In this document: positions 1 to 64,000 of the stretch, piece by piece | Layout: each line of letters opens with the position of its first letter | Numbering within the stretch: position 1 is the first letter of the stretch | NCBI GenBank assembly: GCA_045634545.1 | Contig: JAZRAL010000023.1 | Location: forward strand, 1,161 to 65,160 | Length of the DNA stretch: 64,000 bases | Source: Alphaproteobacteria bacterium | Lineage (GTDB): Bacteria > Pseudomonadota > Alphaproteobacteria > RF32 > CAG-239 | Direction: 5' to 3' | Translations under genes and position numbers: made by a program | The notes under the pieces: generated by a model | Seen by the model: the letters and a program-made list of their open reading frames with translations, nothing else | Told to the model about the DNA's origin: nothing | The model's database searches: none

Positions 1-1
1 G

Positions 2-604
2 AAAAGTCAAAATATAAAAGATAAAGACTTGTATGAATTGTCGTCGGTTGATGGTGATTTTTATTGTAATGCTATAGCTTTTTATCATAGAAGAGGTTCT
101 AAGTTGTGTATTTCTTTGAGGGTTGACCATAAAGGTGATATGGGAGAAGGATACTATGCGCCTGTTGGTGATGTTATTATTCATGAATTAATGCATACTA
201 TGCAAAGATGTCCCTCTTCTGCTGAAAAAACTTCAGATAATAAGCGAAGTAAAAATAATTTACAAAAAGATGTTTTTGAAGAATATAGATCATATGCGGA
301 TGAAGTTGGTCCTACATTGATGAGTCTTGTAATTGAAGATTATCTTTATAAAGATATGAAGAAAATAGATCAAAATTGTGTTGTAGATTATGGATGCGTT
401 GATTTTGATGGTAAGCAAATAAATGTTGGAGAGCTTGCTATGTGGTTTAGACGTAAGATAGAAAAATATGAACGTAATAATGAACCATTAAGTGTCGATA
501 AGATGTTGTCAGAAAGTAATAATTTTAATGAACTTGTTATGATTGCTAATGGAAGATTTCCTGCAGATAGAGAATATAATTTAAATACATCTAGATCTAG
601 GTAG
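2..604 (+). CDS. HExxH zincin-like metalloprotease domain protein, 5'-partial (frame open to window edge)
   Basis: The frame has no stop from base 2, so the TTG at 29 is probably internal. 'VIIHELMHTMQ' is a HExxH zinc-protease signature. No other family recognised. Confidence 0.45.
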   Translation, partial: KSQNIKDKDLYELSSVDGDFYCNAIAFYHRRGSKLCISLRVDHKGDMGEGYYAPVGDVIIHELMHTMQRCPSSAEKTSDNKRSKNNLQKDVFEEYRSYADEVGPTLMSLVIEDYLYKDMKKIDQNCVVDYGCVDFDGKQINVGELAMWFRRKIEKYERNNEPLSVDKMLSESNNFNELVMIANGRFPADREYNLNTSRSR

Positions 605-664
605 ACAAAAGTGTTGACAAATTGCAATTGTGTGGTAGCATCAATTTGTTTTTTATTTACAATT

Positions 665-850
665 ATGAAAAAAAGTATTTTGGAAATTGCTGTATTTTTT
701 GTTGCAGCATCAATGTTTGCGGTAGGTGTAAATGTTGAAAGTCGTGAAAGAGTATTTGCGTTTTTAATCTCTTTTATTGCAGGAGTTTTTTGTTTGATAA
801 TACATTCTTGCAATAATGCGTTGGAAATTCCTAATAATAAGGAAGTATAA
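665..850 (+). CDS. small membrane protein (hypothetical)
   Basis: The ATG at 665 (MKKSILEIAVFFVAASMF...) lies inside track ORF 611..850. Two hydrophobic segments; a hairpin follows at 858-890. Confidence 0.3.
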   Translation: MKKSILEIAVFFVAASMFAVGVNVESRERVFAFLISFIAGVFCLIIHSCNNALEIPNNKEV

Positions 851-917
851 GTTAATTCCCCCGATGATATTGCTGTTGCAATTATGGGGGATTAATTTTA
901 ATAAAATAAAAAATATC

Positions 918-947
918 TTGCTTTTTTTATCTTGATTGATGTAAATT
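918..947 (+). promoter_or_regulatory. putative sigma70-type promoter of tRNA-Ser
   Basis: TTGCTT (918-923), 18-nt spacer, TAAATT (942-947). The tRNA 5' end is 10 nt downstream. Confidence 0.3.
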
Positions 948-957
948 TTGTTTTATC

Positions 958-1047
958 GGATAGATGGCAGAGTGGTTGAATGCGGTTGACTCGAAATCAA
1001 TTGTGCGTGCAAACGTACCGGGGGTTCAAATCCCTCTCTATCCGCCA
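958..1047 (+). tRNA. tRNA-Ser (anticodon CGA), CCA encoded
   Basis: Hand-folded cloverleaf. Acceptor GGATAGA/TCTATCC, anticodon stem GTTGA/TCAAT with loop CTCGAAA, long variable arm, T-loop GGGGGTTCAAATCCCTC, 3' GCCA. Confidence 0.9.
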
Positions 1048-1141
1048 CTAATGCATGTAATCTGCAGATATTGTAGGTTATTTTTTTTGTTTTAACTCAA
1101 GCTGTTCTTGAAAATATTTATTTGAATTAGATAAAAGCCAT

Positions 1142-1179
1142 AAAAAAAGACTGAAGTTTGCACTTACAGTCTTTTTTTT
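1142..1179. terminator. bidirectional rho-independent terminator
   Basis: Stem AGACTGAAGT / ACTT(A)CAGTCT, flanked by an A-run and a T-run. Confidence 0.6.
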
Positions 1180-1183
1180 GTTG

Positions 1184-1585
1184 TTAGCGTGTCTTTACAG
1201 AATACGTCAGAGAATCATCTTCTTTTGTTAACTCGATAACCATTGTTTTTTGGTTTGTTTTTGAGAAGGATTTCAGCTCTTTTTCAAGGCTCTTTAAGGT
1301 CTTGTTAATTGCTTCTTTGCTTGTTATGGGCAAATTACTGTTGTTGAGATATTTGTATAACAAGTCAACAATATCTGAAATTGTATTAATTTCAGTGACA
1401 TCGCAATCGTCCATATTTAGACTGTAGTGATACTCCATCTTGAGTACAAGGTCTAAAATTTCAAGACTATCAAAGCCGAGGTCATCTCTTAGCTTTGTTT
1501 TAAAAGTTACCGGAATATTATCCTCTATTCCGTAATCCTCTAAGATTTTAATTATGTCTTTGAGGATTTTTTCTTGTGTTAACAT
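1184..1585 (-). CDS. acyl-carrier-protein-like protein with about 50-aa C-terminal extension
   Basis: 'LRDDLGFDSLEILDLVLKME' matches the ACP phosphopantetheine attachment site (DSL). Start taken at MLTQEK (1585); the track's upstream extension is hydrophobic read-through. Confidence 0.6.
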   Translation of the reverse strand: MLTQEKILKDIIKILEDYGIEDNIPVTFKTKLRDDLGFDSLEILDLVLKMEYHYSLNMDDCDVTEINTISDIVDLLYKYLNNSNLPITSKEAINKTLKSLEKELKSFSKTNQKTMVIELTKEDDSLTYSVKTR

Positions 1586-1664
1586 AATAGTTGAGTTATT
1601 TAAGGTTAAACATAATATTAGAGATAATAAAAAAGGCAAAAAAATTTGCCTTTTTTATCGGAGA

Positions 1665-1880
1665 TTAAGAATTTTTCTTTCTTAATCTTGCATCTTTTTG
1701 AGAATGACCGCAGGTTCTCTTGCCGGTGTCCTTTGTTTTTGATGTTTGAGGATCGCGTGGAAGTCTGCTTGCGCTTGTTCTCTGTTTCTTCGATGAAGAG
1801 TTTTCTCCATCGATGACATGTTCTACACTCATAGGGCCATCAAGAGTGGCTCCAACTACAAAAGCTACTTTTTTACTCAT
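1665..1880 (-). CDS. hypothetical small basic protein
   Basis: 71-aa ORF, locally GC-richer, with a Lys/Arg/Ser/Thr-rich C-terminus. No family recognised. A hairpin lies downstream at 1636-1651 (GGCAAA/TTTGCC). Confidence 0.35.
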   Translation of the reverse strand: MSKKVAFVVGATLDGPMSVEHVIDGENSSSKKQRTSASRLPRDPQTSKTKDTGKRTCGHSQKDARLRKKNS

Positions 1881-1949
1881 AATAGTATTTTTTTGATTAA
1901 TAATATAAATTCAGGTGCAATATAATCTATTTTTTTATAATAATCAATA

Positions 1950-1977
1950 AAAAAAAAGACCGATAAAGTACCGGTCC
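1950..1977 (-). terminator. rho-independent terminator of the 1991..2692 gene
   Basis: GACCG/CGGTC stem, followed by a T-run on the minus strand. Confidence 0.45.
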
Positions 1978-1990
1978 TTAATTTGCTAGC

Positions 1991-2692
1991 TTAAATTTTA
2001 TCAATTGTTGCGTAATTGAAATTTGTTAAGCGTTGAGAGTTTGATAATGTTTTTTCAAGTTTTGCCCACTCTTTTGTGGTTAGAGTTTTTACTTCTTTAA
2101 GAGAGGTGTCTAAAATCTTTTTAACATTATTTTCAACTGTGATTACAATGTAAAAGTTCCCAACAGTTTTGTCTTTTGTTTCAAGTAAATAGACTGTTTG
2201 TGATGTGTCGTATTTACTTATGCAATTACCTGAATGGTCATAGAAGTAAATAGTTTCATCTGTAATCAGGCATTGAGTGTTTGAGTTTTGATAAAAATAA
2301 AGCGGAGCGATAAAAGTTTTGGTTTGGGGATAATAAAAATATTTTTTATCGTAGTTTACGCCCAAGTAGTAAAAACCATCTTCGCTCATTTTAATTCTTA
2401 CAAAACTATCAAAAGACATACCGCCGATGCTAGTTCCTTGATGATTATAGACTTTTACTCGCTTCTTTTTATCAAAAGTTCGGATTATGTAGTCGTCGGC
2501 ATCAATGGAGTTAAGCTCTTTTGCTGGAAGGATTTCTTTGTTGTTTGAAACATCTTTTACACCAACTAAAACCGTAGAATTTTCTTTTAGATAGAAAGTT
2601 TCAAGGTTTTCATATAACACTTCAGATTTTGGAGTGTTATTGCAACTTATGGTTAAAAAGACCACAAGTACTGTTAAAATAATTTTTTCCAT
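1991..2692 (-). CDS. putative lipoprotein (hypothetical; beta-rich, WG-repeat-like motifs)
   Basis: N-terminus MEKIILTVLVVFLTISC is a signal peptide plus lipobox Cys. Recurrent 'Y.H.G..I'-type strands. Confidence 0.55.
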   Translation of the reverse strand: MEKIILTVLVVFLTISCNNTPKSEVLYENLETFYLKENSTVLVGVKDVSNNKEILPAKELNSIDADDYIIRTFDKKKRVKVYNHQGTSIGGMSFDSFVRIKMSEDGFYYLGVNYDKKYFYYPQTKTFIAPLYFYQNSNTQCLITDETIYFYDHSGNCISKYDTSQTVYLLETKDKTVGNFYIVITVENNVKKILDTSLKEVKTLTTKEWAKLEKTLSNSQRLTNFNYATIDKI

Positions 2693-2755
2693 AACATATA
2701 TTTTTATTTATAATAATTTTCGTACATGGTGAGTTATAGAGGATATTTTTTTTAA

Positions 2756-3409
2756 TTGCAAGAATTTTATACAAAAATGACAAAAATATTTTTTTTACTT
2801 AAATTTAAGTTTTTGTTGTATCTTCTTGTTGAAGATATTTTTTTAGGAGATTTAATATGGATTATTTTAATATTAGCAATTGTTATTGCTGTGTTTATTT
2901 ATAGTTTGTATGTATCCGTTATAAAAAGTAAAAATAATTTAAAAGAAGCTCTTTCTGATGTTGATGTACAATTAAAGAAAAGATTAGATTTAATTCCTAA
3001 TTTATTAAAAGCTGCCGCTAAATATATGGAACATGAAAAAACTATTTTTGATCAAGTTGTTAAAGCAAGAGAAGCTATTTTAAGTGCATCTAATTATAAT
3101 GAGAAATTTATGGTAGAAAATAAATTAAGTGATTTAATGCATACTTTTTATGCTAGAGCTGAAGCTTATCCTGAACTTAAGTCTGATAAAGTTGTTGTTA
3201 AGGCTCAAGAAGGAATGGTTGATGTTGAAGAACATATTGCTGCTGCTCGTAGATTTTACAATTCTGCAGTTAAAGAGTATAAAAATGTTTTAGAGATATT
3301 TCCATCTTCTTTGATTGTTTCTATGCTTGGGTTAAAAGATGAATATCCTTTCTTTGTTGCAGAAGAAAAAACATCTGAGCCTATTGATGTTAATGATTAT
3401 TTGAAATAA
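2756..3409 (+). CDS. lemA: LemA family protein (start uncertain)
   Basis: TM helix followed by 'DVDVQLKKRLDLIPNLLKAAAKYMEHEK...ARRFYNSAVKEYKN', the LemA signature layout. In-frame ATGs at 2756 and 2777. The best SD+ATG (2857) is out of frame. Confidence 0.75.
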   Translation: MQEFYTKMTKIFFLLKFKFLLYLLVEDIFLGDLIWIILILAIVIAVFIYSLYVSVIKSKNNLKEALSDVDVQLKKRLDLIPNLLKAAAKYMEHEKTIFDQVVKAREAILSASNYNEKFMVENKLSDLMHTFYARAEAYPELKSDKVVVKAQEGMVDVEEHIAAARRFYNSAVKEYKNVLEIFPSSLIVSMLGLKDEYPFFVAEEKTSEPIDVNDYLK

Positions 3410-3430
3410 TTTTACGGTAAGTAACTTTTT

Positions 3431-3457
3431 AAGAGAGGTTTTAGCCTCTCTTTTTTG
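3431..3457 (+). terminator. rho-independent terminator after lemA
   Basis: AAGAGAGG / CCTCTCTT stem plus T-run. Confidence 0.7.
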
Positions 3458-3524
3458 TTAGAGAAATATTAAGATGTTTGGTTTATGTTGTTATTATAAA
3501 GTTAACTTTAGTTGAGGAACTAAT

Positions 3525-4592
3525 ATGTCACGTGCAGAAGATATTTTTGAGAAGCTTATTTATTTTGGCGAAGATGCGATTGATGAGTTTATATTAAATA
3601 GGCAAACAGAAGAGCTTTTTATGGACTTTAAGCAAGCGGTTTCTGATGGTAAAAATATGCGAGCACTTCATCAAAATGATAGAAGAAATTTAGCAAAAGC
3701 TATTTCAGCATTTGGTAATAGCGAAGGCGGAGTTTTGGTTTGGGGTGTTGAATGTGCAAGAGATGTTGAGCTTGGTGATGTTGCTCAAGCAAAAGTTAAG
3801 GTAAAGAATGTTCATAGATTTTTAAGTTGGCTCGAGGGAGCGATATCTGGTTGTACTATTCCATCTCATAATAAAGTTAGAAATCACATTATATGCGCTG
3901 ATAAGAATGGAGATGGAATTTTAGCAACATATATTCCAAAATCTGATATTGCACCACTAATGACAACAGCTGGTAGCCAGATTTATATAAGATCTGGTTC
4001 AAATAACGTGCCAGCCCCCTATTCTGTTATTGCAGGCATGTTTGGTAAACGTCCGCAACCAAATATTGATATGGTGATTAATAACAAAATGATTGAGGTA
4101 GCTAAAGAAAACGAGGAAGATATCTTTAGACCAATTAAAAAATCTAAGAAAAAAGAAAATGTTGTTAAAGTTAGATTTTCACTTCTTGCAGAAAATAATT
4201 CTAATGCAATTGCAAAAGAAGTATTTTTATCTTGTAATACATTAAATGTGGGCGGAGATAAAAATAAGGTTAATTTTTATTATGATGCTCAGTTAGAAAA
4301 TCTAGCATCAGAACATAACTCAATTAATTTAATTACTCCAATTGAGATGAGAGTTCCTCCTAGAGCATTGTTTAGTTGCGCAAAGGCGGAAATTAGATTT
4401 TATGATGATATAACCGAAGACTTTTTAATGGAAGGCGTGATAGGAGCTGAAGGAAGTATTCCTAAAAGTTTTAGAATTTATGTTTCAAAAAATGATTTAA
4501 GGTCGTTTGTTGCGCAGTGTTTAAGAAAGAATGCTGATTTAGAAGTGTTAACAAACGAGTTCTTTTCTTGTTATCTAAAAAGAGAAATTTAA
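3525..4592 (+). CDS. AlbA_2 (Schlafen-like) domain protein with unassigned C-terminal half
   Basis: 'TEELFMDFKQ...LAKAISAFGNSEGGVLVWGV' follows the AlbA_2/divergent-AAA motif (E.lEfK ... isAfaNteGG.lliGv). The C-terminal 180 aa or so are unassigned. Confidence 0.6.
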   Translation: MSRAEDIFEKLIYFGEDAIDEFILNRQTEELFMDFKQAVSDGKNMRALHQNDRRNLAKAISAFGNSEGGVLVWGVECARDVELGDVAQAKVKVKNVHRFLSWLEGAISGCTIPSHNKVRNHIICADKNGDGILATYIPKSDIAPLMTTAGSQIYIRSGSNNVPAPYSVIAGMFGKRPQPNIDMVINNKMIEVAKENEEDIFRPIKKSKKKENVVKVRFSLLAENNSNAIAKEVFLSCNTLNVGGDKNKVNFYYDAQLENLASEHNSINLITPIEMRVPPRALFSCAKAEIRFYDDITEDFLMEGVIGAEGSIPKSFRIYVSKNDLRSFVAQCLRKNADLEVLTNEFFSCYLKREI

Positions 4593-4779
4593 ATAAAAAG
4601 GTTAAAATAGATTAGAGATTTTAAAATGAAAACAGTAGTTCATACTAGAAAAAATATGTTTGAAACGACTAATTTGTTTAAATCAGCTTTAAGCTGTTAT
4701 AGAGTACAAAATGTTGTTTATCAATTTCATAGTATTTTTTCTATAATTGATTTATTGAAAATAAAGGGAAAAGAAGAAA

Positions 4780-5220
4780 ATGAAGAGAATTGAAATTTTT
4801 ACTGATGGTGCTTGTTTAGGTAATCCTGGAGCTGGTGGTTGGGCTGCTATTTTAAGATATGGTGATGTCGAAAAAGAGTTATCTGGTGGAGAGCAAGAGA
4901 CAACAAATAATCGTATGGAATTAACGGCAGTTATTAAAGCATTAGAAGCGCTAAAAGAGGCTTGTAATATTACACTTTATACAGATAGTCGCTATGTGAT
5001 GGATGGAATTGAAAAGTGGATTTTTAATTGGAAAAAAACGGGATGGAAAACATCTAACAAAAAAAGTCCTGTGAAAAATGTTGAATTATGGCAAAGACTT
5101 GATGAGTTAAAATCTAAACACGAGATTAGATGGGTGTGGGTTAAAGGGCATGCAGGGCATAAAGAAAACGAAAGATGCGACGAGCTTGCAAGAAATGAAG
5201 CAAGTAAATATAAAGAATAA
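4780..5220 (+). CDS. rnhA: ribonuclease HI
   Basis: '[20 protein letters not shown]...TTNNRMEL...YTDSRYV...[18 protein letters not shown]' are canonical RNase H motifs. Confidence 0.95.
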
Positions 5221-5225
5221 AAAAA

Positions 5226-5250
5226 GAGCCTCCGGATGGGAGGCTTTTTA
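5226..5250. terminator. bidirectional terminator between rnhA and 5258..5599
   Basis: AGCCTCC / GGAGGCT stem with flanking A and T runs. Confidence 0.7.
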
Positions 5251-5257
5251 ATTGTTT

Positions 5258-5599
5258 CTAGCTGATAGATGCGAGATAGGTTGAAAGTTCATCTAACATG
5301 GAAAGTCTTGTTTTTTCTACACTACAACTTTCAAACTCATCATAACTAACGCTAAGATCTTCAGTTTTTTTCTCTAAGTAAATTTGAAGGCAAAATAAAT
5401 CACCTCCATTGAGTTTTAGAGCCATTTTTTGGAATTGGATTAGGGTCTCATCTGTAGCTTTGGGATTACCATTGGGGTAAAAAGTTTCCCAAATTGTTTT
5501 ACCTTTTTTGAGAATTTCATCTTCAAAAAGATGTTTGGGGTAAAATGATGAAAAGCGTAGCCAAATGCGCCTTAAGCTAAATAATAAATCGTTAAACAT
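5258..5599 (-). CDS. hypothetical protein
   Basis: 113-aa ORF between a terminator and the MATE gene. No family recognised. Confidence 0.45.
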   Translation of the reverse strand: MFNDLLFSLRRIWLRFSSFYPKHLFEDEILKKGKTIWETFYPNGNPKATDETLIQFQKMALKLNGGDLFCLQIYLEKKTEDLSVSYDEFESCSVEKTRLSMLDELSTYLASIS

Positions 5600-5675
5600 A
5601 TAAGATAAATTTAATAATAAATGATTGAAGTGGATGTTATTTTAGTTGTTTTATTTTGTCAAGTTTTTTGTGTAT

Positions 5676-7058
5676 TCAATTTATAGCTTTCATCTTTTTA
5701 TAAATCATGCGATATTCTTGTTTTATGTCTTTTTCTTTTCGTTTATAAACATTGATGTAATAGCCAACTATTACAACAATTGCGCCACCTAGCCAAGCAA
5801 GAGGACCTGCGTAATATATACCAGCATATCCCATATGACTTGCTAAAATAATAGCAGCGTATGAACGTATAATTAATTCTACAATACCTGATATTAATGG
5901 ATAGATTGCTTTTCCCATGCTTTGGAGCGCATTTCTAAAGATGAAAATTGAACCTAAGAAGAAGTAGAACATTATGCTAATTGATAGATATGATGTGCCA
6001 ACATTGACAACAAAAGGATCAGGATTTTCAAGAAAAGTTCCAATAAGTTTTTTGCCCAAAACAAATACTATAATACTTAAAATTATACTTATAAGGAATG
6101 ATGTTGTTATGGCTTTTCTTATTCCTTCTCTTATTCGCCCTATTTTTCCGGCGCCATAATTTTGAGCAACATATGTTGCAACTGCTATTCCTAGTGCAAG
6201 TAATGGCTGTGTTGCAAGTTGTTCTATACGTAAAGCGATTGTAAATCCTACGATTATTTTTTCACCAAAAGAATTGCATACAGCTTGAATTATCATAATG
6301 CTAAATGAAAGTATTGAAAATTGTAATGACATTGGAATTGCAATATTTAGATGCTCTTTCATGAATGTTGAATTGTATTTCCAATCATTTTTGGTAATGC
6401 GTAATACTGGATAATATTTTCGTATATAAAAGATACAAACTATAACAGAAATTGTAATTGCTATAACTGTTCCAAGAGCAGAACCAACAACCCCTAGTTT
6501 AAAGTATTGTATAAAGATATAATTAAAAGTAATATTTAGTGTTGTTGAAAAAATAAGAAAATAAAGAGGTGTTCTGCTATCTCCTAGAGCTCTTATAAAA
6601 CCATATAATAAGTTTGAAAAAATTATCAAAACTAAACCTAATCCTAAAATTAAAATAAAATTGTAAGAATCTTCAAATATTGATGCGGGTGTGTTTAGTA
6701 TGTGCAATAATGGTTTTAATATTACAAGTAGCAATAGTGTTAAAAAGAGGCTTAAGAAAAAACTTGCTCTAATTGAGTGAGTTACTGAACTTCTTACACC
6801 ATTAAAATCTCCTGCGCCAAAACGCTGTGCTGTGATTGCGGTTAATCCTCCTGTAAAGCTAAAAGCAATGATTAAAAATGTAAAAAATATTGGGGCTGAT
6901 GCACCAACGGCTGCTAGAGCATTTTCTCCAAGGAGGCGCCCTACTATAAATATGTCAGCTAATTGATATAATTGCTGAAAAATATTTCCAATTAATATTG
7001 GTAGTGAGAATAGTAGAATTAATCTTAAGGGATGCCCCTTTGTCATATCTTGTATCAT
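5676..7058 (-). CDS. MATE family efflux transporter
   Basis: 12-TM-type protein. The N-terminus 'PLRLILLFSLPILIGNIFQQLYQLADIFIVGRLLGENALAAVG' is typical of MATE/NorM. Confidence 0.85.
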   Translation of the reverse strand: MIQDMTKGHPLRLILLFSLPILIGNIFQQLYQLADIFIVGRLLGENALAAVGASAPIFFTFLIIAFSFTGGLTAITAQRFGAGDFNGVRSSVTHSIRASFFLSLFLTLLLLVILKPLLHILNTPASIFEDSYNFILILGLGLVLIIFSNLLYGFIRALGDSRTPLYFLIFSTTLNITFNYIFIQYFKLGVVGSALGTVIAITISVIVCIFYIRKYYPVLRITKNDWKYNSTFMKEHLNIAIPMSLQFSILSFSIMIIQAVCNSFGEKIIVGFTIALRIEQLATQPLLALGIAVATYVAQNYGAGKIGRIREGIRKAITTSFLISIILSIIVFVLGKKLIGTFLENPDPFVVNVGTSYLSISIMFYFFLGSIFIFRNALQSMGKAIYPLISGIVELIIRSYAAIILASHMGYAGIYYAGPLAWLGGAIVVIVGYYINVYKRKEKDIKQEYRMIYKKMKAIN

Positions 7059-7219
7059 TTTTTGGTTCCTTTAGTTTAGCTTTTGTAAGATAGGAGTATT
7101 TATTTAATTTTCTACTAAATTTTGTAATTATTATAATAAAAAAAATACCGTTTATTGATTTAAGAAAAAAAAATTGCAATTGTTATTCACATCTTTTTTG
7201 ATTTTTTTTATTTTTGTTA

Positions 7220-7248
7220 TTGACAATCTAAAAAAATGTATGTAAAAA
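7220..7248 (+). promoter_or_regulatory. putative promoter of tRNA-Met
   Basis: TTGACA (7220-7225), 17-nt spacer, TAAAAA (7243-7248). tRNA 5' end at 7266. Confidence 0.35.
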
Positions 7249-7265
7249 CATCTTCGTTGCCCGAT

Positions 7266-7342
7266 GGCGGAGTAGCTCAGTTGGTTAGAGCAGAGGAATC
7301 ATAATCCTTGTGTCGGGGGTTCGAATCCCTCCTTCGCTACCA
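7266..7342 (+). tRNA. tRNA-Met (anticodon CAT; elongator Met or lysidine-modified Ile2 cannot be told apart by eye)
   Basis: GGCGGAGTAGCTCAGTTGGTTAGAGC..., anticodon stem GAGGA/TCCTT, loop ATCATAA, T-loop GGGGGTTCGAATCCCTC, ACCA end. Confidence 0.9.
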
Positions 7343-7348
7343 ATATAT

Positions 7349-7376
7349 AGCCTTGCATATTGCAAGGCTTTTTTTG
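7349..7376 (+). terminator. rho-independent terminator after tRNA-Met
   Basis: AGCCTTGCA tat TGCAAGGCT plus T7. Confidence 0.8.
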
Positions 7377-7446
7377 TTGCTTTTTATTTTTTTTATGATA
7401 GATGTTTGCTGATTGAAAATTATTGTTTTATTTAAATATTATAATT

Positions 7447-8013
7447 ATGGCGTTAAAAAACTATAACAAAGAATGTGAACGAGCGGTTCTTTCTTACAAT
7501 AGTTTATGGAGGAATTTAAAAGCAATCTTTTTTGCTCATAGTTTTTCCTATCCTGTTGTTTATACAGATGGGTTTGTAAGTGAAGATAAAAAGGATAGAA
7601 ATGGTAGAACACCTTTAGGTATTGTTGTAAAGGGGGTTATTTTAAGAATTGATGCTCCAGATGAAAAAATGACACTTTCTGATGCCTTTGATTTGATGTT
7701 TGAAGATGTTTTTGCTGGATTTAATGCTTATCTTCCACCTTTTGAGGTGTTGCTATATGTAAGAAACCATATTAAAACCATTAATAGACTTCTAAAGGAG
7801 CTAGGAGGTACTGAATTTTTTGGTGATTGGTATGTAAGTTGTAATGAATATACAGAAGATACACCTAAAATTGGTGGTTTTGAAAATAAAAGAAATCTAT
7901 CTAATTTGAGAGCTTATGCTGTTCATATGAATTTACCTAGTTATGTTGGTAATTCATATAGTTTAGTCGGTGACAAGAACTTTATTCGTATTGTATATTG
8001 TCATCGTGGTTAA
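7447..8013 (+). CDS. hypothetical protein, paralog A (DUF1566-like C-terminal pattern)
   Basis: Shares 'YPVVYTDGF.S', 'P.GIVV.G.I', 'LP.F..L..........IN.L.KELGG.EF.G.WY.S' and a terminal 'FIR' with the next gene. Confidence 0.6.
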   Translation: MALKNYNKECERAVLSYNSLWRNLKAIFFAHSFSYPVVYTDGFVSEDKKDRNGRTPLGIVVKGVILRIDAPDEKMTLSDAFDLMFEDVFAGFNAYLPPFEVLLYVRNHIKTINRLLKELGGTEFFGDWYVSCNEYTEDTPKIGGFENKRNLSNLRAYAVHMNLPSYVGNSYSLVGDKNFIRIVYCHRG

Positions 8014-8019
8014 AATTAA

Positions 8020-8052
8020 ATTGCTCTTCTCTTTTGAGTTGAGCAATTTTTT
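8020..8052 (+). terminator. rho-independent terminator after paralog A
   Basis: ATTGCTC / GAGCAAT stem plus T-run. Confidence 0.5.
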
Positions 8053-8126
8053 ATTGCTTTTTTTATTTTAGTTTGTATAGTGCTTAAGTTTTTTAGATTA
8101 TTGTGTGTATAATTAATGTAAATTTT

Positions 8127-8687
8127 ATGAGTAAAAACTTAAAATTAAAAAATGACGAAGTTAATCCTGTTGTGTTATTTATGTACAATGCGATTTTAGA
8201 TTTTTGGTTTAGGCTTGTTGAAAAATGTTACTGTTATCCGGTTGTTTATACTGATGGTTTTATTAGCAGATTAATTAAAGATAGCAAGGAGCGTGTTCCT
8301 TTTGGAATTGTTGTTAATGGTGAAATCATTATTCTTGAAGAGCCTGATAGTAAACTTACAGCCCAACAAGCAGAAGACTATGTTGAAAAGCGCTTTTTTG
8401 CAGGAAAAGATGCAACTCTTCCCTCTTTTGGCACTTTGAGTGTTATTAAAAAGAACATTCACAAAATTAATAAGCTAATGAAAGAATTGGGTGGAAAAGA
8501 GTTTAAAGGTGGATGGTATCGTAGTTCAAGTAAGCTTGAGCGTGGTTATTCGCTAAAAAAGCCTAGTCCGAATTTGCTCGTTGGCAAAAATATTCTAATG
8601 CTCCATATGAATAGTGATTATGGAATGCACGTTCCTTTTTGTGAAGATGATGATTTAACGTTTATCAGAGCTTCGTTTGTTTTATGA
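8127..8687 (+). CDS. hypothetical protein, paralog B (DUF1566-like C-terminal pattern)
   Basis: Tandem paralog of 7447..8013. 'ATLPSFGTLSVIKKNIHKINKLMKELGGKEFKGGWYRSSSK...TFIRASF' resembles the W.LP..eL...gG...yWSS...vRcV layout. Confidence 0.6.
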   Translation: MSKNLKLKNDEVNPVVLFMYNAILDFWFRLVEKCYCYPVVYTDGFISRLIKDSKERVPFGIVVNGEIIILEEPDSKLTAQQAEDYVEKRFFAGKDATLPSFGTLSVIKKNIHKINKLMKELGGKEFKGGWYRSSSKLERGYSLKKPSPNLLVGKNILMLHMNSDYGMHVPFCEDDDLTFIRASFVL

Positions 8688-8696
8688 GTTTTGGTA

Positions 8697-8746
8697 TAAA
8701 AAAAAGCCCCCAACTTATAGCATAAACTATAAATTGGGGGGATTTT
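8697..8746. terminator. bidirectional terminator between convergent genes
   Basis: Long hairpin CCCCCAA(C)TTATAG ... CTATAA(A)TTGGGGG with flanking A and T runs. Confidence 0.7.
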
Positions 8747-8973
8747 TAATATTTTAATTTATATTCTTTAAGACATGTTGCCATATCAAGCGGAGTTTTT
8801 ATGGTATCAATGCAGGTTATTGGTGGTTTTATGGGTTCTTTATAAATATATTCAGTATGCTTGCAAGCGTTTAATGACATTAGTATTACTAATATCCCTA
8901 TTCCAATCAAAGGTATCTTTTGAAGCTTCTTCATAGAGTTGTTTTTTTTGCTTTTCAAGTATGATTTTTTCAT
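8746..8973 (-). CDS. putative o-spanin (Rz1-like outer-membrane lipoprotein), overlapped architecture
   Basis: '...MKKLQKIPLIGIGILVILMSLNAC' is a signal peptide plus lipobox Cys. The mature part is about 39 aa, Pro-containing, with 2 more Cys. It starts inside the i-spanin gene in another frame and ends beyond it. An alternative start is at 8934. Confidence 0.55.
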   Translation of the reverse strand: MKKSYLKSKKNNSMKKLQKIPLIGIGILVILMSLNACKHTEYIYKEPIKPPITCIDTIKTPLDMATCLKEYKLKY

Positions 8974-9124
8974 TATATATATCCTTTATTTTTTGTGATA
9001 GATAGTTCAAGTTTTGTTGCTGAGATTTTGTTTGCTGATTTAAGGTGTTAATTTGTTTTTTTTGAATATAACAAATTAAGACTATGCCTAATAGCAATAG
9101 TAATAAAAATGTATTTAATTTCAT
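8852..9124 (-). CDS. putative i-spanin (Rz-like)
   Basis: N-terminal TM (LLLLLLGIVLICYI), a Q/K-rich coiled coil, and a C-terminal 'FDWNRDISNTNVIKRL' like the Rz 'W....P..V..L' end. An AAGGAA SD precedes the start. Confidence 0.55.
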   Translation of the reverse strand: MKLNTFLLLLLLGIVLICYIQKKQINTLNQQTKSQQQNLNYLSQKIKDIYNEKIILEKQKKQLYEEASKDTFDWNRDISNTNVIKRLQAY

Positions 9125-9152
9125 TTTTGTTCCTTTAAAATTGTGAAGAGCC

Positions 9153-9467
9153 CTATTCGGGCTCTTTGTTTTTGAGATTGAAAATAAATTTTAGTGGGTC
9201 TTTTTGTGCGGTTTTTAATATTTCATCAAATATCATATATAAACGCACAGCAAATAACCCACAAACTCCAGATATTCCATATTTTACAGGTTGAGGTATA
9301 TCTATATATTCAGCTAAAAGGCCGGCCAACATACTAACAATAAAAGTTATTAATATGTCTCTTATACTCTGTTTTATAGATATAAAAGGTTTGATTAAAA
9401 TGGTTATCAAACCTATAAATATTCCCCAAAGACTATAATCTGATATTATGTTTTTTATTTTATCCAT
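9153..9467 (-). CDS. putative class I (3-TM) phage holin
   Basis: 104 aa, three hydrophobic helices and a charged C-terminal tail (KDPLKFIFNLKNKEPE). SD AGGAGC; its start is 9 nt after the fibre-gene stop. Confidence 0.55.
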   Translation of the reverse strand: MDKIKNIISDYSLWGIFIGLITILIKPFISIKQSIRDILITFIVSMLAGLLAEYIDIPQPVKYGISGVCGLFAVRLYMIFDEILKTAQKDPLKFIFNLKNKEPE

Positions 9468-9475
9468 TTTAGCTC

Positions 9476-10348
9476 CTAACACAATATTACTATTGGAATT
9501 TCTATTGTTGATACAGACGGTATTTGTTTTAAATATAAACGAACAAACCCATCAAAGCTTTCAGATGTTGGTGCAATATTTCCAGAAGTTGCATCATTTA
9601 AATTTAATATAACTGATGGAGAATGTGTTGATTTGGCCTCGAGTATTGGTATGTCTAATGAATATGGATAATCAGAATAGCTATTATCTTCTTTTATTAA
9701 AGATGTTTCAAGCAAGATTGGGCCAAATTTTTGACAAGTTATATCATCTATTTTCTCCTTAGTGTAATAATTATTATCAAGATAATTTGCCACTCCTTTT
9801 GAGGTTATTAATTGATTGTTTGTAATAGAAACGGTATCAGTTGTTAGATTTAATAGTTCCTCATAAATAGAGGTTATGGTTTTTGCAAGTGTTGGAACTT
9901 TTTTGATTATGTCATAGTCTTTTTCTAATTCTAAAATAAGTTCACGTATTTGTTCTGGTGATACGTTTGAATTATGAGTGATTTTTATGGCTCTTTCAGA
10001 AATTTCTTTTAGCATTTGTAAAGACATTACGATTTTATCTAAAGAATTTTCATAATCAATTGCTGGAAATTTTTCACCCTCTATAAAAGTTGTTAGTTGA
10101 TTTAATGGTACATTTCTTACAATTGTGATAATTGTTTGGGATTTTGGAGGTATTGTGAATACAACTTCTTTTCCCGTTGTTTCTGATTTATTAGATATTG
10201 TATAGTCGATATTTTCTGTTAAAGGTATATCGCTATTATTTAAGTATACAGCTATATCTTCGTTAAAAAAGTAAAATGGAACAACAAATGATGAAGCTAT
10301 TCCATCGGCAATATATACAACTTTTGAAGTTTCTTTTTGTATAGTCAT
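9476..10348 (-). CDS. phage tail-fibre-like protein (T7 gp17 N-terminal domain type)
   Basis: 'VVYIADGIASSFVVPFYFFNEDIAVYL...IDYTIS...TIITIVRNVPLNQLTTFIEGEKFPAIDYENSLDKIVMSLQMLKE' parallels T7 gp17 'LTYQLDGSNRDFNIPFEYLARKFVVVTL...TDYRF...[41 protein letters not shown]'. Start at MTIQKE (10348) with a GGAGAA SD. Confidence 0.6.
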   Translation of the reverse strand: MTIQKETSKVVYIADGIASSFVVPFYFFNEDIAVYLNNSDIPLTENIDYTISNKSETTGKEVVFTIPPKSQTIITIVRNVPLNQLTTFIEGEKFPAIDYENSLDKIVMSLQMLKEISERAIKITHNSNVSPEQIRELILELEKDYDIIKKVPTLAKTITSIYEELLNLTTDTVSITNNQLITSKGVANYLDNNYYTKEKIDDITCQKFGPILLETSLIKEDNSYSDYPYSLDIPILEAKSTHSPSVILNLNDATSGNIAPTSESFDGFVRLYLKQIPSVSTIEIPIVILC

Positions 10349-10370
10349 TGTTTTCTCCTTATAATAAATA

Positions 10371-10397
10371 CAAAAAAACCGCAAAAAATGCGGTTTC
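10371..10397 (-). terminator. intrinsic terminator 2 in the leader of the fibre/lysis genes
   Basis: On the minus strand, AAACCGCA ttttt TGCGGTTT followed by T7. Confidence 0.65.
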
Positions 10398-10418
10398 TTA
10401 AATGTTAAAAAATTAATA

Positions 10419-10447
10419 TAAAAAAAGACTGGAAACCCAGTCTTTTG
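10419..10447 (-). terminator. intrinsic terminator 1 downstream of the 747-aa gene, in the leader of the fibre/lysis genes
   Basis: On the minus strand, AGACTGG gttt CCAGTCT followed by T7. Confidence 0.65.
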
Positions 10448-10475
10448 AATATGCAATAATGCTATTCTATTATTT

Positions 10476-10504
10476 TTTATATAAAAATATGTCACAAAAG
10501 TCAA
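10476..10504 (-). promoter_or_regulatory. putative sigma70 promoter upstream of two tandem terminators
   Basis: On the minus strand, TTGACT (10504-10499), 17-nt spacer, TATAAA (10481-10476). Confidence 0.45.
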
Positions 10505-10524
10505 TAGTTTTGGCTGTTTCTATT

Positions 10525-12768
10525 TTATCTTGTGTTATCTTTTTTGATTTTTTGAGGCGGATTATTGTAACTATCAACAAAAGCTTTACGAGTTTTGTAT
10601 GATAAGACAATTCCATTATGGCTTAATTTATTTTCTTTACCATTTATTTCCCAGATAGTATTATCTGAAAAAGTTATTATTGTTTTATTGTTTTTTGTTT
10701 CAAAATTTATTACAATAGTTTTATTTTCTGCAACATTTAGGTCATCACTTTTTAGTTTACATGAATTGTCAGTCTTTATTAAATGTGCTTCTGATGTTTT
10801 TATTATCTCGTTTGGTGATACATTAATTCTTCTACCATTTTCTATGTAAGAGATGATATTAAATTCTTTATCCAATATTATTTTAGAGTTTGGAGTTACA
10901 AAATAGTTTTTATCGCTTCCATCCATAAAGAGCTTTGCATTATCTGAAAAAGTTAATTTAGATTTTTTGAAATTGATAACTATGCCATGAGGTAATTTAA
11001 TAGAATTTATTTTTGTTCCTTCTAAGCTTATGCTCATATTGTTTGGATATTCTTCTGTATATTTTCCTATTGGAGAATATGCTTTTTTTTCGGTTTTTGT
11101 ATTTCCATTTGGTTCTATGATATTAATTATTTTCTTTTCTTCAAAATCAATTTCTACTATTTTGCCATCTTTGTGTTTAGCTAAAAATGTACCTTTATCT
11201 GTTCTTACAATTTGGGGTTTTAAGCTTTCTATTCTATCATTTAATTCTATTGCATCATCAACCATTTGAGGTAGTATATCTAACATTTGAGACGCTAGAT
11301 TATCACTTAAATAGTTATGACTTAATTCATTTCTTAAATATTTATATTGTTCCCAACGTTCGTTTTCTTTTTGGGTAATTATTTTTTGTTTAACAAGTTT
11401 ATTCCAACCTTGAGTTGGGGGACATTTTTCTCCAGAAAATAAATAATATTCTCCTATTTTATGCTCTAATATTTGAAATGTTTCTATGTATTTTTTTCGT
11501 TCCATATATAAAACTATGCGTTTTATGAAATCATTAATGTTTTCGCTTTGTATATTGTCAATTACTTCAACATTATCAAATAATTTATTTATAGAATTTA
11601 GCAGTGCGTTTTTCTTTTTTTCTCGATTTGGATATGATGTTTCTATGTAGATAGTAGTATCTTTGTTTTGTTTTCTGAATTCTTTAATTCTTTGAATAAA
11701 TTTATTATTACTTTCGTTAGAGCCTCTTATCAATAAAGTTGGATAGATGCCAGAAACTAAATCTTTAAAATTATCTGCTGTTTTTACGTATTTTGAAATA
11801 CGTTCTACAAAAGTGCCACTACATAAGCGTTGATATGATTCAAGATATCTGTTTCGTATTGATTTATTTTGATCATCTTGACCATTTATAAAGCGTCCAT
11901 ATCCATCTAAAGTTTCAAATTGGTGATGTAATAAATGTCTTATATTAAGAAAATCTTGTAACTGATGTGCACTTGGGATTAAATCTTGGCTTTCAGCTTT
12001 ACTTAAGTAGTTTGTTGGATGTTTTTTTATTAATAATGCTTTTAAGATATTATCTGTTTCTTCTGCTAAATTAGAAAGAGTTGATAATAACACATTTTCA
12101 TAAGGAGACATTATCTCCATTGTTAAACCTTCTGCGTTTGCTTGTTCAAATTTTGCTTTTTCTATATATCTGATATCTTCGTTAAAATATGCAGATATAC
12201 TTAAGATGCTTGATATATTTTTTATAAATTTTTCATCTTCAAAGGCATCTTGAATTGTAATATCGCTAAATGTAGAACCTATATATTTTAGTGAATATTT
12301 TCCATCAATGACAAACGTTATATCTTTTAGTTTCTTGTCTTTTTTATATGCAATTACATAACGTTCAATATTATGAGGAAGCGCATTTATGTGAGCATAT
12401 ACTCCATAATTAGCTGGAGTTGATTGCATAGGAGGGTATTTATTATTTTCAGGAAGAGTATTTGTTATACTTACAAATGATAAGTTTTCTGCATTATCAT
12501 CTAAATCTTTGCTTGCTATAAAATTTTCAAAATTATTTATTTCATTAATATTTGTAGTACCTAATTCCCAAGGCATAGCTCCATCTTGTGGGTCTTTAAT
12601 CATTTCTAGATGTCTACTTGCTAGGTATTTTGAAGAGTTCATTTGAGTTATTTGCTCAAAATTTCTAGATAAAAATATATAATCTCGGTATATGGCAAAC
12701 AACTGAGCTTTTTGTTTTGCACTTAGAGATGATGCATAAATAGATGCTATATTTGTATTTTTTTTCAT
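10525..12768 (-). CDS. 747-aa protein with two HEPN-type Rx4H motifs (tandem HI0074/NTase_sub_bind-like HEPN domains), unassigned N- and C-terminal regions
   Basis: R277HLLHH282 (nt 11923-11940) and R479NELSH484 (nt 11317-11334). The second lies in 'YIETFQILEHKIGEYYLFSGE...RWEQYKYLRNELSHNYLSDNLA', which follows the HI0074-type HEPN consensus layout. AAAGGA SD and its own promoter. Confidence 0.5.
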   Translation of the reverse strand: MKKNTNIASIYASSLSAKQKAQLFAIYRDYIFLSRNFEQITQMNSSKYLASRHLEMIKDPQDGAMPWELGTTNINEINNFENFIASKDLDDNAENLSFVSITNTLPENNKYPPMQSTPANYGVYAHINALPHNIERYVIAYKKDKKLKDITFVIDGKYSLKYIGSTFSDITIQDAFEDEKFIKNISSILSISAYFNEDIRYIEKAKFEQANAEGLTMEIMSPYENVLLSTLSNLAEETDNILKALLIKKHPTNYLSKAESQDLIPSAHQLQDFLNIRHLLHHQFETLDGYGRFINGQDDQNKSIRNRYLESYQRLCSGTFVERISKYVKTADNFKDLVSGIYPTLLIRGSNESNNKFIQRIKEFRKQNKDTTIYIETSYPNREKKKNALLNSINKLFDNVEVIDNIQSENINDFIKRIVLYMERKKYIETFQILEHKIGEYYLFSGEKCPPTQGWNKLVKQKIITQKENERWEQYKYLRNELSHNYLSDNLASQMLDILPQMVDDAIELNDRIESLKPQIVRTDKGTFLAKHKDGKIVEIDFEEKKIINIIEPNGNTKTEKKAYSPIGKYTEEYPNNMSISLEGTKINSIKLPHGIVINFKKSKLTFSDNAKLFMDGSDKNYFVTPNSKIILDKEFNIISYIENGRRINVSPNEIIKTSEAHLIKTDNSCKLKSDDLNVAENKTIVINFETKNNKTIITFSDNTIWEINGKENKLSHNGIVLSYKTRKAFVDSYNNPPQKIKKDNTR

Positions 12769-12795
12769 ATTTATTCCTTTTTTTTATGAACGTTT

Positions 12796-12824
12796 ATAAT
12801 ATGTTACTATATATCTTTTGTCAA
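12796..12824 (-). promoter_or_regulatory. putative sigma70 promoter of the 747-aa gene
   Basis: On the minus strand, TTGACA (12824-12819), 17-nt spacer, TATTAT (12801-12796). Confidence 0.45.
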
Positions 12825-12935
12825 TATTTTTGTTTAATTGTTTTTTGGTTTGAATGTGAAAAAATTAAAAAAATCTTTACGTTTTGTAACTATTATGATA
12901 GTATATTCTTAGTTTTAACTTAAGGTGTGATTAAT

Positions 12936-13511
12936 ATGTTTAAGTTTTTGGTTTGTTTTTTGGTTTTTATTTATTCTTATAATGCTAGAGCATTTGATGA
13001 TATTTATGCTTTAATTAATGCAGAAAATACTAGCGTATTTACTGAAAGACTTGCAGCAGGGTTTGATATTGATGATCAAGATTTAGAAGGAAATACTCCT
13101 TTAATGACTGCAGCTGCTCTTAATAAACCCAAGTTTGTTGCTTATTTATTGGAAATGGGGGCAAAAGTTGATTTAAGAAATTACTCTGGAATGTCTGCTC
13201 TACATAAGGCAGCTCTTGCTGGTAACAATGAGATTATTGATATATTAATAGATCATGGTGCAGAGGTCAATTTACCTGATTTAGATGGTTTTACCCCTTT
13301 GATGCTTGCTACAAGTACGGAAAAACGTTTTACTGTTGAATTATTGGTTCGCCGAGGGGCTTTAATTTCTTTTAAAAATAGTAAAGGTTTGAGTGCTATC
13401 GATATAGCTAGAAAAAAACGTTATGCTAAAATTCTTATTTTCTTAGAAAAAGAAGTGAAAAAAGTAAGAAAAGAGGAAAAAAAGCCTAATTATAGTTGGG
13501 ATATTGATTAA
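12936..13511 (+). CDS. secreted ankyrin-repeat protein
   Basis: Signal peptide MFKFLVCFLVFIYSYNARA. Three or four ANK repeats ('GNTPLMTAAALNKPKFVAYLLEMGAKVD', 'GMSALHKAALAGNNEIIDILIDHGAEVN', 'GFTPLMLA'). Confidence 0.85.
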   Translation: MFKFLVCFLVFIYSYNARAFDDIYALINAENTSVFTERLAAGFDIDDQDLEGNTPLMTAAALNKPKFVAYLLEMGAKVDLRNYSGMSALHKAALAGNNEIIDILIDHGAEVNLPDLDGFTPLMLATSTEKRFTVELLVRRGALISFKNSKGLSAIDIARKKRYAKILIFLEKEVKKVRKEEKKPNYSWDID

Positions 13512-13591
13512 TTTATTTTTTGCTATTGCGCTTTAGTTTTATGCATCCTATATAAATATTAATGTTTATTTGTAATAGGAGATTGTTTGAA

Positions 13592-32119: not shown

Positions 32120-33463
32120 ATGTTTGAAAAAGTTTTAATTGCTAACCGAGGCGAAGTTGCTTTAAGAATTCACAGAGCTTGTAGGGAAATGGGTATTAGA
32201 ACAGTTGCGGTGCACTCTGAAGCTGATGCTAATGCTATGCATGTAAGACTTGCTGATGAAGCGGTTTGTATTGGTCCTGCAAGATCTTCCGAATCTTATT
32301 TGAATAAACCTGCAATTATTTCAGCAGCCTTGATTACAGGTGCTGATGCTATTCACCCAGGTTTTGGTTTTCTTTCTGAAAACGCTGATTTTGCTGAAAT
32401 GGTTGAGAAACATGGTATAACATTTATTGGACCTACTGCAGAACAAATGCGTTTATTAGGTGACAAAATTACAGCAAGAAAAGCTGCTATTGAGGCTGGC
32501 CTTCCTATTACTCCTGGCTCTACTGCATTGGAAAGTGTTGAAGATGCAAAAGAATGGGCAAATAAGATTGGGTATCCTGTTATTATTAAAGCCAAAGATG
32601 GTGGTGGCGGTAAAGGAATGAAGGTTGCTTATTCTGACGACGAAATAGCTGAAGCTTATACTATGGCAAAAGCTGAAGCAAAAGCAGCATTTCCTTCTGA
32701 TGTTGTTTATATGGAGAAATATCTCCAACGTCCTCGCCATATTGAAATGCAAATTTTGGCTGATAAATATGGCAACGTAGTTCATCTTGGTGAGCGTGAT
32801 TGCTCAATCCAAAGAAATCATCAAAAAGTTATTGAAGAATGCCCTTCTCCAGCTTTAAACCAAGAACAACGCAAAGAAATTGGTGATATTGTTTGCAATG
32901 CTATTAAAAAGATTGGATATCAAAACGCTGGTACTCTAGAGTTTATGTATGAAGATGGTAAATTCTATTTCTTGGAGATGAACACAAGATTGCAAGTAGA
33001 ACATCCTATTACAGAAGCTATATCTGGTATTGATTTGGTTCGTGAACAAATTAGAATCGCAAGTGGTGCTCAGCTTGGTTATACTCAAGATGATATTCAA
33101 TTTAGAGGTCATGCAATTGAATGCCGTATCAATGCAGAAGATCCTCAAACATTTGCACCTTGCCCTGGAAAAATTCAAGAATGGCATGCTCCTGGTGGGC
33201 TTGGTATTCGTGTTGATTCTGAAATTTATTCTGGTTATAGTATTCCTCCATATTATGATAGTATGATTGCAAAGCTTATTGTTCATGGAAAAACAAGAAA
33301 TGCTTGCTTGATGCGTCTTCGCAGAGCTTTGGAAGAATTTATCATTATGGGGGTTAAAACAACTATACCTTTACATGAAGATATTATTTCTCAAAATGAA
33401 TTCATTGATGGTCAGTATAATATTCATTGGTTAACTGAGTATATGAATAAAAATAGTAAATAG
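32120..33463 (+). CDS. accC: acetyl-CoA carboxylase biotin carboxylase
   Basis: 'KVLIANRGEVALRIHRACREMGI', 'GGGGKGMKV', 'EMNTRLQVEHPITE'. Confidence 0.97.
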   Translation: MFEKVLIANRGEVALRIHRACREMGIRTVAVHSEADANAMHVRLADEAVCIGPARSSESYLNKPAIISAALITGADAIHPGFGFLSENADFAEMVEKHGITFIGPTAEQMRLLGDKITARKAAIEAGLPITPGSTALESVEDAKEWANKIGYPVIIKAKDGGGGKGMKVAYSDDEIAEAYTMAKAEAKAAFPSDVVYMEKYLQRPRHIEMQILADKYGNVVHLGERDCSIQRNHQKVIEECPSPALNQEQRKEIGDIVCNAIKKIGYQNAGTLEFMYEDGKFYFLEMNTRLQVEHPITEAISGIDLVREQIRIASGAQLGYTQDDIQFRGHAIECRINAEDPQTFAPCPGKIQEWHAPGGLGIRVDSEIYSGYSIPPYYDSMIAKLIVHGKTRNACLMRLRRALEEFIIMGVKTTIPLHEDIISQNEFIDGQYNIHWLTEYMNKNSK

Positions 33464-33471
33464 GTTATCGT

Positions 33472-34272
33472 ATGAAAGAAAAATTGTCAGTTTGGAAAAT
33501 ATACAGAAATGCTTATCGTTATTTAGTTAGCCATCTGTTTGCTTTTGCATTTCTGACAATTTTTTATTTCATAGGTAGTTTGTTTCCTATGTTTTTAGGA
33601 AGTTCATCTTTTTTTGCGATATCTGGTATATACATATATTTGTTTTTTTATTTTGCAGCAGGTTGTTATTATAAACAGCAAATATTGTGGAATAAAAATA
33701 TATTTATTTCTGCAACACTTCGCTTTATTTCTGCCATTGCTTTGTTTGTTGTTGCTCTACTTATAACATCATTTATTCTTAATATTGGAATAAACTTTCT
33801 TAAAATATCTTTGGGTGATGGTTTTAGTGAGTTTTTTGATAATCTTTTACAGAGTGTTGTTTGGCAAGTTGGTAAGTATATATGTATATTTTTAATTTTT
33901 GTTATTTTCTTTTTAATTCCTTCTTTTTCTTTTGTATCTGAAATTACAGGAAAAAATAAGTCTTTACTTTTTACATATATAAAAACTAAAGGAAATATAC
34001 TTAGAATATCTTTTGTGACTTTCATTTCATTTGTATTGCTTGTATGTTTAATGTTATTGCTTGCACAAATTAATCTTTGGATTGCATCTTTTGCAAGATC
34101 AGCAATTTTGGTTTTTGTTTCTATTCTTTATTTTAAGATGTATGATTTCTTTTATTTATTTCCTGTTAAAAATATTTCGAATAATGAAGTTAAAAGCAAT
34201 AAAGAAAATAATTTAAAACATAGAAAAAAAGCTCAAAATGATCTTAAGGAGAGTAAAGAAGATGCTAATTAA
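33472..34272 (+). CDS. hypothetical polytopic membrane protein
   Basis: About six hydrophobic helices and a charged C-tail. No family recognised. Confidence 0.5.
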   Translation: MKEKLSVWKIYRNAYRYLVSHLFAFAFLTIFYFIGSLFPMFLGSSSFFAISGIYIYLFFYFAAGCYYKQQILWNKNIFISATLRFISAIALFVVALLITSFILNIGINFLKISLGDGFSEFFDNLLQSVVWQVGKYICIFLIFVIFFLIPSFSFVSEITGKNKSLLFTYIKTKGNILRISFVTFISFVLLVCLMLLLAQINLWIASFARSAILVFVSILYFKMYDFFYLFPVKNISNNEVKSNKENNLKHRKKAQNDLKESKEDAN

Positions 34273-35098
34273 AGATAAAGATATTTTATCTAGTGATAAA
34301 ACTCAAAAGCAAGACGAACAAAGTGAGAAAAAAGCTAAACGCTATGTTATTAACAAAAATAACATGAAGCAGGCATGGGGAGATGCTTTTGATTATTATA
34401 TTAGAGGGATTACAGAAAATTATCTTAATTTTCATGGCAGAGCTACACGTTTAGAATTTTTTGGTTTTATGGTAGCGCAAGGTCTTTTATTCTTTCCTTT
34501 ATATATTTTTTCAAAATATGTAGACATGCCTATGCTTGTTTATATTTTCTATCTTACTACTTTTATTCCAACAATAGCTGTTTTAGTTAGAAGATTTCAT
34601 GATATAAATAAAAAGGCTTCCTTGTATTTATTTCTTGGATTACTTGCGGTTTTAAGCTCTTTTTTTATTAGTTATTTCTCTTTAATTTTAGTTATTTTAT
34701 GGTTTGTTTTGATTTATATAGTATTATATCGTTCGTCTTATGATGGAATTGGTATTTTTGGTGAACCCCAGGTTAATGATGAGATTTACGAGCAAGATAA
34801 TGAGCCAATCTTAAAAAAATTTATTAACTTATCTATAATTTGTTTGATTGTTATTTCTATAATATCATATGTAAATTTTGATAATTGGAGACGTCAAAAT
34901 GCTCAAAAATCAGCTATTGATAATATTTTAACAACAGCAGAAATGATGAGTGTTGATAAATCTCTTTCAGATAAACAGATTGAGATTGTTCAAAAACGAG
35001 TTATGGAAATGTTAAAGTCTATGGATGGTCAAGCGGTTTCTGAAGCTGTAATTAAAGCAAATATCGAGAAAATAATAAGTCAAATCAATCCAAAATAA
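34262..35098 (+). CDS. DUF805-family membrane protein with C-terminal extension
   Basis: 'GRATRLEFFGFMVAQGLL...VLVRRFHDINKKASLYL' is the DUF805 signature. AAGGAG SD before the ATG at 34262. Confidence 0.7.
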   Translation: MLIKDKDILSSDKTQKQDEQSEKKAKRYVINKNNMKQAWGDAFDYYIRGITENYLNFHGRATRLEFFGFMVAQGLLFFPLYIFSKYVDMPMLVYIFYLTTFIPTIAVLVRRFHDINKKASLYLFLGLLAVLSSFFISYFSLILVILWFVLIYIVLYRSSYDGIGIFGEPQVNDEIYEQDNEPILKKFINLSIICLIVISIISYVNFDNWRRQNAQKSAIDNILTTAEMMSVDKSLSDKQIEIVQKRVMEMLKSMDGQAVSEAVIKANIEKIISQINPK

Positions 35099-35108
35099 TG
35101 AGTTTGTG

Positions 35109-36950
35109 ATGAAAAAAAAGTGTTGCTTAATATTATTTTTCTTATTTGTAACATGTATATATAGCTTTTTTCATATATTCCGAAACGCAAATAATTTTTT
35201 TTTAGCAGATAATACGCCTACAATATTAAGAGAATTAGCAACGCCATTGATTAATCAATTAAATAAAGAAGATATTTCTAAAAATAAAAAATTTAAAATT
35301 TACTTTGCTAATTTTTTTGAAAATCATGAAATCGTAAAACCTCAGAAAACAAAAAATGAAATCCCTATTTTGTGGCTTGGAGGATATGAGGGATTAATAT
35401 TTAACCATCAGGATCTTTTTGATTATCCATATATTTTTGTCACTTCAAACCTATTGCTTGATTTTTTAAAGGAATATAACTTAAAATTGGATTATGTACC
35501 ATTTAGTTTGTTTGACAAAGATGATGATAGTGCAATAAATAGTGATAAAAATACTCTTTTTGGAATAATAGGAAATCAACCTAATATAAAATCAATTTTG
35601 GAAACAAGAAAAATACCTTATAAAGAATATGATATTGATGATTTAAAAGAAATCAAAAGAGATATGTCTAAATTTAGAGCATGTTTTGTTAAATATACGT
35701 ATTTTGAAGAAAAATCTATAGATTTGCACCCTATTTTCTTTAAAATTGCATCTTATAAAATTCCTATTGCAACTTACTGGGGATGGCCTACTCATATTGA
35801 TGCTATCAATGTATTTAATGATGCAGTTAACTTTTATATGACAGATGATGATGCTAATATTCTTATTGATGAAATATTAAATGATAGCGAACGAATTAGC
35901 ACAAAAACAGAAATGGCTCTGTTGATTACAAAACGAATTTTTAGCAAAGAAAGTATTGTAAATAAAATAAAGACAACACTCGGAGGTAAAAATAATAAGG
36001 ATGTTTTAGATGGCTCAGAAAAAAGTATAAACTTTGATTTAGGTGTTTCAGTTGGGCACATTGGAAGTGGAGATTTTTGGCTAGCTCAAGATTTGGCTAT
36101 GCATTTTGCAAATCAAAAATATGAACATTACATGAGTTTTTTTGATTCTTTAAAAAAATACTCTGCTCAGAATAATATTTTAATAAGAGGTTTTTTACCA
36201 ATAAAAGAAAGTGATTTGACAGGTAAGAATAACTTTTTATTTATAGCTTATCCTCAGTTTGCTGAAATCAATAACAAAGAAGTAGTTATGCCTTTTGATG
36301 AATATATCGAAAAAATAAAAGATGAAAGTGATAAATTTAATGCTATTTTTGTATCATCTCTAAAATTAAATAGTGAGTTGCAAAAAAAAGGTATAAACTC
36401 TTATTATGTACCACAGTTTACAAATACTAAAAGATTTTATCCTGATTTTGATAAAGAACTTGAAACTGATGTTATTTTTGTTGGTGTGAATGCGTTTTAT
36501 AGAAAAGCTGTGCATTATTTGCGCGAAGCAGGTATTGATGTTAATATTTATGGCCCCAACTTTGATGATGGTGTTGCAATAAAAGAATATCTCGACAATC
36601 GAGTGCTTAGAAAATATTATAGTTCTGCAAAAATTGTTTTAAATGATACTCGAGATGGAATGAAAAATTTTGGTTTTATAAGTAATAGAATTTTTGATGC
36701 TAGTGCTTGTGGTAGTCTAGTTATATCTGATTATATGAAAGAAATCGAAGAAATTTATGGTGATAGTATACCTATGTGGAAAACAAAAGAAGAATTAATC
36801 CAACTTGTCAGATATTATCTAGACCCTAAAAATGAAGATGAAAGAAAAGAAAAAATTAAAAAGGCTCAAGAAATTACTCTAAAAAACTTTACATTGAAAA
36901 TCATTGGCGATTATATGCAGCAAATAATTGAAAATAATGAGGTAAATTAG
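35109..36950 (+). CDS. CgeB-like / DUF3880-type glycosyltransferase, paralog 1
   Basis: The C-terminal 'YVPQFTNTKRFYPD...VIFVG...YRKA...LRKYYSSAKIVLNDTR..MKNFGFISNRIFDASACG' matches the CgeB-family glycosyltransferase pattern. N-terminal signal/anchor. Confidence 0.6.
   Translation: MKKKCCLILFFLFVTCIYSFFHIFRNANNFFLADNTPTILRELATPLINQLNKEDISKNKKFKIYFANFFENHEIVKPQKTKNEIPILWLGGYEGLIFNHQDLFDYPYIFVTSNLLLDFLKEYNLKLDYVPFSLFDKDDDSAINSDKNTLFGIIGNQPNIKSILETRKIPYKEYDIDDLKEIKRDMSKFRACFVKYTYFEEKSIDLHPIFFKIASYKIPIATYWGWPTHIDAINVFNDAVNFYMTDDDANILIDEILNDSERISTKTEMALLITKRIFSKESIVNKIKTTLGGKNNKDVLDGSEKSINFDLGVSVGHIGSGDFWLAQDLAMHFANQKYEHYMSFFDSLKKYSAQNNILIRGFLPIKESDLTGKNNFLFIAYPQFAEINNKEVVMPFDEYIEKIKDESDKFNAIFVSSLKLNSELQKKGINSYYVPQFTNTKRFYPDFDKELETDVIFVGVNAFYRKAVHYLREAGIDVNIYGPNFDDGVAIKEYLDNRVLRKYYSSAKIVLNDTRDGMKNFGFISNRIFDASACGSLVISDYMKEIEEIYGDSIPMWKTKEELIQLVRYYLDPKNEDERKEKIKKAQEITLKNFTLKIIGDYMQQIIENNEVN
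36606..36643 (+). repeat. 38-nt stretch identical to 38458..38495 (paralog patch)
   Basis: CTTAGAAAATATTATAGTTCTGCAAAAATTGTTTTAAA in both copies. A second identical 26-mer lies at 36735-36760 and 38587-38612. Confidence 0.9.
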
Positions 36951-36951
36951 C

Positions 36952-38820
36952 ATGAAAAAACTAACTATCATCTTTATCCTTTTGTTATTATTTATTATTG
37001 GGGTATATCTTATAAGAAATTCTAATTCTAAAAATTTTAATCTTGTATATGTAGAAGACGCTATTGATTCTGATATTGAAAAAGATTTGATAAATTTATT
37101 GAATAAAAAAATAAATAAAAATGATGCAAATAAACAAATCGATTATTATGTTGGTGGTTTTTCCTCTGAATATCTAAATAAACCAATAAATGATAATCAT
37201 TTTAATATTTTGCGATTAGGTTCTTTTAATAGAATTAATCTTGATACACTAAGGGATTATGATCTTGTTTTATCATCTAGTGTTGATTTAGCTACTTACT
37301 TAAAAAGCTATAACATTAATACCTTTTTCATACCTTTGTATAGTAATTATAAAAATAAAAAATATAGTAAATGTGCCGTAGATGGTGGAGATGATTGTTT
37401 TTGGTTAATGATTGGTGAAATGGGTGATGTTGAAGAATATATACTATTAAATAATATAAAATATAAAAAATACAAAACATTATCTCTAAATAATGTAAAA
37501 TACTTATCAGATAATTTTGATAAAATAAGTGGCGTAATTGTTGCGAGCGCTAGATTATCTGCTTTATCTTATGATATTAATCCTATATTTTTAGAATTTA
37601 TTATTAGAAAAATACCAATTTTTACTGAAGCATTAAAAGTTGAAAAACATTCTGAATATTCTGATACTTTTATTCATTTACTTTTTAGTGATGCTGTATC
37701 TTATTATACTTACCCTAAGGACATTAGTTACTTCTTTAATAATATTGAGTATAGAAAGCAAAAAGCAAATTATGCGTTTAACTTCTTTGTTAATTTTTTT
37801 AGTATTGATGCTATTGTAAATAAAATATTTAATATTTTAGATATTAAAGATATATCTTTAAACAAACAGAATACTGTAAGCATTTTTTCTCCAACATTTA
37901 CTGGTTTATATAATAACGGTGATTATTGGATAGCTAAAGATATTGAAAGCAAATTTAATGAATTTAACTATAAAACTTTGGTTTATTTCCCAACATCTCA
38001 ACTATCAAATATTGGTGATATTGATATATATATTAGAGGTGGAATGCCGTTAACTAAAAGAACACTTGATAAGAATAAATCATCTATTGCATATATTTTA
38101 TTTCCATTTTTTGAAAATGAAGAAAACTTTAATTTAGAAAATTTTGATATTGATAAATATATTAATAATATTCAAGACGAACTCTTAAGATATGATGCTG
38201 TTGCTGTTGCATCTAAAAATATGTTACATTCATTAAAGAAACATAATATCAATGCTTATTATATTCCTCAATTTACAAATATAAAAAAATTCTACCCTGA
38301 TTATGATGAACAATTAAAGTCGGAGATTTTATTTGTTGGTAATAAAACATTCTATCGCAAAGCTCCAATGATTGTATATGAAAACCAATTGCCGATAACC
38401 ATATATGGTGATAATTGGGGCGATATTGCAAAATCTAAGTATATTGATAATCAGATTCTTAGAAAATATTATAGTTCTGCAAAAATTGTTTTAAACGATA
38501 CAAGACAAGTCATGAAAAATTTTGGCTTTATAATAAATCGAATTTTTGATGTTACTGCCTGCAAAGGTTTTATTATTTCGGATTACATGAAAGAAATCGA
38601 AGAAATTTATGGCGACAGTGTTCCTATGTATAAAACAAATGAAGAGTTAATTTACTTATTAAAATATTATCTAGATCCTAATAATGAGCAAGAACGTTTG
38701 GAAAAAATTAATCGTGCGCATGAAATTACAATAAAAAACTTCACGTCAGATATTACTGTTAAAAAATTTATTGATATTGATAAAGATATTAGAAAAAACA
38801 AACAATTATTAAACAATTAG
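36952..38820 (+). CDS. CgeB-like / DUF3880-type glycosyltransferase, paralog 2
   Basis: Same C-terminal motif set as 35109..36950. Its start is 1 nt after the paralog 1 stop. Confidence 0.6.
   Translation: MKKLTIIFILLLLFIIGVYLIRNSNSKNFNLVYVEDAIDSDIEKDLINLLNKKINKNDANKQIDYYVGGFSSEYLNKPINDNHFNILRLGSFNRINLDTLRDYDLVLSSSVDLATYLKSYNINTFFIPLYSNYKNKKYSKCAVDGGDDCFWLMIGEMGDVEEYILLNNIKYKKYKTLSLNNVKYLSDNFDKISGVIVASARLSALSYDINPIFLEFIIRKIPIFTEALKVEKHSEYSDTFIHLLFSDAVSYYTYPKDISYFFNNIEYRKQKANYAFNFFVNFFSIDAIVNKIFNILDIKDISLNKQNTVSIFSPTFTGLYNNGDYWIAKDIESKFNEFNYKTLVYFPTSQLSNIGDIDIYIRGGMPLTKRTLDKNKSSIAYILFPFFENEENFNLENFDIDKYINNIQDELLRYDAVAVASKNMLHSLKKHNINAYYIPQFTNIKKFYPDYDEQLKSEILFVGNKTFYRKAPMIVYENQLPITIYGDNWGDIAKSKYIDNQILRKYYSSAKIVLNDTRQVMKNFGFIINRIFDVTACKGFIISDYMKEIEEIYGDSVPMYKTNEELIYLLKYYLDPNNEQERLEKINRAHEITIKNFTSDITVKKFIDIDKDIRKNKQLLNN
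38458..38495 (+). repeat. 38-nt stretch identical to 36606..36643
   Basis: Direct comparison of the two paralogs. Confidence 0.9.
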
Positions 38821-40778
38821 TTCCATATTCTGTTTTGTTGCTTTATTGGTGTATATACCCCTTTTTTGATATCAATAAAACCGCCTTGATTTAGTTTTAT
38901 GATTTTATCTTTGTATTTTATTTGCCCTTCTTTAAGTTCGATTATATTTTTATATATGCATTTATCTTTAGAGCAATTTATGATGTCGTTTTGAGAGGGA
39001 TTTAATTTTCCTTTTATATTTGCGCCAGTCCATATTCTTTCTAAAAATCTATTTTTGCGCCATGGTGTTATTGAAAGTTTGTTATCTTTATTTCTATAGG
39101 CTATAGTTGTTGCTTTGCTATCAAATACAATATCTATCTTTGGCGCTGTAAATATATTTATAATACCAATTAAAATAAATACGAGCCCTATTCTTCGCCA
39201 TTTTGCTTGCCAGATACATAGCCACAATAAACCAAATGTTATCATAATTATTGCAAAATCACTCATTGGAGATATTTGTTCACCTGAGGTTGCGCCTGGA
39301 AGGTTTGCAACAAAATCTGCTATTTGATTTACTTGATAAACTCCTTTTTCTAAAAACAATAATGGATAGTGATATATGTTTAATGGTAATGTTATCAAAA
39401 ACAATAAGAGCATAGGCATTACCCAAAATGCAATTATTGGGCCAGCTAACATATTGCCCAATGTGGTGTATACTGATATTTGATTAAAATAATACATGGT
39501 ATATGGAAGTGTCATTATGCTTGCAACTAAGTCTGTTATAACTATGCCAAGAATATAGGCTAGTATCTTAGAAATAAGGTTAGATTTATTTAGCCAATCA
39601 TGTATTTGAGGTGATTTTTTTTCATAATATGAAATTAATCCTAATGTTGCAGAAAAAGACATTAAAAATCCCGGATTTAATACAGCATTTGGAGTTAGCA
39701 ATACAACAACTATTAATGCAAAAGCCCAAAGCCTTAATGTTATTGCTCGTCTATTTAGTAGTATTCCTAGCAAGACAAGTGTTGTCATTATAAATGCTCT
39801 AATACACGATATTGTTTGTCCGGATATTAAAAAATATAAAAACGTTACAGATATTGAGATGATGGCGGCAAACTTTCTAAAATCATATTGCCCATATCCT
39901 ATTGGTAGTAGTAATAATCTTACAAGCCAAAATACAAGTAATGCGATTATGCTCATATGCATTCCTGATATTGATAACACATGAGCAAGTCCGGATGTTC
40001 GATAATTTTCATTTAGCTTATTTGATATTAACGACCTATCGCCAATGGTTAAGGCTTTAATTATAGCACCTTCATTTGGGGTAGTATTATTTTCTATAAC
40101 TGTTTTTATTTTATTTCTAATTTTAGTTATCATATTTGATTTATTATTCTGTATTTCTTTACAATCTTTTTCATATACAGGACCTATACTATAGCCGATT
40201 GCAGATATTTCTTTATAGAAATTATTTCTATTCATATTGTAATTACTTAAAGGATTTGGTGTAAATGATTTTGGTAATTGAGCTACAAGTTCAACACAAG
40301 AACCTTCTTTCATCCATGGCTCAAGTTTTGATATACTTATTTTGTAATCCCCTTTTAGGTCTCTATCAAAATTATTTGCTTTGGTGATTAGTAATCTTGG
40401 TCTGTTGTTTGAATTGTAATCTATTACTTTAACTTGCCCATTTATATATATGGTTTCGCTTAAGCTTTTATCTATTTGTTTTGATTTAAAAAGTGCATCA
40501 GCTTTAGCGATTGTTAAGCCTAATGTAAAAACTATAACATATGTAAGTAGTTTAAAAATTTTAGCTTTGTTTCTAAATATATAAAGTAAGACTAAGATAC
40601 TTTCTAAAAAAAATAAAACAGCTATTGTTGATAATTCATAAGGAAATGAAAGGTAAAAAGCAGCTCCTAATGCAAACATTATTGCATACCAGATTATTAA
40701 GCTTTCTTTTTCTAGGATATAGTTTTCCGTAATATATAATTTTATGCGTAAAAGTTGTTTTCTTAACCACCACATCAA
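38817..40778 (-). CDS. comEC: ComEC/Rec2 family competence channel protein (no beta-lactamase domain)
   Basis: Polytopic. 'YRTSGLAHVLSISGMHMSIIALL' is the ComEC core motif. Confidence 0.85.
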   Translation of the reverse strand: MMWWLRKQLLRIKLYITENYILEKESLIIWYAIMFALGAAFYLSFPYELSTIAVLFFLESILVLLYIFRNKAKIFKLLTYVIVFTLGLTIAKADALFKSKQIDKSLSETIYINGQVKVIDYNSNNRPRLLITKANNFDRDLKGDYKISISKLEPWMKEGSCVELVAQLPKSFTPNPLSNYNMNRNNFYKEISAIGYSIGPVYEKDCKEIQNNKSNMITKIRNKIKTVIENNTTPNEGAIIKALTIGDRSLISNKLNENYRTSGLAHVLSISGMHMSIIALLVFWLVRLLLLPIGYGQYDFRKFAAIISISVTFLYFLISGQTISCIRAFIMTTLVLLGILLNRRAITLRLWAFALIVVVLLTPNAVLNPGFLMSFSATLGLISYYEKKSPQIHDWLNKSNLISKILAYILGIVITDLVASIMTLPYTMYYFNQISVYTTLGNMLAGPIIAFWVMPMLLLFLITLPLNIYHYPLLFLEKGVYQVNQIADFVANLPGATSGEQISPMSDFAIIMITFGLLWLCIWQAKWRRIGLVFILIGIINIFTAPKIDIVFDSKATTIAYRNKDNKLSITPWRKNRFLERIWTGANIKGKLNPSQNDIINCSKDKCIYKNIIELKEGQIKYKDKIIKLNQGGFIDIKKGVYTPIKQQNRIWN

Positions 40779-40779
40779 T

Positions 40780-41934
40780 TTATTTATTATCCTCTATAAG
40801 TTTTAAGATAATTTCTGCTGCTTTTTGACTAGGATTTAATTTTCCTACTCCTAAATTTTCTCTTAGTTCATTAAAACCTTTAATTTCTTTTTGATATAAG
40901 GTGGAATTTTCATCTAAAAGCATTTGAGCGTGTTCTAAGATAACTTCTTTGGTGCATTTTTCTTGAATTAATTCAGGGACTATTGGCTTGTCTAATAGTA
41001 TGTTTGTTAAATTTACATACTTAATGTTTGTAAAATGACGAGCAATCCAAGCTGTTAAAAATGGCACTTTATAACACACTAGATGTGGAACATTTATTAT
41101 CGCCAGTTCTAGAGCAACTGTTCCTGATGCGGCAATTGCAAACTCTGCAAGTTTAGCAGCTTTATAGCGCTCGTTTTGAGTATTTACTACTAAAACATTG
41201 CAATTGTGTGTTTTTAACACATCTTTTACCCTATTTTCTACAGTTGGAACTGTTGGTAATACAAAAAACAAGTCTTTATCTTTTAATTCTAGTTCTTTTA
41301 TTACATCTATAAATGTTGGTAATAAATTAGCCACTTCATTATGACGAGAGCCTGGCAATACTAAGGCAATTTTTTTGCTTTCTGGGATATTGTGCTCTTT
41401 TTTGAAATCTTTGGCATCTATTGTTAGCATAGAGCTTTCTATCGCTGGATGACCTACAAAATCGGTTGGTAAATTGTGTGGAGTAAAATATTTTGGTTCA
41501 TGAGGAAACAATGTTAATAAATGATCTATATATTTGTACATTGTTTTGGCTCTTTTCTTTTTCCAAGCCCAAACTTGCGGTGCTACATAGTGCATTTGTA
41601 AAACTTTTATTTTCTTTTTACGCAATGCTTTGTGAATTCTTGCAGAAAAACTCCAACTATCAATAGTTATTACTATATCTGGTTTTTTAGCTATTATATC
41701 GTTTATTGTATTTTTGATATGTCTTAATACTTTAGGGATGCTTGGTATTACCTCAACTAATCCCATAATAGCTAAATCAGTAATATCAAAAAGAGAATTT
41801 AATCCCTCTTTTTGCATATTATCACCACCAACTCCGACAAAATCTATATCTTTGTTTTTTTCTTTTAGAGCACGCATTAAGCGAGCGCCTAACATATCAC
41901 CTGATGGTTCTCCAGCTATCATATAAACTAACAT
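40780..41934 (-). CDS. lpxB: lipid-A-disaccharide synthase
   Basis: 'VYMIAGEPSGDMLGARLMRALKE', 'YVAPQVWAWKKKR', 'ASGTVALELA'. Confidence 0.93.
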   Translation of the reverse strand: MLVYMIAGEPSGDMLGARLMRALKEKNKDIDFVGVGGDNMQKEGLNSLFDITDLAIMGLVEVIPSIPKVLRHIKNTINDIIAKKPDIVITIDSWSFSARIHKALRKKKIKVLQMHYVAPQVWAWKKKRAKTMYKYIDHLLTLFPHEPKYFTPHNLPTDFVGHPAIESSMLTIDAKDFKKEHNIPESKKIALVLPGSRHNEVANLLPTFIDVIKELELKDKDLFFVLPTVPTVENRVKDVLKTHNCNVLVVNTQNERYKAAKLAEFAIAASGTVALELAIINVPHLVCYKVPFLTAWIARHFTNIKYVNLTNILLDKPIVPELIQEKCTKEVILEHAQMLLDENSTLYQKEIKGFNELRENLGVGKLNPSQKAAEIILKLIEDNK

Positions 41935-42803
41935 ATGCCATGCTCCGATGGGGTTATACCTACGATAAACATTTTATATTTATTAGCTAGTTTTATTACC
42001 TCTTCTTGATTTACAACAAGAGTATTTCCTGCATGTACTGCAATTCCTTTGAAACCTGAATTATACGCATTTTCAACAGTTTTAACACCAATTGTTGGAA
42101 GGTCTATGCGCATATCTTGCTCAGGCTTTCTTAATTTTACAAGTATTGGTGCTTTTCCTTTTCTTTTGTAGTCATTACATCTTATTATTAATTTATCGGT
42201 TCCTTCAATACCTTCAACACCTAAAACTAATCCTTGCTGGATTACAACTGATTGTCCAACATCTAATCGACCGAGAACTGTTCCTACTTCTATTCCTCTT
42301 TTTATATCTTCTTTATCTTCTTTGCTTGGTTTTTCTTTGGTTAATACACCTTGTGGAGCTAACAAATCAGGAACAACTTCTTGAATGCCAACAACCTTTA
42401 TTTTTTCTTCTTCGATTTCTTTAACAAGTGCTCTTAAAATACCATCATCACCTAAAGCTTTTGTTCCTAATTTGGCAAAAAACGCTGCAGTTCTTAAATC
42501 TGGAACTAAATCTGATAGAGTTGGGCGTTTTATTGTTCCAATTAAAACTATTTCTTTTACACCTTCTTCTTTGAAGCGTTTAAAACCAGTTCCAGCCTGC
42601 CCTATTCTTATCCACGAGTGATTAACCGTTTCATCAAAATATTCTTCGTTGGCGTTGTCTTTTATTGCAAGCGCAAAATATGGACGATTGATTTTTTTAC
42701 ACCATGAAATAATTTTTTCAGGTAAATCTCCACCTCCACAAATTATACCTAATTTTCTGTCTTTGTTTATGTTAATATCTTCCATATTACTACTCTTTCG
42801 CAA
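41928..42803 (-). CDS. lpxI: UDP-2,3-diacylglucosamine pyrophosphatase LpxI (DUF1009)
   Basis: 'LGIICGGGDLPEKI', 'LDVGQSVVIQQGLVLGVEGIEGTDKLI', 'DLPTIGVKTVE'. Overlaps the lpxB start by 7 nt. Confidence 0.8.
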   Translation of the reverse strand: MRKSSNMEDININKDRKLGIICGGGDLPEKIISWCKKINRPYFALAIKDNANEEYFDETVNHSWIRIGQAGTGFKRFKEEGVKEIVLIGTIKRPTLSDLVPDLRTAAFFAKLGTKALGDDGILRALVKEIEEEKIKVVGIQEVVPDLLAPQGVLTKEKPSKEDKEDIKRGIEVGTVLGRLDVGQSVVIQQGLVLGVEGIEGTDKLIIRCNDYKRKGKAPILVKLRKPEQDMRIDLPTIGVKTVENAYNSGFKGIAVHAGNTLVVNQEEVIKLANKYKMFIVGITPSEHGIC

Positions 42804-42864
42804 TTAAATTAGTTATTTTTTTGTAGCATAATTCAAAAAAAAAGCAAAATATTAAAAAATATTA

Positions 42865-42893
42865 TTGACAATTATTTTTTTATAGCATATATG
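42865..42893 (+). promoter_or_regulatory. putative promoter of initiator tRNA
   Basis: TTGACA (42865-42870), 17-nt spacer, TATATG (42888-42893). Confidence 0.4.
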
Positions 42894-42921
42894 ATTGTTT
42901 GTCGCTGAGATATTCATTTAT

Positions 42922-42998
<77 letters not shown>

Positions 42999-43004
42999 AA
43001 TTTT

Positions 43005-43033
43005 AGAGGTGTTAAGTAACACCTCTTTTTTTT
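43005..43033 (+). terminator. rho-independent terminator after tRNA-fMet
   Basis: AGAGGTGTT / AACACCTCT plus T8. Confidence 0.8.
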
Positions 43034-43175
43034 GAATCTTGTTTAATAAGGAGCAACTAAATAAATTGATGCTTCTATCGCCATTGAGGCTGTTTTTTCA
43101 TGTTTTAATGTATAATATATTTTTCGTTTTTATTTAAAGTCTAAAAACCTTATACTCAAATAAAAAAATAATACT

Positions 43176-43214
43176 AGATTATCTTATTGACCTAAGATAA
43201 TCTTATAATATAAT
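43176..43214 (+). promoter_or_regulatory. promoter with perfect 11-6-11 palindrome centred on the -35 box
   Basis: AGATTATCTTA-TTGACC-TAAGATAATCT (43176-43203). TTGACC, 16-nt spacer, TATAAT (43209-43214). AGGAG at 43229, ATG at 43240. Confidence 0.55.
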
Positions 43215-43239
43215 AGTTATGTAATTTTAGGAGTAACAA

Positions 43240-43641
43240 ATGCTATTTAGATTAATTTTGTTTTTTAGTTTATATTCTTTTAATGCGTTTTCACAAACTA
43301 GTTGTTATACAAATAGCTTAGGTGTTTTGCATTGTAATACCTCAGATAATAGGCATATTATAGGAAGAACAACTGCTACTGGAGCAACTATTTTTAGTGA
43401 CAATCAAGGAAGAACTGTTACTAAAAGAACAAACTCTCTTGGAGTTACAACATATACAGATAATCAAGGAAATCAAACAAGAGCTAGAACAAATAGCTTG
43501 GGTGTCACAACTTATACTGATAACAATGGCAATAAAGTGCACTCTAAAACAAATAATTTAGGTGTTACAACATATACTGATAGCAATGGAAAAACCACGA
43601 GATGTAGAACAAATTCTTTAGGTAGAACTTATTGTCATTAA
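43240..43641 (+). CDS. small secreted protein made of six 20-aa tandem repeats with Cys-x9-Cys caps
   Basis: Signal peptide MLFRLILFFSLYSFNAFS. 'RTNSLGVTTYTDNQGNxxxx' recurs with an exact 20-residue period (T24, T44, T64, T84, T104, T124). C22/C32 and C122/C132. Confidence 0.7.
   Translation: MLFRLILFFSLYSFNAFSQTSCYTNSLGVLHCNTSDNRHIIGRTTATGATIFSDNQGRTVTKRTNSLGVTTYTDNQGNQTRARTNSLGVTTYTDNNGNKVHSKTNNLGVTTYTDSNGKTTRCRTNSLGRTYCH
43303..43638 (+). repeat. in-frame 60-nt tandem repeat array (about 5.5 units)
   Basis: See the CDS entry. Units diverge at the DNA level but keep the period. Confidence 0.8.
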
Positions 43642-43675
43642 AAAAACGGTCCCTACAAATAGAGACCGTTTTTTC
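43641..43675. terminator. bidirectional terminator
   Basis: ACGGTC ... GACCGT with A6 and T6 flanks. Confidence 0.65.
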
Positions 43676-43686
43676 TTTAGGTGTAT

Positions 43687-44745
43687 TTATACGATATTAA
43701 ATTCAAATACCTTTCCAAACTGATTGTATAGGTGATACTTTGATTCTTTTTGGAAAATGACAAAGTTTTCCTTTTTATCAGCAATGAAGACATTCTCTTC
43801 TACTTTTTCGCCTTTAGAGTTAAATAACTCAGTTAGCATACTTTTTATAAGTAAGTAATAGCTTGAGACATCTTCATAGCGATAAAGCTCTTCTTTAATC
43901 ATTATACCTGATGAGTTGTATCTTATTGCCGGATGCAGCAAATCATCATGCACGAAAGTGCCATCAGGTAAAAAATCTACATTTTCGCCAACTACAGCAC
44001 TTATTCTTAATCCTTCAGATGAATAGAATGCAGAGCTTCCATTGTTGAATGTTAATGCAAAACAGTTGTTTGTGAACTTTTTGCACTTTACAATTCTTGA
44101 AATCAACTCCTTTTGATTTTCATCAATAAGAGTGTATTCTTTAGGTTCGTCTTTTGAAGCAACCAAAAAAAGATGATCGCCCAAAAAATCTTGAACATTT
44201 TGAACTGTTGACAGGAAGTTACCTTCTTTGTCGTAAATGTCCCAGTTAGACACCTTGTATAAAATGCTGTTTTTACGGATTGCAATTCTTGAACCATTGC
44301 CCAGCACATTACAATCTATAAAATTCTCAAATACTGGAACTTTATTTTTTAGATTGAATAGCTGTTTATTTTCCTTATAAACAAGCATAATCCATCCATC
44401 CTGAAAGACTTTGAATTCATCAAAACCTTGGGCTAGGATTTCGTTGTTTTTACCATAGAAAGTACCGGTTGGGATTGTTCCTTGATAAAACAAAGCATTG
44501 TCAGCAAATTTATTTTTTGCTGGTTCTTCTTGAAGGATGTAGCTTCCATCAAAAAACATAACGCCTTTTTTTGCGTTAAACAGCCCTTGGGGACAGGTTA
44601 TACCGCAGCAATCATAAAGCTGTAGTTTAGGTTTACCACTCTTATTTCTTAACTCGAGACTAAATGCTCCGTTTGGATAGCATTGAATTTTTTCTAGTCT
44701 GTAGCCATTGTTTAAGCTAACAGACGGCATGACATCTAAATTCAT
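43687..44745 (-). CDS. hypothetical protein (orphan; WG-repeat-like beta motifs)
   Basis: 352-aa ORF with recurrent 'hY(D/N).. G..h' strands (IYDKEGNFL, LFNSKGEKV, LYNQFGKV). GC-richer than its neighbours. Confidence 0.55.
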   Translation of the reverse strand: MNLDVMPSVSLNNGYRLEKIQCYPNGAFSLELRNKSGKPKLQLYDCCGITCPQGLFNAKKGVMFFDGSYILQEEPAKNKFADNALFYQGTIPTGTFYGKNNEILAQGFDEFKVFQDGWIMLVYKENKQLFNLKNKVPVFENFIDCNVLGNGSRIAIRKNSILYKVSNWDIYDKEGNFLSTVQNVQDFLGDHLFLVASKDEPKEYTLIDENQKELISRIVKCKKFTNNCFALTFNNGSSAFYSSEGLRISAVVGENVDFLPDGTFVHDDLLHPAIRYNSSGIMIKEELYRYEDVSSYYLLIKSMLTELFNSKGEKVEENVFIADKKENFVIFQKESKYHLYNQFGKVFEFNIV

Positions 44746-44835
44746 AAAACAAAAAAATTAGTATGTTATAAAAATATTTTTTAGACTGCTAATATTTATA
44801 AAAATTATTGAAAAGTCAATATATTTATTAAAAAA

Positions 44836-45300
44836 TTATTTTGATTTTCTTTTATTTTCAAAAAAAGAAGTTAATAATGATGATGTTTCTTCTTCTAAAA
44901 CTTTATTTACTACCTTGGGAGCGTGAAAACAGGTCTTTTGACTAAAAAACTTAACTCCGTTTAGAACAGCACCACCTTTTTTATTTTCTGCACCGAAAAC
45001 TAAACGTTTTATTCTCATCATTGATATGGCTGTTGCACACATTGTGCATGGCTCTATGGTTACATATAATGTTGTATCCCATAAGCGAGATTGTTTTAGT
45101 TTTTGAGCTGCTTTAGTCATAACTTTTATTTCTGCATGCTCGAGAGCGCTTTTTCCATATTCTGAAGTATTATGAGCTTTAGCTATAATTTCGCCACTAC
45201 TAGATACAAGAACTGCCCCTATTGGAACTTCATCTTTCTTATATGCTTTTCTTGCCTCTTTTAAGGCTAGCTCCATATAGTATGTATCTGTTTTATCCAT
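44836..45300 (-). CDS. tadA: tRNA adenosine(34) deaminase
   Basis: 'HAEIKVM' and 'PCTMCATAI' zinc-binding CDA motifs. Confidence 0.9.
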   Translation of the reverse strand: MDKTDTYYMELALKEARKAYKKDEVPIGAVLVSSSGEIIAKAHNTSEYGKSALEHAEIKVMTKAAQKLKQSRLWDTTLYVTIEPCTMCATAISMMRIKRLVFGAENKKGGAVLNGVKFFSQKTCFHAPKVVNKVLEEETSSLLTSFFENKRKSK

Positions 45301-46144
45301 GAAGTTTTTTCTTTTCTTCGTTTTTCTTTAATATTTCTAGATTTCGTTCTTTTGAAATCTTATCTAATATAGTTTTTACTACTGTATCAATAGCTGTTCC
45401 TTCTGAATAATCTGCAGGAAGTGCAAAATTTACACGTTTATCTTTTAATAGTTTTATAGCTTTTTCTTTTTGTGTACTTTTAGGTTTGTAGACAGCAATA
45501 GCATTACCACCTCTTGTTTTTACTAATTTCATTGATGGAATATCTGTCATTCCATCTCCAAAGTAAATAATTCGTGGAAATGGAACTCTTCTTTTTTCAT
45601 CTTCCATATATTCATTTACTAGCTTGTCATCTAATTTGCCTAAGCCCTTATTTATTTTTGATAAATATTGAACTTTAGTTGAATAGTTAACAACCCTTGC
45701 TGGCCAAACTGGAGTTCCATCTTCTCCAAAGGCATAACTACAACCATACACATCTTTGCAGTATTTACAAATAGATGCTCCTTTTAAGATTTCTTCATAA
45801 CCTGATGATATAATGTAGTGCTCTATTTGGAGACCTAGTTTTTTACCATATTCATTAATACGTTCAAACCAAGATTCTACACCTTTGTAGTATTTAACCA
45901 AAGTTCCACAATATCTAAAGTTTTCTCTAGTTAATTTTATGCCTTTTTCTTTAGCTGTTTTCATAAAGTAGTACATACTGCCTGTGATTTGGTCTGCGCA
46001 ATTATCAATTGACCATTGGTTAGCTTTTTTCCAAAAGTTTTTAGGGGTCATGCCTAATTCTGGAATTAAGACATAATCTTGCATATAGGTTGTTGATAAT
46101 GTTTCGTCAAAGTCATAAACAAGAGCTACTACAGTATTTTTCAT
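45293..46144 (-). CDS. HAD-superfamily hydrolase
   Basis: Motif I 'LVYDFDETLS' and motif IV 'YFGDGMTDIP'. Confidence 0.7.
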   Translation of the reverse strand: MKNTVVALVYDFDETLSTTYMQDYVLIPELGMTPKNFWKKANQWSIDNCADQITGSMYYFMKTAKEKGIKLTRENFRYCGTLVKYYKGVESWFERINEYGKKLGLQIEHYIISSGYEEILKGASICKYCKDVYGCSYAFGEDGTPVWPARVVNYSTKVQYLSKINKGLGKLDDKLVNEYMEDEKRRVPFPRIIYFGDGMTDIPSMKLVKTRGGNAIAVYKPKSTQKEKAIKLLKDKRVNFALPADYSEGTAIDTVVKTILDKISKERNLEILKKNEEKKKLHG

Positions 46145-46165
46145 TTTTCATCCATTAAAAATATG

Positions 46166-46558
46166 TTATGCTAAAGGTTGTTCATTGTTTTCTTTTTTGT
46201 TGCAACTACCAATTAAAATTGCTCCTGGCTCGATGGCAATTGTTTTATATACAGAATCGCCAATGAATTTTGCGCTTGATGCAATTGATAAGTTTTCAAC
46301 AACAAGAGAGCCATTTAATTCTCCATAAAGTTCCAAGCTTTTGGCAGAAATTTTACCATTTACAGAACCTGTTGGACCAATTATCAATTCTTTACAGCAA
46401 ACATCACCTTCTAATTTACCGTCAACATGAACGATATCACCATCTATGATGTTTCCGATGATTTTTGTACCTGCGCTTATTATGCATGGTACTATGTTTT
46501 TTTCGCCTCGCATCAATCTTGCTAGCTTTAGGAATAATATTCTTCTAAACTTTCTCAT
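46166..46558 (-). CDS. bactofilin family cytoskeletal protein
   Basis: Beta-helical repeat 'GTKIIGNIIDGDIVHVDGKLEGDVCCKELIIGPTGSVNGKISAKSLELYGELNGSL'. Confidence 0.8.
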   Translation of the reverse strand: MRKFRRILFLKLARLMRGEKNIVPCIISAGTKIIGNIIDGDIVHVDGKLEGDVCCKELIIGPTGSVNGKISAKSLELYGELNGSLVVENLSIASSAKFIGDSVYKTIAIEPGAILIGSCNKKENNEQPLA

Positions 46559-46570
46559 TTTTATCTCCTT

Positions 46571-47809
46571 TTATTTTGCTTTTATAAATACCATTGGATC
46601 CATTGGGATTCCATCATATAATATTTCGTAGTGCAAATGAGGTCCTGTAGAGCGCCCTGTTGAGCCTACTTCACCGATAGCTTGCCCTTGAGATACTGTA
46701 TCTCCTTTTTTTACATAGTTTGCATTCATGTGAGCATATTTTGTTTTGAAACCATTTCCATGGTCTATTTCTATTACTTTTCCATATCCTGTTGCCCAAC
46801 CTGATTTGGTAACTACGCCATCTGCCATTGTTTTTACTTTGTTTCCTTTATTAGATGCTAAATCAACACCTTTATGTGTTGCGCTTTTAGAATTGAATGG
46901 ATCTTTTCTTTTACCAAATGGTGATGATAGCCAATATGACCAAACGGGCTTTCCTAGTGGAACTTTTTTCATAGCTTCATTATAATAAACATTATTATCA
47001 ATACTCTCGAAAGTTTTTGATACTTGATTTGATAATATTAGGTTATTGTTTATAGCTAAGCTATCTGGAACATATACTCCACCTCTGTTGTCTTTTTTTG
47101 AATTGGCTAATGGATTGAAATATTTACCTCTTTTTTTTAGTTCTTTGTTTACAGATGTAATTGATGTTTTTATTTTATCAATTTCCTTTCCAGATATTTC
47201 TTCTACTTTTTTTAATATGTCTAACTCAAAGGCTTGCAAAGAAACGATAACATCTTCTAGATATTTTACTTTTTCTTCAAGTAATTTCTTTTCTTCTACG
47301 GCGACATCTCTATGAAGTAGAGCGTCACGAAGAGCACTTTTTTCTCCAACTTCATTTTCATCTATCCATTCTTCTTGGGCAGATATTTTTTTGATTTTTT
47401 CTTCAATTACTTGAGCCTTTTTTAGATATTCCTCAATATTTGAGCTTGTTTTATCTTCTTTGTTTCCTATATTTTCAACAAGTCCTGAGATGTTATTATG
47501 AACTGTAACAAAGTCGCTCATCAAATCTACATAAGCATCTCTTGTTTCGTCTAATTTTTTTTCTTGATATGAGATTATTTTACCTGAAACACTATACATT
47601 TGATAAGAATATGCGCTCCATAAACCAGCTATAACCATACCAATAAAAACAAGCCATTGAATTTTTGATGAGATTTTAAAAACCTTCATCCGTCCATTTG
47701 AACGGATAATAAACTCTTTTTCGGAAAATAGCTTGTTACTACTTTCCGTTGGCTGGTAATAGTTAGTTATAGGACGCCTTTTAGGGCGTTTTTTATATCT
47801 TTTTATCAA
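46571..47809 (-). CDS. M23 family metallopeptidase (murein endopeptidase) with N-terminal TM and coiled coil
   Basis: 'HKGVDLASNKGNKVKTMADGVV...IEIDHGNGFKTKYAHMN...GSTGRSTGPHLHYEI'. Confidence 0.9.
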   Translation of the reverse strand: MIKRYKKRPKRRPITNYYQPTESSNKLFSEKEFIIRSNGRMKVFKISSKIQWLVFIGMVIAGLWSAYSYQMYSVSGKIISYQEKKLDETRDAYVDLMSDFVTVHNNISGLVENIGNKEDKTSSNIEEYLKKAQVIEEKIKKISAQEEWIDENEVGEKSALRDALLHRDVAVEEKKLLEEKVKYLEDVIVSLQAFELDILKKVEEISGKEIDKIKTSITSVNKELKKRGKYFNPLANSKKDNRGGVYVPDSLAINNNLILSNQVSKTFESIDNNVYYNEAMKKVPLGKPVWSYWLSSPFGKRKDPFNSKSATHKGVDLASNKGNKVKTMADGVVTKSGWATGYGKVIEIDHGNGFKTKYAHMNANYVKKGDTVSQGQAIGEVGSTGRSTGPHLHYEILYDGIPMDPMVFIKAK

Positions 47810-47901
47810 TTATAGTTTCCATACATTAATTAAATAAACGTTTTATTTTCATAAAACGCTTACTCTGTTTAGCAGATAAATTCTAAAAAAACAATTAAAA
47901 T

Positions 47902-48228
47902 TTAGTTATTATCAATATCTTTATCTAAAATGATATACTCGTTTGACCCAACCATATTAAGAACAATGCGTGCTCTTTCTTCTAAATAATCCAAATCAAG
48001 AGAACTTTCAGATAGCATTGAAACTTTGTATTCTAAATCTTTTTTTATAGCTTGATATTTAGCCTTCTCAAGCTCTGCAAGTTCTACTTTATTTTTCAAA
48101 TACATATATTTAAATATGCCTCTATCGCCCTTTATTGCATTTATTGTAAAATAAAAAGAAAATACACCTAAAACAATAAATAAACCAGATTTTTTAAATT
48201 TATCAAAAATATTGTTTAGTGTATTCAT
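47902..48228 (-). CDS. ftsB: septum formation initiator (FtsB/DivIC family)
   Basis: TM plus coiled coil, and 'LDLDYLEERARIVLNMVGSNEYII'. Confidence 0.75.
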   Translation of the reverse strand: MNTLNNIFDKFKKSGLFIVLGVFSFYFTINAIKGDRGIFKYMYLKNKVELAELEKAKYQAIKKDLEYKVSMLSESSLDLDYLEERARIVLNMVGSNEYIILDKDIDNN

Positions 48229-48382
48229 TTATTTTTCCATAATTAGAGGTTGCTTATCTTAATATCGATATTAAATACATACTAAGGTTAATATTTAGTA
48301 TAAGAGTTATTTATTTTGAATATTTTTTTTATTTTTTTAGGAAGTAGTTGAAAATATTACATATTTATTTTGGAGAATTATA

Positions 48383-49249
48383 TTGGGGTGGATTTTTTAT
48401 AGTTTTATTTATGCAATATTTAATGCCATTTACATGCAATACAACGAAAAACACCATTATAATGGTTATTTACTTGGGATTATTAGAGGTTTTGGTATTA
48501 GCTTTATTGTTTTTCCATTATATTTTTCTTTGAATATCAAACTTTCTTTTCCATATCTTATTATTTTGATATTACAGGGGATTATGATTGGTATTTATGA
48601 TAGTCATATATTTTTTTCTTCTTCAAAATTTGGTAGTAATTCCACTTTTGGCTTTATGGCAACATCTGTTTTTATTACTCTTATTTTGTGGTGGGGGATA
48701 GAATTTAGTGATTTAGAAAATTTATTACAAAAAAAATCAACTCTTCTTTCTCTTGTTTTTATTTTAATGGGGATTTCTGTTTCTTATTGGGAAATGATGC
48801 GTGTTCATATAAATAGTGAGGCTGAAAGATATTTATATCCTGCGACTTTTTCTCTTGCGCTTATGAGTATTGCAACAAGATATATTGCGATAAATAGTCC
48901 TAATATGTATATTGGAATTGTTAACTACCTTAGTGTGTCTTGTTTTGTTAGCGGAATATATAATTTAATTATGTATATTTTCACATCAAACAAAAACAAA
49001 AAACTTTATACAGAAAGACCTTCTTTTTATTCTATGTGTTGGCTTATTTTATTTAGCTTTATATTAATTTCTGCCAAAACTATTGCTTTAAGAATTGCCA
49101 TAAACCCATCTTATGTAGTATCAATGCTATTACTGTCCCCGTTAATTTCTGAAATATTAAAAAAAGGAAAGCCAAATACCTCAATAGAGATGTTTAGCTT
49201 TTTGTTTTTTATTATATTATTGATTATATTTAGTTTTAATTCTCAATAA
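48383..49249 (+). CDS. polytopic membrane protein (possibly DMT/EamA-like); start uncertain
   Basis: About 8-10 hydrophobic segments. TTG at 48383; the first in-frame ATG is at 48434. Confidence 0.45.
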   Translation: MGWIFYSFIYAIFNAIYMQYNEKHHYNGYLLGIIRGFGISFIVFPLYFSLNIKLSFPYLIILILQGIMIGIYDSHIFFSSSKFGSNSTFGFMATSVFITLILWWGIEFSDLENLLQKKSTLLSLVFILMGISVSYWEMMRVHINSEAERYLYPATFSLALMSIATRYIAINSPNMYIGIVNYLSVSCFVSGIYNLIMYIFTSNKNKKLYTERPSFYSMCWLILFSFILISAKTIALRIAINPSYVVSMLLLSPLISEILKKGKPNTSIEMFSFLFFIILLIIFSFNSQ

Positions 49250-49949
49250 GATTAGAAATTGCACCAAGCAAAGATGCTATATATTTTTTCTCAATATCTT
49301 TTTTAGATTTTGGCTCTATTTTAGGTGTTTTAACTGTTTTTAGAGGTGATATAAAACGATATAAACGAGAAAGCGAGGTTTGACCTGTGTAATTTTCACC
49401 AATTGCAGAGCTTTCTGGCTTGTAAATTTCTATAGGAAACTCGTTTTTATCTGCTATTTTTTGAAGCATTTGAACTATTTTATTATCACCTTTGCTAGAT
49501 GAATCAGAGGCAAAGAAAAATCCTTTAAATGCAGATTTATTTGCTTGCCAATAAGCCCTTGCAACCTCTAAAAGATTTACTGTATCTCCAAAATCTGGGT
49601 GATATGCATGAGGTGATGTTTTTTGAATTTCTTTATTTGCAGATAAATGAATAACATATTCGATTTCTATATCATTAGAATCGGCTGATGAAAATATTGA
49701 TGCAAGATAAGAAATATCGCTTAAATCACCAAAACAGAATTGTACATCATGTTTGGCAAATGATTTATTTGTTACAGGAAGAGCTGTATTTATGCGTATA
49801 TTATGAGTTTTTAAAACACTTGGAGAAAAAACATCATCTGGTTCAGCTAACGCTAAAACTTTTTTTCCTTTTGATACAAGATTAGCTAAAACCTTTTGCC
49901 CAATCTTACCACCTGCTCCGGTTACTAAACACACTTTTTGTTTTTTCAT
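49236..49949 (-). CDS. NAD(P)-binding Rossmann-fold protein (SDR/NmrA-like)
   Basis: 'KVCLVTGAGGKIGQKV' glycine-rich dinucleotide-binding motif. Confidence 0.6.
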   Translation of the reverse strand: MKKQKVCLVTGAGGKIGQKVLANLVSKGKKVLALAEPDDVFSPSVLKTHNIRINTALPVTNKSFAKHDVQFCFGDLSDISYLASIFSSADSNDIEIEYVIHLSANKEIQKTSPHAYHPDFGDTVNLLEVARAYWQANKSAFKGFFFASDSSSKGDNKIVQMLQKIADKNEFPIEIYKPESSAIGENYTGQTSLSRLYRFISPLKTVKTPKIEPKSKKDIEKKYIASLLGAISNLIEN

Positions 49950-50033
49950 GTTTCACCTCTTTTGTTTATACCTTTATATGGTGAAACTAATTTTGTTTAT
50001 TGTCAATTGGTTTTTGATGTTTCAAAGTATAAA

Positions 50034-50702
50034 TTAACGTAATTCAAACATATCTTTTCCTACCCCACAAAGTGGACAGCGCCAATCGTCATTAAGCTTC
50101 TCAAAAGGAATATCTTCTTCATATTCATAATAGCACAAAGAACAAGTCCAGGTTCTATGGATATCTAGAATTTTTACACCTTTTTCATGTGGGGCTGTTT
50201 TTAGTTCACAAGATGCTTTAGACTTTGAGGACATGTGACAAATTGGCTTTAGGTGTTCTCTATAATGTTTATAAGTTAGAGGCGCGCCCTCTTTTATATC
50301 GTATGTGTTTTTGATTTCAGCAATATATATTGTATTGTGGTGATATTTTAAGGTATCGATTACTTTTGCTTTTAATTTTGCTAAAGCATTTGGTATGTAA
50401 GGCAAACCATTTATTGTAACATAATCAACTTGTTCCCATTTTTTGATATTATGGCCAGACTGGAAGCCAAAATTTGCCACAATAAATGGATCAATATCTT
50501 GAGGCAATACACTTAATGAAAATTCTAAATTTTTATCTATGCACGATTTAGTATATGAATGATTCATCATTGAGAGCATAATTAACGGCGGATTTGCCGA
50601 AACTTGCGCCACAGAATCTACAATTGCACCTGAAAAATGTGGTTTATTACATGAACCAACAACATATAGTCCATGCGTTAGTGTAAAAAGAGCTTCTTGC
50701 AT
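50034..50702 (-). CDS. flavin reductase domain fused to C-terminal rubredoxin (high-molecular-weight rubredoxin type)
   Basis: '[10 protein letters not shown]...[20 protein letters not shown]' is flavin-reductase-like. '[12 protein letters not shown]...[16 protein letters not shown]' has two CxxC rubredoxin knuckles. Confidence 0.7.
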
Positions 50703-50838
50703 ATTAAAAATCCCCCTATACTTGTTGTTTAGATATAGCGGGGATTTGATGAGTTTCAAGTAGTTAAATATTACAAATTTTCTCTATTTCTTGAGTTAAT
50801 TTCTCTCTTATGTTTTCTTTTGTATAGATGACACATTT

Positions 50839-50886
50839 CATATCCTTGTTTAACTATTTACAAAAAAAACATTTTGAAAGGATATG
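50839..50886 (+). repeat. 9-bp inverted repeat bracketing the recombinase SD and first ATG
   Basis: CATATCCTT (50839-50847) and AAGGATATG (50878-50886), with a 30-nt spacer. Confidence 0.6.
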
Positions 50887-50889
50887 GTT

Positions 50890-51480
50890 ATGATTTACGG
50901 ATATATTCGTATTAGTACAGGTATGCAGACTTTAGAAAATCAACGATTTGAAATAAATCAATTTGCAGCAAAAAACAATCTTAAAATTGATGTTTGGATA
51001 GAAGAAAAAGTTTCTGGAACTATAAATGTCAATAAAAGAAAACTTGGAATTTTATTAAAAAGGCTCAAAAAAGGTGATATTTTAATTACGACTGAACTAT
51101 CAAGATTGGGAAGAAATCTTATGCAAGTTATGTCTATTTTACAGCATTGTCTTGATATTGATTGTCAAGTTTGGACACTAAAAGAAAAATATAAATTAGG
51201 AGCCGACTTACAAAGTAAAGTTTTAGCTTTTGCTTTTGGATTATCAGCAGAAATAGAAAGACAACTTATTTCTCAGCGAACTAAAGAAACTTTTGCTCGT
51301 CTTAAGGCTGAAGGAAGACACCTTGGGCGTCCTTTTGGTTTTTCTTACTCTCGTTTAAGGGGAAAAGAATTTGAAATAAAAAAATTGCTAAATAAAAATA
51401 TACCAAAATCTCAAATTGCTAAAATGCTTGGGGTTGGAAGAACAACTCTTTATCGCTTTATTAAGCAAAATATTACCTAG
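50890..51480 (+). CDS. serine recombinase (resolvase/invertase family, Mpi-like DNA invertase)
   Basis: 'MIYGYIRISTGMQTLENQ' (catalytic Ser), 'ELSRLGRN', 'SAEIERQLISQRTKE', C-terminal HTH 'IAKMLGVGRTTLYRFI'. Confidence 0.88.
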   Translation: MIYGYIRISTGMQTLENQRFEINQFAAKNNLKIDVWIEEKVSGTINVNKRKLGILLKRLKKGDILITTELSRLGRNLMQVMSILQHCLDIDCQVWTLKEKYKLGADLQSKVLAFAFGLSAEIERQLISQRTKETFARLKAEGRHLGRPFGFSYSRLRGKEFEIKKLLNKNIPKSQIAKMLGVGRTTLYRFIKQNIT

Positions 51481-51567
51481 TTACTTTTATGCTAACAGAT
51501 TATATTTTTTTACCTCTTGTTAATATTTGTTTTATAAAAAGTGTATAAGTGAAAGGATTAAATAATT

Positions 51568-52302
51568 ATGATAAAAAAAGTAGCTGGAATTTTGGGTGTT
51601 TTTTTATTGTCTGCATGTCATGTTGGACAACTTACGACTCTTTATACAGATAACACTTCTTATGATGTTGATGGTGTGAGGTTTGATGCTAACAACAAAC
51701 CTATTACAGGTTTATACCATAAATATTCTAAAACAATGAGATTAAAAGAAGAAATCCATTATGTTGATGGACTAATTAGTGGTCTTTATTTAGTTTATAA
51801 CAATAAAGGTAAGATTATTCTTAATGCGCAATATTATGAAGGCCTACCTCATGGTAAAGTTGTTCTATATTATGACAATGGTAAAGAACAAGAAGTTAGC
51901 TACTATAATGAAGGAAAACTTGATGGAAGTAGAATCTTTTATTATGAAAATGGTGATTTGCTTAGAAAAGAAAGTTATAAAAAAGGCAAAAAACATGGGT
52001 TAATTGAAGAATATTTCCATAATGGAGCAGTTAAACACTCGATTACTTATAATAAAGGAAAGCAAAACGGACCTCAAAGATATTATACCGAAGCAAATAA
52101 CCTTATTAGTTATTCTGAATTTGTTAAAGGTAAATGCAATGGGGTTACTCAAAGCTTTTACAAAAATGGAAAACCTCAAGTTTTGGCCAAATGTAAAAAT
52201 GGCAAATTGCACGGAAAGGCTAAATATTTTGATAAAAAAGGTAACCTTACTAATATTATCACATATGATACAGGACAAGAAATTAACAATGTAAAATTTT
52301 AA
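51568..52302 (+). CDS. MORN-repeat-variant lipoprotein (YwqK-like)
   Basis: Lipobox 'LLSAC'. Repeated 'G...G....YY.NGK' units (MORN_2 type). Confidence 0.75.
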   Translation: MIKKVAGILGVFLLSACHVGQLTTLYTDNTSYDVDGVRFDANNKPITGLYHKYSKTMRLKEEIHYVDGLISGLYLVYNNKGKIILNAQYYEGLPHGKVVLYYDNGKEQEVSYYNEGKLDGSRIFYYENGDLLRKESYKKGKKHGLIEEYFHNGAVKHSITYNKGKQNGPQRYYTEANNLISYSEFVKGKCNGVTQSFYKNGKPQVLAKCKNGKLHGKAKYFDKKGNLTNIITYDTGQEINNVKF

Positions 52303-52369
52303 GCTTGCGGTTTTTTGGTATTCTTGTATACTTTCATAAGTTTTTAACAATATTTAATGTAGGTAGAAA

Positions 52370-53314
52370 ATGAATAAATTAAATAATGATATTGATGTTT
52401 CTTTTGTTATGTCTGTTTATAACAAAGAGTTTTATCTGCCTGCAGTTTTAGAAGCTTTGGTTAATCAGACGGGCTTAAAAAATCCAGAATTTATTTTTAT
52501 TGATGATGTATCTAAAGACAAGTCTGTTGAAATTATCAAAGAAAGAATGAAAGACATTAAGAATGTAACAATTGTTGCAAAAGAAAAGAATGAAGGCATT
52601 AGCATTACTGTTAACCAAGGTATTATGAGAGCTAAGGGTAAATGGGTTAGAATGCTTGATAGTGATGATATTTTACCTCTTAATTCTACAGAAAAAATGA
52701 TTGAACTTGCTGATACTCATAATGCTGATATGGTTTATGGTACATTTACTAAAACTGGTAAAGAGCCAATGGATATTGCTCATGAATTTATGAAAGATAA
52801 TTTTAGTTATAACTATCAAGAAAATGCTCTAAAAGCTGTGCTTAATGGGCGCTTTACTCGTATGGGGCAACTTATTAAAAGAGATGTTTTGCAAAAGGCT
52901 GGAGGTGCTGATGAGAGAGTATTTATTCAAGATGAGAGCATTCCTTTAAGAGTTGCTAGACTTGCTAAAGGCGCAATTAAAATGGATGCTGATGTTGTTT
53001 TGGTTCCAAGAGAAACTAACAATTTGAGCAAAAACACCAACCAACTTGATAATGATAGATTTTTTGCGCATTACTATGTATTAAAGGATTTTTTAAGTGA
53101 GTTAGCTAAAGATGATATTGCAAAGATTTATGAAAAAGCATTATCTGCAAACTGGAAATATGTTAAAAAGAATCTAAAAGCACCATATTTCACAAAAGAT
53201 TTCTATAGATATTTGCATGCTAAGATATGCAATCTCGACCCTGATTTTAAATACCTTGAAGCAATAGCTGAACGTTTTCTTAAGCTTGATAACGTGCTTC
53301 GCTCAAAAAAATAA
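52370..53314 (+). CDS. family 2 glycosyltransferase
   Basis: 'VSFVMSVYNKEFYLPAVLEALVNQT...FIFIDDVSKDKS...RMLDSDD'. Confidence 0.85.
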   Translation: MNKLNNDIDVSFVMSVYNKEFYLPAVLEALVNQTGLKNPEFIFIDDVSKDKSVEIIKERMKDIKNVTIVAKEKNEGISITVNQGIMRAKGKWVRMLDSDDILPLNSTEKMIELADTHNADMVYGTFTKTGKEPMDIAHEFMKDNFSYNYQENALKAVLNGRFTRMGQLIKRDVLQKAGGADERVFIQDESIPLRVARLAKGAIKMDADVVLVPRETNNLSKNTNQLDNDRFFAHYYVLKDFLSELAKDDIAKIYEKALSANWKYVKKNLKAPYFTKDFYRYLHAKICNLDPDFKYLEAIAERFLKLDNVLRSKK

Positions 53315-53354
53315 ACTAAAATCAATTTGATTATTCAACAAATAAAAGTTTTAC

Positions 53355-53729
53355 TTAAGCTATTAAGTTTAATTCGTTGATTTTTTGTTTTAAATCAATA
53401 TCTTTGAATTCTTTTATAAGTATTTCACGATATTCTTCAGCCCATGCAACCATTGATTCTATTACAGGCTTTAGGTTATATCCTATTGCAGTTAGAGTAT
53501 AATCTACACGTGGAGGAATTTCTGCATATACTTTACGAACCAATATGCCATTTTCCTCTAACATTCTAAGATTAGATGTTAAAACTTTTTGTGTTATATC
53601 GCCTAATTCTTTTTTTAGCTCACCAAAACGCTTTGTACCATCCATCAAACACTCGATAATTTGCATTTTCCATCTATCACCAAGCATTTTTATAGTTGTT
53701 TCAGCCAAGTTTTTAGAAACTTTTTCCAT
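53355..53729 (-). CDS. HxlR-family transcriptional regulator
   Basis: 'LGDRWKMQIIECLMDGTKRFGELKKELGDITQKVLTSNLRMLEENGILVRKVY..IPPRVDYTLT'. Confidence 0.88.
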   Translation of the reverse strand: MEKVSKNLAETTIKMLGDRWKMQIIECLMDGTKRFGELKKELGDITQKVLTSNLRMLEENGILVRKVYAEIPPRVDYTLTAIGYNLKPVIESMVAWAEEYREILIKEFKDIDLKQKINELNLIA

Positions 53730-53927
53730 TTTTTATACCCTTATCTTTATTGCATGTGTAGATAATAATATCACTTTTAGTTCTTTTTCAAGGGGATTTT
53801 ATATTTAATACAGATAATTTTTCATACTATTTTACAGAGATTATATGTTGATAGATTTAGTTTAATATTGAAGTGTTTTATATTTTTTGTAATATTTTGT
53901 TATGTTTTTATATATAGGGTCTTTAGT

Positions 53928-54566
53928 ATGCGAGTTTTGTGTTTTTCATCAGAATGTTATTATATAAAAGTTGATAATCTTTTAGCTCTTGATGTTATTG
54001 ATATTGAAGATGTAAAAAAGTCTAAAGATTGTGATGCTTTGATTTTAGTTAGTGAAAATGGTTGCAAGCTTTGTTTGGGAAAAGAGTTGTTATCAACAAA
54101 ATCAAAAGATGATTTTGTAAAAACTAAAGTTGTGTATTATTCATATCCTGCTTTAATTGGCTTTTTTATAAATTTAATAAAGCCGATTAAACGCAAGTTT
54201 TATATCAAAAACAACCAAAGTTTTAGAGTTAGATTTGATAAACTATTAGAAGCAAATTTAACAAGAGGCGAGAGAAATAGAGATAATGCTTATCAATGGA
54301 CCAATAAAAAATGGCAAATAAGTAAAGAAGAAGCTAATAAAAGATATAATGATTTATATAATTCATTAAAAGAAAATGGCTATGATGAAAAAAGCCCGAT
54401 GATTGTGATGATTAATCGAAAATTTGGGATAAAAGACCAAATTTTACAGGGACATCATAGAATAGGAATATGTAAAGAGGTTGGAATTAGTGAAGTTAAT
54501 ATATGCTTTTGGTCTACTCCAATCTCTTTTAGTTTTTTTAGATTGTTTTTGAAAAAGAAAGGATAA
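53928..54566 (+). CDS. hypothetical protein with ParB/sulfiredoxin-like 'GHHR' motif
   Basis: 'DEKSPMIVMINRKFGIKDQILQGHHRIGICKEVGISEV'. Start taken at the ATG at 53928. Confidence 0.4.
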   Translation: MRVLCFSSECYYIKVDNLLALDVIDIEDVKKSKDCDALILVSENGCKLCLGKELLSTKSKDDFVKTKVVYYSYPALIGFFINLIKPIKRKFYIKNNQSFRVRFDKLLEANLTRGERNRDNAYQWTNKKWQISKEEANKRYNDLYNSLKENGYDEKSPMIVMINRKFGIKDQILQGHHRIGICKEVGISEVNICFWSTPISFSFFRLFLKKKG

Positions 54567-54569
54567 GCC

Positions 54570-55706
54570 ATGAAAATTATGCTTGTTCGTGACAGAAATG
54601 TCTTAAACACAAATTGGTTAATTTATTTTGCAAATTTACTTGCTGAGCGTGAGCATGAGGTGTTGATTGCTTGTGACACATATTCTAAATTAGGAAAGAT
54701 GGCGCCACAATTTAGTCTACATAAAAATGTTAGAGTTTGCAATTTAAGTGGTAAAGTTGATAATAAAATAATTGATTTTTATCATAAGGTTAGAGCTAAA
54801 CTTATACCACCCTATTTTCGTTTTAACAAACTGATAAAAGATGAAAATCCTGATGTATTAATTTGCTATTTCCCAACAGATTTATTTAATGTAACACGTT
54901 TTCAAAATCATAATATACCAATTATTCAAATGTTGCATGGAAGACCTAGTCTTGTTTTGAATAAATATTTGAATAAACCTAGTTTATTAAACTTTTTTTA
55001 TAAAAAAAGTTTTAAGAAGATAAATACTTTTCATGTTCTAATTACATCTTTTAAGTTTGATATAAATGAATGGTTTGAACCAAATAATATTGAAACAATA
55101 GCCAATCCTGTTGAACAAGTAGATGATAATGAAATTGCTAATTTAGATACAGAAAAGAAGAAAATTATTTATATTGCTAGAATTGAAAGAAACATTAAAC
55201 AACCTCATGTTTTGGTGGAAGCGTTTAATAAGATTGCAAAAGAATTTCCTGATTGGAAAGTTGAGATTTATGGACTTCGCAAATATCCTGATTATGATAA
55301 GGAAATTAATGATTATATAGACAATAATGGTCTTAATAATCAAGTGTTTATGATGGGCTATAGTGAAGACTTGCCGTCTATATACAAAAGCGCAGATATT
55401 CATGCTTTTCCAAGTAATTGTGAAGGGTTTAGCCTTGCTATTGCAGATGGGATGGCTTATGGGCTTCCTCATGTTGGATTTAAAAAATCACCATCTATTA
55501 ATGAAGTTATTATTGACGGTCACAATGGATTTTTAGCAGATGATATTGATGATTTCGCAGATAAACTAAAAACACTTATGCTTGATAAAGACCTAAGAGT
55601 TAAAATGGGTAAAAATGCTCATGATGATATGAAAGATTATGCACCTAATATAATTATTGATAAGTGGGAAGAACTTATCAATAAAGTCACAACATCAAAC
55701 AAATAA
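54570..55706 (+). CDS. family 4 (GT-B, group 1) glycosyltransferase
   Basis: 'IHAFPSNCEGFSLAIADGMAYGLPHVGFKKSPSINEVIIDGHNGFL'. Confidence 0.85.
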   Translation: MKIMLVRDRNVLNTNWLIYFANLLAEREHEVLIACDTYSKLGKMAPQFSLHKNVRVCNLSGKVDNKIIDFYHKVRAKLIPPYFRFNKLIKDENPDVLICYFPTDLFNVTRFQNHNIPIIQMLHGRPSLVLNKYLNKPSLLNFFYKKSFKKINTFHVLITSFKFDINEWFEPNNIETIANPVEQVDDNEIANLDTEKKKIIYIARIERNIKQPHVLVEAFNKIAKEFPDWKVEIYGLRKYPDYDKEINDYIDNNGLNNQVFMMGYSEDLPSIYKSADIHAFPSNCEGFSLAIADGMAYGLPHVGFKKSPSINEVIIDGHNGFLADDIDDFADKLKTLMLDKDLRVKMGKNAHDDMKDYAPNIIIDKWEELINKVTTSNK

Positions 55707-55737
55707 AAAAAAGAGCCCTTAAAAAAGGGCTTTTTTC
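55705..55737. terminator. bidirectional terminator
   Basis: AGCCCTT aaaa AAGGGCT with A8 and T6 flanks. Confidence 0.75.
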
Positions 55738-56607
55738 TTATTTTGAAATCACTTCTCCAAGTTGAGTTCCCATTTTCACTGGTAATGATGGAGCTAGGCC
55801 TTTGGCTAGTTTTACTTTTTTATTTTCAAAAACACATACTGCAGTGCTTCCTAACATAAAACGACCTAGCTCTGAGCCTTTTTCTAATATGATATTATCT
55901 TTTTGGTAATCATATATTGTTATTTCTTTTCCACATTTTGGGGCAACTGTGCCGGCAAAAACAGTTGCAATACTTGCAACAATTGTTGCACCAACTAAAA
56001 CTACAGCAAAACGCCCTATTGTTTCATTGTTAAAAAAGCATATAACTCTTTCATTTCTAGCAAAAAGATTATCTATATTTTTCGCAGTTAGTGGACTTAC
56101 TGAAAATAAATCTCCTGGAACAAAAACCATTTTTTCTAACTTTCCAGTAAATGGCATATGTACCCTATGATAATCTTTAGGTGATAAATATATTGTTGCA
56201 AATGTACCATTTTCAAAGATTTTACTATCTTTAGGATTTCCACCTAATAATGCTTCAAGGCTATAATAATGCCCTTTGGCTTGCAAAATTGCATCTTTAT
56301 AAATTTCTCCTAACTCGCTTATACGTCCATCTGCTGGCATTGCTAAAGCATTTTTATCTTCAACAATTGGACGAGCTCCAGCTCTTAATTCACGAGTAAA
56401 AAACTCATTAAATGTTTTATATTTAGCTGTTGATTTTATTTTAGCTTCTGCCATATCAACATGATAATATTTAACGAAACTATCAATTAGAAAGGTTGTT
56501 GCCTTCCCCATTTGGCTTGATGCCAATACGCCAATACTTCTTGATAAAAATTTCTTTGGTAAAAAATATTGAGATGTTACTTTAATTTTGTCAGTTAAAG
56601 ATGTCAT
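55738..56607 (-). CDS. psd: phosphatidylserine decarboxylase proenzyme
   Basis: 'FNEFFTRELRAGARPI', 'YHRVHMP', and the self-cleavage 'FMLGSTAV' (LGST) site. Confidence 0.93.
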   Translation of the reverse strand: MTSLTDKIKVTSQYFLPKKFLSRSIGVLASSQMGKATTFLIDSFVKYYHVDMAEAKIKSTAKYKTFNEFFTRELRAGARPIVEDKNALAMPADGRISELGEIYKDAILQAKGHYYSLEALLGGNPKDSKIFENGTFATIYLSPKDYHRVHMPFTGKLEKMVFVPGDLFSVSPLTAKNIDNLFARNERVICFFNNETIGRFAVVLVGATIVASIATVFAGTVAPKCGKEITIYDYQKDNIILEKGSELGRFMLGSTAVCVFENKKVKLAKGLAPSLPVKMGTQLGEVISK

Positions 56608-56723
56608 TTTAAACTCCTTTTCTAATATCTAGTTTAAGAAGATAACAATGCTCTTTTTCTTTGTCAATAAATTTGAAATAAAAAAAACTCCCAAGCATTA
56701 AGCTTAGGAGTTTTTTTGAAGTT

Positions 56724-58358
56724 TTAAGGTTTCTTTGACTTAAAAGTTCTTGTTGAACCATCTGGCGCAGTAAGAGTTAATGTGTATAAATCTGATGAGA
56801 ATTTTGTTTCATACCCATCCATCTTTGAACAATATTTACCATCTACCATATTTTTCCAGCCGATAGCTTTACAAGTTGTAACATCTATACCGGAAACAAG
56901 TTCATTGTTTTCTTTGTACCAGTATATTGCATTTGATGTATCAACAGCTCTTGCTAGGCGATATTGTCCTTTCTTTTCAATTGCTGCAGAGTTAAATCCT
57001 GAATAGCCACTTTGAGTGTATGTAAAAGATGCTGGATAATACTCATCATATTCACATATTCCCCAATCATAACCTTGCTCATAACGAACGATTACACATT
57101 TCTTAGTTACTTTGCTTGATACATCAAATACAGCACTTACAAAATGAGATATAATTCGCCCATGCGCAGGTATTGTCTCATCATCAGGAGTTAGCGTGTT
57201 GTTTTCTTTTAGATTTAAAATGGTTATAACAGCTGAAGTAAAACTCTTGCTTGCAACAATTAGGTTTCCTTGAGTTGTTAAGGTTGATGTTTTTTCATTA
57301 TTTTTTGATGTGCTCGTATCATAGCTAAAAGCACTAGTCAAATCATAATTAAAAACCTTATCATCTAAGCTAAAAGATACCTCATATGATGGATAAACAA
57401 AACTATCATCAAAAGATGTGCTTGAATTTGAAAAAGTTACCTTTTCCTGAATTTCTTTTTTAAGAATATTCCAGTTATCTTTGCTTAAATCTTCTGTTTT
57501 GTTTGTGGTGGTCGTTAGTTTTTTAGTAAAATCAAATGACGACACCTCAAGAGTTTTGTTTTTTTCCGAAGAAAGACCAATATTGAGTGCAGGAGATTGA
57601 TACTTTGTAGTCTTTTTGCCTCCTTTGCTCCAGATTTCATTTCTTTCAAGAATTAAGGTTAATGAATTATCTGAAATCCATTCGTAACTTTGGTTATATG
57701 TTACATCAAGAAGCTCATCGGCATCATTTAGAACTACTTTTAAGTAATCAATATTTAGACTTTCTGTTCCATCTTCTGAAGCGTAATTTACCATCCAATC
57801 AAACGAAAATAACAAATCTACTTTGTATTCATCCGTTTTATCCTTAGAGAGCGAGGATTTAGCATCAATAAAATCTATCGAATTTATTGATACAAAAGGT
57901 AACATTACATCAAAATTAGGATTATCGTTGGTGTAAACCTCATAATAAGCCTTGGCAGTGATTATCTGACCATCATCAAAACTAAACTCTTTATCGTATG
58001 TGTAAATAGTTGGAGATGAAGAGTTAGAATCTTTGTCTTCTTTGCTTGTTATATAAGTTGGTGTTGCGTCCTCATTTGAATTAATGGGAATCACATCATC
58101 TCTTTTATAAAAAACAATCTTTGCCTTGGGTGTATAGGTCTTTATCGCACCTTGATAATTGACACTAACTGTTTGAGCGCACTCATAGATTAGTGTATCA
58201 CCTTTTGAAGTTTCGCTCCAAAGGTAAGTGCTCTTTACAATTGGAGAAATTGAGCCAGTAATATCCATGGGATCTTGACCAGCACAACAGCTTAAGAACA
58301 CAATACTCATAATTCCTAGAACTATGAGTTGAATAACATTTTTTCTTTTTGTTTTCAT
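56724..58358 (-). CDS. large lipoprotein (hypothetical)
   Basis: 'MKTKRKNVIQLIVLGIMSIVFLSCC' is a signal peptide plus lipobox. Ser/Thr/Asp-rich beta-type sequence. Confidence 0.6.
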   Translation of the reverse strand: MKTKRKNVIQLIVLGIMSIVFLSCCAGQDPMDITGSISPIVKSTYLWSETSKGDTLIYECAQTVSVNYQGAIKTYTPKAKIVFYKRDDVIPINSNEDATPTYITSKEDKDSNSSSPTIYTYDKEFSFDDGQIITAKAYYEVYTNDNPNFDVMLPFVSINSIDFIDAKSSLSKDKTDEYKVDLLFSFDWMVNYASEDGTESLNIDYLKVVLNDADELLDVTYNQSYEWISDNSLTLILERNEIWSKGGKKTTKYQSPALNIGLSSEKNKTLEVSSFDFTKKLTTTTNKTEDLSKDNWNILKKEIQEKVTFSNSSTSFDDSFVYPSYEVSFSLDDKVFNYDLTSAFSYDTSTSKNNEKTSTLTTQGNLIVASKSFTSAVITILNLKENNTLTPDDETIPAHGRIISHFVSAVFDVSSKVTKKCVIVRYEQGYDWGICEYDEYYPASFTYTQSGYSGFNSAAIEKKGQYRLARAVDTSNAIYWYKENNELVSGIDVTTCKAIGWKNMVDGKYCSKMDGYETKFSSDLYTLTLTAPDGSTRTFKSKKP

Positions 58359-58589
58359 ATACATTTATTTTTTTGATTATTACTCTAGACAAATAAACCT
58401 TTAATTTATAACAATAAATAGCATAATTTAGTTACACAATAAGATTTTTTCGCACGTATTTTATTTATTTACAAATAAAAAATCAAGAGTTTTTTGTCTT
58501 TACACGCGCTTTTTGTCTAAAAAAATATTGACAATATTATATTTTTCTTATAGATATAAACTGCTTAAAAAATTATTATCTAAAATTTA

Positions 58590-59333
58590 ATGCTTATGTT
58601 GTACAATGAAATTAAAGAGCTTCTTCTCGACAGATCAAGGAGGCTTACGAGTGATGAAGCGAGAGACATTCTTGCTACCTGGAAGCAAAACCCTCTCTGG
58701 TACCAGAGTTTTCTTAGAAACATAGATGCTTCTATAGCGTTAAAAAGATATGAAGATTATAATGAAATTGATAATCTTCATACTTTTGTTCCATCAAAGG
58801 TAAAGGTTGTTGCACCTTTTATTGCTGAAAAGTTTTTATCTCTTAACTCTTCTGTTGTCAGCAAAGAATTCTTTAGTGTTCTTAGTGATTTATCACTTCG
58901 ATCAGAAGAAGCTAAGGCACAAATCTATGCTTGGCCATATTTGAATGAGGAGCTTATTTGCTACCATTCCTATGGCTTGGTTATGGAAATTATCCAAAGT
59001 TTTTCCTTTGTCTTTAACTTTGAAGAAGATACAGACGGAAAAATGTTTGATAAAATTCTTAATTTCTTTGAGGATAGCCAGTTTGAAAGAACAATTTTTG
59101 CTGTTGCAAGCTTTAATATCTCTGGATACATTGAAGTTTTGTCATCTAATGAAAACAGCGATCCTATTAAAGGCATTGAAGTGATTGGTTTTTCAGAGCA
59201 TTTCTTTGAAGGATTTGGCGCAGACTACTGTACCTTTAGAAAAATGTTTATCACCTATGTTTCAATGGTGAAAGATTTAAAGAAGGACTTTATCCGTGAT
59301 GTAAACAAAACTTTGGGAATTTTCCCTTATTAG
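58590..59333 (+). CDS. hypothetical protein (orphan, GC-richer)
   Basis: 247-aa ORF. The first 120 nt are about 43% G+C by hand count. Starts ATGCTTATGTT, like 16538..17257. Confidence 0.55.
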   Translation: MLMLYNEIKELLLDRSRRLTSDEARDILATWKQNPLWYQSFLRNIDASIALKRYEDYNEIDNLHTFVPSKVKVVAPFIAEKFLSLNSSVVSKEFFSVLSDLSLRSEEAKAQIYAWPYLNEELICYHSYGLVMEIIQSFSFVFNFEEDTDGKMFDKILNFFEDSQFERTIFAVASFNISGYIEVLSSNENSDPIKGIEVIGFSEHFFEGFGADYCTFRKMFITYVSMVKDLKKDFIRDVNKTLGIFPY

Positions 59334-59346
59334 GTGAAAAAGACAC

Positions 59347-59378
59347 TAAAAAAGCTGGGTTTCCCCAGCTTTTTTTTT
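59347..59378. terminator. bidirectional terminator
   Basis: AGCTGGG tttc CCCAGCT with A and T9 flanks. Confidence 0.8.
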
Positions 59379-59383
59379 ATATT

Positions 59384-59695
59384 TTATTGCAACTCAAAGG
59401 CGCAATATATGTTTTTTAATAATGAGGTTCTGTTTAAGACAGATTTTATACCTTGAGATGTAATAGAAGCATATTCAGGAATAAAAACCCCTTTAACATC
59501 TTTATCATTTACAGCATCTTCAAGCTCTTTTAGAGATGTTGCTTCTTTATAGCCTTTGATGTTTTTTATAACCTCTTCTTCTACTTTATTTGCAACATGA
59601 TAGATTTTATACTCATGTACAATACTATGTGGGCGAGCCATTACTGTTTGTAGCATAATAGTCTCTATTTCATCTCTATTAAAACGTTTTTCCAT
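59384..59695 (-). CDS. hypothetical 103-aa protein, last gene of the vWA/AAA+ operon
   Basis: Its start is 4 nt after the AAA+ gene stop. No family recognised. Confidence 0.5.
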   Translation of the reverse strand: MEKRFNRDEIETIMLQTVMARPHSIVHEYKIYHVANKVEEEVIKNIKGYKEATSLKELEDAVNDKDVKGVFIPEYASITSQGIKSVLNRTSLLKNIYCAFELQ

Positions 59696-59698
59696 AAT

Positions 59699-62398
59699 CT
59701 ATCTCCCTTGGTCATTTGTTTTTGTTTGAACATTTTGATACTCTTTTTTGGTTAGATGAATACATTTTATTTGTTTTCTTGATTCTTCATCTATACATTT
59801 TGGTTTAAGAGCTAAATCAATGAAAGGCGCTACAGAAGATTCTGGCACAGTTACCATTGATTCTGGAGAAATCCTCATTAACGATGCATTAACTAAGCTA
59901 CTAACGATACTACCTTTTCCTTTGCAATCCATAGAGCTAAGTAGGCTATCTGCAATAGCATTTGCTTCAGTTTTCTCTTTAATTTCATTGATATTTACAA
60001 ATGTTATATCATTTTTTTGCAGACGTTCTAAGTCACTTTGCTTTACACTAAAGTCTGTTAGCATTAATGTTCTTTGAGTGTCCTTATCAAAGAATACATG
60101 AGCAAGTCCTATGCTTTCATCATCTATATTATTTAGCGCAACTGTTGTAACAAAATATCTATCATGACTGCCTTCTGCTATAGCAAGAGCATCTCTATCT
60201 GTGCAAAGGGCTTTAGCTGTCTCAGGAACACTCTCTTTACTAAGTTTTTTAATATTAAAATCTCTGGTTTGTTTAATCATTAATGATGACATAAACTCAC
60301 GAACTGTAACTAGCTCTTCACGTTTGTCTTCATCAATGCCATCTTTTTGTTCAATTACTAACCTTTTTATCGGTTTTTCAATTAAATTATCTTCGCTTTG
60401 ATAATCTGTATTGAAGTTTGGAACGGCAATCATTCCACTTAATTCATCATCATTTGCCAAAGATTTTAAGGCTAAATCCAAAGCTTCATCATCAATTACG
60501 TCTGACATTGAATAATTTTGGTTATATTCATCATTAATTGATTCTATAAGCACTGATTTTACGCCACTTAATGCGTAGTCTGGAAAATCTTCCGGTTTAG
60601 CATTGAATGTATCTTCGATGCTATCTTTTCCATGATAGCCTGCAAATTCAAATTTAAGACCTTTAGCTATTTCTATAAATTGAGACCATGCTTCATCTAT
60701 TTTTTGAACAGTATCTTCTTTATTGGCTGCGCCTTTTAATTTTTCGCTTAAATCATCTGGATAGAACATTTCATGTAATTTACTTAAAATTTCTTGTCCA
60801 AAATCTGTACCTTTGGTTAGGGCTTTTGCCCTATCCATAGTTTTGATAGCTTTTTCTTGCTCTGATTTCACATCAAAGTCTGACATATAATCTTCGCCAA
60901 TGCCAAGACTATCTAAAACAGACGCATCCGAACTTCCTTCTAATTTATCAATTTTTGAATGTTGATATAGCTTAAATACATAACGCAAGTCAACTACAGC
61001 TCTGTTTGCTAAATAATCAGTATAACCTGATGCTAAGCTTTCATCTTCTGCCATTGCTTGAATTAATTGATCTGCTTCATATAACAAAGAACCAACGGCA
61101 ATTCCTGTTTTTATGGTTCTATCAATATGTTTGATATTAAACTTTTCTTCTGCAGGAATTTCTTTCTTTTCTTCTTCTGTTAAACCAACCTCTCTAAAAT
61201 ATTTAACTTGAGCACTTAATTTGGCAGGATTGGTTTCATAAGCTTCTTGGTTTAACATATGAACATAATATGCTGGTGATCCTGTTAAATGCTTTAAGGT
61301 TCTTGAAATAAAGTCTTCTTTTTGAGGGTTAGAGATTGTTCTTGTATCAATACCTGCACCTTTACGAGAAATTTCTGGACGACTATCTTCTCTGGCACTC
61401 ATACCCATATTATCTTGTGCTTGGTTACCTGTTGCAAGATACATAAATGTTTGAGGAATTGCACTTCTTTCAAAAGTATATTCTTTATCATCACCACCTG
61501 ATAGTTTTAATCTATCAGCTCCTGGCTCTGACATAAATGCTTCAACAGAAAGCAATCCTTCACCTTCTGGAAGTCTATTGTACTCATCAAGGATAACTAT
61601 ACGTCCAAAATCTGGATGATCTGGATTTAGGGCATTAATTAATGGACCATTTGATGTACCAATACCAATTGAATTAGAAGTATCTTTATCATAGGTAATA
61701 TTTTCCATTGCCATAAATTTATCGCAAACCATTTCGATATAGTCTGGAGATTCGTTAATTGATGTCCAGTCTATTGAAATACGAGTTTTACCATTTTCTC
61801 TTTTTTCTTGAGAAACGACACTATCACCTTGGCTATCTACACCTAATGCATTTACAAGATATGCTAATGACTCTGAAGATAATTCACCACCTGTTTTGTG
61901 TAAATATGTAAGGTGAGCATCAATTTTATTTTTCTTTGCAACTTTATTTACCCCAATTTCAGTTCTTTTATATACTTGTTCAGGGTCTTTTAAGTTTTTA
62001 CACTCAAGAACTATTGCACCTTTTTCATGAAGTAAGCGTCCTATTGCTTTCATCAAATATGTTTTACCATTACCTGGTGCACCAATTGCTGTGTATGCAT
62101 AACTCTTAGTTTTAGTAGAAGTTCTTCGTTCATCCAACCTTGTCATAATTTCCACCATATCAGGTAAAAGGTTTGGGTCTGACACAACTTCTCTTATAAA
62201 TCTACCATAAATTTGTTCTGTTGTTTCATCTCGCATTGTAGGAACATATAGAGGTTTTTTATCATCGGCGAGCCACTTTACCTTTATAACTTCACGTTCT
62301 TTACCATCAAGGCCTTTTACAACTTCTTTTTTAAAACCTACAGGAATTGGATACTTTTTTGTTCCTATTTTATGTAAATACACCTTACTCATGGCCAT
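59699..62398 (-). CDS. large MoxR-like (AAA_5/helix-2-insert clade) AAA+ ATPase, 899 aa
   Basis: Walker A 'GAPGNGKT' (nt 62060-62083). Walker B 'IVILDEYNRLPEG' (nt 61574-61600) resembles the MoxR 'DEINRA' form. About 159 aa separate K112 and D271. About 520 aa of unassigned C-terminal region. Confidence 0.65.
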   Translation of the reverse strand: MAMSKVYLHKIGTKKYPIPVGFKKEVVKGLDGKEREVIKVKWLADDKKPLYVPTMRDETTEQIYGRFIREVVSDPNLLPDMVEIMTRLDERRTSTKTKSYAYTAIGAPGNGKTYLMKAIGRLLHEKGAIVLECKNLKDPEQVYKRTEIGVNKVAKKNKIDAHLTYLHKTGGELSSESLAYLVNALGVDSQGDSVVSQEKRENGKTRISIDWTSINESPDYIEMVCDKFMAMENITYDKDTSNSIGIGTSNGPLINALNPDHPDFGRIVILDEYNRLPEGEGLLSVEAFMSEPGADRLKLSGGDDKEYTFERSAIPQTFMYLATGNQAQDNMGMSAREDSRPEISRKGAGIDTRTISNPQKEDFISRTLKHLTGSPAYYVHMLNQEAYETNPAKLSAQVKYFREVGLTEEEKKEIPAEEKFNIKHIDRTIKTGIAVGSLLYEADQLIQAMAEDESLASGYTDYLANRAVVDLRYVFKLYQHSKIDKLEGSSDASVLDSLGIGEDYMSDFDVKSEQEKAIKTMDRAKALTKGTDFGQEILSKLHEMFYPDDLSEKLKGAANKEDTVQKIDEAWSQFIEIAKGLKFEFAGYHGKDSIEDTFNAKPEDFPDYALSGVKSVLIESINDEYNQNYSMSDVIDDEALDLALKSLANDDELSGMIAVPNFNTDYQSEDNLIEKPIKRLVIEQKDGIDEDKREELVTVREFMSSLMIKQTRDFNIKKLSKESVPETAKALCTDRDALAIAEGSHDRYFVTTVALNNIDDESIGLAHVFFDKDTQRTLMLTDFSVKQSDLERLQKNDITFVNINEIKEKTEANAIADSLLSSMDCKGKGSIVSSLVNASLMRISPESMVTVPESSVAPFIDLALKPKCIDEESRKQIKCIHLTKKEYQNVQTKTNDQGR

Positions 62399-62464
62399 CT
62401 CCTTTTTTTTTTATATCTATATGACTTATTTTATCATATAATTTTGCTTTATACAATAAATTTA

Positions 62465-64000
62465 TTAGTAAAAACGTCCAGTCCTTTCTACCTTTGACAT
62501 TTGTTGTACACTATCTTTTATTAATTTTTGCTTAAGTTCATTAGTTTGAGGTTCTTTTACTTTACTTATTTGCATTCTTTTTAATAAAATTTCAGAAATT
62601 TTTTCACCTAAAGGTTTATTGTCTTCAAATATTCCCTCAACGCTGTCTATTTGTGTTGAACCTTCGGCTTTTTTCTTATTAAGGAAACTTCGCATATAAT
62701 TATTATCATTTGTTCCTGTAAAGAAGAAATCAAACGTTAATTGAGGGTTACCATTTAGTAAAATTTCTAAACACTTATCACCATCTCTATATGTATAGTC
62801 TCCATTATAACCATCAGTTAATGCAAATATATGAGTAAATCCACATATATCTGATGGTTTTTTAGCCATATGGTCAGTTACATCTTTTAGTCCCATTTCT
62901 AAGGCAGGGAAAATTGAGTCATTACAACCACTAGAGCCAAGTGAATCTAAGTTTTCAGCAATTTGTTTAGTTGTCATTCCTGGAATTGCAATAGGAAGAG
63001 CATCTGAACGATGACTATCACCCATAGCATACACAAATACATTTACTTCTTTTATTTTTCTTGATGCTTCATAAAGTATGCATGCTGTATTTAATGCACT
63101 TTGGAAAGGGGCTCCGTACATAGAACCGGAATCATCTAGTAAAATTACAATATTACTTTCTTGAAGCTCTACTTTTTCAATTAATTCATCTTTGCTATAT
63201 TTTCTTTTACTTTTGAAACGATTAAAATCGTCTACACTTAAGCTAGGATCTCCTGTTCTAATTTTTTTCATTAAATTTATATGAGATCTAACGTCTAGAG
63301 TACTTGCACCTCGCTCTGGAGTTAATGTTTTTACTTTTTTTACTTGCTGCCTACCATTTTTTAAGCTATCTAACTTCTTTTGAGTAATTAATTTTTCAAT
63401 TAAAACTCTAACTTTTGCTATATCATCTGCAAATGGAGTAATACGTTTCATGTAGCCATCAAAAGTACCTTCATATAATTCTCTTCCTACAGATGAACCA
63501 CCATATGATGGCTTGCCAAGATCTGATGCTTTCTTTTTACCTTGTTCGGATTGAGCAAGATATTCTTCTAGACTCATAGTTCTGCCTGTTGCTTCCTCAG
63601 ATCTTTGCTTTTTATTATTTTCATTTTCCCTTTCAGGTAATTCTTCTTTTGACAGAGTTTCTTCTGCTTCTTTTGCTAATTCATCAACATTAGAGGCTTT
63701 GTCGCTGATTTGTTCTTTTTGTTCTTTTGTTAATTCACCTTCTCCAGGTTTTTTATTTTGTTCAATTTTAAACTGATCGCTTGATGGATAACCGTTTTCA
63801 TCAACATTATTAGGATCTATGCTACTAGAATTTGGTGATGAAGAGTTCCCTCTTTCTTGAGATTGACCACTTTGACCTTGTCCTTGAGAGTTTCCGTCAT
63901 TTTCTTGACTAGAACTTCCTTGACTTTGAGAATTTCCATCGTTTCCTTGACTTTGGCTTTGACCTTGACTTTGTCCACCTTGTCCTTGGTTTTGGCTTTG
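62465..64000 (-). CDS. von Willebrand factor A (vWA) domain protein, 5'-partial, with Q/S/G-rich and acidic N-terminal region
   Basis: MIDAS 'ILLDDSGSM' (nt 63122-63136) and later 'ALTDGYNGD'. I checked triplet by triplet that the frame upstream of the ATG at 63577 stays open to base 64000 (...QSQNQGQGGQSQGQSQSQGNDGNSQ...). Confidence 0.7.
   Translation of the reverse strand, partial: QSQNQGQGGQSQGQSQSQGNDGNSQSQGSSSQENDGNSQGQGQSGQSQERGNSSSPNSSSIDPNNVDENGYPSSDQFKIEQNKKPGEGELTKEQKEQISDKASNVDELAKEAEETLSKEELPERENENNKKQRSEEATGRTMSLEEYLAQSEQGKKKASDLGKPSYGGSSVGRELYEGTFDGYMKRITPFADDIAKVRVLIEKLITQKKLDSLKNGRQQVKKVKTLTPERGASTLDVRSHINLMKKIRTGDPSLSVDDFNRFKSKRKYSKDELIEKVELQESNIVILLDDSGSMYGAPFQSALNTACILYEASRKIKEVNVFVYAMGDSHRSDALPIAIPGMTTKQIAENLDSLGSSGCNDSIFPALEMGLKDVTDHMAKKPSDICGFTHIFALTDGYNGDYTYRDGDKCLEILLNGNPQLTFDFFFTGTNDNNYMRSFLNKKKAEGSTQIDSVEGIFEDNKPLGEKISEILLKRMQISKVKEPQTNELKQKLIKDSVQQMSKVERTGRFY

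Follow-up and report, generated by a model that had tools for sequence, protein, structure and literature searches.

Five phage-type genes in a 64-kb stretch of alphaproteobacterial DNA (the window, to which all coordinates refer) form two transcription units, a stand-alone gene for a tandem HepT-like HEPN protein and a fibre–holin–Rz/Rz1 operon (Table 1), and we consider it somewhat probable that the operon belongs to a regulated lysis and release regulon, comparable to T10SS and to the release of colicins or of Stx. The argument is built on gene content, conservation and purifying selection, on the architecture of the promoter and leader terminators, and on the presence of the same promoter in front of peptidoglycan hydrolase genes in relatives. 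Of the release or delivery module proposed in the initial annotation, lysis-dependent release still stands as the best reading, and the HEPN protein is withdrawn as its likely cargo.

Gene content and setting of the block

All five minus-strand ORFs first annotated are present and intact, and they are flanked, as described, by tRNA-Met and a MATE gene at one end and by ank and htpG at the opposite end. The genes are of phage origin and form an orphan set. Among window ORFs of at least 100 aa, Pfam and PHROG searches (the latter giving, for 29–64 kb, the best 25 of 42 families) revealed none for a capsid, portal, terminase, tube or sheath. The cell-wall hydrolases of the window are the Amidase_2 and M23 peptidase genes reported before, and no muramidase signature occurs in any frame of the 64 kb. 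Two further features deserve mention, namely a pair of paralogous ORFs (42% identical), absent from the initial annotation, and a small serine recombinase gene, which is a caveat to its statement that no integrase is present.

Table 1. Coordinates of the block, its control elements and neighbouring or related features of the window
Feature	Position	Strand	Remarks
MATE gene	5676-7058
tRNA-Met	7266-7342
Two paralogous ORFs	7423-8013, 8103-8687	plus	between tRNA-Met and Rz1
Terminator ending operon	8707..8740	minus	strong, intrinsic; 15-bp stem + T-run
o-spanin, Rz1-like lipoprotein	8746..8973	minus	signal peptide, LNAC lipobox
i-spanin, Rz-like	8852..9124	minus	90 aa; N-terminal TMD + coiled coil
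Class-I-like holin	9153..9467	minus	104 aa; three TMDs, charged C-terminus
Tail-fibre-like protein	9476..10348	minus	290 aa; first gene of operon
Fibre T7 gp17-type N-domain	residues 1-115
Fibre helical region	residues 96-201
Fibre C-domain	residues 206-289		small, beta
Leader terminator hairpins	10423-10446, 10373-10399	minus	two, tandem, intrinsic, with T-runs
Late-type promoter of fibre operon	10462..10504	minus
-35	10499-10504	minus	TTGACT
Conserved spacer pentamer	10490-10494	minus	YGWCR (TGACA here)
-10	10476-10481	minus	TATAAA, after 17-nt spacer
-10-like element	10462-10469	minus	TAGAAT+AG, 6 nt after -10
Tandem HepT-like HEPN protein	10525..12768	minus	747 aa; separate transcription unit
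HEPN protein N-domain	residues 1-200
HEPN-like helical repeat 1	residues about 204-341		R277x4H282, nt 11923-11940
HEPN protein insert	residues 345-402		small, alpha/beta
HEPN repeat 2	residues about 411-515		R479x4H484xY, nt 11317-11334
HEPN protein C-domain	residues 519-720		beta-rich
Promoter-like site of HEPN gene	12796..12824	minus	sigma-70-type; TTGACA-17-TATTAT, 11/12, consensus match only
Secreted ankyrin protein (ank)	12927-13511		htpG on same flank
Amidase_2 gene	20997-21773
M23 peptidase gene	46571-47809		adjoins bactofilin gene
Small serine recombinase (resolvase/invertase)	50884-51480		38 kb from block

A stand-alone tandem-HEPN protein

The 747-aa protein is predicted from its sequence to be an RNase. 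Both Rx4H motifs recognized at the outset are invariant in 44 family members with identities down to 23% (R277, H282, R479 and H484, together with Y27, P131, E224, A258 and R323), and would be expected to form one intramolecular RNase site. Pfam HepT-like profiles match 29 of the 44 members (best 1.2e-8) and NTase_sub_bind matches 18; the window protein itself scores 19.4 bits against PF01934 (cut-off 23.5) and is matched by a HEPN toxin of the PDB (HepT, 7ae9, at 0.0055), and its AF2 model has a pLDDT of 74.6; PADLOC returned no match for it. The family is closed, with 115 representatives that all have the same architecture or are fragments, and these alignments appear to define a tandem-HEPN family, restricted to this clade, with two invariant, putatively catalytic motifs. 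The RX4HXY motif (RNELSHNY here) and, in the 29 of 44 family members noted above, the HepT-like profile matches are shared with the HepT toxins of MntA–HepT, and the presence of two HEPN units per chain is shared with Cas13; unlike such systems, the window protein has large unique N-terminal, middle and C-terminal domains and no adjacent MNT (nucleotidyltransferase) antitoxin gene, its neighbours being ank and the fibre operon, with no NTase domain.

The HEPN gene has its own promoter-like site and is probably transcribed constitutively, and two terminator hairpins lie between it and the operon. It is missing from three lineages in which the operon persists (L016, L020 and L033) and is the sole remaining part of the block in another (L009). 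Since it is a separate unit, encodes no signal peptide and has been lost or retained independently of the operon, the HEPN protein is unlikely to be cargo; a role outside the release machinery, as a ‘moron’ acting in defence or as a toxin, is most likely.

Products of the fibre operon

The assignment of a podovirus tail-fibre N-domain, of the T7 gp17 type, is borne out by profiles, tblastn and structure comparison: residues 1–115 match PHROG tail families (phrog_1640, 8.7e-18) and podovirus tail fibres (tblastn), the model matches the solved domains 7boz, 7ey9, 8vbx and 8ck1 with probability 1.0, and one homologue carries PF03906. Such a domain normally docks on the podovirus tail (adaptor/nozzle), and nearly all invariant columns of the fibre fall within it. 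A tail on which it could dock was found neither in the window nor in those promoter-bearing loci that were read, and the fibre is only 250–290 aa long.

The three genes that follow were taken for a phage lysis cassette, and the holin and overlapped Rz/Rz1 do show the expected architecture, with weak profile matches (Phage_holin_3_3 at 2e-5, below the Pfam cut-off, and phrog_6384 at 6e-5 for the holin; phrog_739 at 1.4e-4 and phrog_456 at 0.05 for the spanins). The holin is 55–56% identical to that of two phage contigs (L084 and L085), the first of which has a canonical lysis cassette of holin, Hydrolase_2 endolysin, membrane protein and Rz/Rz1; across the clade (67–96% identical), no other gene of the block is as well conserved. 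Only 28 bp separate the holin gene from Rz, whose orthologues are found in most loci. Rz1 shares 122 nt with Rz, read in a different frame, has a conserved C-terminus (PITCIxxIKTPLDMAxCLxEYK) and likely starts at an internal ATG at 8934.

A lambda pR'-like promoter and terminator-bearing leader

The initial annotation missed the promoter and tandem terminators that are the key to control of the operon. The promoter has the geometry of lambda pR' (TTGACT-17-TAAATT-6-AACGAT-GGG), that is, a -35, 17 nt, a -10, 6 nt, a -10-like element and GG. Its pattern occurs once in the window (0 expected), is kept in 23 of 23 orthologous loci, whether or not the HEPN gene is present there, and is nearly restricted to the clade (29 of the 32 genome matches), with no true viral match in the viral contigs searched; as a practical probe it retrieves regulon members almost without false positives. 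The leader hairpins sit between this promoter and the fibre RBS, leaving no space for a second promoter behind them. At least two hairpins are present in 17/24 fibre leaders versus 7/432 control upstream regions; related leaders carry two or three tandem terminators, and the hairpin sequences have turned over between species with the structure kept.

The combination of pR' geometry and tandem terminators predicts Q-type antitermination of the fibre operon. Q proteins engage RNA polymerase while it is stalled at a sigma-dependent pause element beside a Q-binding element (PMC9388147, PMC6606751), and the -10-like hexamer, at about +1 to +6, may putatively act as such a pause element. The spacer element is common to the promoters within one genome and differs between genomes (JAZNKG versus JAZQTW), which fits a resident regulator. 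Pfam and PHROG searches of the window ORFs revealed no Q-like antiterminator or other regulator gene in the window, the block or its flanks, and directly upstream of the fibre operon lies the HEPN gene or ank, not a Q antiterminator.

The lambdoid late operon pR'-tR'-(stx)-S-R-Rz/Rz1 under Q (PMC9388147, PMC6606751) shares the promoter geometry and the placing of terminators before the first late gene. Where the lambdoid operon has stx as a non-lysis ‘cargo’ gene between the terminators and the lysis genes, the window operon has the fibre, and in both a holin and overlapped or embedded spanins follow. The present operon differs in that it lacks a Q gene upstream, an endolysin gene within it and virion genes downstream; it has two to three terminators within about 100 nt, versus one at about +194, and copies of its late promoter serve several unlinked loci on the chromosome of an alphaproteobacterial host.

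Co-regulated hydrolases in related genomes

That the set lacks an endolysin is true of the window and misleading for the system, as muramidases stand under the same promoter and leader, or within the operon, in relatives. The promoter, -10-like element and terminators precede unlinked peptidoglycan hydrolase genes of GH108 (3.6e-19), VgrG3-like_C (8.9e-27) and pesticin/T4-lysozyme-like (weak matches) type, as well as SAA-like genes; these genes occur in the same MAGs as the block, and in the ‘Acetobacter sp. 46_36’ lineage a GH108 gene lies inside the fibre–holin operon. The shared promoter and leader elsewhere in the genome suggest that the ‘missing’ endolysin is supplied in trans. Neither a hydrolase gene with the late promoter nor a second promoter copy was found in the 64-kb window or, with the patterns used, in the closest genome (SUUK01).

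The GH108, VgrG3-like and pesticin-like hydrolases have one common N-domain fused to variable C-terminal domains, and for each C-terminal type there is a distinct family of small partner proteins with signal peptides. Peptidoglycan-degrading antibacterial toxins with periplasmic immunity proteins include pesticin, colicin M and the VgrG3 C-domain; the co-regulated genes resemble them in their toxin-type domains, in the conserved N-domain joined to variable toxin domains and in the small secreted partners, which may be immunity-like proteins of toxin–immunity pairs. Unlike those toxins, the co-regulated genes, which are absent from the window, have no identified TonB box, receptor-binding domain or T6SS context. 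Their co-regulation with the operon makes the fibre and the polymorphic hydrolases candidate cargo.

Conservation, selection and origin

The module was proposed to be domesticated, and in about 25 species-level genomes the block is indeed syntenic and intact, adjoining ank–htpG (htpG 76–94% identical), with purifying selection on every gene; in RUG10829 it has been relocated as a whole together with ank. Between the window and its relative L035, ω is 0.05–0.25 for the block genes, and seven further species pairs are similar. By gene, the values are 0–0.08 for the holin (0.046 for window versus L035), which is constrained as strongly as htpG, 0.07–0.18 for the HEPN gene (0.135), 0.08–0.15 in most pairs for the fibre (0.15) and 0.22–0.25 for Rz/Rz1 (window versus L035). 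In one pair (L005/L007), dS reaches 0.9–2.7 for the fibre and 1.4–3.4 for the HEPN gene versus 0.5 for the holin and htpG.

The gene order of the block is that of BcepC6B gp15–gp25 and matches the right arm of a temperate podovirus, with endolysin and integrase lost. We suggest that an ancient temperate podovirus integrated beside tRNA-Met and that its right arm, ancestrally ordered as internal-protein position, fibre, holin, endolysin (lost), Rz/Rz1 and integrase (lost), was then vertically inherited and retained by the host clade as two functional units.

Proposed mechanism and its relation to known systems

Transcription of fibre, holin, Rz and Rz1 would start at the pR'-type promoter, and RNA polymerase would meet first the putative pause element and then the two tandem terminators, so that the operon would be off by default. 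A Q-like antiterminator loading at the promoter would allow polymerase to read through the terminators; the holin would then permeabilize the inner membrane, a cytoplasmic muramidase made from another locus under the same promoter and leader would degrade the wall, and the spanins would break the outer membrane, so that the producing cell lyses and releases a fibre-like trimer and muramidases. Antitermination and lysis themselves, and what the fibre does, are our inferences. Since the muramidases of sister lineages are polymorphic, toxin-like and paired with immunity-like proteins, what is released may be an antibacterial cargo.

Several observations count against release. Besides the regulator gene not found in the window, the block or its flanks, and the hydrolase gene and second promoter copy not found in the window or, with the patterns used, in SUUK01, there are the following. 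The holin and spanins have weak profile matches, and the tail-docking N-domain of the fibre is conserved in the absence of any known tail. A periplasmic immunity protein would oppose self-lysis by the same hydrolase. Finally, the spanins are lost in four lineages (L013, L015, L017 and L040) and a different small membrane protein replaces the holin in two (L008 and L011), which suggests that full lysis is not universally required.

T10SS and other lysis-cassette systems (Serratia ChiWXYZ, YenLC, Salmonella T10SS) are likewise virion-free and host-kept sets of phage-derived holin and spanins; they release cytoplasmic proteins, as in Yersinia entomophaga YenLC (PMC10847048) and the Salmonella T10SS (PMC13284979), and one known mode is the lysis of a subpopulation of producing cells. 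Of the T10SS components, the window cassette has holin and spanins and no endolysin: T10SS cassettes encode their own peptidoglycan hydrolase, whereas here the hydrolase is unlinked, in relatives, and shares only the promoter. To our knowledge, a fibre-like gene heading the operon, apparent antitermination control and a polymorphic hydrolase cargo with immunity-like partners have not been described for T10SS. If our reading is correct, the host lineage has co-opted phage late-gene control (pR'-type promoter plus antitermination) for a multi-locus regulon without a virus, and lysis-based release would extend to an endolysin in trans and polymorphic cell-wall toxins, in a testable system of common, uncultured human and ruminant gut Alphaproteobacteria.

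Alternative interpretations

A tentative and rather doubtful further reading is that of a virion-less chromosomal ‘late regulon’, in which one Q-type antiterminator would control the lysis operon, the orphan fibre and the polymorphic toxins with their immunity, the fibre serving as a targeting device or carrier for the shared N-domain of the toxins; if true, phage late genes would here have given rise to a novel class of bacteriocin that is associated with a fibre and released by lysis.

We regard it as unlikely that the operon is an anti-phage ‘Trojan’, switched on at its late promoter when an infecting podophage brings in its Q-like antiterminator, whereupon the extra holin and spanins, together with endolysin from the phage, would lyse the cell too early, the short fibre (intact docking N-domain, minimal C-domain) would poison progeny tails, and the HEPN RNase would add abortive infection. 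Such a device would account for a leader that is off by default with no regulator found locally, for a block that needs no endolysin of its own, for the concentration of invariant fibre columns in the docking domain and for fibre and HEPN alleles that are hypervariable against the clonal frame (the dS values of L005/L007), as is typical of arms-race loci. Against it, polymorphic peptidoglycan hydrolases with immunity-like partners, and other cargo, stand under the same promoter, and a decoy has no need of these; the promoter pattern was found in none of the viral contigs searched; the co-variation of the spacer element within a genome fits a resident regulator; and PADLOC returned no match.

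Less plausible than a release regulon, and indeed improbable, is an accessory locus of a particle encoded elsewhere (a GTA, tailocin or defective podovirus), whose fibre and lysis genes would be co-regulated with a head–tail cluster as in RcGTA. In RcGTA, the genes for lysis and for the fibre lie at separate loci, and the distributed, co-regulated promoter-bearing loci, together with a conserved T7-type N-domain that in phages binds the adaptor/nozzle, would suit such an arrangement. RcGTA loci and R/F-type tailocins are likewise phage genes that the host has domesticated and controls, and lysis genes serve for their release; unlike them, the present system has no head, tube, sheath or baseplate genes found, and its fibre is of podovirus type and very short. 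No capsid, portal, terminase or tail gene lies downstream in the promoter-bearing loci of the clade that were read, among the matches listed in censuses drawn from fragmented MAGs, and the window has no virion genes.

Inert prophage debris, kept by chance or only through the HEPN gene, is strongly disfavoured and very improbable: the patchy loss of spanins, holin-type gene or HEPN gene in some lineages and the absence of endolysin and integrase would fit it, but in eight species pairs the ORFs remain full-length at amino-acid identities as low as 31–40%, and their ω lies well below 1, the holin is constrained like htpG, and the promoter and terminator architecture is conserved despite complete turnover of the hairpin sequences.

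Control of the fibre operon

The five minus-strand ORFs of the block were confirmed where the initial annotation had placed them. The 747-aa tandem-HEPN gene is followed by two terminator-like hairpins with the fibre RBS directly after the second, so that transcripts of the fibre operon (fibre, holin and the overlapped spanin genes Rz/Rz1) must begin upstream of both. The 43-nt promoter element found there is kept with fixed spacing in 23 of 23 orthologous loci, whether or not the 747-aa gene is there, and its spacer carries a conserved pentamer, YGWCR, just 3' of the −35 hexamer. The hairpins differ in sequence between species, yet two or three with T-runs persist; at least two are present in 17 of 24 fibre leaders, versus 7 of 432 regions that precede other genes of these loci. 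The geometry of the element is identical to that of lambda pR' (TTGACT, 17 nt, TAAATT, 6 nt, AACGAT, GGG), where the second hexamer serves as the sigma-dependent pause element: Q loads there, beside its DNA site (PMC9388147, PMC6606751). Because of this shared geometry we infer, from sequence, that the fibre operon is subject to processive Q-type antitermination, being off by default and turned on when such antitermination would carry transcription onward.

No regulator gene for the fibre operon was found in the window, a difference from the lambdoid late unit, which has a Q gene. The 747-aa protein, which occupies the place of Q in lambda, was set aside as a less likely candidate regulator, given its absence beside conserved promoters in three loci (L016, L020 and L033) and its lack of a recognizable DNA-binding domain. 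Rfam gave tRNA as its sole match.

Features of the block, its surroundings and related loci
Feature	Locus	Coordinates	Strand	Remark
Schlafen/AlbA_2-domain protein	window	3525–4592	+	PHROG 'DNA helicase', 1.6e-9
Paralogous tandem ORFs, 196 and 194 aa	window	7423–8013, 8103–8687	+	42% identical; common motif YPVVYTDGF
Rz1	window	8746–8973	−	
Rz	window	8852–9124	−	
Holin	window	9153–9467	−	
In-frame GTG	window	9468–9482	−	five codons 5' of holin ATG
Fibre	window	9476–10348	−	
Terminator-like hairpins	window	10423–10446, 10373–10399		after 747-aa gene
43-nt promoter element	window	10462–10504		TTGACT, 17 nt, TATAAA, 6 nt, TAGAAT, AG; 5' of hairpins
747-aa tandem-HEPN gene	window	10525–12768	−	
Promoter-like site of 747-aa gene	window	12796–12824		
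Secreted ankyrin-repeat protein	window	12927–13511	+	
Secreted ankyrin-repeat protein	L120	2498–3037		
Amidase_2, AmiD/AmpD-type	window	20997–21773		Pfam and PHROG scans
M23 peptidase	window	46571–47809		adjoins bactofilin; Pfam and PHROG scans
Small serine recombinase (Resolvase + HTH_7)	window	50884–51480	+	PHROG 'DNA invertase', 5e-47
Phage-L084-like spanin pair	L032	5164–5521		
Phage-L084-like spanin pair	L033	7349–7706		
Phage-L084-like spanin pair	L139	2183–2546		
Alanine-rich two-TMD protein	L008	5094–5303		
Alanine-rich two-TMD protein	L011	4661–4960		
Serum-amyloid-A-like protein	L168	506–895		Pfam SAA, 1.8e-12

A proposed regulon with peptidoglycan hydrolases

The exact promoter pattern has one match in the window (0 expected), is absent from IMG/VR and has 32 matches in 596 Gb of genomes, 29 of them in this clade. 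A relaxed pattern gave only chance matches in viral contigs and, among the matches listed for genome contigs, mostly chance ones in AT-rich genomes; the promoter pattern is absent from the two phage contigs with a related holin (L084 and L085).

The same promoter, with its −10-like element and tandem terminators, also stands 5' of unlinked genes in block-bearing MAGs. Their products begin with a common domain of some 90 aa (MTFSYNFDDDILEHQRL...; motif F-D/E-D-D), for which a protein search found only two database entries. Joined to it are peptidoglycan-hydrolase domains of no fewer than four kinds: a pair of GH108 types (3.6e-19 and 3.3e-20), a T6SS VgrG3-like C-domain (8.9e-27) and, by a weak match, a T4-lysozyme/pesticin-like type. 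The related MAGs JAZNKG and JAZQTW have instead a 449–485-aa protein with a lysozyme/pesticin-like C-terminus. Each hydrolase type has, downstream of it, a distinct family of small proteins with signal peptides; the MAG CASDOS has at least four promoter copies beyond the block locus (one of them, at L106, with two tandem hydrolase genes, and two at loci that end at a contig edge). These loci show the pattern of polymorphic toxin–immunity loci, which suggests a putative immunity function for the small secreted proteins. In the 'Acetobacter sp. 46_36' lineage (human gut) the fibre operon itself includes a GH108 hydrolase gene: after fibre and holin come genes for a 150-aa protein, the hydrolase and then secreted small proteins. 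Further candidate cargo under the same leader includes serum-amyloid-A-like proteins of rumen Alphaproteobacteria (L168, L203 and L231; in the latter two a small membrane protein gene follows) and a glycine-rich 258-aa protein.

A spacer element is common to the promoters of one genome and different between genomes (CCGTCAAG in JAZNKG, CCGTCGGG in JAZQTW), which hints at a resident regulator co-evolving with its sites. The window-specific spacer pattern revealed no second promoter in SUUK01 (SIG44), a closely related MAG, and no match in metagenome contigs; neither a second promoter nor a hydrolase was found for the window's own lineage in the 64-kb window, SUUK01 or metagenome contigs. The Amidase_2 and M23 peptidase genes were each rejected as the missing endolysin, as both lie among housekeeping genes syntenic in relatives and lack the promoter.

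One subclade also conserves a 145–150-aa protein (MELKxFSQEVNEQLF...) that has no family match, encoded after Rz1 (L089, L093, L102 and L108) or after the holin (L088 and L125) and followed by orphan copies of small secreted 'immunity-like' proteins (MKWLVLVCF...).

Proposed release of cargo, and phage origin

We suggest, with slightly better than even confidence, that the block contains a domesticated, antitermination-controlled lysis/release operon in which hydrolases expressed in trans would work with the holin and spanins, so that the fibre-like protein is released along with antibacterial hydrolases. The operon would work in the manner of colicin/Stx-type release; it would resemble the type 10 secretion system (T10SS) in its mode of release but lacks a hydrolase inside the cassette, one of the defining features of the T10SS. 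We found no description in the literature of a fibre-headed, endolysin-less holin–spanin operon, nor of a pR'-type regulon that is chromosomal and includes polymorphic hydrolases, and tentatively raise the possibility that this represents a novel type of bacteriocin system derived from phage.

The holin, with weak profile matches, contains three hydrophobic segments and ends in a charged tail, and is 55–56% identical to the holin of the IMG/VR contigs L084 and L085; in L084, the one whose gene order was read, the holin is followed by a Hydrolase_2 endolysin (2.2e-20), a membrane protein and overlapped Rz/Rz1. Rz carries a TMD at its N-terminus as well as a coiled coil, and Rz1, overlapping it by 122 nt, shows a signal peptide with an LNAC lipobox. 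An in-frame GTG would prepend MLGAK to the holin; orthologues have similar N-terminal extensions (MRDK-M, M-M), and the GTG/ATG pair recalls the dual-start holin/antiholin motif of lambda S, with no RBS evident for the GTG.

Residues 1–115 of the fibre match PHROG tail/tail-fibre families (phrog_1640, 8.7e-18) and are about 30% identical to podovirus fibres or tailspikes (Pelagibacter HTVC034P, Ralstonia RpY1, BcepC6B gp18, epsilon15 and P-SSP7 gp17). Its AlphaFold model (pLDDT 78) matches solved T7 gp17-type N-domains at a match probability of 1.0 (7boz, 7ey9, 8vbx, 8ck1 and 9efk) as well as short 'adaptor'-type fibre proteins in BFVD; all homologues are 250–290 aa long, with invariant columns nearly all within the N-domain. 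A phage-triggered sabotage module acting by premature lysis and a decoy fibre is a rival reading that we regard as unlikely; PADLOC gave zero matches among the block proteins.

That the block is accessory to a particle whose genes lie at another site is a shade less likely again. The lack of virion genes claimed at the outset was borne out by Pfam and PHROG scans of the window's other ORFs of at least 100 aa, for 29–64 kb among the best 25 of 42 PHROG families. The accompanying claim that there is no integrase overlooked a small serine recombinase, 38 kb from the block and followed by a MORN-repeat protein. The temperate podovirus BcepC6B has the order large internal virion proteins, tail fibres, holins, endolysin, Rz/Rz1 and integrase (that of RpY1 is similar), and the block has the same order, beside tRNA-Met, without endolysin and integrase. 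No att-like repeat (a copy of the tRNA-Met 3' end) was found flanking it. The place expected for a phage integrase, from tRNA-Met to Rz1, is taken by two paralogous ORFs convergent with the fibre operon, found only in L004, L021 and L035 and without a match in Pfam, PHROG or PADLOC. About 4 kb beyond the block, beside RNase H, a Schlafen/AlbA_2-domain protein is kept in relatives at 76–94% identity.

Conservation and the HEPN–fibre island

The window has a G+C content of about 30%, and the best matches of its htpG are uncultured gut and rumen Alphaproteobacteria MAGs (closest SUUK01 SIG44, 94%). The block proteins were searched against htpG loci from 80 species-representative genomes. In about 25 species (htpG 76–94% identical to that of the window) the 747-aa gene, the fibre, the holin and Rz/Rz1 follow one another in this order as full-length ORFs 5' of ank–htpG; the block is missing from loci with htpG identity of 69% or less. 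Identity to the window proteins is 67–96% for the holin, 34–87% for the fibre, 31–78% for the 747-aa protein and 36–77% for Rz. Between the window and L035, dN/dS is 0.046 for the holin, 0.15 for the fibre, 0.135 for the 747-aa gene, 0.25 for Rz and 0.22 for Rz1 (htpG, 0.052), and seven further species pairs give the same picture. The initial annotation had named prophage debris as one outcome that would count against it; the synteny, full-length ORFs and dN/dS well below 1 in relatives contradict this, and inert debris is a very improbable reading.

In RUG10829 the block has left the htpG site and is complete on another contig. Losses are scattered: the 747-aa gene is lost in L016, L020 and L033, whereas L009 retains it alone; the spanins are lost in L013, L015, L017 and L040. 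In L032, L033 and L139 another overlapped pair, like that of phage L084, lies behind the same conserved holin, and is a non-orthologous replacement inside the operon. In L008 and L011, both of higher-GC lineages, a small alanine-rich two-TMD protein, possibly another holin class, replaces the holin.

Synonymous divergence of the holin equals that of htpG in closely related pairs (L005/L007, dS 0.51 and 0.49), whereas the adjacent fibre and 747-aa alleles of L005/L007 have dS of 0.9–2.7 and 1.4–3.4, with dN/dS still about 0.1. The segment from the 747-aa gene to the fibre therefore behaves like a hypervariable stretch that recombines within an otherwise conserved backbone of lysis genes, as expected for specificity or defence determinants. 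Both Rx4H motifs of the 747-aa protein (RHLLHH and RNELSHNY) are invariant in 44 of 44 family members (identity down to 23%); Pfam assigns HepT-like to 29 and NTase_sub_bind to 18 of the 44, and the family profile matches the solved HepT toxin 7ae9. A Foldseek search of the full model against the PDB returned weak beta-sheet matches only (CPAP G-box, WD40), uninformative on function. The family has no relatives among viral contigs and, among 1.84 billion representatives, no distant relatives outside its own architecture. The proposal that this protein is cargo is not supported, given its own promoter-like site and the terminator-like hairpins before the fibre operon; it is a predicted RNase independent of the operon, and probably the product of a defence or toxin gene.

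The secreted ankyrin-repeat protein may belong to the module: it accompanies the block in nearly all genomes and has travelled with it in RUG10829.

Follow-up and report, generated by a model that had tools for sequence, protein, structure and literature searches.

A 747-residue alphaproteobacterial protein from an unannotated family with two HEPN domains in one chain

The 747-aa protein encoded in the analysed stretch of DNA (a 64-kb contig segment, hereafter the window) is a member of an unannotated family carrying two HEPN domains per chain. The protein is probably a single-chain, pseudo-dimeric, metal-independent HEPN RNase, as we infer from its two modules and their conserved residues. 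HEPN RNases underlie Cas13, the type III CRISPR effectors, the most abundant class of toxin-antitoxin systems and several abortive-infection systems. To our knowledge, proteins with two HEPN domains in a single chain are rare outside CRISPR. The earlier note, made from the sequence of the window, had proposed an unannotated double-HEPN architecture with neither a CRISPR nor an MNT partner, and this description was borne out by the analysis.

The reading frame starts with ATG. About 60 full-length homologues were obtained at 50% clustering, of which 49 were aligned; all conservation counts refer to these 49 proteins, which show 23-48% identity. Repeating the homologue search with a deeper alignment returned an identical set of 11 proteins. 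The family is found in one group of host-associated Alphaproteobacteria, uncultured and originating from gut and rumen, and its members are annotated only as 'hypothetical protein'. Just nine columns are invariant across the 49 homologues, and four of these are R277, H282, R479 and H484. Table 1 lists the features of the gene and of its product.

Table 1. Features of the double-HEPN gene and its product in the window
Feature	Position in the window	Strand	Basis
Sigma-70-type promoter, TTGACA-N17-TATTAT	12796..12824	(-)	11/12 consensus matches, best in the region
Gene of the double-HEPN protein, 747 aa	10525..12768	(-)	ORF and homologues; stop codon 10525-10527
N-terminal region, aa 1-203: helical start and small beta elements	12160..12768	(-)	AF2 secondary structure, pLDDT
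HEPN module 1 (divergent), aa 204-345	11734..12159	(-)	Helix layout, hhalign against module 2, weak Pfam matches
Rx4H motif 1, RHLLHH, R277-H282	11923..11940	(-)	R and H in 49/49 members; position 278 is H/N/D
Alpha/beta insert, aa 346-407, beta-alpha-beta-alpha-beta	11548..11733	(-)	AF2 core model and conservation counts
HEPN module 2, aa 408-518, E435 upstream, motif LRNxLSHxY	11215..11547	(-)	Pfam and PDB profile matches
Rx4H motif 2, RNELSH, R479-H484, followed by Y486	11317..11334	(-)	R and H in 49/49 members
C-terminal beta-hairpin-repeat domain, aa 519-747	10528..11214	(-)	AF2 all-beta, Foldseek, hhalign

Two Rx4H motifs, 202 residues apart, had been reported in the earlier note, and the protein contains exactly these two matches. 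Such motifs are by themselves only mildly unusual, because the shuffled protein yields at least two Rx4H matches by chance with P = 0.077 and at least two R[NHD]xxxH matches with P = 0.003. At the level of sequence, the significance of both motifs comes from their conservation across the 49 homologues. Absence of such conservation had been named as grounds for abandoning the HEPN assignment; all four Arg and His residues are retained in every member. The position following R277 is occupied by H in 31, N in 16 and D in 2 proteins, and N follows R479 in 45/49. An acidic residue precedes each motif, namely E224 in 49/49 members in module 1 and position 435 in module 2 (E in 42, D in 4). In HEPN active sites, the Arg is directly followed by a polar residue (N, D or H), and an acidic residue is conserved further upstream (PMC3710099); both modules match this description. 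The Tyr of the Rx4HxY signature of HepT (Y486) is present in 32/49 members. A metal-site reading of motif 1 was also considered. RHLLHH weakly and locally matched the His-rich stretch LN(L)GHTFGHAIE..GYG of 3-dehydroquinate synthase, which lies in the Zn-binding region of that enzyme. This reading was rejected because H278 (H/N/D) and H281 (R/H) vary, R277 and H282 alone are kept, and the E-values are 0.19 or worse.

By profile comparison, module 2 is a HEPN domain of the HepT/NTase_sub_bind class, in agreement with the HI0074/NTase_sub_bind layout recognized earlier. In the Pfam scan, PF01934 was matched by 39/49 members (best 1.2e-8) and PF08780 by 30/49; DUF4145, HepT-like_2 and HEPN_Swt1 were also matched among the members. 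The family thus matches HEPN-clan models at the profile level, though the window protein alone is sub-threshold: it matches PF01934 with E 9e-4 and 19.4 bits, and its core with 22.7 bits, both below the gathering cut-off of 23.5. The NCBIfam model HepT_toxin gave 16.3 bits for the window protein against a cut-off of 60. When the core alignment was compared with PDB profiles, 5/5 matches were HEPN proteins (7ae9, 8xdj, 8yuf, 1jog and 7ae6), which align their catalytic motif onto the RN..SH of module 2.

Module 1 is more divergent. It consists of a long helix with the invariant E224, a short helix, a helix ending in NIR[HND]hhxHQ, a disordered loop after the motif and then two helices with the invariant R323; in the AF2 model the helix order is common to both modules. 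The hhalign comparison of module 1 with module 2 covered 85 columns, with R placed on R and H on H, and gave a score of 28.5 (P = 1.4e-4) at a probability of only 53%. The column-shuffle null for this score was 12.2±2.6 with a maximum of 22. The in-register similarity appears only with the 49-sequence profiles; shallow profiles of 9 sequences each gave no similarity. When module 1 was scanned alone, PF08780 was matched by 5/32 members (best 0.0017), being the sole Pfam family matched by more than one member, and PF01934 by one. No significant match was found among the PDB sequence profiles. Module 1 may therefore be regarded, with moderate confidence, as a divergent second HEPN homologous to module 2. 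The claim of two HEPN domains in one chain accordingly holds for module 2 as a HepT-class domain and, at moderate strength and by virtue of the in-register alignment, for module 1.

The AF2 model of the core had a pLDDT of 88.2 and a pTM of 0.79. The most probable Foldseek matches of this model are HEPN structures (7bxo_F, 6m6u_H, 5yep_B, 7ae6_B, 8xdj_B, 1wty_B, 1wwp_A and 2hsb), but with E of only 0.46-4 and the matched module not specified. For 7bxo_F the probability was 0.99, the target-normalised TM 0.61 and the rmsd 2.3 Å; the HEPN matches overall had target-normalised TM of 0.5-0.66 and rmsd of 2-3 Å at E 0.46 or worse. The insert between the modules carries the conserved residues E352, S353, N354, F357, R360 and D404. 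No nucleotidyltransferase family gave a recurrent match among the members of the core alignment, the insert included.

As had been noted earlier, the first 200 or so residues have no assignable family: no Pfam family recurs there among the 49 members. This region contains a low-confidence linker in the AF2 model (aa 85-140 by pLDDT) and the residues Y27 and P131, invariant in the 49-homologue alignment. The C-terminal third was described as beta-rich and repeat-like, and the AF2 model indeed contains only strands at aa 519-717, with an internal repeat detected by hhalign at a moderate probability of 84%. The extreme C-terminus is a disordered basic tail whose last residue is Arg, as it is in 37/49 members. 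The best Foldseek matches of the full-length model were to the single-layer sheet of the CPAP G-box/TCP10 (probability 1.0, E 2e-4), followed by WD40- and MORN-like folds. These WD40, G-box and MORN matches, from the PDB and viral libraries, presumably reflect the C-terminal beta domain of the model and are uninformative for the helical core.

In the mechanism proposed here, two HEPN domains of the HepT/NTase_sub_bind type (aa ~204-345 and ~408-518) would be joined via the alpha/beta insert of ~60 aa, and R277/H282 and R479/H484, aided by E224 and E435, would line one composite catalytic cleft. HEPN active sites consist of two juxtaposed Rx4-6H motifs, and an intramolecular pseudo-dimer would therefore be the most economical mechanism. 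It would parallel that of Cas13, but with HepT-like domains as its separate evolutionary origin. Until a signal is received, the nuclease might be kept off, or targeted, by the lineage-specific N-terminal domain and by the beta-hairpin-repeat domain at the C-terminus. Transcription would proceed from the gene's own sigma-70 promoter, and no separate antitoxin is encoded nearby; the role of the protein may be stress- or conflict-related. Two general considerations count against this explanation: a constitutively transcribed toxin without an antitoxin is unusual, and defence genes do not typically show stable vertical inheritance. A more far-reaching form of it can be put forward only tentatively. 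Here the protein would be an independent, non-CRISPR solution in the style of Cas13, with fused HepT-type HEPNs forming one intramolecular site, antitoxin-free and gated by lineage-specific N- and C-terminal sensor domains. Its gene would be a rapidly evolving core gene, fixed on the chromosome throughout a clade of gut Alphaproteobacteria, and the protein would act alone, at the RNA level, as an immune or stress sensor of a new family. If the pseudo-dimer is active and intramolecular, it would represent a second way, independently evolved, of turning HepT-like dimers into a one-chain nuclease, and might also serve as a compact, antitoxin-free RNase scaffold.

Adjacent genes encode an Ank protein and HtpG as well as a fibre-like protein, a holin and spanins. 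Scanned with Pfam, the neighbouring ORFs gave ankyrin repeats, HSP90, MatE and a sub-threshold holin, the others being without a match, and the PHROGs scan gave tail-fibre, holin and spanin matches. Neither scan revealed a nucleotidyltransferase, the gene likewise had no adjacent MNT partner in other loci, and the 64-kb window contains no CRISPR-like array or repeats; the earlier statements on both points thus hold. So does the statement that the gene possesses its own TTGACA-N17-TATTAT promoter: the -35 box TTGACAAAA does not vary among 8 loci, one of which is the locus L030, which has no phage cassette. A small partner ORF was sought as well, but the 124-aa ORF directly upstream of the gene occurs only in L020 and L027.

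No orthologous HtpG-Ank locus with sufficient flanking sequence lacked the gene, and no empty site was seen. An Ank-anchored search for empty sites in metagenomes was hampered by ankyrin repeats, which are too generic as an anchor, and yielded 4 orthologous loci; the gene is present in three of them, and the fourth is cut off on that side. Within the same genomes, the gene product shows 32-49% identity, compared with ~80% for HtpG, ~73% for MatE and 70-81% for the holin. The gene thus behaves as a stably, vertically inherited but fast-evolving chromosomal resident. This constancy of location, together with the conserved promoter and with the lack of any antitoxin, defence-island or mobile-element signature belonging to the gene, or of copies in phage records and IMG/VR, would also suit a lineage-specific housekeeping or stress RNA-processing enzyme, which follows the logic of Las1, Ire1 or RNase L and is neither a toxin nor an immune effector. 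That interpretation seems rather unlikely, as the pace of divergence is more typical of conflict genes, the family is restricted to one host-associated group, and two divergent paralogues (L023 and L030) exist in one genome.

An RNase with its sites between chains is unlikely too. Each module would then pair, in a second copy of the protein, with its counterpart or with the other module, and the homodimer would have two clefts, as in HepT and ApeA. Most non-CRISPR HEPN proteins do homodimerise (PMC12165695; ApeA preprint), the folded insert of 60 aa parts the two modules, and module 2 is closest to HepT, a dimeriser. However, the complete catalytic set in both modules of 49/49 members is most simply explained by mutual complementation, and the pTM of the core modelled as a monomer points to a defined arrangement within the chain. 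It is very improbable that the HEPN-like modules are non-catalytic bundles that bind nucleotides or proteins, like the C-terminal domain of kanamycin nucleotidyltransferase. The name of PF08780 refers to substrate binding, and some HEPN domains are inactive binders (PMC3710099), but in inactive HEPNs the charged and polar residues of the motif have been lost (PMC3710099), whereas the Arg, the His, the polar residue following the Arg and the upstream Glu are retained family-wide in both modules.

The pseudo-dimeric RNase proposed above can be compared with several known systems. Module 2 belongs to the same HEPN class as HepT of the type VII HepT/MntA system (PF01934; PDB 5yep, 6m6u, 7bxo, 7ae6/7ae9 and 8xdj), as indicated by the profile matches, by its closest structural matches and by the RNxxxHxY signature with its Tyr. 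In HepT this Tyr is AMPylated by MntA (PMC7641770). HepT differs in being a stand-alone homodimer of ~130-150 aa neutralised by an adjacent MNT, whereas the window protein has 747 aa, two HEPN modules and further domains at both ends, and its gene is not accompanied by an MNT. Cas13, the effector of type VI CRISPR systems (with Cas13an as a compact form), has two HEPN domains per polypeptide, which pair with each other within the chain and so build one RNase site (PMC12165695), and the window protein resembles it in having two HEPN domains in one chain, with the assignment of module 1 being of moderate strength. Unlike Cas13, it has no CRISPR array in its window and no evidence of RNA guidance, and no Cas13 structure is present among the Foldseek matches listed for the full-length and core models. 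The HEPN domains of Cas13an group with AbiD/F (PMC12165695); those of the window protein, in contrast, are similar to HepT/NTase_sub_bind.

The earlier note regarded two HEPN domains in one chain as the solution of Cas13, seen otherwise in conflict-system RNases. This is not fully accurate, since it overlooks CnuE of CoCoNuT type III-A, a bacterial protein outside CRISPR whose single chain contains two HEPN domains (PMC11090510). CnuE is encoded in McrBC-like operons, and in its second HEPN the motif is shortened to RxH (PMC11090510), whereas the window protein has a full Rx4H in each module and its gene is a stand-alone unit under its own promoter. The single-gene HEPN defence proteins ApeA, AbiD/F, AbiJ, PrrC and RloC are, like the window protein, large single proteins that combine a HEPN nuclease with lineage-specific putative sensor domains and have no separate antitoxin (ApeA preprint); ApeA contains one HEPN and homodimerises (ApeA preprint). 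The window family differs in being vertically inherited and not patchy. PADLOC-DB 2.0 gave no match to the window protein at E ≤ 10 and only singleton matches among the 49 members, with no defence family recurring.

The phage genes next to the HEPN gene had suggested a phage-linked toxin, effector or abortive-infection RNase. This is not supported, given the absence of homologues in 50,697 phage records (tblastn) and in IMG/VR, the lack of a recurrent PADLOC family and the vertical inheritance of the gene; PHROGs also gave no significant match to the window protein. In L030 the order is HtpG-Ank-gene-tRNA-Met, the fibre/holin/spanin cassette is missing and the gene directly adjoins tRNA-Met, and distant family members are surrounded by housekeeping genes. 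For these two reasons the cassette has the appearance of a prophage remnant that inserted at tRNA-Met, and not of a partner of the gene. In the map of T7, the order is gp16, gp17, gp17.5 and gp18.5/18.7. Assignment of the gene itself to the right-arm remnant of a T7-like podovirus, in the slot of an internal virion (ejection) protein upstream of the fibre, holin and spanins, is the least probable explanation: the order of large protein, fibre, holin and spanins mirrors that map, the fibre N-terminus matches podophage fibres (E 1e-11 to 1e-16), in one phage the fibre match abuts an 'internal virion protein', and the gene lies next to the cassette in ~20 loci, but L030, the contexts of the distant members, the absence of viral homologues and the cassette's own conserved promoter block, confined to cassette-bearing loci, all speak against it. 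As a practical caution, these adjacent phage genes appear to result from insertion targeted to a tRNA and do not provide functional context. A promoter-plus-hairpin block 3' of the gene was considered as an ncRNA partner and rejected, since it is confined to loci with the cassette and is missing from L030; no Rfam family was matched by it. The extra island ORFs of L007 and L011 showed just a weak match to an endolysin family, in L007.

Re-reading the sequence reproduced the open reading frame and both motif coordinates of the earlier note (see the table). The 747-aa window protein contains exactly two Rx4H matches, in module 1 (aa ~204-345) and module 2 (aa ~408-518). By composition alone, at least two such matches are not rare (P = 0.077); the stricter R[N/H/D]xxxH rarely occurs twice or more (P = 0.003). 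The significance of the motifs is carried mainly by their conservation and not by mere occurrence. Only 11 relatives came out of a word-indexed search. When 1.84 billion cluster representatives were searched exhaustively with an HMM, 115 matched, about 60 of them full-length (700-813 aa) with identical end-to-end architecture and the rest fragment-like; no differing architecture occurred among the 115. Members, where named by a source, are called 'hypothetical protein'. When 49 full-length members (23-48% identity) are aligned, only nine columns are invariant: Y27, P131, E224, A258, R277, H282, R323, R479 and H484. Both motifs proposed in the earlier note are therefore conserved in homologues, with their Arg and His present in 49/49; the consensus is N-I-R-[H/N/D]-h-h-x-H-Q-W-D for motif 1 and L-R-N-x-L-S-H-x-Y for motif 2. 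An HxxHH metal site at motif 1 is ruled out because H278 and H281 are variable.

Features of the family gene and its surroundings in the window
Feature	Position (nt)	Strand	Remark
Candidate double-HEPN gene	10525-12768	-	ORF, 747 aa
Motif 1, RHLLHH, aa 277-282	11923-11940	-	Rx4H match
Motif 2, RNELSH, aa 479-484	11317-11334	-	Rx4H match
Ankyrin-repeat (Ank) protein, secreted, signal-peptide-like N-terminus	12927-13511	+	divergent from HEPN gene
Cassette region, 4 genes	8707-10524	-	same strand, downstream of HEPN gene
Cassette promoter-like block, TTGACAT-N3-TGACAT ... TAGAAT and hairpins	~10373-10504	-	conserved across cassette loci
Fibre-like gene, 290 aa	9476-10348	-	first ~125 aa match podovirus tail-fibre N-termini
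Holin, LydA-like	9153-9482	-	profile match
i-spanin, Rz-like	8852-9124	-	profile match
o-spanin-like lipoprotein, overlaps i-spanin	8746-8973	-	ORF
Terminator	8707-8740	-	in cassette region
Paralogous ORF pair, 196 and 194 aa	7423-8013, 8103-8687	+	between tRNA-Met and spanins
tRNA-Met	7266-7342	+	outer cassette boundary

For module 2, the window protein itself matches PF01934 (HepT-like) below threshold (E 9e-4; 19.4 bits, cut-off 23.5) and NCBIfam HepT_toxin weakly, far under the equivalog cut-off. Family-wide, PF01934 is matched by 39/49 members (best 1.2e-8) and PF08780 (NTase_sub_bind) by 30/49 (best 4.5e-6). The only further Pfam family recurring among the 49 members is DUF4145, which the 2013 census also assigned to the HEPN superfamily (PMC3710099). 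All five PDB sequences matched by the core-region profile are HEPN proteins (7ae9, 8xdj, 8yuf, 1jog/HI0074, 7ae6), with their catalytic RNxxxH aligned to the family LRNxLSH. Since the Pfam matches are family-wide and the PDB profile matches are all HEPN, the assignment of the second motif's domain to the HI0074/NTase_sub_bind class was correct.

Shallow alignments gave no link of module 1 to HEPN. With 49-sequence profiles, hhalign aligned modules 1 and 2 over 85 columns (score 28.5, P = 1.4e-4, probability 53%), placing R277 over R479 and H282 over H484; 120 column shuffles scored 12.2 ± 2.6 (maximum 22.0) and the reversed profile 17.9. When module 1 was scanned separately, PF08780 was matched by 5/32 members (best 0.0017), being the sole Pfam family with more than one member, and PF01934 by one (3.5e-4). 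The upstream acidic residue, part of the HEPN active site according to the 2013 census (PMC3710099), is found in both modules: E224 is invariant, and the E435 position is E or D in 46/49. On these grounds, module 1 can be regarded with moderate to good confidence as a divergent second HEPN domain.

The full-length AF2 model is of moderate confidence (pLDDT 74.6), and its Foldseek matches are WD40-, G-box- and MORN-type beta folds. The core (aa 200-520), modelled separately from a 29-sequence alignment, reached pLDDT 88.2 and pTM 0.79. In this model both modules have a common helix order (long, short, one ending in Rx4H, long), and a beta-alpha-beta-alpha-beta insert lies between them. HEPN structures were top among the high-probability PDB matches of the core, including 7bxo_F (probability 0.99, target-normalised TM 0.61, rmsd 2.3 Å, 96 columns), 6m6u_H (0.97), 5yep_B, 7ae6_B, 8xdj_B, 8yuf_B, 1wty_B, 1wwp_A, 2hsb and 1ylm_A. 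Given weak E-values (0.46-4) and an output that leaves the matched module unspecified, the modelled HEPN fold is suggestive, not decisive. No Pfam family recurs in the N-terminal ~200 aa of the window protein and the 49 members. The C-terminal 230 aa are all-beta in the AF2 model, with a moderate signal of internal repeat (~30-residue period); the nearest structural analogue is the CPAP G-box single-layer sheet (probability 1.0, low TM). At the C-terminus (window: aa 739-747, nt 10528-10554, minus strand), 37/49 members have Arg as their last residue and three more have Lys, after a disordered tail that varies in sequence and is mostly basic; neither this tail nor the terminal Arg could be assigned to a known signal in the 49 members.

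In HEPN RNases, two Rx4-6H motifs must come together to form the site. They are paired within one chain in Cas13 (PMC12165695) and between chains in HepT and ApeA (PMC12165695; ApeA preprint). For the window protein, pairing between chains is the less likely reading. The full catalytic set is kept in both modules of every homologue (49 members), which makes a single-chain pseudo-dimer with one composite predicted RNase cleft the most probable molecular reading, at somewhat better than even odds. In such a pseudo-dimer, modules 1 and 2 would pair within one chain, and the composite cleft would serve as a metal-independent RNase site. The N- and C-terminal flanking domains are proposed as gate or targeting modules since no antitoxin is encoded.

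The absence of CRISPR and MNT (minimal nucleotidyltransferase) partners was borne out, with no CRISPR-like repeats in the 64-kb window and no MNT gene nearby among the scanned neighbours. HepT/MntA shares the known domain class (HepT/NTase_sub_bind HEPN), but the window protein has no MNT and is not a small stand-alone toxin. It is not Cas13 either, lacking an array and structural match to Cas13. PADLOC gave no defence-family match for it and singletons only among the 49 members. A non-CRISPR two-HEPN precedent is CnuE of CoCoNuT type III-A (PMC11090510). The architecture is new and unannotated, within the known HEPN superfamily.

Upstream of the gene and divergent from it lie Ank and HtpG, and the HtpG-Ank-gene-cassette arrangement is kept in ~20 species-level loci of gut and rumen Alphaproteobacteria MAGs. 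Ank is paired with the family gene in every HtpG-linked locus; no Ank match was found beside distant members. Across these genomes, the 747-aa protein is fast-evolving, as its identity is 32-49% versus ~80% for HtpG, ~73% for MatE and 70-81% for the holin. The cassette appears to be under purifying selection. The tRNA-Met forms its far-side boundary in all loci of the HtpG-linked clade. In locus L030 of another genome, HtpG, Ank and the family gene are followed directly by tRNA-Met (L030:8291-8365), the cassette being wholly absent. For distant members (27-31% identity), the neighbours are genes of Era, phosphopentomutase, PPIase, GpsA, Psd and aminotransferase. The phage context, taken in the earlier note as a functional clue, is thus coincidental. 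The best reading of the cassette is as the remnant of a prophage that integrated at tRNA-Met beside an already resident gene: L030 is decisive, and the housekeeping contexts and cassette-restricted promoter block agree. The tRNA-Met is the likely site of an ancient integration; neither an integrase nor an att repeat was found.

The window's family gene is transcribed from a promoter of its own, whose -35 box TTGACAAAA is invariant in eight loci including L030. In the cassette block, the fibre gene's RBS and ATG are preceded by a promoter-like element and, after it, one or two intrinsic terminators. Equivalents occur in cassette-bearing loci only (L001, L004, L005, L006, L009, L011), their hairpins keeping structure while varying in sequence. 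Such an order is reminiscent of phage late promoters that have a leader terminator and are controlled by antitermination; no Rfam family was found in the region, including this block.

Two biological readings are suggested, both tentative and neither reaching an even chance. Fast evolution and HepT ancestry would fit a nuclease that acts in conflict or stress. A lineage-specific cellular function is suggested by fixed vertical inheritance and the conserved sigma-70-type promoter. No empty site was found among orthologous HtpG-Ank loci, and no family homologue in 50,697 GenBank phage records or in IMG/VR.

The MAG JAZUMA01 carries two divergent paralogues (L023 and L030), which share 30% and 31% identity with the window protein; the HtpG-Ank locus contains one of them, and the other is flanked by phosphopentomutase-like and Era-like genes. 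In two distant loci only (L020:1575-1949, L027:5528-5902), a conserved 124-aa ORF, 53% identical between the two, directly precedes the family gene in the same orientation; it is a possible partner specific to that clade. No endolysin is recognisable in the window's cassette. In locus L007, whose island is larger, a 147-aa ORF (11329-11772) weakly matches an endolysin family (phrog_315, E 1.5e-5) and may be a remnant of the missing gene. The 196- and 194-aa paralogues have a common 'YPVVYTDGF' core and no Pfam or PHROGs match; this ORF is single in L001, L004 and L017 and absent from most other loci. In L024 (6582-7967) and L028 (4350-5876), both distant loci, YxxNG-periodic repeat proteins, taken as MORN-type, adjoin the family gene, an adjacency that may be coincidental; a related ORF lies in the window at ~51568-52302, away from the HEPN gene. 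Tandem repeats in the window, 60 nt x 3 (43444-43623) and 33 nt x 4 (26638-26769), overlap ORFs 43240-43641 and 26483-26893.
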